This document shows, one piece after another, positions 1-64,000 of a stretch of 64,000 nucleotides of DNA. Positions within the stretch are counted from its first letter, which is position 1, and each line of letters starts with the position of its first letter. The notes under the pieces were generated by a model. That model made no database searches. It was not told the DNA's origin and saw nothing but the letters and a program-made list of their open reading frames with translations. The position numbers and the translations under genes are program-made. This stretch comes from an uncultured bacterium (GTDB taxonomy: Bacteria; Babelota; Babeliae; Babelales; Vermiphilaceae). The stretch lies in contig OY969561.1 of NCBI GenBank assembly GCA_963701085.1, positions 704,001-768,000 of the forward strand. The letters are read 5' to 3'.

Positions 1-10005: not shown

Positions 10006-10759
10006 ATTAATCGAAACTCGTCAATGGTCTTTTGCTTCACTCATTGGTTATGAAGAACATCCACTGTTCACCGTTAACAGTGAGATAATCATTCACACCT
10101 GGATCATTATGCTCTTTTTAGCATTAGCACTTGCGTGCGTTAGTTTTTTCTTACACCATACAACACTTGGTCGTTTTATTCTGCTCAAATTTGTTTCTTT
10201 TTTTATTGATCTTACCAATCAATCGCTCGGATCATTTAATTTTTCTCATTGTGTTTTTGCTTCATCACTTTTTATTTTTATTGCGCTCTGCAACATCGCA
10301 CCCATCATTCCATGGCTTGAAGAACCAACACGAGATTTAAATACAACTCTTGCTCTTGGCATCATCTCATTTCTCTATGTCCAAGCAGTTTCAATAAAAT
10401 CACGCGGAATTGGCGCATACATAAAAGATTTTTTTAAACCATTTTTTATCATGCTTCCCCTTAATGTTGTGGGAAAATTATCATCTATCATCTCAATATC
10501 TTTCCGTTTATTTGGCAATATATTTGGCGGCGCAATTATCACCAAGCTCTATTTTAGCGCTATCAGCGGGTCAATACTATTTTCGTTTTTGTCTCCCGCT
10601 ATCAATACATTCATTTTAGAATCATTGGGGCTTCTTTCTGGCATGAATTTTTTACTCATTGCTTTTTTTACGCTTTTTGAAGGCCTTTTACAAGCATTTG
10701 TATTTGCCATGCTCACGCTTACTTATATTTCTCTCGGAACGCAAGAAGGCGGCCATTAA
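9992..10759 (+). CDS. atpB: F-type ATP synthase subunit a
   Basis: PT-DLNTTLAL, SISFRLFGN (essential Arg) and LQAFVFAML motifs. Confidence 0.95.
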   Translation: MNGAELIETRQWSFASLIGYEEHPLFTVNSEIIIHTWIIMLFLALALACVSFFLHHTTLGRFILLKFVSFFIDLTNQSLGSFNFSHCVFASSLFIFIALCNIAPIIPWLEEPTRDLNTTLALGIISFLYVQAVSIKSRGIGAYIKDFFKPFFIMLPLNVVGKLSSIISISFRLFGNIFGGAIITKLYFSAISGSILFSFLSPAINTFILESLGLLSGMNFLLIAFFTLFEGLLQAFVFAMLTLTYISLGTQEGGH

Positions 10760-10774
10760 TTTTAAGGACACTCT

Positions 10775-11740
10775 ATGAATACATCTTCTGAATTTTTACA
10801 TTATGGCGCCATAGCAACTTCAATAGCTCTCAGTTCAATCTCTGTGGGTCTTGGTGAAGGGCTTATCAGTTGGAGTGCTCTCAATGCTATAGATAGACAA
10901 CCTGCAGCTCAAGATGCTGTTATGCGTGTAGCAATCATTGGCATGACTTTGGTAGAAACCGTTGCGATACTAGGACTCCTTGTTTCCATTCTCTTATTAA
11001 TTTACACAAGCACCGCTGCACCTAATATCTTTGCTCATTACAGTGAAATAGGTATCATCGCGGCAATAGGAATAACAGGACTGGCAATTGGATTTGCTTC
11101 CGCACTCCCTGCACAAGCCGCGTGCCATGCTGTTGCACGACAGCCATTTTTTGCTCACCGCATTTCTGGATTCATGCTCATGACACAAGTTGTTATACAA
11201 ACTCCCATGATTTCAGCTTTTCTTGTTTCACTATTTATTCAAGGACAATCAAGCATGACAGAAACGCTCACTGATAGCCTACGTCTTATTGCAAGTGGAT
11301 TGTGTGTTGGTATTGGCAGCATTGGACCTGCAATTGGCTTAAGTACCTTTGGAAAAGCTGCAGTTACCAGTCTTGGTAAGAATACCAAAGCATATGACAA
11401 ATTACTTTCATTTACGTTTATCAGCGAAGCACTCATAGAAACACCCGTTCTCTTTTGTTTATTAATCGCCATCACACTCCTTTTTGTTGTACCTCATAAC
11501 ACAGCAGAAAACAGTATTGATGGTATTATCTATTTATCCGCTGCATTATGCACGGGGCTTGGAACACTGGGAACCGGTATCAGCTCAGGAATAACATCAG
11601 CAGCCGCTTGCACGCAAATTGGCAATAATCCTGACTCATATAATCTCCTTTCCCGCACGAGTATACTTGCACAAAGCTTGATTGAAACCATTGTTCTGTA
11701 CACCGTCATATTATCATTACTCATGATTTTATTCAGATAA
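10775..11740 (+). CDS. atpE: ATP synthase subunit c with four fused c hairpins
   Basis: Four repeats of about 80 aa: loops RQP/RQP/KNT/NNP and ion-site motifs VET/IQT/IET/IET. Confidence 0.88.
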   Translation: MNTSSEFLHYGAIATSIALSSISVGLGEGLISWSALNAIDRQPAAQDAVMRVAIIGMTLVETVAILGLLVSILLLIYTSTAAPNIFAHYSEIGIIAAIGITGLAIGFASALPAQAACHAVARQPFFAHRISGFMLMTQVVIQTPMISAFLVSLFIQGQSSMTETLTDSLRLIASGLCVGIGSIGPAIGLSTFGKAAVTSLGKNTKAYDKLLSFTFISEALIETPVLFCLLIAITLLFVVPHNTAENSIDGIIYLSAALCTGLGTLGTGISSGITSAAACTQIGNNPDSYNLLSRTSILAQSLIETIVLYTVILSLLMILFR

Positions 11741-11772
11741 AAAATAACAATTATACAACCCAAAGGATTCAC

Positions 11773-12405
11773 ATGAAAAAACACATTATCTCAGCAATTG
11801 TCACCATATCACTCACTAATCTTACTACCCATACTATGGACCAAGCATTAGTCTGCAGTGATAGATTTGACAAATTACCCAAGCATGAACTAAATATAAT
11901 TGCATCATTCACCAAAAGACCCGGCAAAGATACATTGCGATGCGTTAATAAAACACTTAATGCAAAAATAATTTCACAAGACGATCTATATGCACGCTAT
12001 GAGAATGCAAAGCTCCACAAAGATCCACGTACAATACAAGCATTATTGGAATATAATACATTTGTCATCCCTAACATGCATCATGTGGACATAGAGGCAT
12101 TCTTGCGCTACAACATATACAAAATACCTAACCTACACTCTGAACTGATTAATGCTATTAAAGACAACAATATCCCATTGGCAATATACTGCTTAAACAG
12201 ACTTCCTAGATTTATGGGGCATTTTCAACACAATTGCATCAATATTGCTACCAGTAACGGTAATATTGATATGGTAAAAATATTATTACCACGCCGTGAT
12301 GATAAGATGCAAAATACTTTAAAGCAAAATCATCATGTTGCAAATGTCGCAGCAAAAAACAAGCGCCCTCTAGACATCGTTAGAGTTTTTGAAGAGATTA
12401 TTTAA
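11773..12405 (+). CDS. Exported F-box-like/ankyrin protein
   Basis: Signal peptide; FDKLPKHELNIIASF...LRCVNK; INIATSNGNIDMVKILL ankyrin repeat. Confidence 0.6.
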   Translation: MKKHIISAIVTISLTNLTTHTMDQALVCSDRFDKLPKHELNIIASFTKRPGKDTLRCVNKTLNAKIISQDDLYARYENAKLHKDPRTIQALLEYNTFVIPNMHHVDIEAFLRYNIYKIPNLHSELINAIKDNNIPLAIYCLNRLPRFMGHFQHNCINIATSNGNIDMVKILLPRRDDKMQNTLKQNHHVANVAAKNKRPLDIVRVFEEII

Positions 12406-12455
12406 AATAAACAATCCCAAATTATCCCATTAAAAGAAGCACCAATTCAAAAAAC

Positions 12456-14117
12456 ATGCACTTCAAAACCATTTTATTTCCATTCATTTTCTTGGCAACA
12501 TGCATTCCCCACACATCTTTTGCTATGCATGGTAAAAAACAAATAGCAGAACAAAAAAAACGCATGCAACAGAACTTACAAAAAAAAAGAACTCAAAATG
12601 AATGCAATACAAAGCTACTAAAATTATGCGATATAGATACAACAAACAAAGATCTATCCTTCATACTCAAACTACATGATACTGCAAAAAATCTTCTTGA
12701 TAATGGTGCCGATATAGAAGCACAAACAGTAAATAAATGCACTTCACTATATCTTGCTTGTTCAAACAAAAACTTTCCAATGGTAAAACTACTCATTGCT
12801 TATGGCGCCAATGTAAATACTCAAACTGAAAATGGTTATACTTCCTTGGCAGTTACTGCACAAAAGGGATTTTTTGATATAGTAAACATACTGACCATGG
12901 CACAAGCAAGCCCCAACATTCAAAATTTTAAAGACGGACAAGTACCTTTACATAATGCTTGTAGTGCCGGAGATTTTAATATTGCAAAAAATTTACTTGA
13001 ACATAACGCAAACCCAAATATACAAACATTATACGGAGAAACAGCTCTTCTTTTTGCCGCAAGTCCACAACATCTTGATATAGTAAAGTTGTTATTTCAA
13101 TATCGCGCAAATCCAAATATTCAAAATAGTGAGGGATTAAGCCCTCTCTATCTTGCTTGCCAACACAATAATGTAGAAATGGCAAAAATAATACTTACTA
13201 ATAATGCAAACCCTGATGTACAAAAATCAAACGGTGCAACATCACTTCGTGTTGCTGTAGAAAACAAGTTTATTGATATAATACATCTGTTATTTACATT
13301 CCATGCAAATCCAAATATTCAAGATAATAATGGAGTAAGCCCATTGCACTTTGCTTGCGGCAAAGGCTACTTAGAAATAGTAGAAATATTGCTTAACAAT
13401 AAAGCAAAGATAAATACTGAGACCAAAAAAGGTAAATGGACTCCATTACACGCCGCTTTTTTCTATGATCATTTTTTTATTGTAGCACTATTACTCAAAC
13501 ATAATGTCAATGTTAATGCTCAAAATATTGATGGCATAACACCTTTACATCTAGCTTATTACAAAAAGAATCGAGTTATGATATACCTTCTTTTGCTGTA
13601 TGGTGCCAAAGATATTTCTCGTCAACAAGCTCAAAAAGAAAAACAGCAATTTTTTGAAGATGTAAATCAAAAAGCACCTCAAGTAATACTTCCAAAAGAA
13701 AAACCTGTAGTACCTCATCAACCGGCAACAAAAAAAGATAGCGCTATAAAAGATCAATCACCCCAGAAAAACTCTCCTTCAACCAAAGCTTTAAAAAACA
13801 AGCCAAATCCTACAAAAAACACGGTTACAATACATACTCCACAAAAAAATGAATATCTCATTTTACAAGATAAGAAGTTTAAGTGGGGCAGATTTTTAAG
13901 TACAACACAGCAAAATGCAATAAAAGACCACGCAAAAGAACTCAAATATTGGCCTGAGGTAACTGATCTTGATATTAAGCCTCTCCAAGGAGTCGAAAAA
14001 GGAACATATCGTCTGCGTGTTGGTTCATGCCGCATTAAATTTTTTATTGATGAAAAAAGTCGTCAAATTTTCATCCAAAAAATTGGCCTGCGCAAAAATA
14101 TATACCGAAACAAATAA
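12456..14117 (+). CDS. Exported ankyrin-repeat protein with a C-terminal RelE/ParE-superfamily domain
   Basis: Signal peptide; about 9 ankyrin repeats; low-complexity linker; DIKPLQG..YRLRVGSCRI.F.I....I.I..IGLRKNIY. Confidence 0.85.
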   Translation: MHFKTILFPFIFLATCIPHTSFAMHGKKQIAEQKKRMQQNLQKKRTQNECNTKLLKLCDIDTTNKDLSFILKLHDTAKNLLDNGADIEAQTVNKCTSLYLACSNKNFPMVKLLIAYGANVNTQTENGYTSLAVTAQKGFFDIVNILTMAQASPNIQNFKDGQVPLHNACSAGDFNIAKNLLEHNANPNIQTLYGETALLFAASPQHLDIVKLLFQYRANPNIQNSEGLSPLYLACQHNNVEMAKIILTNNANPDVQKSNGATSLRVAVENKFIDIIHLLFTFHANPNIQDNNGVSPLHFACGKGYLEIVEILLNNKAKINTETKKGKWTPLHAAFFYDHFFIVALLLKHNVNVNAQNIDGITPLHLAYYKKNRVMIYLLLLYGAKDISRQQAQKEKQQFFEDVNQKAPQVILPKEKPVVPHQPATKKDSAIKDQSPQKNSPSTKALKNKPNPTKNTVTIHTPQKNEYLILQDKKFKWGRFLSTTQQNAIKDHAKELKYWPEVTDLDIKPLQGVEKGTYRLRVGSCRIKFFIDEKSRQIFIQKIGLRKNIYRNK

Positions 14118-14239
14118 GCTTCTCTATAACCCTCCTTTTTTTGTAGCTGTATAATGACATTCACCCAAATAATAACTATAGTGTTACAATAAAATATATG
14201 TAATCTAAAAAAGTAATATTCAGATAAAGGTCCGCAACC

Positions 14240-15148
14240 ATGCATAAACATCTTCTTGCTGCCATTGGCAACACTCCCTTAGTACGCGTACCATTCACTA
14301 CACCTGCAACATTATACGCAAAACTTGAATATCTCAACCCCGGTGGCAGCATAAAAGATCGATCAGCCTTATTCATGGTTGAACAAGCTGAAAAAACAGG
14401 CCTACTCAAACCTGGTGGAACAATCATTGAACCATCATCAGGCAACCAAGGTATTGCTCTTGCCATGATTGGCGCTGCAAAAGGATATAAAGTTATCATC
14501 ACCACTAATGCAAAATTCAGCCAAGAAAAAATAGCAACTATCCGTGCATATGGCGCAGAAATTGTCATGTGCCCTGCAACAGAATTTATTGAAGATCCCA
14601 ACAGTTATCATTCAACTGCATGCAGATTACAACAAGAAACGCCCAATTCATTTATGCCAAATCAATACTTTAATCCCATGAATGCGCAAGCACACTACAC
14701 ACTCACGGGGCCAGAAATTTGGCAGCAGACTAATGGCACCATTACTCACTTTTTTGCTGCAGCAGGTACGGGTGGAACCACCTATGGAACAGGAAAATAT
14801 CTCAAAGAACAAAACCCCAACATCAAGCTCATTGCTATTGATTCCATTAATTCATTCTACTCAACAAAAGGCCATCCTAAGCCATATAAACTTGAAGGTG
14901 TCGGCATTGATTTTGAACCTACCGCCGTTGATTACAATATAATGGATGAGGTTCTCCCGGTAGCTGATGAAGATGCTTTTGCAATGCTCAAAAATTTAGC
15001 ACGCAATTATGGATTTTTAGTAGGATTAAGCAGTGGTGCTGTTGCATGGGGAGTGCATCATTATTTACCACAATTAAAAAAAGATGATGTTGTGGTAATG
15101 CTTTTTGGTGATTCGGGGCGAGCATATTTAACAAAAAATGTATATTAA
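14240..15148 (+). CDS. cysK: PLP-dependent cysteine synthase / cystathionine beta-synthase family protein
   Basis: IGNTPLV, KLEYLNPGGSIKDR, SSGN, GTGGT and G.SSG motifs. Confidence 0.85.
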   Translation: MHKHLLAAIGNTPLVRVPFTTPATLYAKLEYLNPGGSIKDRSALFMVEQAEKTGLLKPGGTIIEPSSGNQGIALAMIGAAKGYKVIITTNAKFSQEKIATIRAYGAEIVMCPATEFIEDPNSYHSTACRLQQETPNSFMPNQYFNPMNAQAHYTLTGPEIWQQTNGTITHFFAAAGTGGTTYGTGKYLKEQNPNIKLIAIDSINSFYSTKGHPKPYKLEGVGIDFEPTAVDYNIMDEVLPVADEDAFAMLKNLARNYGFLVGLSSGAVAWGVHHYLPQLKKDDVVVMLFGDSGRAYLTKNVY

Positions 15149-15163
15149 AAAAAGGAGAGTAGT

Positions 15164-15838
15164 ATGTGTTTTTCAGCAAACGCAAGTTTTGCGGCAGCCG
15201 GAGTGCTGTCAGTCATTGGCCTTTTATCAGTACGCGCCGCTCGGCATAACAAAAAACTACTTCCCCTTGCAGCCTGCCCACTTTTTTTTGCTCTACAACA
15301 AAGCTGTGAAGGAATCGTTTGGTTAACACTCAATAGTGGCGATACGACAAGTATGCTCCATAAAATCGCTACGTATGGCTTTATGAGTTTTGCCGCTCTT
15401 TTTTGGCCAATCTGGGTACCACTCACATTATACATTCCTGAAAAAATTCATCGTCGCAAAAAATTATTACTCATAACAGCATATATTGGAGCTTGCAGCG
15501 CCATTTTACTTTTTTTTAGCTGGATTGCCCAAACAACTGGCGCCCAAGCCATTAATCATCATATCGATTATCCTGTTAACCAATATCCCTTTGGCATCAC
15601 TAATAAACTGCTTGGACAATTGATTTCAGGAGCAACCTCTCTTGCCTATTGCATAGCAGTCATTACACCATTTTTCCTCTCTAGCATTAAACATGCGTGG
15701 ATAGCTGGTGTAATTATTATGATTGCTTTGGCAACATCATATGTCTTTTATTATGCAACACTTGGGTCAGTTTGGTGTTTCTTTGCCGCAATAACGAGTG
15801 CTCTGCTTTATCTTCTCATTAGAAATCACAAGAAATAA
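15164..15838 (+). CDS. Multi-pass membrane protein (MCFS..ASF / SVWCFFAA family, DUF6629-like)
   Basis: MCFSANASF start, QQ..EG..W and SVWCFFAA motifs. Confidence 0.7.
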   Translation: MCFSANASFAAAGVLSVIGLLSVRAARHNKKLLPLAACPLFFALQQSCEGIVWLTLNSGDTTSMLHKIATYGFMSFAALFWPIWVPLTLYIPEKIHRRKKLLLITAYIGACSAILLFFSWIAQTTGAQAINHHIDYPVNQYPFGITNKLLGQLISGATSLAYCIAVITPFFLSSIKHAWIAGVIIMIALATSYVFYYATLGSVWCFFAAITSALLYLLIRNHKK

Positions 15839-15844
15839 TTGATC

Positions 15845-16798
15845 TTAATTTCCAGACATAAACTTATCAATTATTGTTATATCAACCGGTTGGGGATGAA
15901 TATCTGATAACACCACAGCACTATCAGAATTCAACACTTTTTTAATTGAGGGAGCTGCGGGAGCGTAAGATTTCAATACCGATTCATATCCCATGCGCTG
16001 CAAGATAGAACTTACCTGTTCAACATGAGAACCCCCCGCAACAACAAAAATAAGCGGGGTATCAGCGCACGCAGCAATTGAATGCATAATATTCATATCT
16101 ATAAGAGCACTATCAAAAATACAGAGCTTTTCAAGCTCTTGACGATACTGCTTAGGTGACAGCTTTATACAATAATCTGCAACCGTCACTTTGCCATTAT
16201 TAAAACCTGTGTTTGATAATGCAGTATGCACCGCAGACGTTGTACGCTTATAAAGATCATTGAGTAGCTTTCCATCATCATATTTTTTTATTTTTTCAAT
16301 TTCATCAACCACTTCTTTATGCAAAGATGACGTAGCAATGGTGGCAGTTGACCGGAAAGAATGCGGTTTTGCCTGAATATTAGTAAGCAATGGGCCAACA
16401 CCGGCCACCCGGCAATAACGATATTCAACATTATCCACCGGAACCCCCCATGAACGAGCCTTGCTCGCTAATTGCCCCAGCACCCCTTCAGAACAGTTAA
16501 TACCAAAATTACAGCAAACCATCCGACCATCACTATTAACTGAGCTTAAATCTTCAACAATAAGCTTAGTTTTTTTCGCGCTACACCTTTTAAGCAACGA
16601 CTCAATATAAACCCTTTGATTTTTGTTGGCTGGATGGCTTTTGAGGTGATAATCACCCAAACAAACCACGAGTTGTTGCGCATTGGTGGACTTGTTCACT
16701 ATCTTGCGCATCACGCAGACATGATAAAAATAACCAAAGCCACTATTGGATAATAATAATGCGGCTATTATAAAACAATGCTGTATAATTTTCTTCAT
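15845..16798 (-). CDS. Exported hypothetical protein
   Basis: Signal peptide, strong SD (AGGAGG); GDYH and AGGSH motifs. Confidence 0.7.
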   Translation of the reverse strand: MKKIIQHCFIIAALLLSNSGFGYFYHVCVMRKIVNKSTNAQQLVVCLGDYHLKSHPANKNQRVYIESLLKRCSAKKTKLIVEDLSSVNSDGRMVCCNFGINCSEGVLGQLASKARSWGVPVDNVEYRYCRVAGVGPLLTNIQAKPHSFRSTATIATSSLHKEVVDEIEKIKKYDDGKLLNDLYKRTTSAVHTALSNTGFNNGKVTVADYCIKLSPKQYRQELEKLCIFDSALIDMNIMHSIAACADTPLIFVVAGGSHVEQVSSILQRMGYESVLKSYAPAAPSIKKVLNSDSAVVLSDIHPQPVDITIIDKFMSGN

Positions 16799-16891
16799 AC
16801 TCCCTCCTCCTTATAATGCCTACAACTCTCCTAATGTATCAATTTCAATATATTACAAACTGCAATACGATATCAATACTTTTTAATACTA

Positions 16892-16921
16892 TTGCTTTTT
16901 ATATGAGCGGGTTAGTATAAT
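16892..16921 (+). promoter_or_regulatory. Putative sigma70 promoter
   Basis: TTGCTT-N18-TATAAT upstream of the SD and ATG at 16946. Confidence 0.45.
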
Positions 16922-16945
16922 TAAAATGAAAGGAGAAGGTGAAGT

Positions 16946-17677
16946 ATGAACCAAACAATGCGTACTGGCTCAATAAAAAAACTTTTATATATTTTGGGTG
17001 GATTAGGTGGAATCAGCCTTATTATACTCATCCATGAAATGGGCCATTTTCTCTTTGCACAATTTTTTGGTGTACCAACACCAGTCTTTTCGCTCGGTTT
17101 TGGACCGGCACTTTATGAATTTCCCTTGGGTCAAACAATCTTTAAAGTGGCATTATTACCTTTTGGTGGCTATGTTGAAATGGATGAACAAGCACTCGCC
17201 AACCTATCCTACTTACCAAAAATGCTCATTCTTTTTGCAGGCATACTGTTTAATCTTATCTTTGCCTCTATTATTCTGCTCTATTACAGTATACGTAACC
17301 AATCTACCCTGCTGTACACCATCACCAACACGCTTACCCCTTCTCAACAAGCCAGTGACACAACATCACGACAAGACGCTGTGGTCATAGGCCCCATCGG
17401 AATTATCAGCATGATAGGAAAAAGTCTTGCGACAGACCCGAAACTTTACTGGTTTATGTTGGCAATATTAAGCTTAAATATGGGGCTATTTAATATCTTA
17501 CCCCTGCCATTTTTTGATGGCGGCAAAGCTTTCATAATCACCCTAGAAACAATAATGGGAAAAACCATTCCCCCAACAGCTCTTTGGCTTGTTTCAACAG
17601 CGATATTGGCACTCTTTATCCTCTTTATCACACGGATAACCATAGATGACATTAAACGATTGATGGGTAAAAAATAA
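16946..17677 (+). CDS. Site-2 (M50) zinc metalloprotease, RseP-like, without PDZ domain
   Basis: HEMGH, FSLGFGP, PFGGYV and NILPLPFFDGG motifs. Confidence 0.9.
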   Translation: MNQTMRTGSIKKLLYILGGLGGISLIILIHEMGHFLFAQFFGVPTPVFSLGFGPALYEFPLGQTIFKVALLPFGGYVEMDEQALANLSYLPKMLILFAGILFNLIFASIILLYYSIRNQSTLLYTITNTLTPSQQASDTTSRQDAVVIGPIGIISMIGKSLATDPKLYWFMLAILSLNMGLFNILPLPFFDGGKAFIITLETIMGKTIPPTALWLVSTAILALFILFITRITIDDIKRLMGKK

Positions 17678-17688
17678 TCCACAATCAA

Positions 17689-17747
17689 ACCCCATTTCCA
17701 TTACATTCCAATGGGGACCCCAATTGGAGTAAGACGTAAATTGGGGA
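17689..17747. repeat. REP-like element (ACCCC...GGGGACCCC type) between convergent genes
   Basis: CCCCATT..AATGGGGACCCCAATT..AATTGGGG double hairpin. Confidence 0.6.
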
Positions 17748-17769
17748 TAGAAAAATGTAGGTAAGAAAA

Positions 17770-19332
17770 TTAAACTTTTTCAGCAAGCAAAGCGCGTAAA
17801 ATCTTTTTATCAATTTTACCCGTCGCCGTTGCAGGAAGCTCTTTTGTATCACAATAGAATTGTCGTGGAACCTTATAAACAGCCAAATGCTGAAGGCATA
17901 AAGCCTTCAAACGCTTTTCGCAATCAGCTTCATGAGAACGAAGTTGAACAAATGCTACAGGAACTTCACCATCTTCATCGAGCCTTCCAACAACTCCCGC
18001 CCGAATAGCATTAGGATATGACAATATAACATTCTCAATTTCTTGAGGATAAATATTAAACCCTTTATGAATGATAAGATCTTTTTCACGCCCCGTGATG
18101 ACAACTCTGCCTTTAGCATCAATGTAACCCAGATCACCGGTATTCAACCAACCATTTTTAAGAATTTTATCGGTTGATTCTTGCGCATTATAATAGCCAA
18201 GCATAACATTATCGCCCTTCACCCACAAAACACCTATTTTGTCCTGCGGTAAATCAACGTCATGTTCATCACGAGCTACGCATTCAATACCAACCAATGG
18301 TCTTCCTACGTTACTTGCCGGAACTGTTTCATCATCAAGATTTGCCGAAATAACCGGCGTCGTTTCAGTAAGACCATAGCCATTAACTATTTTTCTACGG
18401 TAAATCAATCCAAAAGCTGCACGAATTTTATCAGGCATTGCATCACCACCAGAAACAAAAAGACGCACACTATTAATTGGCGCTGTTTTCATTAAACAAA
18501 TCAGTCCGTACAGTGCCGGAACACCCAAGAAAATAGTCGGTTTATGCTGCAAGCTTTCAAGAATATAACGACGTTCAATTTTAGGAACTAAAATAATAGT
18601 AATACCATAAAAAATACTCGCCCATACGCACGTGTTTTGCGCAAAACTATGGAACAAAGGCAACACACCCAAAATACGTTCATCCGCTGGTTTACCAAGT
18701 AAAGAAGCTATTTGCAACACGTTTGTCATAATATTTTTTGAACTCAGCATGACACCTTTAGGTAACCCGGTTGTGCCTGAAGTATATAATAACGCTGCCA
18801 ACTCTTCTGGCTCCAAATCTACTATTGCATCATTCACGCTTATTGACTCATCAACATCATCAATATCACGTTCCGTAACAATTGGTGGCAAAGTAACATC
18901 AGTTTTTTGGAATAATTCAACCCGATCTGATGATGTCATAATAATTGTTGGTTGTGCATCAGCTATGATGTGAGCAAGCTCTTTTTCTTTTAAAAAAGTA
19001 TTAACCGGAGCTACAATAACTCCGGCCTGCCATAATGCAAAATAACTAATATAAAACTCGGGGGAATTTTCAAAGCAGATAATGCCCCTATCACGTGGCT
19101 TGACCCCATATTGTTTAATAATTTTTGCGCTCAACGCGCAGGCTAATGCATACAACTTTTTATAGGTTATATGCTTATCGTGATAAATAAGAGCCGTTGT
19201 ATCACCGTGCTGCTCGACTGCTCTTTGTAACAATCTGCCCGCAAACATAAGTTTGCCATTCCGCAGCACTGTTTTATACAACTCATCAAATACATGCCGT
19301 TCTTTTTCTTGTATTGATTGCTTCATCATCAT
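17770..19332 (-). CDS. Long-chain fatty-acid--CoA ligase (AMP-binding family)
   Basis: YTSGTTGLPKG, GYGLTE, TGDLG and GR.KDLI motifs. Confidence 0.92.
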   Translation of the reverse strand: MMMKQSIQEKERHVFDELYKTVLRNGKLMFAGRLLQRAVEQHGDTTALIYHDKHITYKKLYALACALSAKIIKQYGVKPRDRGIICFENSPEFYISYFALWQAGVIVAPVNTFLKEKELAHIIADAQPTIIMTSSDRVELFQKTDVTLPPIVTERDIDDVDESISVNDAIVDLEPEELAALLYTSGTTGLPKGVMLSSKNIMTNVLQIASLLGKPADERILGVLPLFHSFAQNTCVWASIFYGITIILVPKIERRYILESLQHKPTIFLGVPALYGLICLMKTAPINSVRLFVSGGDAMPDKIRAAFGLIYRRKIVNGYGLTETTPVISANLDDETVPASNVGRPLVGIECVARDEHDVDLPQDKIGVLWVKGDNVMLGYYNAQESTDKILKNGWLNTGDLGYIDAKGRVVITGREKDLIIHKGFNIYPQEIENVILSYPNAIRAGVVGRLDEDGEVPVAFVQLRSHEADCEKRLKALCLQHLAVYKVPRQFYCDTKELPATATGKIDKKILRALLAEKV

Positions 19333-19335
19333 AAT

Positions 19336-19521
19336 TTACTCTTCTATTTTTATAACTTGTACGGGACACTTAACAGCCGCATCTCTAATGCAGTTACCAA
19401 ACTTTTGAAAATCTACCGGGTATTTAACATGTGAAGTATCAGTCACTTCAAATACGTCTGGCGCTATAAATTGACATGAGCCACAACTAATACATCCCGG
19501 CTCTACTATTACATTTTTCAT
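19336..19521 (-). CDS. Monocluster ferredoxin
   Basis: CISCGSC...CP motif. Confidence 0.85.
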   Translation of the reverse strand: MKNVIVEPGCISCGSCQFIAPDVFEVTDTSHVKYPVDFQKFGNCIRDAAVKCPVQVIKIEE

Positions 19522-19589
19522 ACAAAACCCAAAATATCATGGTATAATTTTTTTATTATTATAGCCCATTTTAAGCAAAAAGGTAATCC

Positions 19590-20231
19590 ATGCCACAGCT
19601 AACCAAAGGAATTCTCATCGCCATTGAGGGAATTGATGGTTCAGGAAAATCAACCCTCGCCCATAATTTATCCATCACGCTGCAACAACAGGGATTTGAT
19701 ACAGTGCTCACAAAAGAGCCAGGAGCCTCTAACATAGGTAAAGAGATTCGCAAGATCATACAGGCCCAAAATATCGCGTTTTGCTCAAAAGCGGAATACT
19801 TACTCTTTGCTGCCGACCGTGCACAACATTTTGCTGAACTCGTCATCCCAAGTCTTGCACAAAAAAAATTGATCATTTCTGATCGCATGGCTGATTCATC
19901 ACTTGCATACCAAGGATACGGCAATGGACTTGATTTAGAAATGCTACGCACCATCAACAGCTGGACAATGAATAATATTGTCCCAGATCTTACCATTTTT
20001 GTTCGCGTACCCGTTGCTATTGCTCTTGAACGCGCCAAAAACCGCGGCCCATTATCTGCCTATGAAAAGCGTGAAAATTTTCTACATAATGTTGCTGCAG
20101 GATTTGAAGAGCTTTATAAAAATCGCACTGATGTTATAATAGTAGATGGAACTTTATCACAAGAATCTCTTAACACCCACGTTTGTAACGCAATTAAACA
20201 ATGGATACACACAAAAAATCTTCTTTCTTAA
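19590..20231 (+). CDS. tmk: Thymidylate kinase (housekeeping copy)
   Basis: EGIDGSGKST, EPG, LFAADRAQH and DR..SSLAYQG; canonical tmk-holB order. Confidence 0.95.
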   Translation: MPQLTKGILIAIEGIDGSGKSTLAHNLSITLQQQGFDTVLTKEPGASNIGKEIRKIIQAQNIAFCSKAEYLLFAADRAQHFAELVIPSLAQKKLIISDRMADSSLAYQGYGNGLDLEMLRTINSWTMNNIVPDLTIFVRVPVAIALERAKNRGPLSAYEKRENFLHNVAAGFEELYKNRTDVIIVDGTLSQESLNTHVCNAIKQWIHTKNLLS

Positions 20232-20953
20232 ACCACACACACCAAACAGTGCCGCCAGCGCAATTGTTAATTGGTCGGTATGACCAAATAATGCATGATG
20301 TAGAAAAATTCTTACAACACATGCTCTGTAAAAACAATGGCTGCAATACCTGCACAACCTGCATGCAGATCAGAGAAAAACAACATCATGCGCTGATGTG
20401 GCTCCATCCGGAAAAAAATTATACTCTTGATCAACTTGATGATCTGTTTGCAACGCTTTCATTCCAATTGCAACCAGATGAACTTTTTTTCTTTATTATT
20501 CAAAAAGCAGACTTTTTAACGCCTGCATGTGCTAATAAATTGCTAAAACCAATGGAAGAGCCGCCGCGTGGATATCATTTTATACTGCTGGCTGAACATG
20601 CAGAGCAGATACTGCCCACCATTCGTTCACGATGCGTTGTATATACGCTAGAAACTACAACCGCCCCACACAGCTCTCATCCACTTTTTGAAAACTTTAC
20701 CACAAAATACTCTACAAGCGCTGAATTCTCTAAAATCATCGATTCGGCAAATATTAATGAGAGAGAAAGCATCGAGCTGCTTGATCAGATAATTCGCTAC
20801 TGGCTTACAACGGATCCTACTCTCTTTTTACTCATCACCAAACTACAACAAGCCCAACTACATCCACCCATGCCGGGAAGCACAACAATCTTTTGGCGCA
20901 ACTTGTATTTACAATTGTACAAAGATTTAAACACCATTCTGCGTGACATTTAA
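20201..20953 (+). CDS. holB: DNA polymerase III delta' subunit
   Basis: C...GCNTCTTC zinc motif, ANKLLKPMEEPP and LPTIRSRC. Confidence 0.85.
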   Translation: MDTHKKSSFLNHTHQTVPPAQLLIGRYDQIMHDVEKFLQHMLCKNNGCNTCTTCMQIREKQHHALMWLHPEKNYTLDQLDDLFATLSFQLQPDELFFFIIQKADFLTPACANKLLKPMEEPPRGYHFILLAEHAEQILPTIRSRCVVYTLETTTAPHSSHPLFENFTTKYSTSAEFSKIIDSANINERESIELLDQIIRYWLTTDPTLFLLITKLQQAQLHPPMPGSTTIFWRNLYLQLYKDLNTILRDI

Positions 20954-21038
20954 GCGGTTCAATAGTATTATTGCCCAAACATAAACACACGCATGGATTT
21001 TTAAATACAAAAAATTCATACAAAAAAAAGGGCCTTTC

Positions 21039-21773
21039 ATGAATACAAAGCACCTGTTATTATTCGCTTTCTGCGCAGCAGCACCATTCACCTCACACGC
21101 CATGGAAAACCATAAACAACTCAACCGAGGAATTTTAATTGCCATTGAAGGAATTGATGGTTCTGGAAAAACAACACTCGCTCAATCAGTAAATGCTACA
21201 TTAGCGCAACAAGGATTTGACACAGTGCTCACCAGAGAACCGGGTGACTCTGCATTAGGCAAAGAAATTCGTGAGCTTATACAGACCCAAACAATGCCAA
21301 TTTCACCTAAAGCAGAATTTCTACTTTTTGCCGCTGACCGTGCACAACATTTTCACGAACTCGTTATCCCCGCACTAGAAGAAAAGAAATTAGTCATTTC
21401 CGATCGCCTTGCAGATTCATCACTTGCCTACCAAGGATATGGCCGCGGGCTTTTTATTCCAACATTACGTATCATTAATTCATTTGCCATGAATACTCTT
21501 GAAGAAAAATATATTAATCCATATACCCCGGATATTACCATCTTTGTCCGTGTTCCAGTAAAAGTTGCTCTTGAACGGTGTAAAAAGCGCTCTTCTCTTT
21601 CTATTTTTGAACAAGAAAAATTCTTAGAATCCGTAGCACTGGGATTTGAAGAAATATATAAAAGTTGCATTGATTATGTCGCTGTTGATGGCACTACATC
21701 ACCAGAAGAGCTCACCACACAAGTATGTAATAAAATACAAGACTGGATAGAAGCACAAAAACTTCTTTCTTAA
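21039..21773 (+). CDS. Second thymidylate kinase carrying an N-terminal signal peptide
   Basis: Close paralog of 19590..20231 plus MNTKHLLLFAFCAAAPFTSHA-M leader. Confidence 0.9.
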   Translation: MNTKHLLLFAFCAAAPFTSHAMENHKQLNRGILIAIEGIDGSGKTTLAQSVNATLAQQGFDTVLTREPGDSALGKEIRELIQTQTMPISPKAEFLLFAADRAQHFHELVIPALEEKKLVISDRLADSSLAYQGYGRGLFIPTLRIINSFAMNTLEEKYINPYTPDITIFVRVPVKVALERCKKRSSLSIFEQEKFLESVALGFEEIYKSCIDYVAVDGTTSPEELTTQVCNKIQDWIEAQKLLS

Positions 21774-21790
21774 GCAAAAAAGCTATTAAC

Positions 21791-21832
21791 AAAAAGGCAT
21801 TCGAAAGTTATATTGCTTTCGAATGCCTTTTT
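21791..21832. terminator. Bidirectional terminator
   Basis: AAAAAGGCATTCGAAAG..CTTTCGAATGCCTTTTT. Confidence 0.85.
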
Positions 21833-21850
21833 AAAGAACAATATTTTATC

Positions 21851-22132
21851 TCATGACGATGTCTCATAAAACAAATCTTGCACTGTTGGCGAATAGCTTT
21901 GTTCCGAAAGACTTAATTTAAATATATCACCAGGTGATTCTTGCTGTTGTTCTTTAATAAAAAATTTACCTGATCCTGCTATTGGTATCGGCTTACTACG
22001 AATCCTTTTTAATACGACAAACTTTGTCAACACCTCTTTTTTTGCTCCTTTACTTCTCTTTTGCACATGAGTGTCCATCGCCATTATCATGACCGACTGT
22101 ATAAACAACAAACAAACCACATACTTATTCAT
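21851..22132 (-). CDS. Small exported hypothetical protein
   Basis: SD GGAGG before ATG 22132; signal MNKYVVCLLFIQSVMIMA-MD. Confidence 0.6.
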   Translation of the reverse strand: MNKYVVCLLFIQSVMIMAMDTHVQKRSKGAKKEVLTKFVVLKRIRSKPIPIAGSGKFFIKEQQQESPGDIFKLSLSEQSYSPTVQDLFYETSS

Positions 22133-22286
22133 AACCCCTCCCTTGGATAAAAAAATATTAATCACCTCAATTATTAGCGGTAATCATACAAAAAAAACAA
22201 GAACATAGACAAAAAACTGTACGCTCATTATCTTTAAAGTTACTCATTTCCCCTACACAACTATGTTGCATCAAGGATTTTGTATC

Positions 22287-22715
22287 ATGGCTATTGATTT
22301 AAAAGAACTCTTACATGTGCTCATCAATCCAGAGAAAAACTGGAAAACTGATCTTTTATATCGATGGAATGATATTATTGGGTCACTCAACAGCAAAGTA
22401 CGTATTGAAAAAATCTATGACGACACTCTTATCTTAGGAGTTTTTCACTCCTGCTGGATGCAAGAGCTTTATCTTCTGTCACCGCTCCTTATAAAAACAA
22501 TCAATGAAAAGCTAGACCAACCTTACATCAAAGAGATACGCTTTAAACACGTTGGTTTAAAAAATCTCAAAAAAAATATCTCAACGCCAACTGCGGTAAA
22601 AAAAAAGAAAGAAATTATATTAACCAAAGAAGATGAACGCACTCTTGCAAAAATTGCTGACCCTGCATTACGTAACGTGCTCAAAGCATTTCGCATGCGG
22701 TGCTACCAGGAGTAG
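22287..22715 (+). CDS. dciA: DUF721/DciA family protein (helicase loader-like)
   Basis: [15 protein letters not shown] and IKEIRF motifs. Confidence 0.75.
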
Positions 22716-22719
22716 TACA

Positions 22720-24360
22720 ATGGAAACGAATGTTCTATGCTATGTGCTATGCTTTCTCACCACGGGATACATTGCTGCTGATAATGCAACAACATATCAT
22801 CGTTATTTTATGGCAAATTATAATCATTCTGCAGGCAACATCCCTCATGCGCAAGACTGGTACACAAAACTTTTTTCTACAAACAACTCTGTGTATAGCT
22901 ATAAAGGGTATCTCAATTTTCTCACCGATACAAAACAGTTCAAACAAATTACAGAACTCATCCCAACACTGGAAAAAAAATTTAGCAATGATCCCGATAT
23001 TCAACTGATTTTTGCCAATGCTCTAGAAAAAACCAAGCACATTAAACAAGCTGATAATCTTATCATCACACTCAGCCAATCATTTAAAACACATTCAGAA
23101 ATTGCATTCCGTGCAGCACAAACCCATATCCGCAGACAGGAACCAGAAAATGCCCTACTCACCATCAATGCCTTTCTCAATAATACACCACGCAGACCAA
23201 ACAATTTTGTTTTTTATTTTTTAAAGACACAAATATATATGCAACTCGCTCAATTCAGCCAAGCATTAGAAAGCATCAAAAAATGCTTAGAAATGCACCC
23301 ACAATTTGATAAAGGCTGGCTTCTATGCGCGTCATTGTATGAAAAAGAAGGCAAAATAAAAGAAGCTCTCACGGGATACACTACGTTCTTAGAACTATCT
23401 GGCGGTAATAAAGAAATAGAAAAACATCTTTTCTCCCTCATGCTCAAATACAAAGCACTTGAAGATAACAAGCACATTTTATTATCACACACCATCAGCA
23501 TTGATAACGCACTTATTTTATTTCAGCAACAACGCTATCCACAAGCACTAGCGCACATCAATAGTTGCATAGAACAGCAACCCACTAACAATGAATGCAA
23601 ATTACTCAAAATACAAATTTTATCCGCTATGAAAGATTTTAACCAAGCAGCACAAGTAATCACTGCATGGATTCTTGCGCAACCCGAAAATGATATATGG
23701 CCAAAATCACTCTGTCTTCTTGCTCACAACGGCATGCCACGCTCACGAATCATTGACGTTTTCAACAGCATACTCAAAAAAACAGCTGATAATCTTTGGT
23801 GCAATATCTACTGCGCTGATATGTGCATGCGTGATGCGCACAATGATCATGCAATGCTCTGTCTTACCAACGCATTACCATGCAACATGACCGATGCAAT
23901 CAGAACAAAAACATTATATCAACTTGCGTTACTCCATTATGAACAAGACAATCACCACGCAATGCGTACTCATCTTGAAAGTGCTTACGCGCTTAATCAA
24001 CACCACCCTCACATCAACAACTCACTCGCGTATTATTGGGCAACAAAAGGAAAAGATACAACCCAAGCATATTCTTTTATTGAAAAAGCACTGAAAACCG
24101 ATCCCACAAACCCCTACTTTTTGGACACGCAAGCGGTTATTTTATATAAAGAAAAAAAATACAAGCAAGCACAAGATATTCTTGAAAAACTTGCTCATCT
24201 CAACAATGGAACAATGTTACTCCATCTCGCAAAAGTGAACTATGCTTTGAATAATAAAGAAAATGCTGATATCTTTACTCAAAAAGCTCAGCCATTAGTA
24301 AAAAACAATCACGAAAAAAAAGCTCTCAAAAAGATGCAACTCTTATTAACACACGCATGA
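22720..24360 (+). CDS. Exported tetratricopeptide repeat protein
   Basis: Multiple TPRs including NSLAYYWA and P.NPYFLDT; SD AGGAG before 22720. Confidence 0.85.
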
Positions 24361-25445
24361 ATACAAAAACAATCTGTTGCGTTGCAGGAAAATCTGGCGG
24401 ACATATTATCCCCTGCCTAACCATTGCACGCAATAACAACGCAAACAAAGCAAATATTCTCTTTTTTTCTGCAAACACACCACTCGATAAAACCATCTTA
24501 TCAAACAACAGCATGGTTTCATGGCATATTATGCTGCCACTGAGTAGCCGTGCAGGATCGATAATTAAAACTATCTGGCATGCAGCGTGCTCATTCATGA
24601 TCAGCTTTTTTTATTTGTGTAAACATAGACCGACAGAAATTATCACCACTGGTGGCATTGTTACAATACCAACCTGCGTTGCAGGATTTATATTACGCAT
24701 CCCCATCACTCTCTATTCACTTGATGCAGTGCCTGGTAAAGCAATACAAGCGCTGACACCACTAGCAACATCAATTGTCACGCCGTTTGCAACATCACAA
24801 GAATATTTTCCTGCGCATAAATGTTCTGTTGCACCATATCCTATTAAATATCACACATCATCAATTGATCAAATTGCCGCGCTTACTCAATTACAATTAT
24901 CGCCACACAAAAAAACCCTGTTAATCCTTGGCGGTTCACAAGGATCACTATTTTTGAATGAGTGTATGAAGCACTGGATACATGATTCATCTTTTATGCC
25001 AAAAAACATTCAAATTATTCATCAAACAGGATCCATTGATGATACTGATTGGAAACAACTCTATGCATCTAAAAGTGTCACCGCGCATGTGTTCAGTTAT
25101 TATCCTGATCTTGCATTGATGTATGCAGCTGCAGATCTTATTATATGCCGCGCGGGAGCGGGAACATTATTTGAAATCAAATTTTTTAACAAACCATGCA
25201 TTATCATTCCACTCATGACTAACACCACCACGCATCAAGTTGATAATGCTCGGGCAATGGTATCTGAGTATCCAGAGCTGTTTTGCACACTTGCACAGGA
25301 TGATATTGAAAAAGATCCAACTATGTTATTTATGCGTATTGAGGAAATAATAAATTCTATGAATCAAGATTATCTACAAGCGTTAGAATCAACATTGAGT
25401 GAATGGAACTCAGAAAATGATGAGGACGCATACAAGGATCTATAA
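24357..25445 (+). CDS. murG: Lipid II N-acetylglucosaminyltransferase MurG
   Basis: SGGHIIP, GGSQG, HQTG, CRAGAGT..E and HQ..NA motifs. Confidence 0.88.
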
Positions 25446-25466
25446 ACCATTGGATCAGCTCCTCAT

Positions 25467-25556
25467 GCGCTCATCCTGACCCTTCGGCAAGCTCAGGAGT
25501 AAACACCCGCCTGGCCTCCGAAGCCTCGGCGAAGGACGGCTTGAAGGATTAAGCGC
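25467..25556. repeat. Composite (nested) REP-like element
   Basis: Outer arms match 7256-7290; the interior carries two further palindrome types. Confidence 0.75.
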
Positions 25557-25609
25557 ACAAAATTATTGGATAAAAAATAGCGCCAACTTTTTAATTTGAC
25601 GCCATTTTT

Positions 25610-25954
25610 TTATAATTCACGTTTTTTCCACCACTCATCAGTCCAAAATTCCTGTGGCACCTTTTTCTTATCCTCTTCATCAGGACTTTCTAAACCATAT
25701 TCTTCTTCTAAAATAGCGTACCATTTTTTACGTACCGATATTGGTAATTTTTTACCGCAAAACATGCAATAATCCATTAACATACCTCCTCTTTCAAGAA
25801 GATCTACTCCATGTTCACGATATTGTTTATCATAATATAAAATAGCTCCTTCTTTGGATAATCCAGCATCCATTGTTAAACAACAATAAGGGCCTTTATA
25901 ATTGCGTCTTTTTTCTTCAACTCTTTCATGTATTTTTTTAAGCCAATCTTCCAT
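25610..25954 (-). CDS. Putative immunity protein 2 (DUF6980-like)
   Basis: CCLTM..REHG..YCMFCGKKLP; paralog of 25956..26309; ATG 1 nt after the upstream stop. Confidence 0.75.
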   Translation of the reverse strand: MEDWLKKIHERVEEKRRNYKGPYCCLTMDAGLSKEGAILYYDKQYREHGVDLLERGGMLMDYCMFCGKKLPISVRKKWYAILEEEYGLESPDEEDKKKVPQEFWTDEWWKKREL

Positions 25955-25955
25955 C

Positions 25956-26309
25956 CTATAATCCCCGCTTTTTCCACCATTCATCAGTCCAAAATTCTTG
26001 TGGCACTTTCTTTTTATCTTTACTGTCTGGCCATTCTAATCCATATTCTTTTTCTAAAATACCAAACCATTCACTACGTACCGACTTTGGTAATTTTTTG
26101 CCACAAAACATACAATAGTCCATGAGCATTCCACCTGTCGATTTAGGAATCTTAACTCCATATTCACGAAATCGTAAACTATAATATAAAAGTGCGTCAC
26201 CCCTAGCTAATTCCGCATCCATTGTTAAACAACAGTGAGGACCTTTATAGTTACGTCTCTCTTCTTCAACTTTTTCATATATTTTTTTTAATAACTCTTC
26301 ATTATCCAT
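25956..26309 (-). CDS. Putative immunity protein 1 (DUF6980-like)
   Basis: Starts 2 nt after the toxin stop; CC..REYG..YCMFCGKKLP motif. Confidence 0.75.
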   Translation of the reverse strand: MDNEELLKKIYEKVEEERRNYKGPHCCLTMDAELARGDALLYYSLRFREYGVKIPKSTGGMLMDYCMFCGKKLPKSVRSEWFGILEKEYGLEWPDSKDKKKVPQEFWTDEWWKKRGL

Positions 26310-26311
26310 AA

Positions 26312-27478
26312 TTATCCTCTTTCTAATAGCCGGCGCACCGTCCTCATCCCTTGTTCTGTTTTTTCTATATTTAAAGTTCCATCAAAATTTGCAACATACT
26401 TCCACTCAAGATCCTTACCAAATACCTCAAGATGATCATTGTGTAATGCATCAACAACAACATAATGACCTTTTTTCAAACCATCACAACCTTTTATATT
26501 TTCAAGTACTGCAAAAGCACGTTTACCTTGATTTACATAAATGGACCGTTCTAATTTACCTTTTTGTTCAAATTTTTTTACCCAATCTTCCGTGCGATGA
26601 TATTTTGGACCATCGTAGCGTTTATTTTCATCACAATCAGTTTGTGTTGTTGCAGCATTATGCAACCCTGGTTTTTCCACTTCAATAGGAAATTCACAAC
26701 CTTTATCAAGACTATTTTTAGGTATTTCATGAACCAATTTAATAGGAAGATCTTGTTTTCCTGCCTTGATATCACACACAACAGGAACATCTGATACCGG
26801 TTGATAGCAACCACCATATTGTGTTCCATTGATTGTAGCATCACGGGAAAAACATCCATCATGTCGAGACTCATGTTTACGAGCTCTTCTATGTTTGCAA
26901 AACATCACACAACCAAGAATACTGAATGCCACTACTTGACCAACTGCAACAGCAACTGCAGCTGGTGGGCATGAAACAGCTAATGTTGCTGTGATAACTC
27001 CTGTAGAAACTGGATCAATATTATGCGCAATAATTTCATACGGAGTTACACAAAAAATATGGCTTGTTTCAACAGAAAAGGTATGCATTGTTTGCTGTTT
27101 ATGCACCGTTTCAACTGCATCAACACAAACAATATTCCCGTTACCACACAACAACTGTTCTGATACGTTTAACGCATATGCGCTAACCCAGTCATTTCTA
27201 TCACATGAATAAAATTTTTGATCTGAAGCTGCACAAACACAAATATCTTTAATTTGGATTCTAATAAAACAGTCAGCCACATAACTCATAGTACGAGTAA
27301 TAGAATATGGCTGCAATTGACCTCCATCAGCGACCACCACAACATTATTACCAACTCTAAACTGCTCAATGGGTTTAAGACCATGCTCATATCTGACTAA
27401 TGTACGTTCAGCAAATCCATCCGGTTGCAATAACCCTATCCATAACAATAAGTTTAATAATGCCAGTTTTTGCTTCAT
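26312..27478 (-). CDS. Polymorphic toxin: signal peptide + Hint domain + colicin-E3-like C-terminal nuclease
   Basis: GFAERTLV..KPIEQFRVG..(F)SVETSHIFCV....IIAHN Hint signature; C-terminal VDALHNDHLEVF..NFDG..N..KT. Confidence 0.8.
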   Translation of the reverse strand: MKQKLALLNLLLWIGLLQPDGFAERTLVRYEHGLKPIEQFRVGNNVVVVADGGQLQPYSITRTMSYVADCFIRIQIKDICVCAASDQKFYSCDRNDWVSAYALNVSEQLLCGNGNIVCVDAVETVHKQQTMHTFSVETSHIFCVTPYEIIAHNIDPVSTGVITATLAVSCPPAAVAVAVGQVVAFSILGCVMFCKHRRARKHESRHDGCFSRDATINGTQYGGCYQPVSDVPVVCDIKAGKQDLPIKLVHEIPKNSLDKGCEFPIEVEKPGLHNAATTQTDCDENKRYDGPKYHRTEDWVKKFEQKGKLERSIYVNQGKRAFAVLENIKGCDGLKKGHYVVVDALHNDHLEVFGKDLEWKYVANFDGTLNIEKTEQGMRTVRRLLERG

Positions 27479-27536
27479 TTTATTCCTTCTCAATTACACA
27501 AAATATGCGCACATTATAGCATTTGCACCACAATAG

Positions 27537-27570
27537 AAATAGCGCCAGTTTAACCAAGCGCTATTTTTTT
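27537..27570. terminator. Putative terminator
   Basis: AAATAGCGC..GCGCTATTTTTTT. Confidence 0.6.
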
Positions 27571-27606
27571 ACAGGCCAAAAATTTTTATATTAAAGTTGC
27601 ATACAA

Positions 27607-28320
27607 TCACACATTAAGATCATCTAAAAACCATAAAGCTAAATGCTTACCACGTTCAAGTTCAAACGGCACATCTTCTTCAATTAAAGCGAGCGGCCTC
27701 GGAAAATTAAATGGTGCTCGTTCAAGATTAAGAAATCGGCATTCACCAGTATTTGGCATATCAACGTTACTTTGTTTAAGAACATTAGTGGTCACGAGAA
27801 TATATTTTGATCCGCTTTTCTTGAAATTTCTCAGAACGGTAAAAATTTGATCGTAAGTAAGATGAGCGAGCATATCTCGGCAGATAATAAGATCTACTTT
27901 ATCAATTATATTTTCAATAAGATTGAGATGCCTAAATTCTCTCGTTGCCCCAAAAAGCCTTTTATTCCATTCAATTAGTTCCTGAACAATATCAAAGCCA
28001 ATATATCTGCAAGCCCCTATATCCACATGCCTCATCCAATTGAGATCACCGCATGGCGCATCTGCAATGCAAGTAATACCAAATCGTTTAATAAGCGCAC
28101 TGAACTCCTGGCGCATTCTCTGAGTATTTCTTATCTCAGATCCCGGACCAGAAACAGTTTCTCGTGATTCCCAATGATTTGTTTTATAAATATCAGTGAA
28201 AATTTTTTCAACACGATCACAAATCTGTTCGTTTACAAATGCATTATCATTGGATGACACGTAGGAACTTGAACACAAAAGAGTTAAAAAAATCATTGTT
28301 TTTTGGATTTTCATACTCAT
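27607..28320 (-). CDS. Exported class I SAM-dependent methyltransferase
   Basis: F..IY....W....SGPGS, DAPCGD.NW, GFDIV and DLIICRD...H motifs; signal peptide. Confidence 0.8.
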   Translation of the reverse strand: MSMKIQKTMIFLTLLCSSSYVSSNDNAFVNEQICDRVEKIFTDIYKTNHWESRETVSGPGSEIRNTQRMRQEFSALIKRFGITCIADAPCGDLNWMRHVDIGACRYIGFDIVQELIEWNKRLFGATREFRHLNLIENIIDKVDLIICRDMLAHLTYDQIFTVLRNFKKSGSKYILVTTNVLKQSNVDMPNTGECRFLNLERAPFNFPRPLALIEEDVPFELERGKHLALWFLDDLNV

Positions 28321-28372
28321 ACCTTTTTTTATGTGGAATCTTTTTATATACATCGCTGCTCATGTTATAACA

Positions 28373-30268
28373 TTACACTAAAATAGCAATAGCTCCTGGC
28401 TTACCTAACTTTGAAGGCAAACCTGTACGTTCATCAATAATCTTTTCTTGCAAGGATGGATCATAAGAAAATGTTTTTTCAGCAGAATCAATTGCACGAT
28501 TAAAGCCAAGCCAAATAGGAAACGCGGTACGAATAGGATACACATTGTGCCCCATTGGACGATTATCATCAAATCCAACGTAAACGGCAGTTGTTAATGT
28601 TGGCGTTGAACCAATAAACCAGCACGTACGTGAATCATTTGTTGTACCGGTTTTGCTCATCGCCTGAGATTTTATCCAATTCTGTGCTCCATACATTGTT
28701 TTAACACGTTCAGGCCCCAAACAGAGAGCGGCTTTTACTTGACCAACAATACGACTTTCAATAACCCGTTCTGTATCAGCAACTGTTTTATACATACGAG
28801 CACCCCATCTATCTTTTATCCATGATAATGCATGCGGCTCAACATACACACCGTCATTGGCGAACACATTAAACATACCGGCACCTTCACACAATGTTAC
28901 ATCAACACAACCAAGAGCTAATGAAGGATATGCATGAAAATCACTTTTAACGCGACATTTTTTTGCAAGATTAATAATAGGATGAGGCCCAACCTTTAAT
29001 AACGTTTTAATACTGACAATATTGCTTGAATGTGACAATGCATATGCTAACGTAACTTGACCACGAAATTTTTTATCATAATTTTTAGGTGCCCATATTG
29101 TGCCATTTTGCACCAATTCAATCGGCTCATCAATTGCAGTATCAGCGAACGTCATACCACTTTCTATTCCTGCCGTATACACTAATGGTTTTATAATAGA
29201 GCCAATTTGTCTGCGCGCCTGCACAGCCCTATTAAATTTTGATGCTGCAAAATCATAACCACCAACAAGAGCTTTTATTTCTCCCGTTTTACGATCAAGA
29301 ACAATGAGACCACCATCAAGCTCATCGCCCAGTTCTCCACGCAGCTTTACCATTTCTGTTTCAAACGCGTGCTGAGCGGCGATTTGCATTTTTCTATTAA
29401 TTGTTGTTTGAATCTGCAATCCTGCTGAATACAATGCCGTTTTACCAACAATACTTTCCAATGACATACGCAACATCTCTTTTATATGAGGCGCAAACGT
29501 ATCATAATTTCTATCTTTTATTTCAATTGCACGCGACACATAATTTTCATACTCTTGCTCAGTAATAAAACCCAAATACCTCATCTTGCCCAAAATAACA
29601 TCACGCCGCTTTTGCGCAGAAAGTGGATAAACCAACGGACAGTATCGTGCCGGTGAACGAATAATACCTGCCAAGGTACACGCCTGCTCAACGGAAATTT
29701 CATGCGCATGCTGCAACCAAAAACGCTGACTTGCCGCTTCCACACCATAAATACCACACCCAAAACAGACATTATTAAGATATGTATATAAAATTTGTTC
29801 TTTGGTTAATTGTTGTTCAACAAGAATGGCATACAACTGTTCTTTTATTTTTCGCGTAAATGTTTTATGTGAATCAAAAAAAAGTAACTTAACCAACTGC
29901 TGCGTGATAGTACTTGCACCCTGCGCTTTACGTCCATAATAAATATTCACGATAATTGATCGCAGAATTCCCTTCCATGAAATACCTTGATGCGAAAAAA
30001 AATGCCAATCTTCTGCTGCAATAAATGCATTAATAACATGCTGCGGTAACCGTGCTCCATCCACCGGATCACGCCGATCCAACTGAAATCGTCCCCACTC
30101 ATTACCCTCATCATCATAAAGAATTGATGGACGCGCTGAATTATATTGCGCAAGAATAGAAAAATCGATTGTATGATTGTGTATCACAAAAAAAAGGGCC
30201 CCACCACAAAAGGTCCCTACTGCAACGATCAAAATTAAAAAAATATACGTAACACGAAAAATTGTCAT
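28373..30268 (-). CDS. mrcA: Class A penicillin-binding protein 1A
   Basis: GT51 motifs EDWHF, GASTITQQLVK and RKIKE; transpeptidase SIIK, SSN and KTGT. Start uncertain (30268/30292). Confidence 0.9.
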   Translation of the reverse strand: MTIFRVTYIFLILIVAVGTFCGGALFFVIHNHTIDFSILAQYNSARPSILYDDEGNEWGRFQLDRRDPVDGARLPQHVINAFIAAEDWHFFSHQGISWKGILRSIIVNIYYGRKAQGASTITQQLVKLLFFDSHKTFTRKIKEQLYAILVEQQLTKEQILYTYLNNVCFGCGIYGVEAASQRFWLQHAHEISVEQACTLAGIIRSPARYCPLVYPLSAQKRRDVILGKMRYLGFITEQEYENYVSRAIEIKDRNYDTFAPHIKEMLRMSLESIVGKTALYSAGLQIQTTINRKMQIAAQHAFETEMVKLRGELGDELDGGLIVLDRKTGEIKALVGGYDFAASKFNRAVQARRQIGSIIKPLVYTAGIESGMTFADTAIDEPIELVQNGTIWAPKNYDKKFRGQVTLAYALSHSSNIVSIKTLLKVGPHPIINLAKKCRVKSDFHAYPSLALGCVDVTLCEGAGMFNVFANDGVYVEPHALSWIKDRWGARMYKTVADTERVIESRIVGQVKAALCLGPERVKTMYGAQNWIKSQAMSKTGTTNDSRTCWFIGSTPTLTTAVYVGFDDNRPMGHNVYPIRTAFPIWLGFNRAIDSAEKTFSYDPSLQEKIIDERTGLPSKLGKPGAIAILV

Positions 30269-30386
30269 GAAACACACACTGTTAATTGCCATAATAAATA
30301 CTATAAAAATATAGGTATATTGTAGCTCAAAATAAACAGGAACTATATACTGATATCCACAAAAATATCCTGAAATCTTATAAAGC

Positions 30387-30415
30387 AAAAGCGGTGGCTT
30401 TTATACCACCGCTTA
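30387..30415 (-). terminator. Putative terminator
   Basis: AAAAGCGGTGG..CCACCGCTT hairpin downstream of 30452..30877. Confidence 0.65.
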
Positions 30416-30451
30416 TATCACAATAACCTATCAACATTTTCTTATTCAGTA

Positions 30452-30877
30452 CTATTGATTCTTTGGCTCATACTGCTCAATCAATTGTCTCTCATTCCAA
30501 AAAGACTCTTTCTTTGTTGCACGAGGTTTTTCTTCTTCCATTCTTCTTGATTGATATGCTTCAAAACTTTTTTTTTGCTGCGCTTCATATGCCGCTATTT
30601 TCTCTTCTACGGGGGTTATTTCTTGTCCCAATCCTGAGCTCTCTAACGGTTGCGCATGCGATAATGGATTAACAGACTTTTCTTGTTCTTCTGCAAGTCT
30701 ATCCAGATGTTCACTATATGTTTTATACGTCGCACTACTTTTAACTAATCTCACTGCAACCACCGTACCAATAACCGCCGTTGCAACTAGGCCTTCAGAG
30801 CATTGCACTTCAAAATTTATCCCCGACAATGCCACTACTCCGAGCAACATTAACATAAAAAAATTATTCTTCCTCAT
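30452..30877 (-). CDS. Exported/membrane hypothetical protein
   Basis: Signal peptide, hydrophobic segment and charged tail; SD AAGGA. Confidence 0.65.
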   Translation of the reverse strand: MRKNNFFMLMLLGVVALSGINFEVQCSEGLVATAVIGTVVAVRLVKSSATYKTYSEHLDRLAEEQEKSVNPLSHAQPLESSGLGQEITPVEEKIAAYEAQQKKSFEAYQSRRMEEEKPRATKKESFWNERQLIEQYEPKNQ

Positions 30878-30904
30878 AAATTCCTTAACACAAAATTTTA
30901 TTGA

Positions 30905-32125
30905 TCAAAAAATACCAAGCGTTTTTGTCATATCATCACCAGTAGCAAGTTTTTCAAGCCCGTAAAGTGTAATATTTTCTGCTAATGGAAATGTTTCAGT
31001 TCCCGGGTAAACAACCACCAAGTGATCCAGTTTTAAATCTACCAACGCAATCCGCATAGATTTAGTAATTTTTGGTGCGTCAGCATACTTAAATTCAAAT
31101 CCTATTCGCTTATTATTCTTTATAATCAACAGATCTAACTCAGCATCCGCTTGTGTTGCCCAGAAATAGCAATCCAATGCGGTAGCGCCAGAAGCTGCAA
31201 TAATTTCTTCTAACGCAAAGCCTTCCCAAAAAGCTCCTAATCGAGGATTAATATACAACTGATCTTTGGTTGTAAGCTCAATTAACGCGTATAAAATACC
31301 CGTATCTCTGAAATAAATTTTTGGCGATTTAACCTGTCTTTTTTGTATGCTTTCAAACCAAGGAGATAAACTACGTACCATAAACGTACCAGCCAAAATA
31401 TCAAGATATTTACGCACAATATGATCTGATACTCCTAATGACCTACCAATTTCACTCGCATTAAATGTTTGTCCATGATAATGCACAAGCATTAACCAAA
31501 ACCTCCGCATTTGTGGTGCGGGAATATCAAACCCAAGGCTTGGAATATCCCTTTCTAAAAATGTAGAAATATAGCTACGCCGCCATAAATAACTATCAGC
31601 ATCATTCTCCGCTAAATACGAATTAGGAAATCCACCACGCAACCACAAACGTGTGCTATCTTTTACTTCATATAACGTAAATGGTGGTAATTCAATATAG
31701 CCAATACGTCCTGCAAGCGTTTCTGATGATTGATTAATAAGATCTCGCGACGCGCTGCCTAAAATCAAAAACTTTTTTTGTTTAGCCTTTATTTCTTGAT
31801 TATGTGCAAGATTTTGCTCATCCAATGGAATACGTGTTGAATCAACAAGCACTCGCAGCACCGGAAACAACTCTGGTCGTCTTTGAATTTCATCAATAAC
31901 AATCAACTGTTGTGAGACACTTTGCAAAGCAAACATCGGGTTGTCTAAACGTGCTAAATCTAATGGATTTTCCAAATCAAAAAAATACGCGTCGCCCGGA
32001 AAGTACTTTTCAACATACATTTTGGCAAGTGTAGTTTTACCAACCTGCCGCGGTCCAAGCAATGCACAGACGGGATTTACCCGGAATTGGGCATCAATAG
32101 CATCTAAAAATCTTTCTCTATTCAT
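30905..32125 (-). CDS. AAA_14 ATPase with DUF4143 / PD-(D/E)xK C-terminus
   Basis: GPRQVGKTT, IDEIQ, LGSAS, ETLAGR, GGFP, K.PKIYF.DTG and ELDL...FEFK motifs. Confidence 0.92.
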   Translation of the reverse strand: MNRERFLDAIDAQFRVNPVCALLGPRQVGKTTLAKMYVEKYFPGDAYFFDLENPLDLARLDNPMFALQSVSQQLIVIDEIQRRPELFPVLRVLVDSTRIPLDEQNLAHNQEIKAKQKKFLILGSASRDLINQSSETLAGRIGYIELPPFTLYEVKDSTRLWLRGGFPNSYLAENDADSYLWRRSYISTFLERDIPSLGFDIPAPQMRRFWLMLVHYHGQTFNASEIGRSLGVSDHIVRKYLDILAGTFMVRSLSPWFESIQKRQVKSPKIYFRDTGILYALIELTTKDQLYINPRLGAFWEGFALEEIIAASGATALDCYFWATQADAELDLLIIKNNKRIGFEFKYADAPKITKSMRIALVDLKLDHLVVVYPGTETFPLAENITLYGLEKLATGDDMTKTLGIF

Positions 32126-32127
32126 AA

Positions 32128-32176
32128 AAAACTCCTTGTAATTTTGGAATCTAATTTAGAATTTACAAGGAGTTTT
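32128..32176 (-). promoter_or_regulatory. Perfect 14-bp inverted repeat covering the SD of the AAA_14 gene
   Basis: AAAACTCCTTGTAA (32128-32141) ... TTACAAGGAGTTTT (32163-32176). Confidence 0.65.
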
Positions 32177-32244
32177 GGATAAAAGCAAGTATTTTTACCC
32201 CAAATGAACAATTTTGACTAGTGGTCGCACAACCTGTGCAACTA

Positions 32245-33168
32245 TTAAAAATGCATAACTAAACGCATAATCCAACTTATTCCTTGCGGACGGTTGCGTG
32301 CACCAGCTTCGAGGTACAAATATCCTAAAAAGACAAGGTCTTGTGTACAAAAATAAGCGGCACCAGGACCTATGCCAAACACACGCTCTTTACTATCAGG
32401 CACCGAAACACCCAATGCATGATTATTGTGCAACTGCTGTAATGCATAGCCAACTGCTGCTATATAAAATTTAGGAAATGCTTCATATGCCAAACTATAA
32501 TTGAGAGACGTTGCATCACCGGCTTGGAAATTAATTTTTTCGTTGCGTGCACTCCAAATATAATACCAACGCCACGATAAGCTCCATCTGTGAGAAAGAA
32601 ACAATGTAGCAGCCCAATACAAATCACAATTAAAAAAAGTATCACTGGGGTTGATATTTTTTTCTGGCAACTTATTTTTACCGAACGGTATTGAAAAATC
32701 AAATTGAAGACGATGCACAAAAAAAGGCCGTCCTTTGCGCTCAATAGGATTCCATTGATTGTAAAGACCAAACCCTAAATTACCAAAACCACCGCCACTA
32801 CTTTCAAAGGCAAACTCATTTTTTCCAATGTGTGAATACATCACCAGCGGTAATCCTAGAGCAACTCCTGGCACGGCATTCCATGGAAACTGATATTCAA
32901 ACTGGTACGCAAATTCAGTAATAGTCTCAAGATGCCTAAAACGAGGAGAAGGAACACCACCTAATGGCTTTCCTTCTCCATTTAAAAATCGATGCGTAGT
33001 ATAATATTGCGCATACTGCAACCAATACCATCCTGGCTTTGGCCGAATTGGACCACCATCAAGAATATTAGTAAATCCTAAATCAAGACCTGGCAATCCA
33101 TAACCAACAAGAATGTGGGTAAAAAAAAGAAGAGCACATAGTGCCGTATATTTTTTATAATGCATCAT
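32245..33168 (-). CDS. SphA / MetA-pathway-like outer-membrane beta-barrel
   Basis: LG.T..LDG, GY..QQ, ERVFGIGPG and RPQG motifs; C-terminal Phe. Confidence 0.75.
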   Translation of the reverse strand: MMHYKKYTALCALLFFTHILVGYGLPGLDLGFTNILDGGPIRPKPGWYWLQYAQYYTTHRFLNGEGKPLGGVPSPRFRHLETITEFAYQFEYQFPWNAVPGVALGLPLVMYSHIGKNEFAFESSGGGFGNLGFGLYNQWNPIERKGRPFFVHRLQFDFSIPFGKNKLPEKNINPSDTFFNCDLYWAATLFLSHRWSLSWRWYYIWSARNEKINFQAGDATSLNYSLAYEAFPKFYIAAVGYALQQLHNNHALGVSVPDSKERVFGIGPGAAYFCTQDLVFLGYLYLEAGARNRPQGISWIMRLVMHF

Positions 33169-33185
33169 ATGTGCTCATGTATTAA

Positions 33186-33683
33186 TTATAAAAAATTAAG
33201 CACAGGTTGCTCAACAAGTTTTTTATCTCTGAAAGTGTCGTAATATTCATCATCAAACAATGCTGCTTGCAACATTTCATCTTCAAGTTCCATTTCCTCT
33301 TCAGCATCTTCTTCATCTTCACCATCAAAAATAAATAAGGTCTCATCAAAATCAACATCACCTAGCTGATCCATTCCAAATCGCGCAAAAGCCTTTGCTT
33401 TATATTTATTGAATACTGAACGAACTGATTCATTTTGAGAGAGAACATAAAAAAGCAATCCGGTAAGCACCACCATTGTTTGACCTGGACACTTTTTAAA
33501 ACATGCTGCAACCATTGCAAACGGAAGCAAGTTAGTGAGTTTATCAATCAACGGAACATTATTAACATTTTCAATGGATTCACCAAACCCAATAAGATGA
33601 TTGCGCAATCCATCCATCGCCTTGAGATTACCACCCAAACACAACATTCCTAACAGAATAGCTAATACCATACGCTTCATCAT
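33186..33683 (-). CDS. Exported/membrane hypothetical protein with an acidic tail
   Basis: Signal ...NLKA-MD; SD AAGGAG. Confidence 0.7.
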   Translation of the reverse strand: MMKRMVLAILLGMLCLGGNLKAMDGLRNHLIGFGESIENVNNVPLIDKLTNLLPFAMVAACFKKCPGQTMVVLTGLLFYVLSQNESVRSVFNKYKAKAFARFGMDQLGDVDFDETLFIFDGEDEEDAEEEMELEDEMLQAALFDDEYYDTFRDKKLVEQPVLNFL

Positions 33684-33864
33684 AGCGAGCTCCTTTTTTT
33701 TATGAGATATTATTTACGATAGCAGTAAAAAACTATCACTATTGCTGCTATTGTCAACACAGCATATAACAAATTCATAACCTTGACTTACATAACAGCA
33801 AAAGGCAAAACTATTTTAAAATTACCCTAACTTTTATAACAATAAACAAGTATCATATAACCCT

Positions 33865-34344
33865 ATGCTTTACTTCAATGACACAAAATATAACCTTTTT
33901 TTTGCCTTACTCATAACAGTACTACTGTTGATAGACGTGGGGCAGTTTTTTTTAATTGGAACAACAGTCATTCCACTTCTTTTGTGCATTTATTGCGCAT
34001 TACTCTGCTGCGCTCTGCGATACAAAACTCTTTCATTAATCGCATTATTGCAATGCCTTGAATCTTTTTGTTTTTATAATTTTTTCTCACTTGCCTTCAT
34101 ATACCTCATTCCAATAACAGCACTCGCTCTTTTTTTCAAAAAATATTTATATCCCTCACGTACCCACAGCATTGCTCTTGCACTAACGGGCATCCTTATC
34201 CAAATTTATGCGGTTGAAGGCCCTTTTTTGCATATCTGGCCAACAAATTACTATACAATTATGAGAATTAGTGGTACACTACTTATAACAATATGTTTCT
34301 CTTTGACAATAAATATTTGGGGTATGCAAGACAATCGCGCGTAA
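33865..34344 (+). CDS. Multi-pass membrane protein (size and hydrophobicity reminiscent of MreD; unconfirmed)
   Basis: 159-aa hydrophobic ORF whose last codons overlap the rnpB 5' end. Confidence 0.6.
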   Translation: MLYFNDTKYNLFFALLITVLLLIDVGQFFLIGTTVIPLLLCIYCALLCCALRYKTLSLIALLQCLESFCFYNFFSLAFIYLIPITALALFFKKYLYPSRTHSIALALTGILIQIYAVEGPFLHIWPTNYYTIMRISGTLLITICFSLTINIWGMQDNRA

Positions 34345-34750
34345 ATCTTAGATTTACGGGAGGAAAGTCCGGACTTCCAATGAACATGGTACCTACGGAG
34401 AGAATGGCCTCATAACCATTTTGCAACGTAGGAGAGCGTAAGCTCATGGAAAGTGCCACAGAAAATAACCGCTACCGTCTTAAGAATAACTTCTTAAAAC
34501 GGGTACCTAATTGTAACGCTAGTGAAAATTGGGTTTTAAGTAAGGGTGAAAACGTGCGGTAAGAGCGCACGGTTATGCATAGCAATATGTATAAAGGGCA
34601 AACCCTACCAGAAGCAAGACAAAAAAGCGTGTGTCGCGGTCGTTCATTCCGTATTAACACGCGGGTACGTCGCATAGATAAATGGTTGTCAGCCTGACAA
34701 ATGCTGCACTGCATAATCAGGCCACAAAATCCGGCTTACTGCAAACCCCA
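34319..34750 (+). ncRNA. rnpB: RNase P RNA (type A-derived)
   Basis: GAGGAAAGTCCGG, AGTGCCACAGAAA, GGTGAAA..GGTAAGAG, GGCAAACCC, AGCAAG, TAGATAAATG and ACAAAATCCGGCTTA; P1 is GGGGTATGCA/TGCAAACCCC. Confidence 0.97.
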
Positions 34751-34829
34751 AAAGTGCCAATCTCATACACCCTGCTCCGCTACTGCTGCACAGGGTGGTT
34801 TAAGGCAAAAAAAAACAAGAGTTTCACCC

Positions 34830-35537
34830 GTGAACCAAAATATAAAAAATTACCTCTGGATGATTCCATTCCTCAGCTTTACGTGTGGCTACATTATAAT
34901 GCAGCATATTTTTCGCGCACCAGAAAGCATCACCCCGCATCTTGTTGGTAAACAAGTACATGAAATTCTTCCTCTTATCACACAGCACAAACTTAACATT
35001 CGCTTAATCGATCATAAAGAAGAAGCCGATCTTCCTGAAGGTGTCATTCTTAATCAAACACCAGCAGCTGGTACCGCAATTAAACCAAACCAACCGCTCT
35101 TTATCGTTACAACAAAAAAACCATTAACTGCTCGTGCTGCTGAATGTGTTGGCATACATATTAATAAACTAACACATGATCTGCTAACCTCAGGCATCCA
35201 CCCCCGCATCTATCATCTACCACACCCATATCCAGAAAACATATGCTTTGCGCAATCGCCACAGCCCAATGAACCACTTGAAAAAAATAGACTTATTTTA
35301 TACATTTCATCAGGAAACAATAAACCAATTATTTGGCCTGATTTTACCGGTATACCGTTGCAACACGTGGTTGAATTTCTCCATAATTACAACATAGAAC
35401 CACACATTATTAACGATGCTCCCCATAAACAGCATACTCATACTGAATACATCGTTACCGACCAACGGCCCTTTGCAGGAACACTATTAACACTAGATGA
35501 AGCAAAGCCATCATCAGTACAACTACGAATACACTGA
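34830..35537 (+). CDS. PASTA domain-containing membrane protein
   Basis: TM anchor then three PASTA-like repeats (PHLVGK..G.ILNQTP.AG; PDFTG..V..Q.P..G). GTG start chosen downstream of rnpB. Confidence 0.8.
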   Translation: MNQNIKNYLWMIPFLSFTCGYIIMQHIFRAPESITPHLVGKQVHEILPLITQHKLNIRLIDHKEEADLPEGVILNQTPAAGTAIKPNQPLFIVTTKKPLTARAAECVGIHINKLTHDLLTSGIHPRIYHLPHPYPENICFAQSPQPNEPLEKNRLILYISSGNNKPIIWPDFTGIPLQHVVEFLHNYNIEPHIINDAPHKQHTHTEYIVTDQRPFAGTLLTLDEAKPSSVQLRIH

Positions 35538-35548
35538 ATAGGATTATC

Positions 35549-36208
35549 ATGAACAAACCAAATTTTTCACCGGACACACATATATTTCTCTGGGATCTGC
35601 ATGATGTTATTCTTGAAAAAAGTCTCTGGAGCTGGTTTATGGTCTGTATGCGTTTTAAACGTAAAGAAGAACTCGTAAGCCGTCTTGATAAAAAAACTCT
35701 TTCTATCGCGTTTACGTTTTTGCTCGAACGCTTAAAATTAACAAAAAAACAGATGGTCAGTGAAGAGCTCATCAAAGCTGCGCAAGATGCTGATAACGAT
35801 GCGCTTGTGGAACTCACCATGAAAGCATGTTCTTCATACAGCCCCATCAAGAAAACCGTTGCTCTTATGCATGAACTTTCCAAACTTGGGTACACCCATC
35901 ATCTTGGTTCCAATATTGGCAAAACAGTATTTGATGATTGCACTGAAAAATTTCCAACAATTTTTGGTCTTTTTAAAGAATTCACCATCCCATTTGAATC
36001 TGAAGACTTAAATATCGTAAAAAAACCACACCCAGATTTCTTCAATGCTCACACGGAAAAATATAACTTACAACCAGAACAGATTATTTTTATCGACGAC
36101 AAGCTTGCAAATGTGACTGCCGCACAAGTAGTTGGTATGCACGCAATTCATTTTAAAAATGCGCGACAATTACGTAAAGAACTTCATACATTAAATATAT
36201 TAAAATAA
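35549..36208 (+). CDS. HAD-superfamily hydrolase
   Basis: WDLHDV, SN, KP.P and FIDD...NV..A...GM motifs. Confidence 0.85.
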   Translation: MNKPNFSPDTHIFLWDLHDVILEKSLWSWFMVCMRFKRKEELVSRLDKKTLSIAFTFLLERLKLTKKQMVSEELIKAAQDADNDALVELTMKACSSYSPIKKTVALMHELSKLGYTHHLGSNIGKTVFDDCTEKFPTIFGLFKEFTIPFESEDLNIVKKPHPDFFNAHTEKYNLQPEQIIFIDDKLANVTAAQVVGMHAIHFKNARQLRKELHTLNILK

Positions 36209-36213
36209 ACAAA

Positions 36214-36822
36214 ATGAACATTATCAAAGTATCTTTTTATCAAAAAATCTTTTTTTTCACATCACTCAGCATAACAACACATACAACCGCAATGTTAACC
36301 TATCACAACCACCACTATCCTTACACCCAGCATGCTGCTCAAATAATACAGTACTTGAATCACCAAATTCTCGATGAAATATATTTTCGCAATGCCGCAC
36401 TGCACAATGATAACCTAACACTCATCCGCCTCATTAACAATGGTATTAATATTAATGCCCAAGATGCTGGCACGGGCAATAATGCTTTACATATAGCAAG
36501 CGAACTTGGTTATATTGAAATAGTAGAAACTCTTCTTATACACAGAGCCCGCGTTAACATAAAAAATAGATTAGGGTGCACACCACTGCATTTCGCAATA
36601 TCTTCACAACGAAGCATTGCATGTGTTAACCTATTAATTAAATATGGAGCTCATCAAAGAATAAAAAATTGCCTTAATTATTGTCCTGATAACTACCTTG
36701 CAAATGAAGTGGGCCAAACTCCCATTGAAGGAATCAACAAAAATAAAACTGCTTTTTTAGCTGCTGCTCATGCAACATTGTTATGCAAGCGCCTTGAAAT
36801 GCTTGAATTATTTGGTTATTAA
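36214..36822 (+). CDS. Exported ankyrin-repeat protein
   Basis: Signal ...TTA-M; GNNALHIAS and GCTPLHFA repeats. Confidence 0.85.
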   Translation: MNIIKVSFYQKIFFFTSLSITTHTTAMLTYHNHHYPYTQHAAQIIQYLNHQILDEIYFRNAALHNDNLTLIRLINNGININAQDAGTGNNALHIASELGYIEIVETLLIHRARVNIKNRLGCTPLHFAISSQRSIACVNLLIKYGAHQRIKNCLNYCPDNYLANEVGQTPIEGINKNKTAFLAAAHATLLCKRLEMLELFGY

Positions 36823-36899
36823 CTCAAACTGCTTTCCCATGCAGCAACAGCAATTTCTAGCTCTTTTTTTAAGTCAGTCAATTTTTTTTGCGAATCATT
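36818..36899 (-). repeat. 82-bp displaced copy of the ABC-F 3' end
   Basis: Matches 37867..37948 with 2 mismatches. Confidence 0.92.
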
Positions 36900-37019
36900 T
36901 TTATATAGTTTCAACAAAATATAAAATATCTTGAAAAACAATTTTATTTTTACTAGTTTAAACAAAGAATGAAACAGATATTGTTTCGATAATAACCTCA
37001 ATAATCAAAAAAAGGAGTA

Positions 37020-37772
37020 TTGATTATGAAATTGATGTATTCTGGTCTTGCAGCTGTCAGCATGATGGCTTTTATGCAAATGGATGCAAAACGTGATCCT
37101 ATTGATCGTGATAAAATTCCTGGAACTTATATAAGCGAATATTTCGAAACTACAACATCATCAGGAGATCTGGTTGATATTCGAAGTGAACTACTCGTTC
37201 TTCATGCTGATGGAACAGCAGCAAGATATATCAGCACATCAATCGGCTCTTCTCTCGCATCACAAAATAATAATGGAATTGAAATGACACCTTCCTTTGG
37301 AACATGGGAAGTAGATTCCAAGCATAATACGGTAAAAGCGGTATTTTTTGACTGGTTTAACTTTGCTCCTTGTGATACAGCTAGCACTTGCGGCGATAGT
37401 GTGCCTTGTCTTAGTACTTGTCCACCAGCAGATCAAGTAATTTCTTACGAGTATGATCGTATTACCTATACTATTAAATTTTCAGATATTGAAGATTGCA
37501 AATATCAGCGTGCTTGCGCAAATGAACTCCTCTGGGGGATTTTAATAAGCTCATGCCAAGACAATGAAAACCCTCTTGATTTTAGTGGGGCGGGTTGTAC
37601 GAATCTTGCTACCTATAACCATCCGTTTTTGGCTTTGAAATCAACAAGATATTTGGAAAAAAATGATCTTATTGATCCGACTGCAAATGCCCTTTCACGG
37701 AAGAACATTATCTTCCATCGTGTGAATACGCAGGAAGACTTTGTATATCCATCAAGTCCATCATGCAAATAA
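37020..37772 (+). CDS. Exported cysteine-rich hypothetical protein (beta-barrel-like: GTY, L..DGT, GTW)
   Basis: SD AAGGAG, signal peptide, about 9 Cys. Confidence 0.75.
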   Translation: MIMKLMYSGLAAVSMMAFMQMDAKRDPIDRDKIPGTYISEYFETTTSSGDLVDIRSELLVLHADGTAARYISTSIGSSLASQNNNGIEMTPSFGTWEVDSKHNTVKAVFFDWFNFAPCDTASTCGDSVPCLSTCPPADQVISYEYDRITYTIKFSDIEDCKYQRACANELLWGILISSCQDNENPLDFSGAGCTNLATYNHPFLALKSTRYLEKNDLIDPTANALSRKNIIFHRVNTQEDFVYPSSPSCK

Positions 37773-37811
37773 GATAATTAAGCATTCGCTCGACTCACGT
37801 TTATATAAGCA

Positions 37812-37842
37812 AACGCCAATCTATGAATCATAGATTGGCGTT
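37812..37842. terminator. Bidirectional terminator-like palindrome
   Basis: AACGCCAATCTATGAATCATAGATTGGCGTT. Confidence 0.75.
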
Positions 37843-37867
37843 GTGCTTTTATAAACTAAATCAAACA

Positions 37868-39742
37868 TTAACTCAAACTGTTTTCCCATGCAGCAACAGC
37901 AATTTCTAGCTCTTTTTTTAAGTCAGTCAGTTTTTTTTGCGAATCATTAAATTTTGGCGTGCCAAATACTAAATCAGCAAAACTGTTTTCAGTTCTTTTA
38001 ATTTCATGCTCAAGCTTTTGAATGGTTCGCTCTAACACTTTGACATCTGATGATGATAATGCTGCTTTTTTTGGTGCAGCAACATCTTCTTTTTTGTTAT
38101 TTACTTTTTTAGGAGCAGATGTATCTGATGATTGGCTTTTTTGCGATTCCTGTTGTTTTTGGTACAAGTATAATTCATAATTACCTTGATACTCTTTAGC
38201 GCCATCAACACTGAGTTCAACAATATCAGTTGCTAACTTATTAACAAAATCCTGATCATGCGAAACAAATAAAATAGTACCCTGATACGCTTGCAGTGCC
38301 GTCAGCAAAATATCTTTTGATTGAATATCCAAATGGTTGGTCGGTTCATCAAGAAGCAAAAGATTAGCATTTTGGAGCAATACTTTGATCATACCAACAC
38401 GGTTTTTTTCACCACCACTGAGCACACCAACTTTTTTAAGAATAGAATCTTTGGTAAACAAAAATGAACCAGCAAAGGCTCTAATTTTTTGCTCAACCAC
38501 TTTTGGGCATGCTTCAGTAATGTTTTCTAAAATGGTTTTATCCATTGCCAATGATGCCGTCTGATCCTGATCAAAAACTGTGCTCAATACGTTGTACCCA
38601 ACAGTAACTTTACCATCCATCAACGGTAATTTTTGTGCAATTAAATTAAATAAAGTTGTTTTACCAACACCGTTAGAAGCAACCAATGCAATTTTCTGAC
38701 CTTTTTGAACTTCAAAAGAAACATCTTTAAATATTTGCTTTGGGCCAAATGCATGGCCAACATCTTCAATAGTAAGCACCACACTTCCCGATTGTTGAAT
38801 AGGAGGGAAGTTAAAGTTAATATCCGGCGCTTTAGGAGGGAGCTCAATACGCTCAACCTTATCTAACGCCTTCATCATACTCTGCGCCATGCTTGCTTTA
38901 CTTGCTTTAGCCTTAAAACGCTCGATTGTTTCAGTTTTTTGCTTAATATCGCGCTGCTGATTTTTGTACTGCATTTCTAATAATGCTTCATCATGCGCTT
39001 TTTGCTTTTCATACTGGTTGTAATCACCGACGTACAGCTTACCTTTGCCACGTTCAATTTCAAAAATTTCAGTACATAACTGATTCAAAAAATAACGATC
39101 ATGGCAAACAAGCACAAATCCAAATGGCGCACGCTTTAAAAACTGTAAAAACCAGTCTTTTGCAACAATATCCAAATGGTTAGTGGGTTCATCGAATAGA
39201 TAGAAGTCAGCTTTTTGCAATAACAACTTAGCAAGCACAATACGCATTTTCCAGCCAACACTGAGCGTTGCCACCGGTTCATCAAACTGCTCTGGCTTAA
39301 AGCCTAAGCCCATAAGAACTTTTTTAGCCTCTGCGCGCATGCCTTCTTGATCAACATGAAGTAACTTTTCACACACAATAGCATACCGCTCAAGGAGCTC
39401 ATCCAAATCATCCGGATTAGTATCGAGTTGGGCTTCTATTGCCTTTTGTTCGTCCAATAGCTTTGCTACATGAGCAAAAGAGGTATATGTTTCTTCTACA
39501 ATCGATTTATCTGATGTCAATACTACATCCTGAGATAAGTAGGCAATTGACTTGCCTTTTTGTATTGAAACAGCGCCTTTATCAAGCTGCTGCTGACCCG
39601 CAATTACTTTAAGCAAGGTTGATTTACCTGAACCATTCCTTCCGACCAATCCAATGCGTTGATCGTGGTCAAAAACAAAGGAAATATCATCAAAAATAAC
39701 CTGCTGAATCATCTCTAAACAAACATTATATCCATTAATCAT
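37868..39742 (-). CDS. ABC-F family ATPase
   Basis: Two NBDs (GRNGSGKST, DEPTNHLD; NGVGKTT, LSGGE), linker and coiled-coil tail; no TM segments. Confidence 0.95.
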   Translation of the reverse strand: MINGYNVCLEMIQQVIFDDISFVFDHDQRIGLVGRNGSGKSTLLKVIAGQQQLDKGAVSIQKGKSIAYLSQDVVLTSDKSIVEETYTSFAHVAKLLDEQKAIEAQLDTNPDDLDELLERYAIVCEKLLHVDQEGMRAEAKKVLMGLGFKPEQFDEPVATLSVGWKMRIVLAKLLLQKADFYLFDEPTNHLDIVAKDWFLQFLKRAPFGFVLVCHDRYFLNQLCTEIFEIERGKGKLYVGDYNQYEKQKAHDEALLEMQYKNQQRDIKQKTETIERFKAKASKASMAQSMMKALDKVERIELPPKAPDINFNFPPIQQSGSVVLTIEDVGHAFGPKQIFKDVSFEVQKGQKIALVASNGVGKTTLFNLIAQKLPLMDGKVTVGYNVLSTVFDQDQTASLAMDKTILENITEACPKVVEQKIRAFAGSFLFTKDSILKKVGVLSGGEKNRVGMIKVLLQNANLLLLDEPTNHLDIQSKDILLTALQAYQGTILFVSHDQDFVNKLATDIVELSVDGAKEYQGNYELYLYQKQQESQKSQSSDTSAPKKVNNKKEDVAAPKKAALSSSDVKVLERTIQKLEHEIKRTENSFADLVFGTPKFNDSQKKLTDLKKELEIAVAAWENSLS

Positions 39743-39880
39743 GCGTTAATTCCTCTAAAAAATCGGTATTTTCTATCCCCCAATAAGGATAGCATACCAT
39801 GAAAATTACTATTTGGATACCCCAAAACCCCCTTTTATCACATTATATTCATCATTAAACAAACTATTATGGCAATATTA

Positions 39881-39910
39881 TTGACTATGAGAAAATTATT
39901 TATCTATAAT
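39881..39910 (+). promoter_or_regulatory. Putative sigma70 promoter of the ankyrin array
   Basis: TTGACT-N18-TATAAT. Confidence 0.5.
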
Positions 39911-39954
39911 TAAACATGAGAATTATAGTTTTTTAGAAAAAAAAGGATTGTTTC

Positions 39955-40968
39955 ATGAAGTTATCACAAAAAAGTAACCCTGCTGCAACAAGACACGCTT
40001 TAATCGCACTATTACTCGCTGCGATCACTTTTAACGCCTATGGCATGAAAAGATCTATAGAATCACCGCAAACAGAAAACCAACCAATAATAGGACGTGC
40101 CCAATTACCCAGCGGGGAATGGGTAGATATTGTTGGCCTAATACTCAATCAGAATGCGCCAATGAAACTATTATTAACAAACTTTAAATTCAATGAATTA
40201 TTCCCAGAATTGCGAAAACATATCATTTTTTTCCTCAGCTCATATACAAATGCTAAATCACTCAAAAAAGCTGCATTTACCATTAACTCTCTTGCTCAAG
40301 TGGATAAAGAAATAAATCAACTCATTAATGATCCCCATTTTTGCCTAAAAAATATAAAATATCTTGCGCAAAAATTCAAACAATCTGATGAAAAAGTAGC
40401 CAAGATTTTACAAACTAAAGCAGCCAAAGAACGTTCTGCTTTGCAAAATAAACTTTACTATCTAATGTTAAAAGTTGAACAGCAGTCACAGGAATTAATA
40501 GATACACTTAATCTCTTATGTGAACAAGGCATCGATTTGAATTATATCTACAATATACCTGATGACATATGGACCACAGAGGACATCCCCTGCCCAGGAA
40601 TGACAGCTCTAATGACTGCGGTAGAAAATAATAACCTTACTCACCTCAAGGCACTTCTTGCAAAAGGTGCCAATATCAATGGAACTAATCAGTGTGGAAG
40701 AACTGCATTAATGATTGCTGCGCGGATGAATGATCACAAAGATGCTGTTCAACTTCTTATCAACGACCCCAAAATCAATATCAATCAGCAAGAATTAGCG
40801 TATGGCGACACAGCTCTCTATTTTGCATGCACAAACAATAATATAGACATTGTAGAAATTCTTCTTAACGCCGGTGCTGATCCAGAATTTTACGATATAT
40901 CAGCTGTTGAAGAAAAAGTTGAGAACTTACTTCGAGATGCGATAGATAAAAAACATGGGTATAAATAA
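39955..40968 (+). CDS. Exported F-box-like/ankyrin protein (array gene 1)
   Basis: Signal ..AYG-M; FNELFPELRKHII..L..INSLAQV; ankyrin repeats. Confidence 0.85.
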   Translation: MKLSQKSNPAATRHALIALLLAAITFNAYGMKRSIESPQTENQPIIGRAQLPSGEWVDIVGLILNQNAPMKLLLTNFKFNELFPELRKHIIFFLSSYTNAKSLKKAAFTINSLAQVDKEINQLINDPHFCLKNIKYLAQKFKQSDEKVAKILQTKAAKERSALQNKLYYLMLKVEQQSQELIDTLNLLCEQGIDLNYIYNIPDDIWTTEDIPCPGMTALMTAVENNNLTHLKALLAKGANINGTNQCGRTALMIAARMNDHKDAVQLLINDPKININQQELAYGDTALYFACTNNNIDIVEILLNAGADPEFYDISAVEEKVENLLRDAIDKKHGYK

Positions 40969-40980
40969 AGGATCACAATC

Positions 40981-42132
40981 ATGACTAAAAAAATAAATAA
41001 TTCATTCATCGCCTTCCTGCTACTTGCTGCAACGTTTAACCTTCATAAAACACATGCCATGGAGCAGTCAATATCAGAAGAATCAACACAAAATGAGATA
41101 AATGATGCTTTCATAAAAGCCGCACAAAACAATGACTGTTCTACCATCAAAAAACTTCTCAGCTATGGGGCAGATATCAATACAACTAATTCAGAGGGAG
41201 TGACAGCATTAATGCTTGCTATCGGAAATAGATACACTGATGCAATCCAATGCCTTCTTAGCAACCCTGATATTGCCATAAACCAACAAGATAACACGGG
41301 AATGACTGCTCTCATGCTAGCAGCAGTAATAAATAATTGCCGTATCATCCGCATACTTCTCGCTCATGGAGCCGATATCAATAAAGCTAATTTCAAGGGA
41401 CAAACGGCATTAATACTCGCTGTCCTTCGTGGAAACACAAATGCGGTCAAACGTCTTCTGAGTAACCCTAATCTTGCCATAGACCAACAAGACAATAAAG
41501 GATATACAGCTCTCATGGTGTCACTTATCTTTTTTTCAAGAACTAAAAATAAATTAACTATAAGAAGACTTCTTAATGCTGGCGCAGATCCTGAAATTGC
41601 TGCACCTGAAATTGACAACAATGCTGCTCTCACACCACTAGAAGTAGCAGAAGGCACTGGTGATCAAGAAGTTATTGATCTTATTCAAAATGCGATAAAT
41701 GACAAACAAAATACTGCCCTTATAGAAGCAGCAAAAAACAACGACTGCCCTACCATCCAAAAATGTCTCAATAATGGAGCAAATATCAATATAGCCACTT
41801 CCAATGGATTCACGGCATTAATGATAGCTATCGACAGGGAACACACGGATGCAGTCCAATGCCTTGTGGGCAATCCTAATATTGCGATAGACCAACGAAA
41901 CAATGAAGAAGATAATGATACCGCTCTCATGCTAGCACTTTTGGGAAAAAACAAATTAATTATAAAACTACTTCTTGATGCTGGCGCAGATCCTGAGCTG
42001 GCTGATAGTAAACGCCGCACACCATTAAAAGTAGCTCAACAAATTGGTGATGCAGAAATTCTATCCTTAATAAACAAAGCAATACTAAAAAAACATGGTG
42101 TAGTGAACATTGTTACTAAGACACAAAAATAG
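40981..42132 (+). CDS. Exported ankyrin-repeat protein (array gene 2)
   Basis: Signal ..THA-ME; multiple G.TALM repeats. Confidence 0.9.
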   Translation: MTKKINNSFIAFLLLAATFNLHKTHAMEQSISEESTQNEINDAFIKAAQNNDCSTIKKLLSYGADINTTNSEGVTALMLAIGNRYTDAIQCLLSNPDIAINQQDNTGMTALMLAAVINNCRIIRILLAHGADINKANFKGQTALILAVLRGNTNAVKRLLSNPNLAIDQQDNKGYTALMVSLIFFSRTKNKLTIRRLLNAGADPEIAAPEIDNNAALTPLEVAEGTGDQEVIDLIQNAINDKQNTALIEAAKNNDCPTIQKCLNNGANINIATSNGFTALMIAIDREHTDAVQCLVGNPNIAIDQRNNEEDNDTALMLALLGKNKLIIKLLLDAGADPELADSKRRTPLKVAQQIGDAEILSLINKAILKKHGVVNIVTKTQK

Positions 42133-42153
42133 GTTTATCAAAATGGAGCTCTT

Positions 42154-43272
42154 ATGAAGATAATCAAAAAAACAGGTTCATTCATCGCTCTGCTGATGCT
42201 TGCTTCAACATTTAATAACTATAGCATGGAGCCGCAACAACAACCAGAATGGGCTACTGTTGTTGGCGATATCATTCTTGGCACTGCAAGTTTGACAATA
42301 CTATCGCAACCAAATGAACCCTTTGAATTCACTGCTCTACCACCGGAAATGCAAGATAAAATTATTCAGTTACTCAGCTTAAACACAACTGCCGAATCAC
42401 TTAAAGAGGCTGCAAAAACTATTAATTCTCTTGCTCAAGTGAATCATGAATTAAATCAACAGATAAACGATCCTAAATTTTGCCTCAGCATCATCAAACA
42501 TCTTGCACAAAAATTCAACTGCTCTGATCAGGAAGCAGCTAAGACATTACAGACACACGAGGCAAAACGGCGTCTTGTGTTGCAAAATCAACTCTATGTA
42601 CATTGCAGTACTCCATTCGGTATAACCGATCCCCTAAAAAATATCCCATCCCTTGATTCTTTATTAGAACAAGGCGTCGATTTAAATTTTACCTATGACA
42701 CGTTAACACCTAAACTTTTTTTTACTCCACTGATGCTTACAATCGCCAGCAGTAACCTAATGATTGGAGATCTTTGTTCAATTGGAAGAAATATCATCAA
42801 CTTAAATCAAAGAAATACTCTCAATGGTGATACAGCCCTTATACAAAGCGTTAAAAAAAGATCGCGTTTTAGTGTCCAGTGCCTTCTTGAAGAAGGTGCT
42901 GATCCTGAACTTGCCAATTTTGCTGGGCAAACACCACTAGAATTAGCCGCACAACGATATCACCTGACGCAGCACAGAAGCTATCAAAAAATTTTTAATC
43001 TTATTCAAAGGGCGATAGATATTTATTTTATTCAAAATGCGATAGATAACAAACATGTTAACCAAAGAAATAACAAAGGGCAAACTGCTTTATCATTAGC
43101 CGCAGCAATACCATCATCTCGCTTGGTAAAAACCATTCTTGATGCCGGTGCCGATCCCGAACTTGCTGATGATGAAGGCCTCACCCCACTTGCTGCTGCC
43201 CAACAAACTGACAACCAAGCAATTATTGATCTTATTCAAGATGCGATAGATAGAAAACATGGCTATAAATAA
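42154..43272 (+). CDS. Exported F-box-like/ankyrin protein (array gene 3)
   Basis: Signal ..NYS-ME; FTALPPEMQDKIIQLL; ankyrin repeats. Confidence 0.85.
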   Translation: MKIIKKTGSFIALLMLASTFNNYSMEPQQQPEWATVVGDIILGTASLTILSQPNEPFEFTALPPEMQDKIIQLLSLNTTAESLKEAAKTINSLAQVNHELNQQINDPKFCLSIIKHLAQKFNCSDQEAAKTLQTHEAKRRLVLQNQLYVHCSTPFGITDPLKNIPSLDSLLEQGVDLNFTYDTLTPKLFFTPLMLTIASSNLMIGDLCSIGRNIINLNQRNTLNGDTALIQSVKKRSRFSVQCLLEEGADPELANFAGQTPLELAAQRYHLTQHRSYQKIFNLIQRAIDIYFIQNAIDNKHVNQRNNKGQTALSLAAAIPSSRLVKTILDAGADPELADDEGLTPLAAAQQTDNQAIIDLIQDAIDRKHGYK

Positions 43273-43303
43273 CCCTACTACGCCAAGGCTACGAAGGGCG
43301 TAA
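43273..43303. repeat. Short REP-like element
   Basis: CCCTACTACGCCAAGGCTACGAAGGG, related to the reverse complement of 25515-25536. Confidence 0.5.
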
Positions 43304-43319
43304 ACGAAGGACCACGATC

Positions 43320-44447
43320 ATGACTAAAAAAATTAATTCACTCATCGCTCTACTGCTACTTGCTACGACGTTTAATAGCTACAGCATGGAGCCGCAGCGA
43401 CCACCGCAATGGACAGTCTTGACGTTAGTGATTGGAGATATCATTCTTGGCAAAAGACCACCAGAAATAGGGAAATTGCGGGAGTACGTTGTTTCGTTAC
43501 CTGCCATACCAGAATATATGCAAAAGTTAATCATTCAATTAATAACTTTATACGTCGATGCTCAATCACTTAAAGGAGCAACAGGAGCCATTAATTCTCT
43601 TGCTCAGGTAGATGATCAATTCAATCGATTAATTAATATCCCTGACTTTTGTTTATACCTTATCAAGCATCTTGCAAAAAAATTCAACCGCTCTGATCAG
43701 GAAGCAGCTGAAGCATTACAGACACACGAAGCAAAACGGCGTCTTGATTTGCAAAATCAACTCTATACATTGTGTGAAAATCCTCATAACTCCATATCTC
43801 TTGAAGATTTATATCATGCAGATTTGACATTCACCTATACCTCGTGGCCTCAAACATTATTAATGCAAGCAATCACCTTCGGCAGTATGGCGATAATACG
43901 CCAGCTTCTTAATGCCGGCGCTGATCCAGAAATCGCTAATAATGATGGGCTGACGCCATTACAAGCCGCTCAACAAACTGGTAACCAAGAAATTATTGAT
44001 CTTATTCAAAATGCGATAAATAAAAAACAAAATACTGCCCTTATAAAGGCAGCACAAAAGAACAACTGCCTTATGATCAAAGAACTTCTCTCTAATGGAG
44101 CAAACATCAATACAACTGATTCCGATGGAAACACAGCATTACTATGGGCTGTCGATCAAGAACATATAGATGCAGTCCAATGCCTTGTGGGCAATCCTAA
44201 TATTGCGATAGACCAACACAACAATGAAGAAGATACCGCTCTTATGCTAGCACTTGTTAAAAAAAACAAATTAATTATACAACTACTTCTTGATGCCGGC
44301 GCAGATCCTGAGCTGGGTGATAGTAGACGTCACACACCGTTAAAAATAGCTCAAAAAACTGAGGATGCAGAAATTATATCCTTAATAAGTAAAGCAATAC
44401 TAAAAAAGCATGGTGTAGTGAATATTTTTGCTAAAACACAAAAGTAG
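43320..44447 (+). CDS. Exported F-box-like/ankyrin protein (array gene 4, chimeric)
   Basis: N-terminal half resembles gene 3; C-terminal half resembles gene 2. Confidence 0.85.
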   Translation: MTKKINSLIALLLLATTFNSYSMEPQRPPQWTVLTLVIGDIILGKRPPEIGKLREYVVSLPAIPEYMQKLIIQLITLYVDAQSLKGATGAINSLAQVDDQFNRLINIPDFCLYLIKHLAKKFNRSDQEAAEALQTHEAKRRLDLQNQLYTLCENPHNSISLEDLYHADLTFTYTSWPQTLLMQAITFGSMAIIRQLLNAGADPEIANNDGLTPLQAAQQTGNQEIIDLIQNAINKKQNTALIKAAQKNNCLMIKELLSNGANINTTDSDGNTALLWAVDQEHIDAVQCLVGNPNIAIDQHNNEEDTALMLALVKKNKLIIQLLLDAGADPELGDSRRHTPLKIAQKTEDAEIISLISKAILKKHGVVNIFAKTQK

Positions 44448-44549
44448 ATTTATATCAAATGCGATAGATAAAAAACATCGGAAATAATAGCTTTTTTGGG
44501 TTGTTTACGGTATCTTTTTCAAAAAAAACACCATTTTTTAAGGAGCTTC

Positions 44550-45302
44550 ATGATAAAACAGATCAATCCCGTACGCACAAAATATTTCCTCAGTATGTCT
44601 CTCAGTTCATTACTCGTCCTGCAATGTTCTGCCGATCCTATCGCATACCAACCTCACAATTTTCCTATCGTTAAATGTTCACTACAACCAAGCACTTATG
44701 AACAAATTTTGCTGACACAATTGCGTAATAAAAATAGCTCACGCACACAGTTCCGTGATGCTGCTAATAAGTTGATAGAACTCCTTGTCAGCAAAGTATT
44801 TGATTGCCTGCAAACAAAATCAATAGAAATTGATACTCCTGTTGCTGCGTGCATGGGGATAGTATTACAAGATGAGATAGAACAAATTGTTTCTGTCATG
44901 CGCTCTGGCGATGTCCCTCTGAACATATTCAGCGCATACTTCCCTTCCGCGGCAATTAATAAAATTTTAATCCAACGTAATGAAGAAACCGCTGAACCAA
45001 TTTTTAAATATCAAAAATTTTCGCCAACAATTTCTCAAGCAAAAAAAGTTGTCATTACTGAACCAATGATTGCTACTGGCGGAACACTCAGCATGGTCAT
45101 TGATCTCCTTAAAGAACATGGTGTTAAAGAAGAAAACATTATCATTGCCGCAGTCTGTGCTGCACCTGAAGGGTTAACACGATTATCACAACAATATCCA
45201 GATATCAGTGTTGTGCTGACGGTTGTTGATGATCATCTCAATGAAAAACAATATATTTCACCAGGAATTGGCGATTTTGGCGACCGGTATTTTGGAACTT
45301 GA
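44550..45302 (+). CDS. upp: Uracil phosphoribosyltransferase with a signal-like N-terminal extension
   Basis: T.LR......FR, KILIQRNEETAEP, PMIATGG and PGIGDFGDRYFG; SD AAGGAG before 44550. Confidence 0.9.
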   Translation: MIKQINPVRTKYFLSMSLSSLLVLQCSADPIAYQPHNFPIVKCSLQPSTYEQILLTQLRNKNSSRTQFRDAANKLIELLVSKVFDCLQTKSIEIDTPVAACMGIVLQDEIEQIVSVMRSGDVPLNIFSAYFPSAAINKILIQRNEETAEPIFKYQKFSPTISQAKKVVITEPMIATGGTLSMVIDLLKEHGVKEENIIIAAVCAAPEGLTRLSQQYPDISVVLTVVDDHLNEKQYISPGIGDFGDRYFGT

Positions 45303-45412
45303 CCCTTCGATACATTTTTGCAAGCAAAAACACTCAGGGTGAGCGGAGTAGGACAGAATACATCTCTTCCCGCTCGTCCTGAGTGTTTTTGCTTGCAAAA
45401 ATGTATCGAAGG
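45303..45412. repeat. REP-like inverted repeat with expanded internal loop
   Basis: CCTTCGATACATTTTTGCAAGCAAAAACACTCAGGGTGAGCGG and its near-perfect reverse complement. Confidence 0.9.
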
Positions 45413-45429
45413 ATGGAACTTAAATCTTG

Positions 45430-46119
45430 CTACTTACCAAAATTTTTGCGGCAATTATCATAATAGGTAATTGCCGCTTCTAAATTTTGTACCGAAATAT
45501 CTGGCCATAAACAATCAAGAAAATAAAACTCACTATACGCGCATTGAAAAAGTAAAAAATTACTTAATCTTTGCTGGCCACCCGTACGAACAATAAGATC
45601 GGGTGATGGTATACCTGATGTCCACAAAAACTTTTCAAAAACATCCGTAGTAATATCAGCAGACTGCAAATTGCCCTGCGCAACTTCACAAGCAATCCGT
45701 TGTGCCGCATCTGCTATTTCTTGTCGTCCACCATAACAGAGCAGAAAATTAACCTGTAACGCATTGCCTGATGCAGTTTCACGCTCCATTGTTTCACATA
45801 CTGGTATAACACGTGCAGGAAACAATGTACGATCACCAATAAAGCGTATACAAATATTTTTACGTTTAAATGTTTCAAGATCTTGCAACGCTTCTTGTGC
45901 AAGCACTTCAAATAGATAACGCTGCTCATCTTGTGAACGTTGTAAATTTTCTATAGAAAATGCATACAAAGAAAGATAAGAAATCTGTTTTTCAAGGCAA
46001 AAATCAATCACTCGCTGTACCGCATTCAACCCTTTTTTGTGGCCAAACCAGGAAACTAAACCCTGTTGCAAAGCCCATCTTCGATTACCATCCATAATAC
46101 ATGCAAGATGTTTTACCAT
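45430..46119 (-). CDS. uppS: Undecaprenyl/isoprenyl diphosphate synthase
   Basis: IMDGNRRWA, YAFSIEN..R, YGGR.EI and PDL.VRTGG..RLSNFL motifs. Confidence 0.95.
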   Translation of the reverse strand: MVKHLACIMDGNRRWALQQGLVSWFGHKKGLNAVQRVIDFCLEKQISYLSLYAFSIENLQRSQDEQRYLFEVLAQEALQDLETFKRKNICIRFIGDRTLFPARVIPVCETMERETASGNALQVNFLLCYGGRQEIADAAQRIACEVAQGNLQSADITTDVFEKFLWTSGIPSPDLIVRTGGQQRLSNFLLFQCAYSEFYFLDCLWPDISVQNLEAAITYYDNCRKNFGK

Positions 46120-46151
46120 TGATGCTACCTACTCAATATGCAATCTAATTT

Positions 46152-46877
46152 TTATTGATGAACTACTGGCATAGCTGATTTTTTATCAACAATATTTAGT
46201 GCATCAATTGCACCAAAAATTAACGAAAGTATACGATGTGCAACAACCATACCAAGCGCAAATACTATTCTTTCACACAACACAATTGGCATAAGTCCTA
46301 TCCACATACCAGCAGTCATTGGCATTGTATATAACCAGATAACAGAACCAACAGCATGCGCTACAAAAGTACTACCAAGAGCTTGTAAAAATACAGTTCC
46401 TCCTTCACCAAAGCGGAGTTTATCCTGAGCTCCGTCGAAGGAGCGGACAGGCTTTTGTGGAATAAAATATAAAACAATGGGAATCAACCAGTAAAATGCA
46501 TACACAAATGCCTGAGCACCAACGGGATGAATAACAAAAAGCCCCATGCAGGCAATGGGCAGCAACAATCGAATTGCATAATGATTACTTGCCCAATACA
46601 ACGATGCACATAATCCGGGCACACAAAAAGCAAGAAAGCTCAAGGATATTGTTTTAAAAAAAATGATGTGCACTAATTGACGCAGAAAAAAAACAAGTCC
46701 ACTACCCATAACACCACCAAAAGCACCTGCCAATGGTAAAACACTGTTACTTGCAGAGAACCATATCATCTGAGAACCAACCAAAAAACTAACTTTTAAT
46801 AATCCTGAAATTTTTGCTATACCAGCATATGATGCTGCTTTAAGAGAATTTTTTATCATTTTCATATATCTACCCAT
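46152..46877 (-). CDS. Multi-pass membrane protein with an in-frame palindromic insertion
   Basis: Hydrophobic ORF with FVIHPVG and TFVAHAVG; PVRSFDGAQDKLRFGEGG insert. Start may be 46865/46859. Confidence 0.75.
   Translation of the reverse strand: MGRYMKMIKNSLKAASYAGIAKISGLLKVSFLVGSQMIWFSASNSVLPLAGAFGGVMGSGLVFFLRQLVHIIFFKTISLSFLAFCVPGLCASLYWASNHYAIRLLLPIACMGLFVIHPVGAQAFVYAFYWLIPIVLYFIPQKPVRSFDGAQDKLRFGEGGTVFLQALGSTFVAHAVGSVIWLYTMPMTAGMWIGLMPIVLCERIVFALGMVVAHRILSLIFGAIDALNIVDKKSAMPVVHQ
46399..46451. repeat. Intragenic composite REP-like element
   Basis: GTTTATCCTGAGCTCCGTCGAAGG embedded in CCTCCTTCACCAAAG...GCGGACAGG. Confidence 0.75.
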
Positions 46878-46939
46878 GTATATTTATACCAATCTCTACT
46901 CTCACTATACCAAATCCGTGAGCTAAAAAAAGAGCCCCT

Positions 46940-47620
46940 TTACTCTATCTCACACTCTCCCCGAACAAAACAAAAAGCTTTATACACATCATCAGTCACA
47001 CTAAACAACTTAACATGCTCAGACCTCACCAAGCCACGCGGAGCGGCTTCATCAGTAATCCATTGCATAAAAGGACGCCAATAATCCTTGCCAACCAACA
47101 CTATGGGAACTTTTTTCATCTGTTTTGTTTGAATTAAGGTAAGAACCTCAGAAAGCTCATCAAGCGTTCCAAAACCACCAGGGAAAACAACAAAACCACT
47201 TGAATACTGCGTAAGCAACCATTTACGTGCAAAAAAATAGTCCAATTCAAAATATTCTTCCACGCAAACATTTTGCGGCTCATTTAATCCCCGTACCCCA
47301 ATGCCAATACTTTTCACGTTACCTTTTCTGGTCGGTTTAATTGCGCCACAATTTGCCGCCTCCATAATACCAGGTCCCCCGCCAGTAAGTATTGATATCC
47401 CCTCTTCACCCAACCAAACCGCAAGCTGGTTTGCTTCTTGTGCGTATTTATCAGTCTGCGCAACTTTTGCACTCCCAAAAATAGAAATAATAGGATGAGC
47501 CAATTTTGAAACGCGCCACACACCGTAAATTATTTGAAAAAAAACACGGAAAAATTTCCATGCTAATGAACAACACATGCGAACTCTTTGCAATCTCATA
47601 ATTATTTTTCCTTTTTTCAT
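46940..47620 (-). CDS. LOG family Rossmann-fold protein (TIGR00730-like)
   Basis: TGGGPGIMEAAN, YFFARK and PGGFGTLDE motifs. Confidence 0.92.
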   Translation of the reverse strand: MKKGKIIMRLQRVRMCCSLAWKFFRVFFQIIYGVWRVSKLAHPIISIFGSAKVAQTDKYAQEANQLAVWLGEEGISILTGGGPGIMEAANCGAIKPTRKGNVKSIGIGVRGLNEPQNVCVEEYFELDYFFARKWLLTQYSSGFVVFPGGFGTLDELSEVLTLIQTKQMKKVPIVLVGKDYWRPFMQWITDEAAPRGLVRSEHVKLFSVTDDVYKAFCFVRGECEIE

Positions 47621-47758
47621 TATCCATTCAACTGGTTACATTCAAAAAAAAATTCTCTCTTTCTTGTGCAAGTATAATTTTCTATGTTACGTTTGCCAAC
47701 AGTAGACAATCCTACTATGCAATGAGATCATAGATCAATTACATAACAATGGAGCGTT

Positions 47759-48637
47759 ATGCACAATAAATTAATTTTTATGAGCCTTATCATCTGTGTT
47801 TCAACAATAAATGGAATGGAATTCAATGATTTTCAAGAATATGAATTTTTACCAGTAGAAATACAATATTTAATCATTTATTTTGCTACCAATCATCTTG
47901 CAGTCAAAAAACCAAAAGAAGCTACTCAAATAATCAGAAACCTTTCCGAAACAAGTAACAGTATCAACGCTATCATTAATACACCAAAATTTAATGTTAA
48001 CCTTATAAACAATCTTGCACATACATACAAATGTTCTCATCAATCTATTGCGCAATTTCTGAACACACAACAATCAAAAAAACAATTAGCTTTGCAACAT
48101 CAACTCAAACAATTATGTCGCATTGAACAAGATATTAACCTCCTAACAAAATTGAATGAATTAGTCTCCCAAGGCATAGATCTAGAATTTACCTACAATT
48201 ATTACCCTTGTCACAAAACACCTCTCATGATAGCTATGGACTATGACAACAATATGTTTGAATACCTCATTACGCATGGTGCAAATATCAACGGTTGTAA
48301 CCTCCATGGCGCCACTGTGTTACACCTTGCCGTCAGCAAACCAGTAAACAAATATTACATCGCACGACTTGCTACAAGCCCTGCCATTGCCATAAACCAA
48401 CAAAACTGCCGTGGTGAAAACGCTTTATTGCATTGTCTCACCAGAAAAAATTTACCCACTAATCGTCTCCTTACCGCCATAGTACGGACACTTCTTAAAG
48501 CAGGCATAGACCCTGAAAACAGCAACCGTAGACAAAAAGAGCTCAATCCCCTTACCGCTGCTCAAGATTTAGGTTACCAACCGATCATTAGTATTCTTGA
48601 AAAAGCCCTTGAAGAAAAGCATTCCTTAACTCAGTGA
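47759..48637 (+). CDS. Exported F-box-like/ankyrin protein
   Basis: Signal ..TING-ME; LPVEIQYLII; same architecture as array genes 1 and 3. Confidence 0.82.
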   Translation: MHNKLIFMSLIICVSTINGMEFNDFQEYEFLPVEIQYLIIYFATNHLAVKKPKEATQIIRNLSETSNSINAIINTPKFNVNLINNLAHTYKCSHQSIAQFLNTQQSKKQLALQHQLKQLCRIEQDINLLTKLNELVSQGIDLEFTYNYYPCHKTPLMIAMDYDNNMFEYLITHGANINGCNLHGATVLHLAVSKPVNKYYIARLATSPAIAINQQNCRGENALLHCLTRKNLPTNRLLTAIVRTLLKAGIDPENSNRRQKELNPLTAAQDLGYQPIISILEKALEEKHSLTQ

Positions 48638-48857
48638 ACCTTTAAAGATTCCCGACATCACCCCCCTAAAACAGGCATTAAAAGGCTTGTTAGCTTTTTT
48701 CTTTATAATCTATTTGAATTTTTTACAAAATTCATGATATACTATATTTGAGTAAAAGAAAAGGCAAAAAAATGATGGTTTTATAAAAAAAGCTCTAAGA
48801 TTAACCGTTTTTTTGTTATACTTAACTCCTTAAAGCACCTTTTTTATAGGATTATTA

Positions 48858-50303
48858 ATGACAAACAATAAGGGATGGGGAAAATTTCTGCTTTATCTCT
48901 ACTGCTCAGCAGCCCTCCTGGGCAACAGCTTTGCTATCAATGCTGCTCGAAGACGAAAAAAAACAAAAGATTTTTATGCTGCCTTGCATAATGATGCCAA
49001 TTTTGTTGATATAAATGCGTCAGAACCAGAGATATGGGTAACTATTTTTCTTCATGGCATTATGAGCATCCAGCCCCACTTAACCGTACAAAATGTAATG
49101 CGATTTGTTCGCGATGATGTTCATCATACTATCTACTCCAAAACTGTTGAATACATGCGTCTAGACCCCTATTTTTATCTTAACCAGGCAATGCAGGAGT
49201 TTGGCCTCAAAAAAGTTGATCTTAATGATCTACAACCAGGGTATGCAACCAATGCCATTGCACAAATCTATGATGATGTGACAAAGCTCGTCACCCCCCT
49301 GGCAAAAACTCATTATTATACTTTTGGCTGGTCAGGGCTCCTGAGCCCCACAAGCCGTTATGCCGATTCAGTTAAACTTTTCGAGCAACTCACCGCTGAA
49401 CTGCAAGAAAAATACTGGAAATACAACATTTTCCCTAAAATACGCCTTGTTGGCTACAGCCATGGAGGTAATGTATGCCTTAATCTTGCTGCAGCCCGCC
49501 AAAACACTAACCCTAAGTCTCCTATTTCCATCGATGAATTAATATTAGTTGGCGTTCCCATACAGACCGAAACTGATTATTTAGCAAACGACCCAATATT
49601 TAAAAAAATATATCATTTCTTCTCACAAAAAGACCGCATACAACGAATAGACTTTTTCTCATTTAATCGCGTATTCTCACGCCGTTACTTCAGAAACAGC
49701 AATAATTTTAAAGTCCCAAAAAAACTTATGCAAATCGATGTGAAGTTTATACGAAGCGCTCACACAAGGCACAATACCCCCGCACGCCAAGCCGCTTGTG
49801 GTAATTTTGACAACCCAGGCATTATCTCAGGCAAATCTTCCTTACTGCGTGATTGCTCACCTGGCCATCTTGAATTCTGGTTTTTTGGATGGTCGCCAAA
49901 GCATTACCGTGAAAGTTTTGTCTTTAATCCACTTCCTGCCTTCATTACCATTCCGTATGTTCTCTACTATATTAGACAAATACGGGATGAAATTATCACC
50001 CCGTATCCCGTTATTGTCGATATACGTCCAGAATTTGAAACAATGCTCATAAAACAAAGAAAATATAATAACGTCACCCATATTTTCCCATTTTTATCAC
50101 ATGAAGAAGTTAATAAACTTAACTCAATCGCAAACAAAGTTGCTGTTGATAGCTCCTTTGAAGATGAATATGAAGATCATGTGCAAGCAGCGTTTGAAAA
50201 AGCAAAAGAATATTACAAAATATATGATGATCGCAAATCACGAACTGGATCATATAAACGTAATCGCCGCATGCGTAAGCGTAATTTAACGGAAACAGAA
50301 TAA
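48858..50303 (+). CDS. Exported alpha/beta-hydrolase-like protein
   Basis: FLHG, FGWSG, GYSHGGN nucleophile elbow and D.IQ motifs. Confidence 0.7.
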   Translation: MTNNKGWGKFLLYLYCSAALLGNSFAINAARRRKKTKDFYAALHNDANFVDINASEPEIWVTIFLHGIMSIQPHLTVQNVMRFVRDDVHHTIYSKTVEYMRLDPYFYLNQAMQEFGLKKVDLNDLQPGYATNAIAQIYDDVTKLVTPLAKTHYYTFGWSGLLSPTSRYADSVKLFEQLTAELQEKYWKYNIFPKIRLVGYSHGGNVCLNLAAARQNTNPKSPISIDELILVGVPIQTETDYLANDPIFKKIYHFFSQKDRIQRIDFFSFNRVFSRRYFRNSNNFKVPKKLMQIDVKFIRSAHTRHNTPARQAACGNFDNPGIISGKSSLLRDCSPGHLEFWFFGWSPKHYRESFVFNPLPAFITIPYVLYYIRQIRDEIITPYPVIVDIRPEFETMLIKQRKYNNVTHIFPFLSHEEVNKLNSIANKVAVDSSFEDEYEDHVQAAFEKAKEYYKIYDDRKSRTGSYKRNRRMRKRNLTETE

Positions 50304-50315
50304 TAAAAGAACTTA

Positions 50316-51866
50316 CTACTTTTTTAACTCTTCCAACAATCTCTTTTTGTGCAAAACAGCATCATAAATACGTTTCAATAATTCTTTATTATTATCATGA
50401 TGATGGAGCATCTCCACAAAAGTTAATGTCTCTAACCAACGTAATTCGTTCAAGCCAACATCTAATCCTAAATGATGTAGTAATAATTCTACTTTTTCAT
50501 AATCCTGATTCCAAATTGTTGTAGACAATAAAGAATTAGAGAACATATTAATTATATTGAGATACCATGTTTGCTTAAGATCTTCTTCGGTAAAGTGCTC
50601 ATTACGTGAACGAGCAATCCTCAAAAAATAATTTATTTTTTCACTTATTAAACGATAACAGAAAAAAGATGCTGCAGCCTCATCGTTACAACCATCTTTT
50701 CTGGCAATTGTTCGAATAATCATTTGTTGATTTTTTTCTGCAGAATAATAATTATGAAAAAATTTATTAGTACAGGAAAGAGCTTTAAAAGTTTCTTTCA
50801 TATCCTGAACACGAGGGCTCAAACACAATAGTTTAGTAATATAGAATAGAATGTCACAATTATATAATACTTCTTTTTTAAGAGCATCATTCTGCTGCTC
50901 TGCATATTTAGCAAGAATCGCATTTTTAATTGGCTCAGGTAATTGATCAAAATTTTCACATAAAAAAGATTTATAAGCGTAACGTTCTTTATATAACTTA
51001 AAGTCATCGGGGATTGTTACCCCTTTAATATTATACATTTTAACTTCCTCTTTTGTCTCATATTTTTCATGCAGCGGGGACGACTTTCTATTAACAAAAG
51101 TCATTAACTTTGTATATACATGAGTTGACTGTAAAAATGCACGCACAAGCGCAGGAAATTCCAATAAATAACCAAAATCACAATACATTAAATTTTCCAA
51201 CTCTATAAAACAATGGCATTGTTTTAATGGATATTTAGAACTCAAGGAATACTCAATAATATTTTCCTCAGGTCTTTTATCACAATCATAAAAACAATTC
51301 CGAACCCCATGCAAATAAACTTCTCCCTGACGATTAAAATTAAAACGACATTTGTAATCCCATAAGTCATAAAAGGTAACAGTATCACCTGCATCACATA
51401 AATCACCATCATCCATCAAATAAAACATCCTCAGCATTAATTTATCTGGGTAAGGCTGTTTATCTCTGCCCAACAATACATACGTACTGCCATGCTTATG
51501 CCATGTAACTTCTGCATCAGTCGTTGAAATCTCTGTAAAAGAAGCACGACCACGAACCGTTACCTTCCTACCCGGTATTCCATAATTTTTTAAATAATTT
51601 TTTCTTAATTCAACAGTATTATGTATTGTTTTATTATAATGTTTTACATGTGTCCCGAAATAATTTTTTCTTGCTTCAACTGTCTCTTGTATTATTGTGT
51701 TATAATCCTTATCAACCAACGCCAACGCGCACAGTGAATCATGAGAAAGATACGTAATATTACGCACCATTATCTCTTTAACAAGGTGATGACGAAATTG
51801 TTCATCCATGCATAGTAAAGATGACGAAAAAGTAGCCAGTATAAAAAATGAATACAGCTTACGCAT
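50316..51866 (-). CDS. Exported hypothetical protein with two F-box-like segments
   Basis: Signal ..LLC-MD; YLSHDSLCALALVDK; ALSCTNK...IARKDGCNDEAAA resembles the array N-terminal module. Confidence 0.65.
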   Translation of the reverse strand: MRKLYSFFILATFSSSLLCMDEQFRHHLVKEIMVRNITYLSHDSLCALALVDKDYNTIIQETVEARKNYFGTHVKHYNKTIHNTVELRKNYLKNYGIPGRKVTVRGRASFTEISTTDAEVTWHKHGSTYVLLGRDKQPYPDKLMLRMFYLMDDGDLCDAGDTVTFYDLWDYKCRFNFNRQGEVYLHGVRNCFYDCDKRPEENIIEYSLSSKYPLKQCHCFIELENLMYCDFGYLLEFPALVRAFLQSTHVYTKLMTFVNRKSSPLHEKYETKEEVKMYNIKGVTIPDDFKLYKERYAYKSFLCENFDQLPEPIKNAILAKYAEQQNDALKKEVLYNCDILFYITKLLCLSPRVQDMKETFKALSCTNKFFHNYYSAEKNQQMIIRTIARKDGCNDEAAASFFCYRLISEKINYFLRIARSRNEHFTEEDLKQTWYLNIINMFSNSLLSTTIWNQDYEKVELLLHHLGLDVGLNELRWLETLTFVEMLHHHDNNKELLKRIYDAVLHKKRLLEELKK

Positions 51867-51891
51867 GATTAAAACTCTTATGTAAAAAATT

Positions 51892-52671
51892 TTATCGAAT
51901 TAATTCCCAGACAGTAAGCAGATCGGCCATTGATAATTCTTGTGCACGCAATGCCAAAGAGATTTCGGTAACCTTTTCCATTTTATAATGCGTATGCGCA
52001 AGATTATTTTTTAATGTGCGTCGCGGCTGCTTAAAGCAATGCTTAATAAAAATCCAAAATTTTTCTTCTTCGGGAATTGGCGTAATTTCAGCGTGCGGCT
52101 TAAAATATATTGTGCGCGAAAATACTTTTGGTGCAGGATGAAATGCTGTTGGTGGAACTTTATCAAGCAGCTTCCACTCAAAATAATGCTGAAAAAAGAG
52201 GGATGGATATCCATATCCACGTCCTCTTTTTTTTACTATTTTTTGAGCTACTTCTTCCTGTATCATAACAACACCTTCCTTGAGCAAATGTCTGTGCTCT
52301 TGAAAGCGATGCAAAATAGGAAAAGTAACTTGGTACGGTAAATTAGCTAAGATAGTCCATGGTTTATGCTCTTCAAGTTTTGCAAAATCTATATCGAGAA
52401 AGTTTTCTAAATTAACGGTAAGCCGGTCATCATGCTTAAATTTATCACGAACATAATCCGCCCAATCAGGATCAATTTCAAATACCTCAAGCCTTGCTGC
52501 TGGTGTTGCTAAAATATATTTGGTCAAAAATCCATCACCACAACCAATTTCAAAAATTGATGTTGTTGGCTTTATTTCAACCGCAAAAATCATATTATGC
52601 ACAATGCGCACATCACGCAAAAAATGCTGTCCGAACTGTTTTTTTAAAGGAATGCCTTGTGAATATGCCAC
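51892..52671 (-). CDS. rsmA: 16S rRNA adenine dimethyltransferase
   Basis: KKQFGQHFL, EIGCG.G, ANLPY, QEEVA and F.PAPKV motifs. Confidence 0.95.
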   Translation of the reverse strand: MAYSQGIPLKKQFGQHFLRDVRIVHNMIFAVEIKPTTSIFEIGCGDGFLTKYILATPAARLEVFEIDPDWADYVRDKFKHDDRLTVNLENFLDIDFAKLEEHKPWTILANLPYQVTFPILHRFQEHRHLLKEGVVMIQEEVAQKIVKKRGRGYGYPSLFFQHYFEWKLLDKVPPTAFHPAPKVFSRTIYFKPHAEITPIPEEEKFWIFIKHCFKQPRRTLKNNLAHTHYKMEKVTEISLALRAQELSMADLLTVWELIR

Positions 52672-52680
52672 GTGATTTAT

Positions 52681-53736
<1,056 letters not shown>

Positions 53737-53750
53737 TTATTCCCTCAAAT

Positions 53751-54977
53751 TTAATAAGCTAACTCCACTCCCAATGACACCTTATTTGTCTTAGGAACAT
53801 TGTGCGATACAAAAAGCATCGATGGTACATCCCATCTAAAAAACAAAATCGGATCTATAATATGTTTTGTATTTTGTTTTCCAAAATCATAAAAAATATT
53901 AATCGTAAAATAATCAGATCCCCACTTTGATGTAGCAATAACCTGTGATAAATCAACAGGGATTGTTTGATCTTCCCGACGATCACACCACTGATCTTTC
54001 CAGTGCGATGTTAACGTATAATGAACACCCACGCCAAGACCACCACGCAAGTTTTCTAAAATAAAATAAGGCGAAAATGCCAATGTTGCACCAGGACTAA
54101 TATGAGCCTTACCAACAATAGGACCAAAAATATAAGGCTCACTTGCCACCATGGGCATACGAGCCAGCGTTGTACGCGCTATACGCTTACTAATTTCCAA
54201 CAAAAAACCAACTTTAATATCTTCTTTCAGCTCAAACAATGAATCACCTTTAAGATAAAAACCACCAAACCCGTTACCACCATAGGGAATTGATGCTGCG
54301 TTAAACACATTGGTTTTTACTCCTGTTGGCACAAATCCACCAAATGTTAATCCTGCATAAATTCTACGACATTTTAATGTATAATCCCACTGCCTGCTGC
54401 CCCGAACGTACACATCAATATCACCAATGCCATGCTGTGCTGCATTATTTTCAATTAAGCCAATCTCCTCAAACGCCAATCGTTGTGACTGCTCAATTTC
54501 ATTATAATCGCCTGGTTTTAAATTTCTCACCTTCTCACGATCAAGACGAAACGTTTGACGTGAATTAGTTTTCAAAAACATCAACTCACACCCAACAGTA
54601 AAATGATCCGACAGACTTTGACAATATCGCATAAAAAAACCTTCCCCCTGAATGCGGCCATTCACAAAGAAAGGAAGTTCTCGTCCCAATAAATCAGAAC
54701 GTAACGGACTTTTACCAGTAATTTCTAACAAAGATGTTGCCAATGTATTTAAATCAAATGTGCCAAACAGTTCTGGAATACCAACTGTTTTTTCATCACG
54801 TGCAAATGCTTCACTTGCCGTTATCGCAACAAAATCAAGTTCATATGCCGAAGGCAGCCCCTCAATAAAAAATTGCTGCGGAACAAAAAGAGGAATAAAC
54901 CGATCATCATATATTGTTGCATGACTTATCTGAGACATACATAAAAAAATAGTAAAAATAAAAAACTTTTTCGACAT
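53751..54977 (-). CDS. Exported hypothetical protein, probable outer-membrane beta-barrel
   Basis: Signal peptide, GIGD, PTG, G.NG motifs; C-terminal LGVELAY. Confidence 0.65.
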   Translation of the reverse strand: MSKKFFIFTIFLCMSQISHATIYDDRFIPLFVPQQFFIEGLPSAYELDFVAITASEAFARDEKTVGIPELFGTFDLNTLATSLLEITGKSPLRSDLLGRELPFFVNGRIQGEGFFMRYCQSLSDHFTVGCELMFLKTNSRQTFRLDREKVRNLKPGDYNEIEQSQRLAFEEIGLIENNAAQHGIGDIDVYVRGSRQWDYTLKCRRIYAGLTFGGFVPTGVKTNVFNAASIPYGGNGFGGFYLKGDSLFELKEDIKVGFLLEISKRIARTTLARMPMVASEPYIFGPIVGKAHISPGATLAFSPYFILENLRGGLGVGVHYTLTSHWKDQWCDRREDQTIPVDLSQVIATSKWGSDYFTINIFYDFGKQNTKHIIDPILFFRWDVPSMLFVSHNVPKTNKVSLGVELAY

Positions 54978-55084
54978 TGAACTACCCTGCGCTATTATAT
55001 TTGTCGAATCTTAAATTATTGCCACATCAACCTCTTATACTATAATATCTCATTTTCCTTTTTTGGAAAGCATGAGACTTTTTA

Positions 55085-55155
55085 CCCAGGCTCGACTTCG
55101 CTTCGCCCGGGTACCCATCTAGAAGCTAAGGATCGATATAACTGACGAGCGAGAT
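55085..55155. repeat. REP-like element (ACCC..GGGTACCC type)
   Basis: ACCCAGGC..GCCCGGGTACCC followed by CTGACGAGCGAGATAG. Confidence 0.55.
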
Positions 55156-55176
55156 AGAAATTTTATATCCCTTCTT

Positions 55177-55229
55177 CCGCTCACCCTGAGTGTTCTACGG
55201 AATGTAATGGAGTAGAATGTATCGAAGGG
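55177..55229. repeat. REP-like half element
   Basis: CCGCTCACCCTGAGTG..TGTATCGAAGGG, the same frame as 45303-45412 with a different loop. Confidence 0.8.
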
Positions 55230-55318
55230 TCAAAAAAGCACATGAAAGTTTTACAAAAACATGATACACTCTTGCAACAACTTTAATTAAAAAAATAGCC
55301 CTGATATTAAGGAATATT

Positions 55319-56851
55319 ATGAAGAAATATCTCCTCGCACTCAGCGTTCTTACCGTAAGTAACCAAAAAGGAAATTTTATGAATAACAATCTTCAAGCAG
55401 TTATTTTAGCTGCAGGAAAATCAACACGTTTTAATACAGAAACAACAAAACTTGCCCAACCAATTTGTGGGCAAGCAATGATTCTTTTCCCCACACAACT
55501 TCTACAAGCATTAAACATTCCTACAATTATTGTTGTTGGCTACCAACAAGAACTGATCAAAAGGATCGTTTCTGCCGAACATGATACCTCAGTCGATTTT
55601 GTAGTACAAGAAAAACAGAATGGCACTGGCCATGCTCTAGCGTGCACCAAAGAATTATGGAACAAAGATCATATTATTGTCCTCAATGGTGATGTTCCCT
55701 TTGTTACTGCAGAAATAATCACCTCTCTTTATACAAAACATATCGAACATGATGCAGCAATAAGCTTTGTAACATCATCCGATCCCGATGAAACAGCAAA
55801 AGCATATGGGAGAGTCATCACAACAAATGACCACATCAGCATTGTTGAAGCAAAAGATTTTATTGGCAACATTGATGAACATCGCTGTGTTAATGCCGGC
55901 ATTTATCTCATTAATAAAAACTTTTTACAAGACTACATTGCAACGCTTAACGATGCGAATGCAAGCAAAGAATTTTATATCACTGACCTAGTTAAAATCG
56001 CAAGCGATAACAATCTTGTTGTGACAACAATAGATACACCTTTTAATACCATTCGTGGAATCAATACATTCAAAGAGTTGTGGATAGCAGAGCAAATTAA
56101 ACAGACTGAAATGATTAATTATTGGATGACACAAGGTGTACGCTTCCAATCCCCTCAACAAGTTTACCTTGACCTTAACGTCACCATTGGCAAAGGATCG
56201 TATATCGGCTCTGGAGTCCATCTACGAGGCAACACAAACATCGGAAAAAATTGTATCATCAAAGAATTTTCCTCCTTAGAAAATGCAATTCTTGAAGACA
56301 ACATAACGATTTATTCACACTGCGTTATCAACAATTCATATATTAAATCAAACGCTCACGTTGGTCCTTTTGCTCATTTGCGAACAAATGTAACTATTGG
56401 GACGCAATGCACTGTTGGCAATTTTGTTGAAGTTAAAAACAGCACTCTTGATACAGCAACAAAAGCTAAACACCTCTCTTATATCGGCGATTCAACCATT
56501 GGTTCACATGTCAATATTGGCGCAGGAACAATCACCTGCAACTACGATGGTCTGAGTAAACATAAAACCATCATCAAAGATTATGCATTTATTGGCAGCA
56601 ACAACTCTATTGTAGCACCTGTCACTATCGGCACCAATGCCTTTACCGCGGCAGGATCAACCATAACAAGTGATGTTCCTGATAATGCATTAGGGATTGC
56701 ACGAGCACCACAAACAAACAAATATGAGTACGCAAAAAAATTAAAAGGTCTCCCAACACAAGAACAAGAATGCAAAGAAAACAAACTTAATGATTTTTCA
56801 TTTATTGGCGCTCGTGTTATCCATCCTGATACACCAGCAGATGAACAATGA
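55319..56851 (+). CDS. glmU: Bifunctional UDP-GlcNAc pyrophosphorylase / glucosamine-1-P acetyltransferase
   Basis: ILAAGKSTR, GTGHA, LNGDVP, YGRV, EFYITD, GPFAHLR, GNFVEVK and ITCNYDG. Alternative start at 55379. Confidence 0.95.
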   Translation: MKKYLLALSVLTVSNQKGNFMNNNLQAVILAAGKSTRFNTETTKLAQPICGQAMILFPTQLLQALNIPTIIVVGYQQELIKRIVSAEHDTSVDFVVQEKQNGTGHALACTKELWNKDHIIVLNGDVPFVTAEIITSLYTKHIEHDAAISFVTSSDPDETAKAYGRVITTNDHISIVEAKDFIGNIDEHRCVNAGIYLINKNFLQDYIATLNDANASKEFYITDLVKIASDNNLVVTTIDTPFNTIRGINTFKELWIAEQIKQTEMINYWMTQGVRFQSPQQVYLDLNVTIGKGSYIGSGVHLRGNTNIGKNCIIKEFSSLENAILEDNITIYSHCVINNSYIKSNAHVGPFAHLRTNVTIGTQCTVGNFVEVKNSTLDTATKAKHLSYIGDSTIGSHVNIGAGTITCNYDGLSKHKTIIKDYAFIGSNNSIVAPVTIGTNAFTAAGSTITSDVPDNALGIARAPQTNKYEYAKKLKGLPTQEQECKENKLNDFSFIGARVIHPDTPADEQ

Positions 56852-58092
56852 TTCGATTTATACATACAGCAGACATTCATTTTGGTATGGAAAATTATGG
56901 CAAAATTGATGCAAAAACAGGAATCCATACGCGTTTGCTTGATTTTGAAAAAGCACTAAATGCCTGTATTGATATTGCAATACAAGAATCAGTAGATTTC
57001 TTTTTATTTGCCGGCGATGCATACAAAACACACAATCCAAGCCAAACGCAGCAGAAATTATTATTCAAATGCTTTTTGCGTCTCTACAAAGCAGGCATCC
57101 CAATCGTAATTGTTATAGGCAACCATGATCATCCCTTAAGCTTTGGTAAAGCCCATGCACTTGATATGCTTGGTGAAATACCACTTGACGGTTTTCATGT
57201 TTTTTCAAAACCAGGCAGCATAGTTCTTACCACAAAAAATGGTCCCATAACTATCGTTGGGGTCCCTTGGCCAACACGCAACACAGTAGCAATTGCAGAT
57301 AAACATCTTGATAAATCAAACTCTCAATTAACAGAATATATTTCCCGGGCAGTTGCTCACATTATCAGCGATCATGCAAAAAAAATTGATCAAACAATTC
57401 CCGCGGTACTTGCAAGCCATATCACCGTAAGCACGGGAATATTTTCTGGATCAGAAAAACGAGCAATTTATGGTAACGATCCAATGCTTATGCCATCGCA
57501 ACTCGCAATAGCACCATTCGATTATGTTGCGCTGGGGCATCTTCATAGACACCAAAATCTTAATGAATCAGGATATCCTGCAGTTGTCTACTCAGGGTCA
57601 ATTGAACGCATTGATTTTGGTGAACGTAAAGAAGAAAAAGGTTTTTGCCTCGTGAGCATTCCAGAAAAGGGAAAAGCTGTGTATGAATTTATTCCGGTGC
57701 CAACACGCCCCTTCATACAAATTGAAGTAACGCTCATTTCAGGTATTCCGCAAACAGATCAAATTATTGAAGCCATCAAAAAACACAATTTGCACAATGC
57801 CATTGTTAAAATTGTATATCATGTCCCTGCTGGTAAAAAAGATTTAGTTGATTTAAAAATTATCGAACAAGCGTGCCAAGAGGCACTTGATTTGATTGGC
57901 GTAATTCCCGTACATAGTTTTGAAACACGCGAAAAAAGAGGTTGTGCTCTTAAAGTCACCATGGATCTACCTGAGTTGCTTGGCAGTTATTTTGCAACAA
58001 AACCTGAACTCACTGACAAACGTACTGACCTCATAGAAAAAGCTCTTGTTCTTTGGCAAAACCACCTTGACCAACAGGAAGAACATAATTAA
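56848..58092 (+). CDS. sbcD: SbcD/Mre11 family exonuclease
   Basis: HTADIH.G, AGD, GNHD, DYVALGHLH and YSGS motifs. Confidence 0.9.
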   Translation: MIRFIHTADIHFGMENYGKIDAKTGIHTRLLDFEKALNACIDIAIQESVDFFLFAGDAYKTHNPSQTQQKLLFKCFLRLYKAGIPIVIVIGNHDHPLSFGKAHALDMLGEIPLDGFHVFSKPGSIVLTTKNGPITIVGVPWPTRNTVAIADKHLDKSNSQLTEYISRAVAHIISDHAKKIDQTIPAVLASHITVSTGIFSGSEKRAIYGNDPMLMPSQLAIAPFDYVALGHLHRHQNLNESGYPAVVYSGSIERIDFGERKEEKGFCLVSIPEKGKAVYEFIPVPTRPFIQIEVTLISGIPQTDQIIEAIKKHNLHNAIVKIVYHVPAGKKDLVDLKIIEQACQEALDLIGVIPVHSFETREKRGCALKVTMDLPELLGSYFATKPELTDKRTDLIEKALVLWQNHLDQQEEHN

Positions 58093-58112
58093 AAAAACGA
58101 GGAGGGATATGG

Positions 58113-59099
58113 ATGAAGAAATTACCAATAATAACCTTCTTTTTTTGTATATCTATCAATAATTTCAACTTACCAACTTTACATTTCCGCGCTCGCCCTG
58201 AACATGTTGAAGGGTTTTCTTCGAGCGCTCGAGGATATCCTTCAACATGTTCAGGACGAGCGCAGCGAAGATCTGAACGCGTGTTTACTACTGAGCCTGT
58301 CGAAGTATCAGGACGAGCGCAGGAAACAATTAGTTTATGGATAAGTTCTAAAAATATATATCCCAACATAAAAAAATTTGTCGGCTATCACAACATCGCA
58401 ACCCATATTCACTGTATTAAGTGCTTGTCAAAATCAACCCATTTGTTATCACGTTTATGTAAACAACACTACTATTACAAGCCTTGCAATTGCATCGAAC
58501 AAAAAGATTGTATACGGATTGACTCAACAATTTTTTCCCATCAAAAGCTGCGTGACTGCCTACAAAAAATGGTACTCACAGGATCTCTCAAACCATTACT
58601 CGTGCTACTACGAGAAGTAAAAAACTATCGCTTGCTTCAAGATAGCCTCTTTTTTCATGAATTTTTTGTACTTATTTTTACCGTTCACAAACAAATTCTT
58701 TTTCATGAATGTGAAGAAAATCCTCATGCATTAAAACACACAACATTTGAAACCATTATTGATATAAGCAACAAGATTAACCAACTGCCAATCGCAGAAG
58801 TATTAAGCGCGATAGACATGTTAGTAACAGAACTTCCCATATTTTTAGAAAAATATGAATTCCATTCAAAAATAACCTGGAAAGAATGGCTCAAAAAATA
58901 TTGGTGGGTACCGCCAGTTTTTGGTGCATGGTTTGGACTAAAAATTTTACTCCGTTTGCAACGACCACAATTTTATTATTCATCACCATACCTTGCACCA
59001 CGGCCACAAATTCCATTGGAACCAATTGTGCTCGTTGAACCAACTGAACTGACTAATCCCGTATTATTAGAAATTAGAAAAGAAGAAAATCATAGCTAA
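58113..59099 (+). CDS. Hypothetical exported/membrane protein with an in-frame REP insertion
   Basis: SD GAGGAGG, signal-like start, 44-aa REP-derived segment; WKEWLKKYWWVPP TM region. Confidence 0.7.
   Translation: MKKLPIITFFFCISINNFNLPTLHFRARPEHVEGFSSSARGYPSTCSGRAQRRSERVFTTEPVEVSGRAQETISLWISSKNIYPNIKKFVGYHNIATHIHCIKCLSKSTHLLSRLCKQHYYYKPCNCIEQKDCIRIDSTIFSHQKLRDCLQKMVLTGSLKPLLVLLREVKNYRLLQDSLFFHEFFVLIFTVHKQILFHECEENPHALKHTTFETIIDISNKINQLPIAEVLSAIDMLVTELPIFLEKYEFHSKITWKEWLKKYWWVPPVFGAWFGLKILLRLQRPQFYYSSPYLAPRPQIPLEPIVLVEPTELTNPVLLEIRKEENHS
58188..58320. repeat. Intragenic REP-like element
   Basis: GCGCTCGCCCTGAACATGTTGAAGG..CCTTCAACATGTTCAGGACGAGCGC plus CTGAGCCTGTCGAAG..TCAGGACGAGCGC. Confidence 0.9.
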
Positions 59100-59555
59100 T
59101 TATTTTTTTGCAATAATGTCGTGCACTCTATCTATTATTTTCTTCATAAATTCATAATATTCTGGAACTTCATGTGCAATGGCATCTGCTATTTCTTCAC
59201 GATAAATATGAGAAGTCATATTGCGTGACTTTACCATATCCATGTATTCAGAACCTTCAGATTCAGTTAATATACGTGCTGTCACTGCTTCGCGTATAAT
59301 TACCCGCGGAGAATTAATAGGCACATCTATATTTTCAACCTCTTCCAGATACAATTTTAGAACCTTCCAAAAAAGATCTGTACAATATTCAAACCGTTGA
59401 ATCATCGAATCTCGCATACTCGCGAATAAATACTCATTTTTTTCCGTAGGCTCTATTTCAAAAACTTTTTTATATTCGTAAAAAAGTTCAACCCCTTTTT
59501 GCAAAGTCTTTAATGCATCTAAATAATCAGTTATTTTTTCACTTATTCTTTCCAT
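59100..59555 (-). CDS. HEPN toxin (HI0074 family)
   Basis: RDSMIQRFEY, WK.LK, SPR..IRE and RNMTSHIY (Rx4HxY). Confidence 0.9.
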   Translation of the reverse strand: MERISEKITDYLDALKTLQKGVELFYEYKKVFEIEPTEKNEYLFASMRDSMIQRFEYCTDLFWKVLKLYLEEVENIDVPINSPRVIIREAVTARILTESEGSEYMDMVKSRNMTSHIYREEIADAIAHEVPEYYEFMKKIIDRVHDIIAKK

Positions 59556-59842
59556 ATAGCACCATCTCTTAAAATTTTTTGTTGCATTTTTTCTGATACA
59601 GCTCGAAAATCAACTATATCAAAATTAATGGGTAAATTTGACTCTTCTAAATCACCAATAATATTACTCATTATCCTATTCTCAATTTTGTGCCTCATGT
59701 CTAGCGCAACATCAATATCAGAACCTTCTCTATAATCTCCGCGAGCACGAGAACCATATAATATAATTTTTGCATCAGGTGCATATTTTTCTATTATAGG
59801 CACAATAATATTTTTATATTCTTCGGTAAAATTATATTTCAT
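59543..59842 (-). CDS. Minimal nucleotidyltransferase (MNT) antitoxin
   Basis: LYGSRARGDYREGSDIDVA (GSx10DxD); overlaps the HEPN start. Confidence 0.9.
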   Translation of the reverse strand: MKYNFTEEYKNIIVPIIEKYAPDAKIILYGSRARGDYREGSDIDVALDMRHKIENRIMSNIIGDLEESNLPINFDIVDFRAVSEKMQQKILRDGAIWKE

Positions 59843-59852
59843 TAAATTCTCT

Positions 59853-60728
59853 TTAAAAATAAACAACAGATGCGCTTTTAAGCAAAGCTTCTCGATATTT
59901 TTCCATTAACTCTTCATACTTTGGTCGACGCAAAATATCAACAATTTCTCTGTACGAATCTTCTAAACTTTTTACTGTCTCTGGTGTTTTTTCTACCAGT
60001 TTAAACATTTCAAAACCACCATTAACTTCTTCCGGCGATGAAATCTGACCTAGGTCCATGGAATAAATAAAATGCTTACTTTCTGCAACATCAGAATGAT
60101 TAATAACAAACGGCTCGCCCCACACAATGCCCGCAACCCCCTTGCCAGTCTGCGCATATTTCACTAAAACATTGCGCTGTGCGTTAGATGATAATTTTTT
60201 AGACTGCGGCACAAATGCTCGTTGCAATGTATACGTTGCTTCTATTATGGTTGCATGATCTTTATAATATTCTTCAACAGCTCTGCGTGGAACGATTAAA
60301 TTAGAACGAATTTTTATATCAAGCATGGTGTTAACTGTTTGCAACATCTGTAATTGCTCGCGACCTTCTTGAATGGTATAACCTGAAGCCGTGAATATAT
60401 CCTCTAACTCTTTTTCTGATAAATTATGTTCACGCTGCATTTGCACAAGATACGCATCAATCGCTTCTTCATCTTGCGGAATATGATGTTTTTTTGCATC
60501 AAGTAAAACTTCTCGCTCAAAAACTATTTCTTCTTTTGTACGGAATCCACCACCAAGACTTGGTCGATCAATATCTGATTTAGTAATAATTTCTACATCT
60601 TCCTGGCCATACACAACAGCTTCTATTTGATCTACTAAAATAAAATTTGAGGTATCAACATCGCTGACTACATCAGCGAAAATATGTGATGACATTATTA
60701 AAAACAACATCACTATGCGCATTTTCAT
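59853..60728 (-). CDS. SurA-like periplasmic chaperone
   Basis: Signal peptide, VDQIEAVV...IITKSD N-domain, G.IS.P PPIase remnant. Confidence 0.75.
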   Translation of the reverse strand: MKMRIVMLFLIMSSHIFADVVSDVDTSNFILVDQIEAVVYGQEDVEIITKSDIDRPSLGGGFRTKEEIVFEREVLLDAKKHHIPQDEEAIDAYLVQMQREHNLSEKELEDIFTASGYTIQEGREQLQMLQTVNTMLDIKIRSNLIVPRRAVEEYYKDHATIIEATYTLQRAFVPQSKKLSSNAQRNVLVKYAQTGKGVAGIVWGEPFVINHSDVAESKHFIYSMDLGQISSPEEVNGGFEMFKLVEKTPETVKSLEDSYREIVDILRRPKYEELMEKYREALLKSASVVYF

Positions 60729-60759
60729 ACTGCTATCCTTTGTCGTTCGTATCCTATTT

Positions 60760-61671
60760 CTATTCATTATACTCTTCATAAGCCGCAAATAACTCCTCTA
60801 ACCGTTCGCATTGCATTTTTTTTGCATGCATACGTGGAGTTAAGCCATTTTCATCAGGTGCATTAATCTGTATATTCATATTATACTCTAATGCATCGTA
60901 TATCTCGTATGCCTCATCAAACCATCTGTTTTGTTCATATTGCTTAATTTTGTCAAAGAATAGCTGCTGTGCGTGACAAGCTTCTGCATCATATATTTCT
61001 TTTACAGACTTTTGCTGTAATCTTTTTTGCACTGCTTTAAGTAAATCTGGTCCACTCATTTTTAATCTGCCGTATATAGCCCTATTTCCAAAAGCTGCAG
61101 GAACATACCATATTGGATGTTCAAAAACAGCTCGAATAGGTCCCCATTTTGATTCTATACAATCATCACCGGCAACAATTCCTGTATGAGTTATTCTGTG
61201 TAATAAATCTTTTTCCCTCTCTGGTGATATATACATAATAATATCTCCAGGTCGTACAGACTTACCATCAATCACATCAAAAAATTCGATAATGCTAACA
61301 CCATATTCTTTATCTTTAAACAAACCTGCATAATAATCTTCTAGACCTGGAATATTCAAAACTTTAGAAGCTTTCCCCACAATTTCCATCAATTTAGTAA
61401 AAGCATAGTTATGACACGTGCCATACCTTTTTCCAAGAGGAATTTCTTCTTTAATAACAATTTTACCTTGTGATATATCCACAACCTCTTGCGGAGAGTC
61501 TTTTATACGCCACTTTTGCCGCATGATATCTAATTCGTCACTTTTATTGATCACATGACGTGTAAACTTTTTTTTCATACCTGCAGGTGTTTTGGTAATA
61601 TGCATACCAAAAATTGAATGAGAAACGATTAAAGATAATGAATATATAAGCAATGTATATTTTGTGTGCAT
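60760..61671 (-). CDS. Exported protein with a putative papain-like/NlpC-type Cys-His domain and a terminal ankyrin-like repeat
   Basis: Signal ..IFG-M; TCHNYA, PGDIIMY, HTGIV, ESKWG; INAPDENGLTP. Confidence 0.6.
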   Translation of the reverse strand: MHTKYTLLIYSLSLIVSHSIFGMHITKTPAGMKKKFTRHVINKSDELDIMRQKWRIKDSPQEVVDISQGKIVIKEEIPLGKRYGTCHNYAFTKLMEIVGKASKVLNIPGLEDYYAGLFKDKEYGVSIIEFFDVIDGKSVRPGDIIMYISPEREKDLLHRITHTGIVAGDDCIESKWGPIRAVFEHPIWYVPAAFGNRAIYGRLKMSGPDLLKAVQKRLQQKSVKEIYDAEACHAQQLFFDKIKQYEQNRWFDEAYEIYDALEYNMNIQINAPDENGLTPRMHAKKMQCERLEELFAAYEEYNE

Positions 61672-61745
61672 GCAAACTTTCTATCGCTCAGGACGAACGG
61701 TCTTTATCAATTTTATAACAAGCTCAAGTATAACGTATTTATTAA

Positions 61746-61772
61746 AAAAGGGGAGCCGGAGCTCCCCTTTTT
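61746..61772. terminator. Terminator for 61793..62830
   Basis: AAAAGGGGAGC-CGGA-GCTCCCCTTTTT. Confidence 0.85.
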
Positions 61773-61792
61773 ATACAATGTTCACTGCATTA

Positions 61793-62830
61793 TTATGCAA
61801 CGCGTTTTTCTGCTACTTGTTTTTTATCTGCTGCGTTAGCAATGCCACCAGTTGGTTGCTGCATTTCTTCTTGCGGCATTTCCGCACCTTTGAAGTAATC
61901 TTCATTCACTTCAACCACGTACTCTTTACGCAATTCATTGATCTCTTTTTCAAACAGTTCAACGCGTTTATTTTGTTCTAGCTCCTGTTTAAGCTTATCT
62001 TTGATTTGTTCATAAGGGATAAATTTAGGCTCTTCTTTTCCAGTAGCGTTAACAACCCAGAATTTTCCATTAACTTCAAACAGTTCGATTGATGGAACCG
62101 TTTTAATGCCAATAATTTTATCACGAAGCAATTCATCTATGCCAAGACTTTGACTATTCACTAACTTAAAATCTTTAATTTTTGCATTAAGATTATCATC
62201 TTGTGCTGTTTTTTTGAATCCACCTGGTGCTGCTTTTGCTCGTGCAACAAACGCTCGTGCTGCTGCACCATCAGCAAATTCAATACCGCTTGCCATAATA
62301 CCACCTTGTGATGTCATTACGCCACGCAATTTATCTTTATTTGTGTCATAAAAGGCTCTCACTTCAGAATCAGGCACGGAGACTGTTTTCTTTTCACTAA
62401 AATATTTTGCATTAAGCATGCGCTCCATTGATTCACATAAATCTTTTAACTCTGCTTTATACGCCGCTGTTTGATTTATTCCTTGTGAAATAACATACTC
62501 ATCAGCAATTTTTTGACCAATAAGACCTTCTAACAGATTACGATCAAATGCTTTAGGATCCATAAACCCTAATGCCTGTCTAATTTGAGGATTTGCTTTG
62601 AGAAATTTTTCTTTTTCTAAAGCTAAAGTATCAGTGGTAATTGCCGGCTTTCCTTTCATGGTAACCAGCACTTCACCCGTCATTGGAGTTGAAGTTTCAC
62701 CAGCAGCTTTACTTTCTATTGCAGTTTGGCCACCACCCTTGAACATATCGAGCAATGCGCACCCTGGCAAAAAAGAAAGTGTTGCAAAAATACCACCTGC
62801 TAATATCTTTTTATGCGTTTTTTTATTCAT
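61793..62830 (-). CDS. PrsA/PpiC-like lipoprotein chaperone
   Basis: Lipobox LPG-C; V.D.EV..FY..NK and PYEQIK..L motifs. Confidence 0.7.
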   Translation of the reverse strand: MNKKTHKKILAGGIFATLSFLPGCALLDMFKGGGQTAIESKAAGETSTPMTGEVLVTMKGKPAITTDTLALEKEKFLKANPQIRQALGFMDPKAFDRNLLEGLIGQKIADEYVISQGINQTAAYKAELKDLCESMERMLNAKYFSEKKTVSVPDSEVRAFYDTNKDKLRGVMTSQGGIMASGIEFADGAAARAFVARAKAAPGGFKKTAQDDNLNAKIKDFKLVNSQSLGIDELLRDKIIGIKTVPSIELFEVNGKFWVVNATGKEEPKFIPYEQIKDKLKQELEQNKRVELFEKEINELRKEYVVEVNEDYFKGAEMPQEEMQQPTGGIANAADKKQVAEKRVA

Positions 62831-63087
62831 ATCTACCCTTTATAGTTAAAAAATGTATACAGTGATAATAATTTTCTATCCTATCACAGAATCGACATTT
62901 TACAATGCCAAAGTCGAATAAACATAAATAATAAAAAATAGCTTTTATTTATTTTAAACACGCGTTAAAATGTCCTCAATTTATCTAACAAAAAAGGAGT
63001 GAGTTACAAAAAAAATAAATAGCCCCATACCACAGTCCACTTAGAAAACATTGCGAGATATACTCATATAAATAAAAAGGAATCTCT

Positions 63088-64000
63088 GTGAAAAAAAATA
63101 CCTTAATCGTCCAATCATTACTTTTACTCCCATTACTCACCGCTGCACCTCTCTTGGGCATGGAATACAAAGAAAAACCAATATCACCTCGAAAAAGTAA
63201 AAGCCAAAAACGCCAAGCAAAACAAAACCAAAATAATACCATAAAAAAAGAACCTATCTCCTACGAAAATCTCAATAGACAACTGATGAGTGAACTTACA
63301 TCATCAACCATTTTTCAAAGCCAACGAGCACAAAACTCATCAGACTCAACTCCTACCAATGAGTACCACCCAATCGTAACTGAAACGGTCAAGACTGTAG
63401 TTGATTATAGTTCATTCCCATTCATAACAGAACTTATAGAAGAGCTTAATGCTGACCCATACGTAGCTCCAACCAACACCCTCATCCAATCTGAACATGA
63501 ATCCATAAACGTGACGCTACCAGAATGTATGCAATCAATCATAGTAAACCAAAACCTGTTGCAATCGGTGATGTTGCCAACAGAAGAAAAAGGATTAACG
63601 TTTTTAGAAAAAGTCTCTTACTATACAAGCACTAAAAGCCAAGTTGTACAAAGTATCATCAAACAACTAGAAAACAAAACCTTTGATGCCAGCAATCTTA
63701 CCTCATTCAATATTTTTACTGAAGCAATTACAACAGCAGCCAACAATAATGACGTTAACTCGCTTGCTACCATAGCGGATCTCTGCAGCAAAAACTATCC
63801 ACAAACAATTAGAATATTTGATGATGTCGTAGCACAACAGGCTTCTGGATTTTTGACCACACACTATATGACAGAGCTGACTCGTGCAAATGAAACAATG
63901 AAAAGCAGACGTCAAGAACATCTCAAAGAATGGACCGTAGAAACTGCTGCATGCGTAACAGCAATGACTGATATAATCACCAAATATAATCAATCAGTAA
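63088..64000 (+). CDS. Exported hypothetical protein (3' truncated by the window; absent from the ORF track)
   Basis: SD AAGGA, GTG start, MKKNTLIVQSLLLLPLLTAAPLLG-MEYK; frame open to the window end. Confidence 0.75.
   Translation, partial: MKKNTLIVQSLLLLPLLTAAPLLGMEYKEKPISPRKSKSQKRQAKQNQNNTIKKEPISYENLNRQLMSELTSSTIFQSQRAQNSSDSTPTNEYHPIVTETVKTVVDYSSFPFITELIEELNADPYVAPTNTLIQSEHESINVTLPECMQSIIVNQNLLQSVMLPTEEKGLTFLEKVSYYTSTKSQVVQSIIKQLENKTFDASNLTSFNIFTEAITTAANNNDVNSLATIADLCSKNYPQTIRIFDDVVAQQASGFLTTHYMTELTRANETMKSRRQEHLKEWTVETAACVTAMTDIITKYNQSV

Follow-up and report, generated by a model that had tools for sequence, protein, structure and literature searches.

An ankyrin-repeat protein with a C-terminal RelE-type domain as a candidate exported effector of a Dependentiae bacterium

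Why should a bacterium carry a RelE-type toxin domain at the end of a long ankyrin protein with an apparent export signal, and keep no antitoxin gene beside it? This question is raised by an open reading frame of 553 amino acids (12456..14117, plus strand) in the window, the whole stretch of 64,000 nucleotides analysed here, from the 1.2 Mb genome of a Dependentiae/Babeliales bacterium. An earlier note on this DNA had delimited the same frame and proposed that it encodes an exported ankyrin-RelE fusion, a toxin turned against the translation of a host. The Dependentiae, a widespread group of protist parasites, have for the most part not been cultured, and a tenth of their genomes is given over to ankyrin proteins; to our knowledge, no Dependentiae ankyrin protein has an assigned activity. 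The genome studied here has 73 Ank_2 matches, ATP/ADP (TLC) translocases, signal peptidase I and two secretins, and judged by its gene content the organism is an obligate intracellular parasite. We regard the chances as evenly balanced that the gene product is an effector exported by Sec and the type II secretion system (T2SS), targeted by its ankyrin repeats and acting as a RelE mRNase against host translation.

Architecture and conservation of the fusion

The protein consists of a 23-residue hydrophobic leader, a basic helix, nine ankyrin repeats, a disordered linker and a C-terminal RelE-fold domain of about 90 residues, in this order (Table 1), and the parts that the earlier note had read from the letters were all recovered. 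The basic stretch holds eight lysines in 35 residues (24–58) and forms a single long helix in the AF2 model. The ankyrin region, estimated before at about nine repeats, matches Pfam Ank_2 with E=1.2e-79 and Ank with E=1.9e-58 in 8 stretches; in the full-length AF2 model residues 97 to 381 fold into nine repeats, each a pair of helices, with additional caps, at a pLDDT of ~98. The linker had been called K/P/T-rich and indeed contains 11 K, 10 P and 6 T among its 59 residues, with a pLDDT below 50 from residue 420 to 462. All the RelE-type motifs named in the note are present behind it, and the domain start that was set at 13850 corresponds to about residue 466, the first strand of the model beginning at residue 468. 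Complex prediction for the ankyrin region (residues 24–420) and the RelE domain gave a score of 0.00, which has no bearing on auto-inhibition.

Table 1: Features of the ankyrin-RelE gene and its neighbours (window coordinates).
Feature	Position	Strand	Basis
Upstream neighbour: 210-aa protein, leader then Met, weak ankyrin signal; not an antitoxin	11773..12405	+	
Sec-type leader (predicted), residues 1–23: n-region with K4, 13-residue hydrophobic core, c-region S-F-A	12456..12524	+	sequence and hydropathy
Met24 (junction Met, gene callers' start) and basic/Gln-rich helix, residues 24–58	12525..12629	+	AF2 helix 26–58, pLDDT ~95 or more
Ankyrin solenoid, residues 67–403: N-cap, nine repeats, C-cap helix	12654..13664	+	Pfam Ank_2, AF2
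Disordered K/P/T-rich linker, residues 404–462	13665..13841	+	composition, AF2 pLDDT
RelE-fold domain, residues 463–553	13842..14114	+	PHROG, profiles, AF2, Foldseek, hhalign
YRLRVGSCR motif: R519, R521, R526	14010..14033	+	hhalign and conservation
R546 and Y550	14091..14105	+	hhalign, HMMER alignment to 1wmi_A, conservation
Stop codon of the ankyrin-RelE frame	14115-14117	+	
Downstream neighbour: PLP-dependent enzyme, cysteine-synthase-like (cysK-like)	14240..15148	+	Pfam PALP E=6.9e-73

An exhaustive HMMER search of a protein library found 112 proteins matching the domain at E<=1e-3, among them about 60 short relatives and 47 long proteins (including P0002) that end in the domain. A word-index search with the 105-aa domain against proteins of 57–184 aa had given no match, a blank explained by its limited sensitivity since HMMER later detected the short relatives, and in a pattern search of the genome contigs none of the 146 pattern matches was confirmed. 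P0029, a protein of 1845 aa with seven short repeated matches, is not included in any family count, its match being driven by repeats. Ankyrin repeats are present in 44 of the 47 long relatives, and in the phylogenetic tree 44 of the 45 rows for long relatives fall into one clade with an SH-aLRT support of 99 (the tree was built without P0040, P0050, P0001, which is identical to the window protein, and short proteins of less than 75 aa). The family is diverse, with about 45 clusters at 50% identity, and copies with the long frame occur in seven of the 11 congeneric genomes as well as in one further genus. Four congeneric genomes (G000, G002, G003 and G005) carry the gene at the same position between atpE(c) and cysK. 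The fusion of ankyrin repeats with a C-terminal RelE domain is thus conserved and of single origin, and its recurrence in relatives at a common locus rules out an assembly artefact as well as the sequencing artefact that the earlier note had named as a danger. Three DNA sequencing runs gave only short contigs of low depth, identical to parts of the gene and none reaching across all of it, and are uninformative on the junction and on expression.

The RelE-type domain and its putative target

The C-terminal domain matches PHROG 1213 ('RelE-like toxin') with E=1e-10. A profile built only from nine fused RelE domains matched nothing but RelE/YoeB toxins in the PDB, the best being the archaeal RelE 1wmi_A over its full length (E=2.5e-7), and a wider profile reached E=7e-18 for 1wmi and E=8e-8 for E. 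coli RelE. The hhalign probability against E. coli RelE was 97% with the 63-row profile and only 22% with the 9-row profile. The AF2 model of the domain (pLDDT 83.9) was compared with known structures by Foldseek, which returned 3g5o_B, 2khe, 1wmi and 3bpq with TM(target) values of 0.74–0.82 and a probability of 1.00; the nine best chains belong to RelE toxin entries or to H. pylori HP0892, and the top 19 contain no ParE gyrase poison. The curated Pfam cut-offs are not reached by the window protein (PF15781, 15 bits vs a cut-off of 28), which is also not among the matches of PF05016 in its own genome, and PF05016 matches 11 of the 47 long relatives at E<=1e-3. PADLOC and NCBIfam showed no match for the domain; their full-length matches, those of the NCBIfam ankyrin-effector models included, come from the repeats and lie far below the cut-offs. 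Judged from profiles and the predicted fold, the domain belongs to the RelE-type branch of the RelE/ParE superfamily, with a homology well beyond chance.

This assignment, as RelE rather than ParE, is also reflected in the catalytic residues. In the hhalign alignment R526 pairs with R61 of E. coli RelE, R546 with R81 and R519 with K54; R546 also aligns with R85 of the archaeal RelE, and arginine and tyrosine are likewise paired in the HMMER alignment to 1wmi_A. Y550 pairs with the C-terminal tyrosine of 1wmi, 3g5o and 2khe and is probably the equivalent of Y87 of E. coli RelE, the hhalign block stopping at residue 83. Throughout the 47 long relatives R521, R526, F529 and Y550 are invariant, and R519, G523 and R546 are conserved to at least 90%. 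ParE gyrase poisons have no equivalents of R61, R81 and Y87. An identity as ParE was rejected, as the catalytic residues are retained and the domain has its closest neighbours, in sequence and in structure, among RelE, YoeB, YafQ or HigB mRNases. R61, R81 and Y87 are critical residues of E. coli RelE (Neubauer 2009, PMC2807027), and the near-invariance of the Arg/Arg/Tyr set in a family that has diverged to ~25–30% overall identity argues for a retained chemistry. Moreover, E. coli RelE is described to cleave on eukaryotic ribosomes (PMC2807027, PMC11980606).

The target could still be a different one. The region equivalent to helix 1 of RelE is coil in the AF2 model and carries a family-specific K-W-P motif, so that the surface differs from that of canonical RelE; the superfamily is plastic and is described to include gyrase poisons, ribosome-independent RNases and multidomain forms (PMC11980606), and a cultured Dependentiae reorganises the host mitochondria around itself (PMC6561590). 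An exported RelE-fold domain might therefore have a different RNA as its substrate (free mRNA, tRNA or rRNA) or be aimed at mitochondrial ribosomes, or it might be a non-catalytic module for ribosome or RNA binding that is brought to a host complex by the ankyrins. However, the conservation of the complete Arg/Arg/Tyr set despite the overall divergence and the fact that the structures nearest to the domain are all ribosome-dependent mRNases make us consider these variants unlikely, if worth keeping in mind, next to a RelE mRNase acting on host translation.

The leader, its methionine and the case for export

In published Dependentiae genomes type II is described as the only secretion system and most ankyrin proteins as having signal peptides (PMC4378268, PMC4776705, PMC6561590), and the export of these proteins has been attributed to Sec and the type II system (PMC4378268, PMC6561590). 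The window protein shows the combination expected for a secreted ankyrin effector, ankyrin repeats (the Ank_2 match given above) in a host-dependent bacterium (TLC translocases). Its N-terminus, taken before as a signal peptide followed by Met, fits this description according to hydropathy and the -3/-1 rule, the only means by which it was called: the S-F-A of the predicted leader occupies positions -3 to -1 and Met24 follows directly. A lipoprotein leader was rejected, as the residues before Cys16 are L-A-T, so that A/G/S is missing at -1, and relatives do not conserve the cysteine.

The public gene call (P0001, 530 aa) begins at Met24 and so lacks the leader, and two close relatives are also called from the equivalent methionine by public gene callers. 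A leader-like N-terminus is present in 30 of the 47 family rows, and nine are without a leader as called, several of which may be truncated gene calls; at the ortholog locus L003 an open, hydrophobic leader lies in the DNA upstream of the called start. As a methionine directly follows the leader in 28 of the 30 leader-bearing relatives, an internal start giving a cytoplasmic isoform is conceivable. The protein, or an isoform initiated at Met24, might then stay in the bacterium as a single-chain TA-like or defence module, in which the ankyrin part serves as intramolecular inhibitor or sensor in place of an antitoxin, and it is in line with this that single-gene fused toxin-antitoxins are known in the superfamily (PMC11980606) and that ankyrin proteins can give self-protection or immunity (reference 30 cited in PMC6561590). 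Against it, the leader character is kept in the family and in the ortholog DNA, leader-bearing ankyrin arrays are the hallmark exported class of the phylum, and purine runs resembling a Shine–Dalgarno motif, judged by eye, precede Met1 in five of eight loci and the second methionine in none of the eight. The junction of leader and Met is moreover a genome-wide trait, found in 95 of 343 leader ORFs vs 29 of 907 interior windows, and thus no peculiarity of the ankyrin-RelE family. Retention in the bacterium therefore appears improbable to us, and we return to an exported effector as the preferred reading.

Missing antitoxin, related systems and proposed role

As the earlier note had observed, no antitoxin frame is adjacent: no small conserved ORF that could encode an antitoxin or immunity protein lies beside the gene at the window locus and eight related loci, so that the adjacent cognate antitoxin that defines a type II toxin-antitoxin (TA) system is missing at all nine. 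The cysK-like downstream neighbour is a syntenic anchor also found at L003, L004 and L015. The one canonical relBE pair of the genome encodes a RelB-like antitoxin ~360 kb away from the fusion, beside its own RelE of 94 aa. Protection in trans by this RelB is unlikely as a general rule, since a search with it as single query did not find it in five of five other carrier genomes (best E=0.23).

The fusion shares its fold, sequence homology and the catalytic Arg/Arg/C-terminal Tyr with the RelE toxins of type II relBE systems (E. coli RelE; archaeal RelE PHS013, PDB 1wmi; M. tuberculosis RelE2/Rv2866, PDB 3g5o). Unlike in these, the domain ends a 553-aa ankyrin protein predicted to be exported, has a remodelled helix-1 region, belongs to no autoregulated operon with an adjacent antitoxin and would be directed against the ribosomes of another organism.

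C-terminal RelE domains on Sec-exported multidomain toxins were catalogued as 'Tox-RelE' in 2012 (Zhang, Aravind et al., PMC3482391), and an ankyrin-RelE effector is therefore less unprecedented than the title of the earlier note implied. As in the fusion, the domain there ends a Sec/T2SS multidomain protein with repeats upstream; these polymorphic toxins are described with RHS repeats, HINT peptidases and adjacent Imm54 genes and are thought to be interbacterial (PMC3482391), whereas the scaffold of the fusion is ankyrin, an adjacent immunity gene is lacking and the producing bacterium lives as an obligate intracellular parasite of eukaryotes. The window protein does combine a C-terminal toxin domain with an N-terminal trafficking signal (the leader called by heuristic), with only ankyrin families upstream of the domain in Pfam. 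That it is a weapon of this kind against bacterial competitors sharing its host or environment is very improbable: ankyrin is listed among the Sec/T2SS polymorphic-toxin repeats (PMC3482391) and the family is highly diversified, but Pfam finds no RHS or filamentous repeats, HINT, pre-toxin or T5/T6/T7 trafficking domains, cysK-like or unrelated genes and nothing conserved follow in place of an immunity gene or cassette array at the nine loci, a delivery route into another bacterium is not evident, inheritance of the gene is vertical and its place on the chromosome fixed, and the gene set is that of an obligate intracellular organism.

TA-type toxins that act on host molecules are known from other bacteria, and the FIC-derived Bep effectors of Bartonella are an example with a different fold, no ankyrin fusion and no Sec leader. 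Rickettsia VapC, too, is a TA-type toxin acting on host molecules as proposed here; as described, it has another toxin fold, retains its antitoxin and has neither ankyrin fusion nor Sec leader (PMC12321070). An ankyrin scaffold with a payload in an intracellular bacterium is shared with Legionella AnkX and LegAS4 and with endosymbiont proteins combining ankyrin and a latrotoxin-CTD (PMC3482391), from which the fusion differs by its RelE nuclease domain as payload and, compared with the Legionella type, by its predicted Sec/T2SS rather than Dot/Icm route. A BECR-fold toxin domain within a larger protein is also found in the multidomain RelE/ParE proteins of Gerdes 2025 (PMC11980606), a survey covering toxin-antitoxin fusions, transmembrane variants and defence operons, which set aside multidomain proteins without identifiable antitoxin and the main text of which has neither 'ankyrin' nor 'signal peptide' (0 times each).

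For the preferred reading, a Sec/T2SS-exported RelE effector, we propose the following course. Translation would begin at Met1, the 23-residue leader would direct the protein to Sec, and signal peptidase I would cut after S-F-A to leave Met24 as the new N-terminus, whereupon the type II secretins would pass the protein out of the bacterium into the protist host. There the solenoid of nine repeats may bind a host protein and so set location or specificity, and the RelE domain on its flexible tether of ~60 residues would enter the ribosomal A site and cut the mRNA codon by means of R526, R546 and Y550, by which host translation would be shut down or reshaped. The suggestion of the earlier note that export replaces the antitoxin would find its explanation here: an antitoxin would be dispensable because the protein leaves its producer during or soon after synthesis, and perhaps also because it acts poorly on the producer's own ribosomes while unfolded or tethered. 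The ankyrin body of ~45 kDa on the tether might hinder entry into the A site if the linker is too short and stays uncut, and if the bacterium resides in a vacuole a type II substrate might not readily reach the host ribosomes.

A broader proposal, which we put forward tentatively and with somewhat less than even confidence, joins two ideas. Dependentiae may have turned RelE into a family of antitoxin-free Sec/T2SS-exported effectors, built on an ankyrin scaffold in the clade described here and, in another clade of independent origin, on Sel1/TPR or on ankyrin plus TPR, that dock on host or mitochondrial translation machinery and shut translation down; together with this, the near-universal methionine after the leader may mark a signal for maturation or sorting that is specific to the lineage, or else a second start for a cytoplasmic isoform.

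If active on 80S ribosomes, ankyrin-RelE could be a natural tool for targeted translation shut-off, and should the broader proposal hold, no RelE would have been shown before to act in nature across kingdoms. The finding also bears on the long-standing question of what becomes of TA toxins freed from their antitoxins: over tens of millions of residue changes a RelE seems to have been kept here with no antitoxin at all, which would be sensible only if it acts outside its producer. For the Dependentiae, an ankyrin scaffold with a payload whose chemistry, the cleavage of mRNA in the A site, is well understood and easy to assay would give a concrete and testable effector mechanism.

Domain architecture and identity of the C-terminal domain

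A leader, a basic stretch, ankyrin repeats, a K/P/T-rich linker and a RelE-like C-terminus had been described for this ORF in the earlier note, and sequence, Pfam and AlphaFold2 (AF2) found all of these elements where it had placed them, confirming the observation. Pfam assigns the repeats with Ank_2 at E=1.2e-79 and Ank at E=1.9e-58 over 8 stretches. The full-length AF2 model, calculated from an input alignment of 47 rows, has a mean pLDDT of 88.5, and as the values drop below 50 over residues 420-462 the linker is read as flexible.

Features of the fused protein, its surroundings and related loci
Feature	Position	Properties
Fused ORF	window 12456..14117 (+)	553 aa, no interruption
Sec-type leader	residues 1-23	one Lys near start, 13-residue hydrophobic core, S-F-A at -3 to -1
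Met24, then Lys/Gln-rich stretch		8 K in 35 residues; single long confident helix predicted at residues 26-58 (AF2)
Ankyrin repeats	residues 97-381	nine helix-pair repeats, plus capping helices (full-length AF2)
Linker	residues 404-462	K 11, P 10, T 6 of 59
C-terminal domain	last ~90 residues	strand, helix, four-stranded sheet; pLDDT 93-96 (AF2)
Two adjoining WD40 beta-propeller proteins	window 1784-5256 (+)	580 and 557 aa; a further class of eukaryote-like repeat
ATP synthase c subunit	window 10775-11740 (+)	321 aa, three ATP-synt_C stretches
c-subunit ortholog in G003	L015 932-1888	319 aa, equivalent place
Upstream neighbour	window 11773-12405 (+)	210 aa, leader ...LTNLTTHT before MDQ, weak ankyrin
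ORF downstream of fused gene in G002	L003 1890-2159	90 aa, look-alike leader ...LINLTTHA before MEH
Leader-Met junction examples	window 12456-12527, 11773-11840	
RNase P RNA, bacterial class A	window 34319-34753 (+)	211.9 bits; sole Rfam match in window
Four consecutive ankyrin-repeat genes	window 39955-44447 (+)	337-383 aa
Larger ankyrin island	G000:C1:513600-520700	
relBE-type pair	G000:C1:1079818-1080350 (L002 1154-1686)	
Split fused gene in G033	L005 (G033:C2) 12-530 and 475-1779	overlapping frames: leader and first repeats; rest
Tandem array in G137	L046-L047 (G137:C7:308000-332000)	seven genes, 634-1266 aa

Taken alone, the 105 C-terminal residues gave a sub-threshold Pfam match to the ParE-like toxin PF15781 (15 bits against a cut-off of 28), weak single-sequence PDB matches (best Rv2866/RelE2, E=0.23) and a match to PHROGs family 1213, 'RelE-like toxin' (E=1e-10, profile positions 18-88 of 88). 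A profile of nine fused domains only, from the window and eight loci of related genomes, found the archaeal RelE PHS013 (1wmi_A) with E=2.5e-7 over the whole chain, followed by Rv2866, M. jannaschii RelE3 and M. tuberculosis RelE1, and the 11 best PDB sequences were all RelE or YoeB toxins. With stand-alone relatives added (63 rows) the E-values were 7.3e-18 for 1wmi and 8e-8 for E. coli RelE. Using the AF2 model of the isolated domain (pLDDT 83.9), Foldseek ranked RelE of M. tuberculosis (RelE2), T. thermophilus, P. horikoshii and M. jannaschii best (probability 1.00, target-normalised TM 0.74-0.82) and the YoeB, YafQ and HigB mRNases after them, and in a protein-language-model atlas the domain adjoins clusters named RelE. 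The profile and structure searches all point to RelE, as had been claimed from motifs, and by sequence and model the C-terminus is a RelE-type toxin domain.

That RelE uses basic residues and a C-terminal Tyr, also part of the earlier claim, agrees with the available text of Neubauer et al. 2009 (PMC2807027), where cleavage by the E. coli enzyme depends on R61, R81 and Y87. Against the annotated K-12 RelE record, hhalign with the 63-row profile reached a probability of 97% (E=8.5e-11; 22% only with the shallow 9-row profile) and paired R526 with R61, R546 with R81 and R519 with K54. In the archaeal, mycobacterial and Thermus RelE chains the partner of Y550 is the C-terminal Tyr, and we infer that Y550 is the equivalent of Y87, as the hhalign block ends at residue 83. 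ParE gyrase poisons are described as being without such catalytic residues (Gerdes 2025, PMC11980606, available text), so the domain is of the RelE (mRNase) kind and not a ParE. We consider it unlikely that it acts on a different RNA or ribosome target or has no catalytic function; cleavage of mRNA at the ribosome is the preferred reading.

A conserved ankyrin-RelE family

An exhaustive HMMER search with the domain against 1.84 billion cluster representatives matched 112 proteins at E<=1e-3 and 36 at E<=1e-10. Excluding the repeat protein P0029 from the family counts, there are 47 long relatives (about 200-820 aa, including P0002, which was retrieved by a separate search) carrying the domain at the extreme C-terminus, and ~65 short ones of about 85-90 aa that look like stand-alone toxins. 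Pfam detects ankyrin repeats in 44 of the 47 long relatives and PF05016 at E<=1e-3 in 11, and their overall identity to the window protein goes down to about 25-30%. R521, R526, F529 and Y550 are invariant in all 47, and conservation reaches at least 90% at R519, G523 and R546. A maximum-likelihood tree calculated from 110 domain sequences places 44 of 45 ankyrin-RelE rows in a single clade (SH-aLRT 99) together with three short, gene-fragment-like rows; most deeper forks of this tree, built on just 96 alignment columns, are without resolution.

The search for the same architecture in relatives, which the earlier note had proposed, recovered long open frames of 435-841 aa that have a strong match at their end in the window's own genome (G000), G002 (two copies), G003, G005, G006, G007 and G009, that is in 7 of 11 genomes of the genus, and in one genome from another genus of the family, G033. 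The G033 copy appears split, through a frameshift or else an indel in the assembly. In G000, G003 and G005 the gene is flanked by an ATP synthase c-subunit gene and a cysK-like gene, and in G002 cysK is also located downstream with one additional small ORF intervening. The c subunit in the window is a covalently fused multi-hairpin form, the usual one having roughly 80 aa. One public source already names a 73%-identical ortholog 'ankyrin repeat protein/mRNA-degrading endonuclease RelE', thus automatic annotation recognises both halves. With the architecture shared by nearly all long relatives and a gene position common to several genomes, the sequencing artefact once considered as an alternative is rejected and the fusion is a conserved family.

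Leader, antitoxin and secretion setting

Public calls begin at Met24 for the window protein (P0001, 530 aa) and two close relatives. The frame upstream of the called start is open and hydrophobic in the G002 ortholog (L003) and six other loci, and a hydropathy threshold assigns a leader to 30 of the 47 family rows, several of the other 17 being fragments or having the second Met as their called start. Purine-rich SD-like motifs, judged by eye, are found 6-12 nt 5' of Met1 in five of eight loci and 5' of the second Met in none of the eight. Because of the open upstream frame, the leaders in the family and these motifs, the evidence favours Met1 over Met24 as the probable translation start. We regard as rather improbable a single-chain toxin that stays in the cytoplasm, perhaps initiated at Met24, and is inhibited by its own ankyrins; an exported protein starting at Met1 is preferred.

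Met directly follows the leader in 28 of the 30 leader-bearing rows, a junction not peculiar to this family: across G000 the pattern small residue-Met-(Glu/Asp/Asn/Gln) at residues 13-40 is present in 95 of 343 ORFs with a leader, as compared with 47 of 525 without one and 29 of 907 interior windows, the junction Met peaking at positions 20-25 with Glu next in 63 of the 95. It could reflect what signal peptidase prefers, serve as a sorting motif or mark two alternative starts; gene callers often start from the second Met. The look-alike leaders of the 210-aa and 90-aa ORFs may be due to a small leader-bearing gene having been rearranged locally.

No conserved small ORF was found beside the fused gene in the window or the eight related loci, so the statement that no antitoxin ORF is adjacent holds for all of them. 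A canonical relBE-type pair is located ~360 kb away in G000, its 82-aa RelB-like antitoxin (PF18506, 28.4 bits against a cut-off of 27) sharing an ATGA overlap with the gene of a 94-aa stand-alone toxin (PF05016, 39 bits), which shares 41% identity with the fused domain across 57 residues. A near-identical stand-alone toxin is present in G007 (L016). As this RelB, used as single query, was not found in any of five other carriers (G003, G005, G006, G009 and G033, 91-98% complete; best E 0.23), protection in trans by it is unlikely to be a general solution.

The window is part of a single contig of 1,198,634 bp. The genome contains two TLC ATP/ADP translocase genes, signal peptidase I, 73 Ank_2 matches and two secretin genes, in agreement with the two gspD copies of all TM6 genomes (PMC4776705, available text); the window also encodes WD40, TPR and more ankyrin genes. 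For cultured Dependentiae, the accessible parts of PMC4378268 and PMC6561590 report type II as the sole secretion system, with signal peptides on 79 of 126 ankyrin proteins in Babela (PMC4378268) and on 78% in Chromulinavorax (PMC6561590). From such published behaviour of the phylum and from heuristics we infer export of the window protein.

Proposed function and relation to known toxins

In the proposed mechanism translation would begin at Met1, Sec would export the protein with cleavage of the leader before Met24, and exit from the cell would occur via type II secretins; the ankyrin solenoid would bind a host protein and the tethered RelE domain would cut mRNA in the ribosomal A site. We give such an exported, ankyrin-targeted effector about an even chance of being correct. 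Cleavage by E. coli RelE on eukaryotic ribosomes reportedly goes back to Andreev 2008. As the earlier note had said, this activity is stated in PMC2807027 and PMC11980606 as far as their available text goes, and therefore the chemistry is plausible across kingdoms. The effector interpretation is partly supported, since all its predictions open to computation held. What the analysis establishes is the architecture, the homology, the conserved residues, the gene context and the intracellular lifestyle; export, delivery, activity and target are presumed.

'Tox-RelE' domains have been described at the C-terminus of Sec/T2SS-exported multidomain toxins with RHS repeats, HINT peptidases and Imm54 immunity genes (PMC3482391, available text). 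The ankyrin-RelE proteins have a leader and a toxin domain at the C-terminus in common with them, but the family lacks their remaining defining features, and an interbacterial, polymorphic-toxin-like role seems very improbable. The main text of the 2025 RelE/ParE multidomain survey (PMC11980606), which set aside proteins without identifiable antitoxin, contains neither 'ankyrin' nor 'signal peptide', and its supplementary tables might list such proteins. The word 'RelE' is absent from the available text of the Dependentiae genome papers PMC4378268, PMC4776705 and PMC6561590, the first reporting only HicAB and MNT-HEPN as toxin-antitoxin systems of Babela. As Tox-RelE is known and no description of the family was found in literature, mostly titles and abstracts, on Dependentiae ankyrins or toxin-antitoxin systems or on RelE-ankyrin effectors, we rate the toxin domain and the export logic as already known, and the scaffold, the biological setting and the missing immunity as new.

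A phylum-wide scan of 261 genomes gave a match at E<=1e-5 in 80 and also weaker matches within other long frames. Sel1/TPR proteins with PF05016 near the C-terminus were found in G081 (L048), G025 (L049) and G075 (L051), all leader-bearing, 526-797 aa long and with a short acidic or coiled tail beyond the domain. Each gene of the G137 array has an internal RelE/ParE-like match; they are large and leader-bearing, and the one member scanned by Pfam shows the order ankyrin, RelE/ParE-like domain, TPR. All four extracted Sel1/TPR or ankyrin-TPR fusions start with a leader and form their own clade (SH-aLRT 98) apart from the ankyrin-RelE clade, and thus a RelE-type domain has been combined with a leader and a repeat scaffold of eukaryotic style at least two times in the phylum.

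Follow-up and report, generated by a model that had tools for sequence, protein, structure and literature searches.

The window analysed here is a stretch of 64,000 nt from a Babeliales (Dependentiae) genome of 1.2 Mb. It carries two thymidylate kinase genes, tmk1 and tmk2, which are separated by holB (Table 1). Full-length matches to PF02223 were obtained for both tmk copies (cut-off, 27 bits), and these are the only two matches to this profile in the whole genome; residues 36–228 of Tmk2 correspond to profile positions 1–184 of 185. An AAGG-type SD-like motif lies 5′ of the tmk1 start, and the closest relatives of tmk1 are Tmk proteins without a leader, at no more than 90% identity. The start of holB overlaps the end of tmk1 by 31 nt. 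The gene order acs-fdx/tmk1-holB is kept across the genus and the family. At the loci L033, L035, L037, and L038, holB directly follows tmk1, and at L036 a leader gene of 485 aa separates the two. As the original prediction had stated, a second tmk follows the tmk-holB pair and shares stretches of identical DNA with the first copy; these runs reach 18 nt (e.g. GACCGTGCACAACATTTT).

Table 1 Features of the tmk1–holB–tmk2 locus (positions in the window)
Feature	Position	Strand	Description
tmk1	19590..20231	+	Housekeeping thymidylate kinase, 213 aa, leaderless; PF02223, 162.4 bits
holB	20201..20953	+	DNA polymerase III delta′ subunit, 250 aa; PF13177, 96.1 bits
Promoter-like GTGACA-17-TATTAT	20943..20971	+	Candidate site 5′ of tmk2; 10/12 consensus positions
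SD-like AAGGG	21028..21032	+	Ends 6 nt 5′ of the tmk2 ATG; read from the sequence
tmk2	21039..21773	+	244 aa, 3′ of holB; PF02223, 156.3 bits
Leader, residues 1–21, MNTKHLLLFAFCAAAPFTSHA	21039..21101	+	n-region with Lys, 12-residue hydrophobic core, Ser at −3, Ala at −1
Predicted mature Tmk2 (from Met22-Glu23) and stop codon	21102..21773	+	PF02223 at residues 36–228
P-loop, E37-G-I-D-G-S-G-K-T-T46	21147..21176	+	Conserved in Tmk2 sequences
Surface insertion, E155–Y162	21501..21524	+	8 residues, lineage-specific; gap opposite in tmk1
LID region, R180-C-K-K-R184...E191	21576..21611	+	Basic residues conserved
Intrinsic-terminator hairpin, bidirectional	21791..21832	.	Between convergent tmk2 and a small leader gene, 21851-22132(-)

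The promoter-like site 5′ of tmk2 can only be called a weak candidate, since the consensus scan found 10 such sites in the region as against a mean of 9.0 in shuffled sequence, so that the region is no richer in them than shuffled sequence. A terminator had been predicted 3′ of tmk2. The consensus scan missed it, and folding revealed a hairpin with a perfect 18-bp stem at this position (−28 kcal/mol, z −8.26; 0 of 200 shuffles equally stable). Since the A-run and the T-run of the hairpin pair with each other, it can act on either of the two convergent genes. The neighbours of tmk2 include no mobile-element genes. Short contigs of two other metagenome runs span the end of holB and the tmk2 leader with 0–1 substitutions, the sole change in the leader being synonymous (21050 G>A); the comparison of the locus with contigs from four DNA runs concerns presence and near-identity only. 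Seen also in these independent samples, the arrangement is thus not an assembly artefact. No RNA run with the stretch 20900–21900 was found.

Kinase domain and ancestry of Tmk2

The Tmk1 and Tmk2 proteins are identical at 137 of 219 residues (63%, E 1e-99). The motifs were read against 80 columns with a conservation of at least 95% among 97 leaderless relatives. In the P-loop, the residues E37, G38, I39, D40, G41, G43, K44, and T46 are kept in 21/21 Tmk2 sequences, as are the TxEPG, FAADR..HF, DR, DSS, YQ, and YG motifs and both arginines of the LID (R180 and R184), while E191 of the LID is kept in 20/21. The catalytic motifs are thus intact, as had been claimed. A PDB sequence search with Tmk2 retrieved only Tmk chains (E down to 1.5e-35), and the Tmk2 motifs align with the same motifs of these solved proteins; the roles of the individual motif residues are those that we take them to have in Tmk in general. 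The AlphaFold2 model of Tmk2 had a mean pLDDT of 79.3 and a pTM of 0.78, and the top Foldseek matches listed for it were all thymidylate kinases (target TM-score 0.84–0.91, rmsd ~2–3 Å). Motifs and model together suggest that tmk2 encodes a catalytically competent enzyme, with dTMP kinase as its predicted activity.

An extra loop, TLEEKYINPY, had also been described in Tmk2. An insertion does exist there, but it comprises only 8 residues, E155–Y162, inside this stretch. Of the 21 leader-bearing Tmk2 sequences, only four have it (that of the window, P0001, P0002, and P0003); tmk1, all remaining Tmk2 sequences, and the PDB chains show a gap at this place. In the AlphaFold2 model it is a coil between helix 140–151 and strand 166–171, with a mean pLDDT of 61 for residues 151–160. 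The Tmk2 proteins of G037 and G209 have lineage-specific insertions of ~50 aa. These insertions (8 aa in G000, ~50 aa in G037 and G209) might point to a changed function, in which the fold was kept for another substrate (dUMP, a modified dNMP, or a host nucleotide signal) or for a binding protein. The group-specific changes Y70F, N112R, and Y158F in the LID (Y158 of tmk1, F190 of Tmk2) would fit such a change, as would the faster divergence of Tmk2 than of tmk1 (dN between G000 and G037, 0.39 vs 0.13). We nevertheless consider a changed function very unlikely, because every residue that aligns with a motif for binding dTMP or ATP in solved Tmk is invariant and none of the insertions falls in a conserved motif. 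The GRG of Tmk2 in place of GNG also argues against it: GRG is the commoner form in bacterial Tmk, and the best PDB match has G-K-G.

The dN/dS ratio was 0.20–0.26 for pairs of Tmk2 and 0.14–0.18 for pairs of tmk1. The former values indicate that tmk2 is under purifying selection and is therefore a settled, constrained gene. A duplicate that is decaying, or neutral and heading for loss, could account for the lack of Tmk2 in 7 of the 11 genus genomes, and tmk copies do decay, since G067 has a tmk fragment of 77 aa. The probability of decay in tmk2 is nevertheless close to negligible in view of its open frame, these dN/dS values, the motifs intact in all 21 sequences, and its own SD-like motif and terminator.

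In the tree, tmk2 lies within a clade (support 99/94) that also contains the tmk1 of this genus. In agreement with the original prediction, this supports tmk2 as an in-paralogue of the lineage's own tmk. The further proposal that the locus is a snapshot of the birth of an effector was not supported. Tmk2 of the window is 61–63% identical to the neighbouring tmk1 and 57–64% identical to most other tmk1 of the genus (55% to that of G116). Since the identity to the neighbour is similar to that to the other genus tmk1, neither a recent tandem duplication nor gene conversion is likely to have occurred, and both were rejected. Besides, leader-bearing Tmk2 is present in 4 of the 11 genus genomes at three different loci and in at least 17 distinct database sequences that are 54–96% identical, and the dN/dS values are those of a constrained gene. 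Since only these 4 genomes keep it, Tmk2 is dispensable. No remnants of tmk2 were found 3′ of holB in G019, G037, G090, and G116 by tblastn at E ≤10; G037, G090, and G116 have a different leader gene 3′ of holB, and G019 has instead a leader gene of 485 aa between tmk1 and holB.

That all leader-bearing Tmk sequences go back to one origin was rejected by the AU test (p 0.004), for which the group was named after the tree had been seen and in which some "leaderless" rows may be mis-called starts. An independent case of a leader-bearing Tmk occurs in family f12. A scan of metagenome contigs with Tmk2 gave 25 loci, all at most 54% identical, and no clear leader was found among them. At L053 and L064, hydrophobic in-frame stretches of uncertain meaning lie upstream. 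The starts of P0001–P0013 are given as called in the database. The called starts of P0002–P0004 and P0035 seem to lie too far upstream, and those of P0010 and P0011 too far downstream; P0011 was confirmed via G207.

The leader and its protein class

The prefix MNTKHLLLFAFCAAAPFTSHA followed by Met, which had been read at the start of tmk2, is present as claimed. Its layout is MNTKH/LLLFAFCAAAPF/TSHA, the predicted cut, and ME, with Lys4 in the n-region, Ser at −3, and Ala at −1. Leaders for Sec and signal peptidase I are recognized by a positive n-region, a core of 7–15 residues, and small uncharged residues at −3 and −1, and the Tmk2 leader has all of these as judged by its layout and our own hydrophobicity heuristic. 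Because of the positive n-region and the 12-residue core, the N-terminus of Tmk2 looks like a signal peptide and not like an anchor. The same Sec-type layout is found in 17 database relatives and three genomes (G037, G207, and G209), where the leader has stayed hydrophobic and its sequence has diverged; the leader is thus conserved in kind among Tmk2 relatives that are 54–96% identical. In the AlphaFold2 model, residues 1–22 have a pLDDT below 50 and the kinase fold begins near residue 28, and query residues 1–24 have no aligned counterpart in any of the 25 PDB sequences that were matched. The lipobox of lipoproteins (signal peptidase II) has the pattern [LVI][ASTVI][GAS]C; no such box was found at the end of the Tmk2 h-region, where the context of Cys12 is F-A-F-C, and several orthologues have F, S, T, or A in place of Cys12. 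These features are consistent with a cleavable Sec-type signal peptide with the junction small residue-Met-Glu, which would be removed upon export. A shuffled cassette as the source of the leader was rejected: blastn-short of 20954–21115 against the genome gave only A-rich matches of 12–15 nt (E ≥0.14), and no other leader of the genome has more than 8 of 23 residues in common with that of Tmk2.

An SD-like motif precedes the upstream ATG of tmk2 and none precedes Met22. Genome-wide, genes with a Met-Glu leader have an SD-like motif before the first ATG in 63/108 cases and before the internal ATG in 2/108. Translation from the internal Met, which would speak against the original prediction, is therefore unlikely, and the start of tmk2 is most likely the upstream ATG at 21039. 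These data also bear on whether Tmk2 is a second cytoplasmic Tmk, with a hydrophobic N-terminus that is uncleaved, inefficient, or bypassed at Met22, which would add to or regulate cytoplasmic dTDP synthesis. From Met22 onward, the protein does resemble a normal Tmk N-terminus (MENHKQLNRG vs MPQLTKG), and multi-copy tmk is known in phytoplasmas (PMC3743221). G061, which belongs to another family and has ThyA, possesses one tmk only, and this gene starts with a signal-like leader in frame, preceded by a perfect AGGAG, even though a cytoplasmic Tmk is needed. Either this one gene may serve both compartments, or such a leader need not empty the cytoplasm of the enzyme; the case weakens the equation of leader with export. 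A second cytoplasmic Tmk is nevertheless clearly unlikely in our view, because Met22 lacks an SD-like motif, as internal ATGs do generally, and because the leader frame and features are kept in all Tmk2 relatives seen, whereas Met22 is often replaced and is present in only ~11 of 19 orthologues.

About 108 ORFs of the genome have an h-region followed by [AGSC]-Met-Glu, and their consensus is ...[LIT][HFY][AGSC]-M-E. We define an effector-type leader as one of ~17–26 residues that ends in [LIT][HFY][AGSC] and is followed by Met-Glu/Asp; Tmk2 fits this definition, with T-S-H-A-M-E and the Met at position 22. After [AGSCT]-M at positions 16–33, Glu occurs in 71/144 cases and E/D/N/Q in 95/144 (background after internal Met, 19%). 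Of the leader proteins that have an ankyrin, WD40, C2H2 zinc-finger, or PP2C domain, 24/28 show the junction [AGSTC]-M-[EDQNHK], as against 0/25 classical envelope proteins, in a census based on our own hydrophobicity heuristic and crude ORF calls, with protein categories hand-drawn from Pfam output. This separation accords with the effector type that had been proposed for the Tmk2 leader and supports the view that it is of the type borne by eukaryote-like, presumably host-directed proteins.

SP-like leaders also occur on other cofactor-dependent enzymes, namely SAM methyltransferases, a HIT protein, a CPT-like kinase, an AAA ATPase, and a PEP-synthase-like paralogue. Within a hand-picked group of enzymes, the Met-Glu junction is present in 6/23, including tmk2, one methyltransferase, the HIT protein, and the AAA ATPase. 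The EEP nuclease-, PLD-, NPP phosphodiesterase-, and LigD-3′-phosphoesterase-like proteins have SP-like leaders without it. Exported paralogues of other NMP/NDP kinases were rejected, since no adk, gmk, cmk, or ndk was found among the 296 of 299 SP-like ORFs taken into the Pfam scan (two of the three others are ~1,300 aa long), and the single ndk of the genome is leaderless.

Proposed site of action and known systems

The genes for making dTMP and its products include those of ThyX, RNR, dCTP deaminase, and Ndk in addition to tmk1; tdk was not found in the genome, which is 92.6% complete. Since the bacterium can make dTMP itself, tmk2 is surplus to the need of the cytoplasm. Among the DNA precursors, dTTP alone cannot, to our knowledge, be obtained from the large ribonucleotide pools of the host. 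Nucleotide translocases, which the original prediction had brought into play together with a possible rise of host dTDP/dTTP for import, are encoded by two tandem TLC/NTT genes. This pair is present in all 11 genus genomes with or without Tmk2, and two genomes lacking Tmk2 have a third NTT gene; a link between Tmk2 and NTT gene number among the 11 genomes was thus rejected. No dTDP/dTTP importer was identified, which, like the unlinked NTT gene number, counts against an exported kinase. The secretion parts encoded in the genome are a GspC-like protein, two GspD-type secretin loci, and a PilM-like gene, and each secretin reads as two ORFs. Since the secretin genes appear split, a route across the outer membrane is doubtful. 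Substrates of type II secretion require Sec/Tat export and a functional T2SS, and no linear sequence signal is known for them.

The split secretins would suit a Tmk2 that is exported to the periplasm only, where host ATP and dTMP would enter via porins and dTDP would be made beside inner-membrane NTT-type transporters; these carry di- and triphosphates and are not known to carry monophosphates. Such periplasmic salvage would also agree with the conserved Sec-type leader, with the tandem TLC/NTT genes, and with the leader-bearing nuclease- and phosphodiesterase-like enzymes, which could yield 5′-dNMPs. It seems rather unlikely all the same. The Met-Glu junction is absent from the 25 envelope proteins and is typical of ankyrin and WD40 proteins, which have no plausible periplasmic role; moreover, NTT gene number does not follow Tmk2, and the bacterium owns the ThyX route. 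Given the protein class that shares its leader, Tmk2 may plausibly act in a host compartment and not in the periplasm.

Our best explanation, to which we give an even chance, is that Tmk2 is an exported, active dTMP kinase acting in a host compartment. Pre-Tmk2 would be exported by Sec, and signal peptidase would cut after Ala21 to create the new N-terminus Met-Glu. The enzyme would then leave the periplasm with other cargo of the Met-Glu class, possibly through the encoded GspC/GspD-type secretion parts or in outer-membrane vesicles, as proposed for a relative. In the host compartment, Tmk2 would use host ATP to convert dTMP to dTDP, and one conceivable source of the dTMP is host DNA that the co-exported nuclease- and phosphodiesterase-like enzymes have cut. 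The outcome would be a larger supply of thymidine nucleotides for the parasite or an imbalance of host dNTP pools.

A bolder explanation, which is possible and which we hold only tentatively, is that the Met-Glu leader is a distinct Babeliales signal for cargo of the host cytosol, leaving an N-terminus that evades N-degrons, and that Tmk2 is a repeatedly recruited metabolic effector. The cleaved N-terminus Met-Glu/Asp/Asn/Gln would imitate a eukaryotic translation start of the NatB substrate class. According to the part of the source cited here, such N-termini are neither Arg/N-degrons nor small-residue N-degrons (PMC11735805), and cargo bearing them would therefore escape N-degron degradation in the host. 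The result of the AU test and the independent case in family f12 suggest that Tmk was recruited repeatedly to the leader class. Exported Tmk2 would run dTMP-to-dTDP synthesis free of host cell-cycle control, for replication of parasite DNA.

Dependentiae are widespread parasites of protists and almost uncultured, and their exploitation of the host is mostly inferred from genomes. If the separation of 24/28 vs 0/25 holds, the Met-Glu junction would be a simple rule predicting the host-directed proteome of the order, and avoidance of N-degrons is a testable idea for why this rule exists. If the proposed role of Tmk2 is true, Dependentiae export ordinary metabolic enzymes besides repeat-protein effectors, and thymidine nucleotides would be a specific bottleneck for these parasites.

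Tmk is otherwise a cytoplasmic housekeeping enzyme. Tmk2 has family, fold, and motifs in common with the solved bacterial Tmk of Aquifex aeolicus (2pbr), Staphylococcus aureus (2ccg), Thermotoga maritima (3hjn), and E. coli (4tmk), including the Gly-type P-loop, the DR motif, and the basic LID. It differs from them in the additional N-terminal export-type leader and, in this species, in the 8-residue loop. Poxviruses and other large DNA viruses employ a thymidylate kinase in the host cytoplasm and thereby secure dTTP independently of the host cell cycle; the viral enzyme is made in the host cytoplasm, whereas Tmk2 would need bacterial secretion. In the limited literature on Dependentiae/Babeliales secretomes and secreted nucleotide kinases that was covered, neither an exported Tmk nor the Met-Glu junction was found described.

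In Chromulinavorax destructans, a cultured member of the Dependentiae, signal peptides were reported on 44% of CDS and on 78% of ankyrin-repeat proteins, with Sec as the stated route of the secretome; the portion of this account cited here mentions neither a Met-Glu junction nor a leader-bearing nucleotide kinase (PMC6561590). Phytoplasmas resemble the genome of the window in having extra tmk and a reduced, host-dependent genome. Their multi-copy tmk lies in potential mobile units with dnaB, dnaG, ssb, and tra5, and no leader is mentioned for these copies in the cited part of the source (PMC3743221), whereas Tmk2 has a leader and no mobile-element neighbours. The secreted Ndk of Porphyromonas gingivalis is described as leaderless (PMC5121656), unlike Tmk2 with its visible Sec-type leader. 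Waddlia chondrophila (Chlamydiota) has two Ndk paralogues; as far as the cited excerpt reports, one stays with the bacteria and the other reaches host compartments, in the latter case upon heterologous expression (PMC13318545). The enzyme family there is NDK and not Tmk as here, but the system is similar to that of Tmk1 and Tmk2 in that an obligate intracellular bacterium possesses two nucleotide kinase paralogues with their kinase motifs kept (PMC13318545).

Gene layout and kinase features of the second tmk copy

The original prediction described a second thymidylate kinase gene behind tmk and holB, with a leader, an extra loop and a downstream terminator. Gene layout, alignment and folding confirmed this arrangement. 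A leaderless housekeeping copy (tmk1) overlaps holB and is followed by the leader-bearing copy (tmk2), and PF02223 matched no gene but these two in the 1,198,634-bp single-contig source genome (G000). Their proteins are identical at 137 of 219 residues (63%), and at the DNA level the longest identical stretches reach 18 nt. The N-terminus of Tmk2 is MNTKHLLLFAFCAAAPFTSHA/MENHKQLNRG (slash, end of the leader); the alignment with tmk1 starts at Gln26, and E155-Y162 is an 8-residue insertion without counterpart in tmk1. The hairpin separates tmk2 from a convergent small gene and was not detected by a scan for consensus terminators because its T-run pairs with its A-run. The convergent ORF, which shares the hairpin and has no Pfam match, reads from an internal Met as another junction-type leader (MNKYVVCLLFIQSVMIMA/MD). 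In two independent metagenome runs, short contigs spanned the junction of holB and the leader with 0-1 substitutions, and the sole change in the leader was synonymous.

Tmk2 is a Tmk family member by every sequence and fold test. When 80 alignment columns conserved to at least 95% in 97 leaderless relatives were compared, 44 were invariant across all 21 Tmk2 sequences with a leader. The P-loop, TxEPG, FAADRAxHF, DR, DSS, YQ, YG and both LID arginines are invariant in Tmk2, and group-specific differences occur at three positions only (Y70F, N112R, Y158F). The AlphaFold2 model (mean pLDDT 79.3) shows the kinase fold with confidence from around residue 28 onwards; residues 1-22 score below 50, and the inserted loop is coil of lower confidence. 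The Foldseek matches listed were all thymidylate kinases (target TM-score 0.84-0.91), and none of the 25 distinct Tmk sequences from a PDB sequence search aligned to query residues 1-24. The dN/dS (Nei-Gojobori) of Tmk2 pairs was 0.20-0.26 versus 0.14-0.18 for tmk1 pairs, rough values because dS is high (0.6-1.6). Tmk2 evolves faster; dN between G000 and its relative G037 was 0.39, versus 0.13 for tmk1.

Coordinates of the features (in the window unless a genome and contig are named)
Feature	Position	Strand	Remarks
tmk1	19590-20231	+	PF02223 whole domain, 162.4 bits
holB	20201-20953	+	PF13177 match
tmk2	21039-21773	+	PF02223 whole domain, 156.3 bits
Hairpin	21791-21832		18-bp perfect stem; -28 kcal/mol, z -8.3 (folding)
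Small convergent ORF	21851-22132	-	
Junction-leader ORF	11773-12405	+	
Junction-leader ORF	12456-14117	+	
Junction-leader ORF	40981-42132	+	
Junction-leader ORF	42154-43272	+	
Junction-leader ORF	43320-44447	+	
Junction-leader ORF	47759-48637	+	
Junction-leader ORF	60760-61671	-	
Junction-leader ORF	63088-64293	+	extends past window end
PEP-synthase-like pair	G000:C1:317771-320248	-	
PEP-synthase-like pair	G000:C1:261110-263500	+	
GspD-type secretin locus	G000:C1:993226-995622	+	
GspD-type secretin locus	G000:C1:998228-1000473	+	
tmk fragment (L035)	L035 (G067:C8) 5353-5586	+	77 residues
tmk with leader (L039)	L039 (G061:C3) about 2920-3100	-	

Leaders ending in a Met-Glu junction

A leader census of G000, based on a simple hydrophobicity heuristic, crude ORF calls and hand-made categories, gave signal-like N-termini in 332 of 1,144 ORFs, 299 of them without a further membrane segment. 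A junction of the form [AGSTC]-M-[EDQNHK] at residues 18-31 was present in 108 of these 299 (about 9% of ORF calls; examples in the table), with the consensus ...[ST]x[TSN][LIT][HFY][AGSC]-M-E. In a recount that left the residue after Met free, [AGSCT]-M at positions 16-33 occurred in 144 of 298 ORFs and was followed by Glu in 71 and by E/D/N/Q in 95 (66%), versus a background of 19% after internal Met. The leader ORFs were sorted by a Pfam scan (296 of 299). The junction was found in 24 of 28 leader proteins with ankyrin, WD40, C2H2 zinc-finger or PP2C domains but in none of 25 classical envelope proteins (PBPs, MreC, TolB, ZnuA, solute-binding proteins, BamD, TamB, Ctp, DegP-like, thioredoxins, GspC, GspD). 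Thus, the "effector-type leader" of the original prediction describes a real class. Among other enzymes, chosen by hand from the Pfam results, the junction was found in 6 of 23, such as Tmk2, a SAM methyltransferase, a HIT protein and an AAA ATPase. In a small sample of loci from further genera and families within the order, a few junction leaders were seen as well. The Met-Glu junction leader may be an export signal for host targeting that is specific to this lineage, and the class itself is possibly a more valuable lead than Tmk2.

A start at the internal Met at the leader boundary (Met22) had been named as an outcome that would refute the original prediction. In 63 of 108 junction-leader genes, the first ATG has a Shine-Dalgarno-like motif (GGAG, GAGG, AGGA, AAGG or AGGT at -16 to -5) ahead of it; the internal ATG has one in 2 of 108, and random internal ATGs in 62 of 768. 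In tmk2, AAGGG lies 6 nt upstream of the ATG at 21039 and no such motif precedes Met22. The leader frame is retained in all Tmk2 relatives, whereas about 8 of 19 have another residue in place of Met22. These features make initiation at Met22 unlikely.

Hydrophobic N-termini were found on further G000 proteins. A PEP-synthase/pyruvate-phosphate-dikinase-like protein of 825 aa has a hydrophobic N-terminus (MKALHYFLLLIFLS...) that its partner lacks; the two share 61% identity over 800 residues. They are a second case of a housekeeping-type enzyme present both with a leader-like N-terminus and without one, although the Met-Glu junction is absent from it. In several sugar-nucleotide enzymes and glycosyltransferases (among them GDP-mannose dehydratase, epimerases, UDP-glucose dehydrogenase, GT2, GT6, LicD and a nucleotide-diphospho-sugar transferase), a hydrophobic N-terminal extension stands 24-48 residues ahead of the domain, an arrangement reminiscent of type II membrane enzymes of the eukaryotic Golgi. 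Collagen-repeat proteins with leaders and a C2H2 zinc-finger protein were found as well.

Origin and distribution of Tmk2

The closest database relatives are labelled Candidatus Babeliales by their sources. In a maximum-likelihood tree of 72 rows, with leaders trimmed and 22 database hits included, every leader-bearing Tmk of the group and all 22 hits lay inside one clade with the genus tmk1 genes (support 99/94), which indicates an in-paralogue, as the original prediction had expected, and not a transfer. The idea of a gene caught at its birth did not hold; Tmk2 is a genus-level paralogue with an effector-class leader, well established and maintained by selection. A fresh tandem copy, or homogenisation with the neighbour, was ruled out since Tmk2 is as distant from the neighbouring tmk1 (61-63% identity) as from most other tmk1 of the genus (57-64%; 55% for G116). 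An AU test rejected (p 0.004) the grouping of the 20 leader-bearing sequences in one clade, which would reflect either several leader gains or losses or mis-called starts in database entries.

In a scan of 151 genomes sampled from the order, G000 and G037 alone had a second Tmk of high score among the matches listed; a further 232 matches were weaker than those listed. Full second copies in 80 family genomes were found in G000, G037, G207 and G209, so that 4 of 11 genomes in the genus of the window have one, and the absence from the other 7 weakens the reading of Tmk2 as an exported kinase. All four copies bear a leader. In G037 and G209 it reads MKYM.ISATL.LSI.SHA/ME, and their Tmk2, with an additional insert of about 50 residues, shares a common locus amid other leader genes; that of G207 (MNIKYLLLMMIMTAITIHTHG/TH) lies at a third locus. 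The order tmk1-holB-tmk2 is confined to G000.

No tmk2 remnants were found around holB in G037, G090, G116 and G019. A different leader gene lies downstream of holB in G037 (L033, 697-aa ORF), G116 (L037, 292-aa ORF) and G090 (L038, 287-aa ORF), and a 485-aa leader gene is located between tmk1 and holB in G019 (L036). The surroundings of tmk1-holB look like a hot spot for leader-gene turnover. In G067, a tmk fragment running from the P-loop through TxEsG to a stop is flanked by two large near-duplicate genes and sits 3.7 kb away from the tmk-holB pair of the same genome, indicating that tmk copies arise and decay in the family.

G061, from another family of the order (f12), has ThyA and a single tmk, whose in-frame signal-like leader (MFSVKRSITTLSLAVLTLSGANALYA) follows a perfect AGGAG; the P-loop is preceded by an internal Met at a distance of 12 residues. 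A leader on an only tmk likewise weakens the exported-kinase reading; the gene may have gained its leader independently, or may use two starts to serve two locations. On two metagenome contigs (L053, L064), distantly related Tmk homologues (35-40% identity) have hydrophobic stretches in frame upstream, one of which reads ...LVFFIICVTISIWVGRI-ME-GEDQ. Tmk with leaders may occur beyond the genus.

Possible role outside the cytoplasm and known systems

G000 (GC content 37%) encodes ThyX, the large subunit of a class I-type ribonucleotide reductase, dCTP deaminase and one leaderless Ndk; neither ThyA nor thymidine kinase was found in this genome, estimated to be 92.6% complete. These enzymes and tmk1 make up a complete cytoplasmic dTTP route, to which tmk2 is surplus. 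A search for nucleotide translocases, suggested in the original prediction, revealed two tandem TLC/NTT genes. The number of such genes does not track the presence of Tmk2, which again weakens the exported-kinase reading.

As an exported kinase, Tmk2 would leave via Sec, be cleaved after Ala21, be released along with the rest of the Met-Glu cargo class and phosphorylate dTMP with host ATP outside the bacterial cytoplasm. A host compartment would be favoured over the periplasm because the leader class is common to proteins that are sensible only in a eukaryotic cytoplasm. GspC-like and GspD-type genes are present in G000, each secretin as two ORFs. The first holds N0 and Secretin_N and the second the Secretin C-domain, and GspC-like and PilM-like genes adjoin the loci; frameshifts, assembly errors or genuinely split genes could underlie the split. 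Outer-membrane vesicles are a delivery route proposed for a cultured relative (PMC6561590). Supply of 5'-dNMPs could come from EEP-nuclease-, PLD-, NPP-phosphodiesterase- and LigD-phosphoesterase-like proteins, which have signal-peptide-like leaders without the junction. Among the 296 leader ORFs in the Pfam scan, an exported-type kinase paralogue occurred only at the thymidylate step, which would fit dTTP being the sole DNA precursor unobtainable from host ribonucleotide pools. Substrates of N-degron pathways can include signal-peptidase products, according to one source (PMC11735805). A Met-Glu neo-N-terminus would resemble a native eukaryotic start and might avoid N-degrons, and such mimicry might explain why the junction is on host-bound cargo and not on envelope proteins. 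Overall, the observation of Tmk2 was confirmed, and its original interpretation is partly supported.

Full-text searches of the literature on Dependentiae/Babeliales secretomes and secreted nucleotide kinases yielded no description of a Tmk with a leader or of the Met-Glu junction. Virus-encoded Tmk and, reportedly, leaderless secreted Ndk are among the closest functional parallels to Tmk2. The same applies to Waddlia chondrophila, for which two Ndk paralogues are described, one of them reportedly in host compartments (PMC13318545), and to the multi-copy tmk described for phytoplasma mobile units (PMC3743221).
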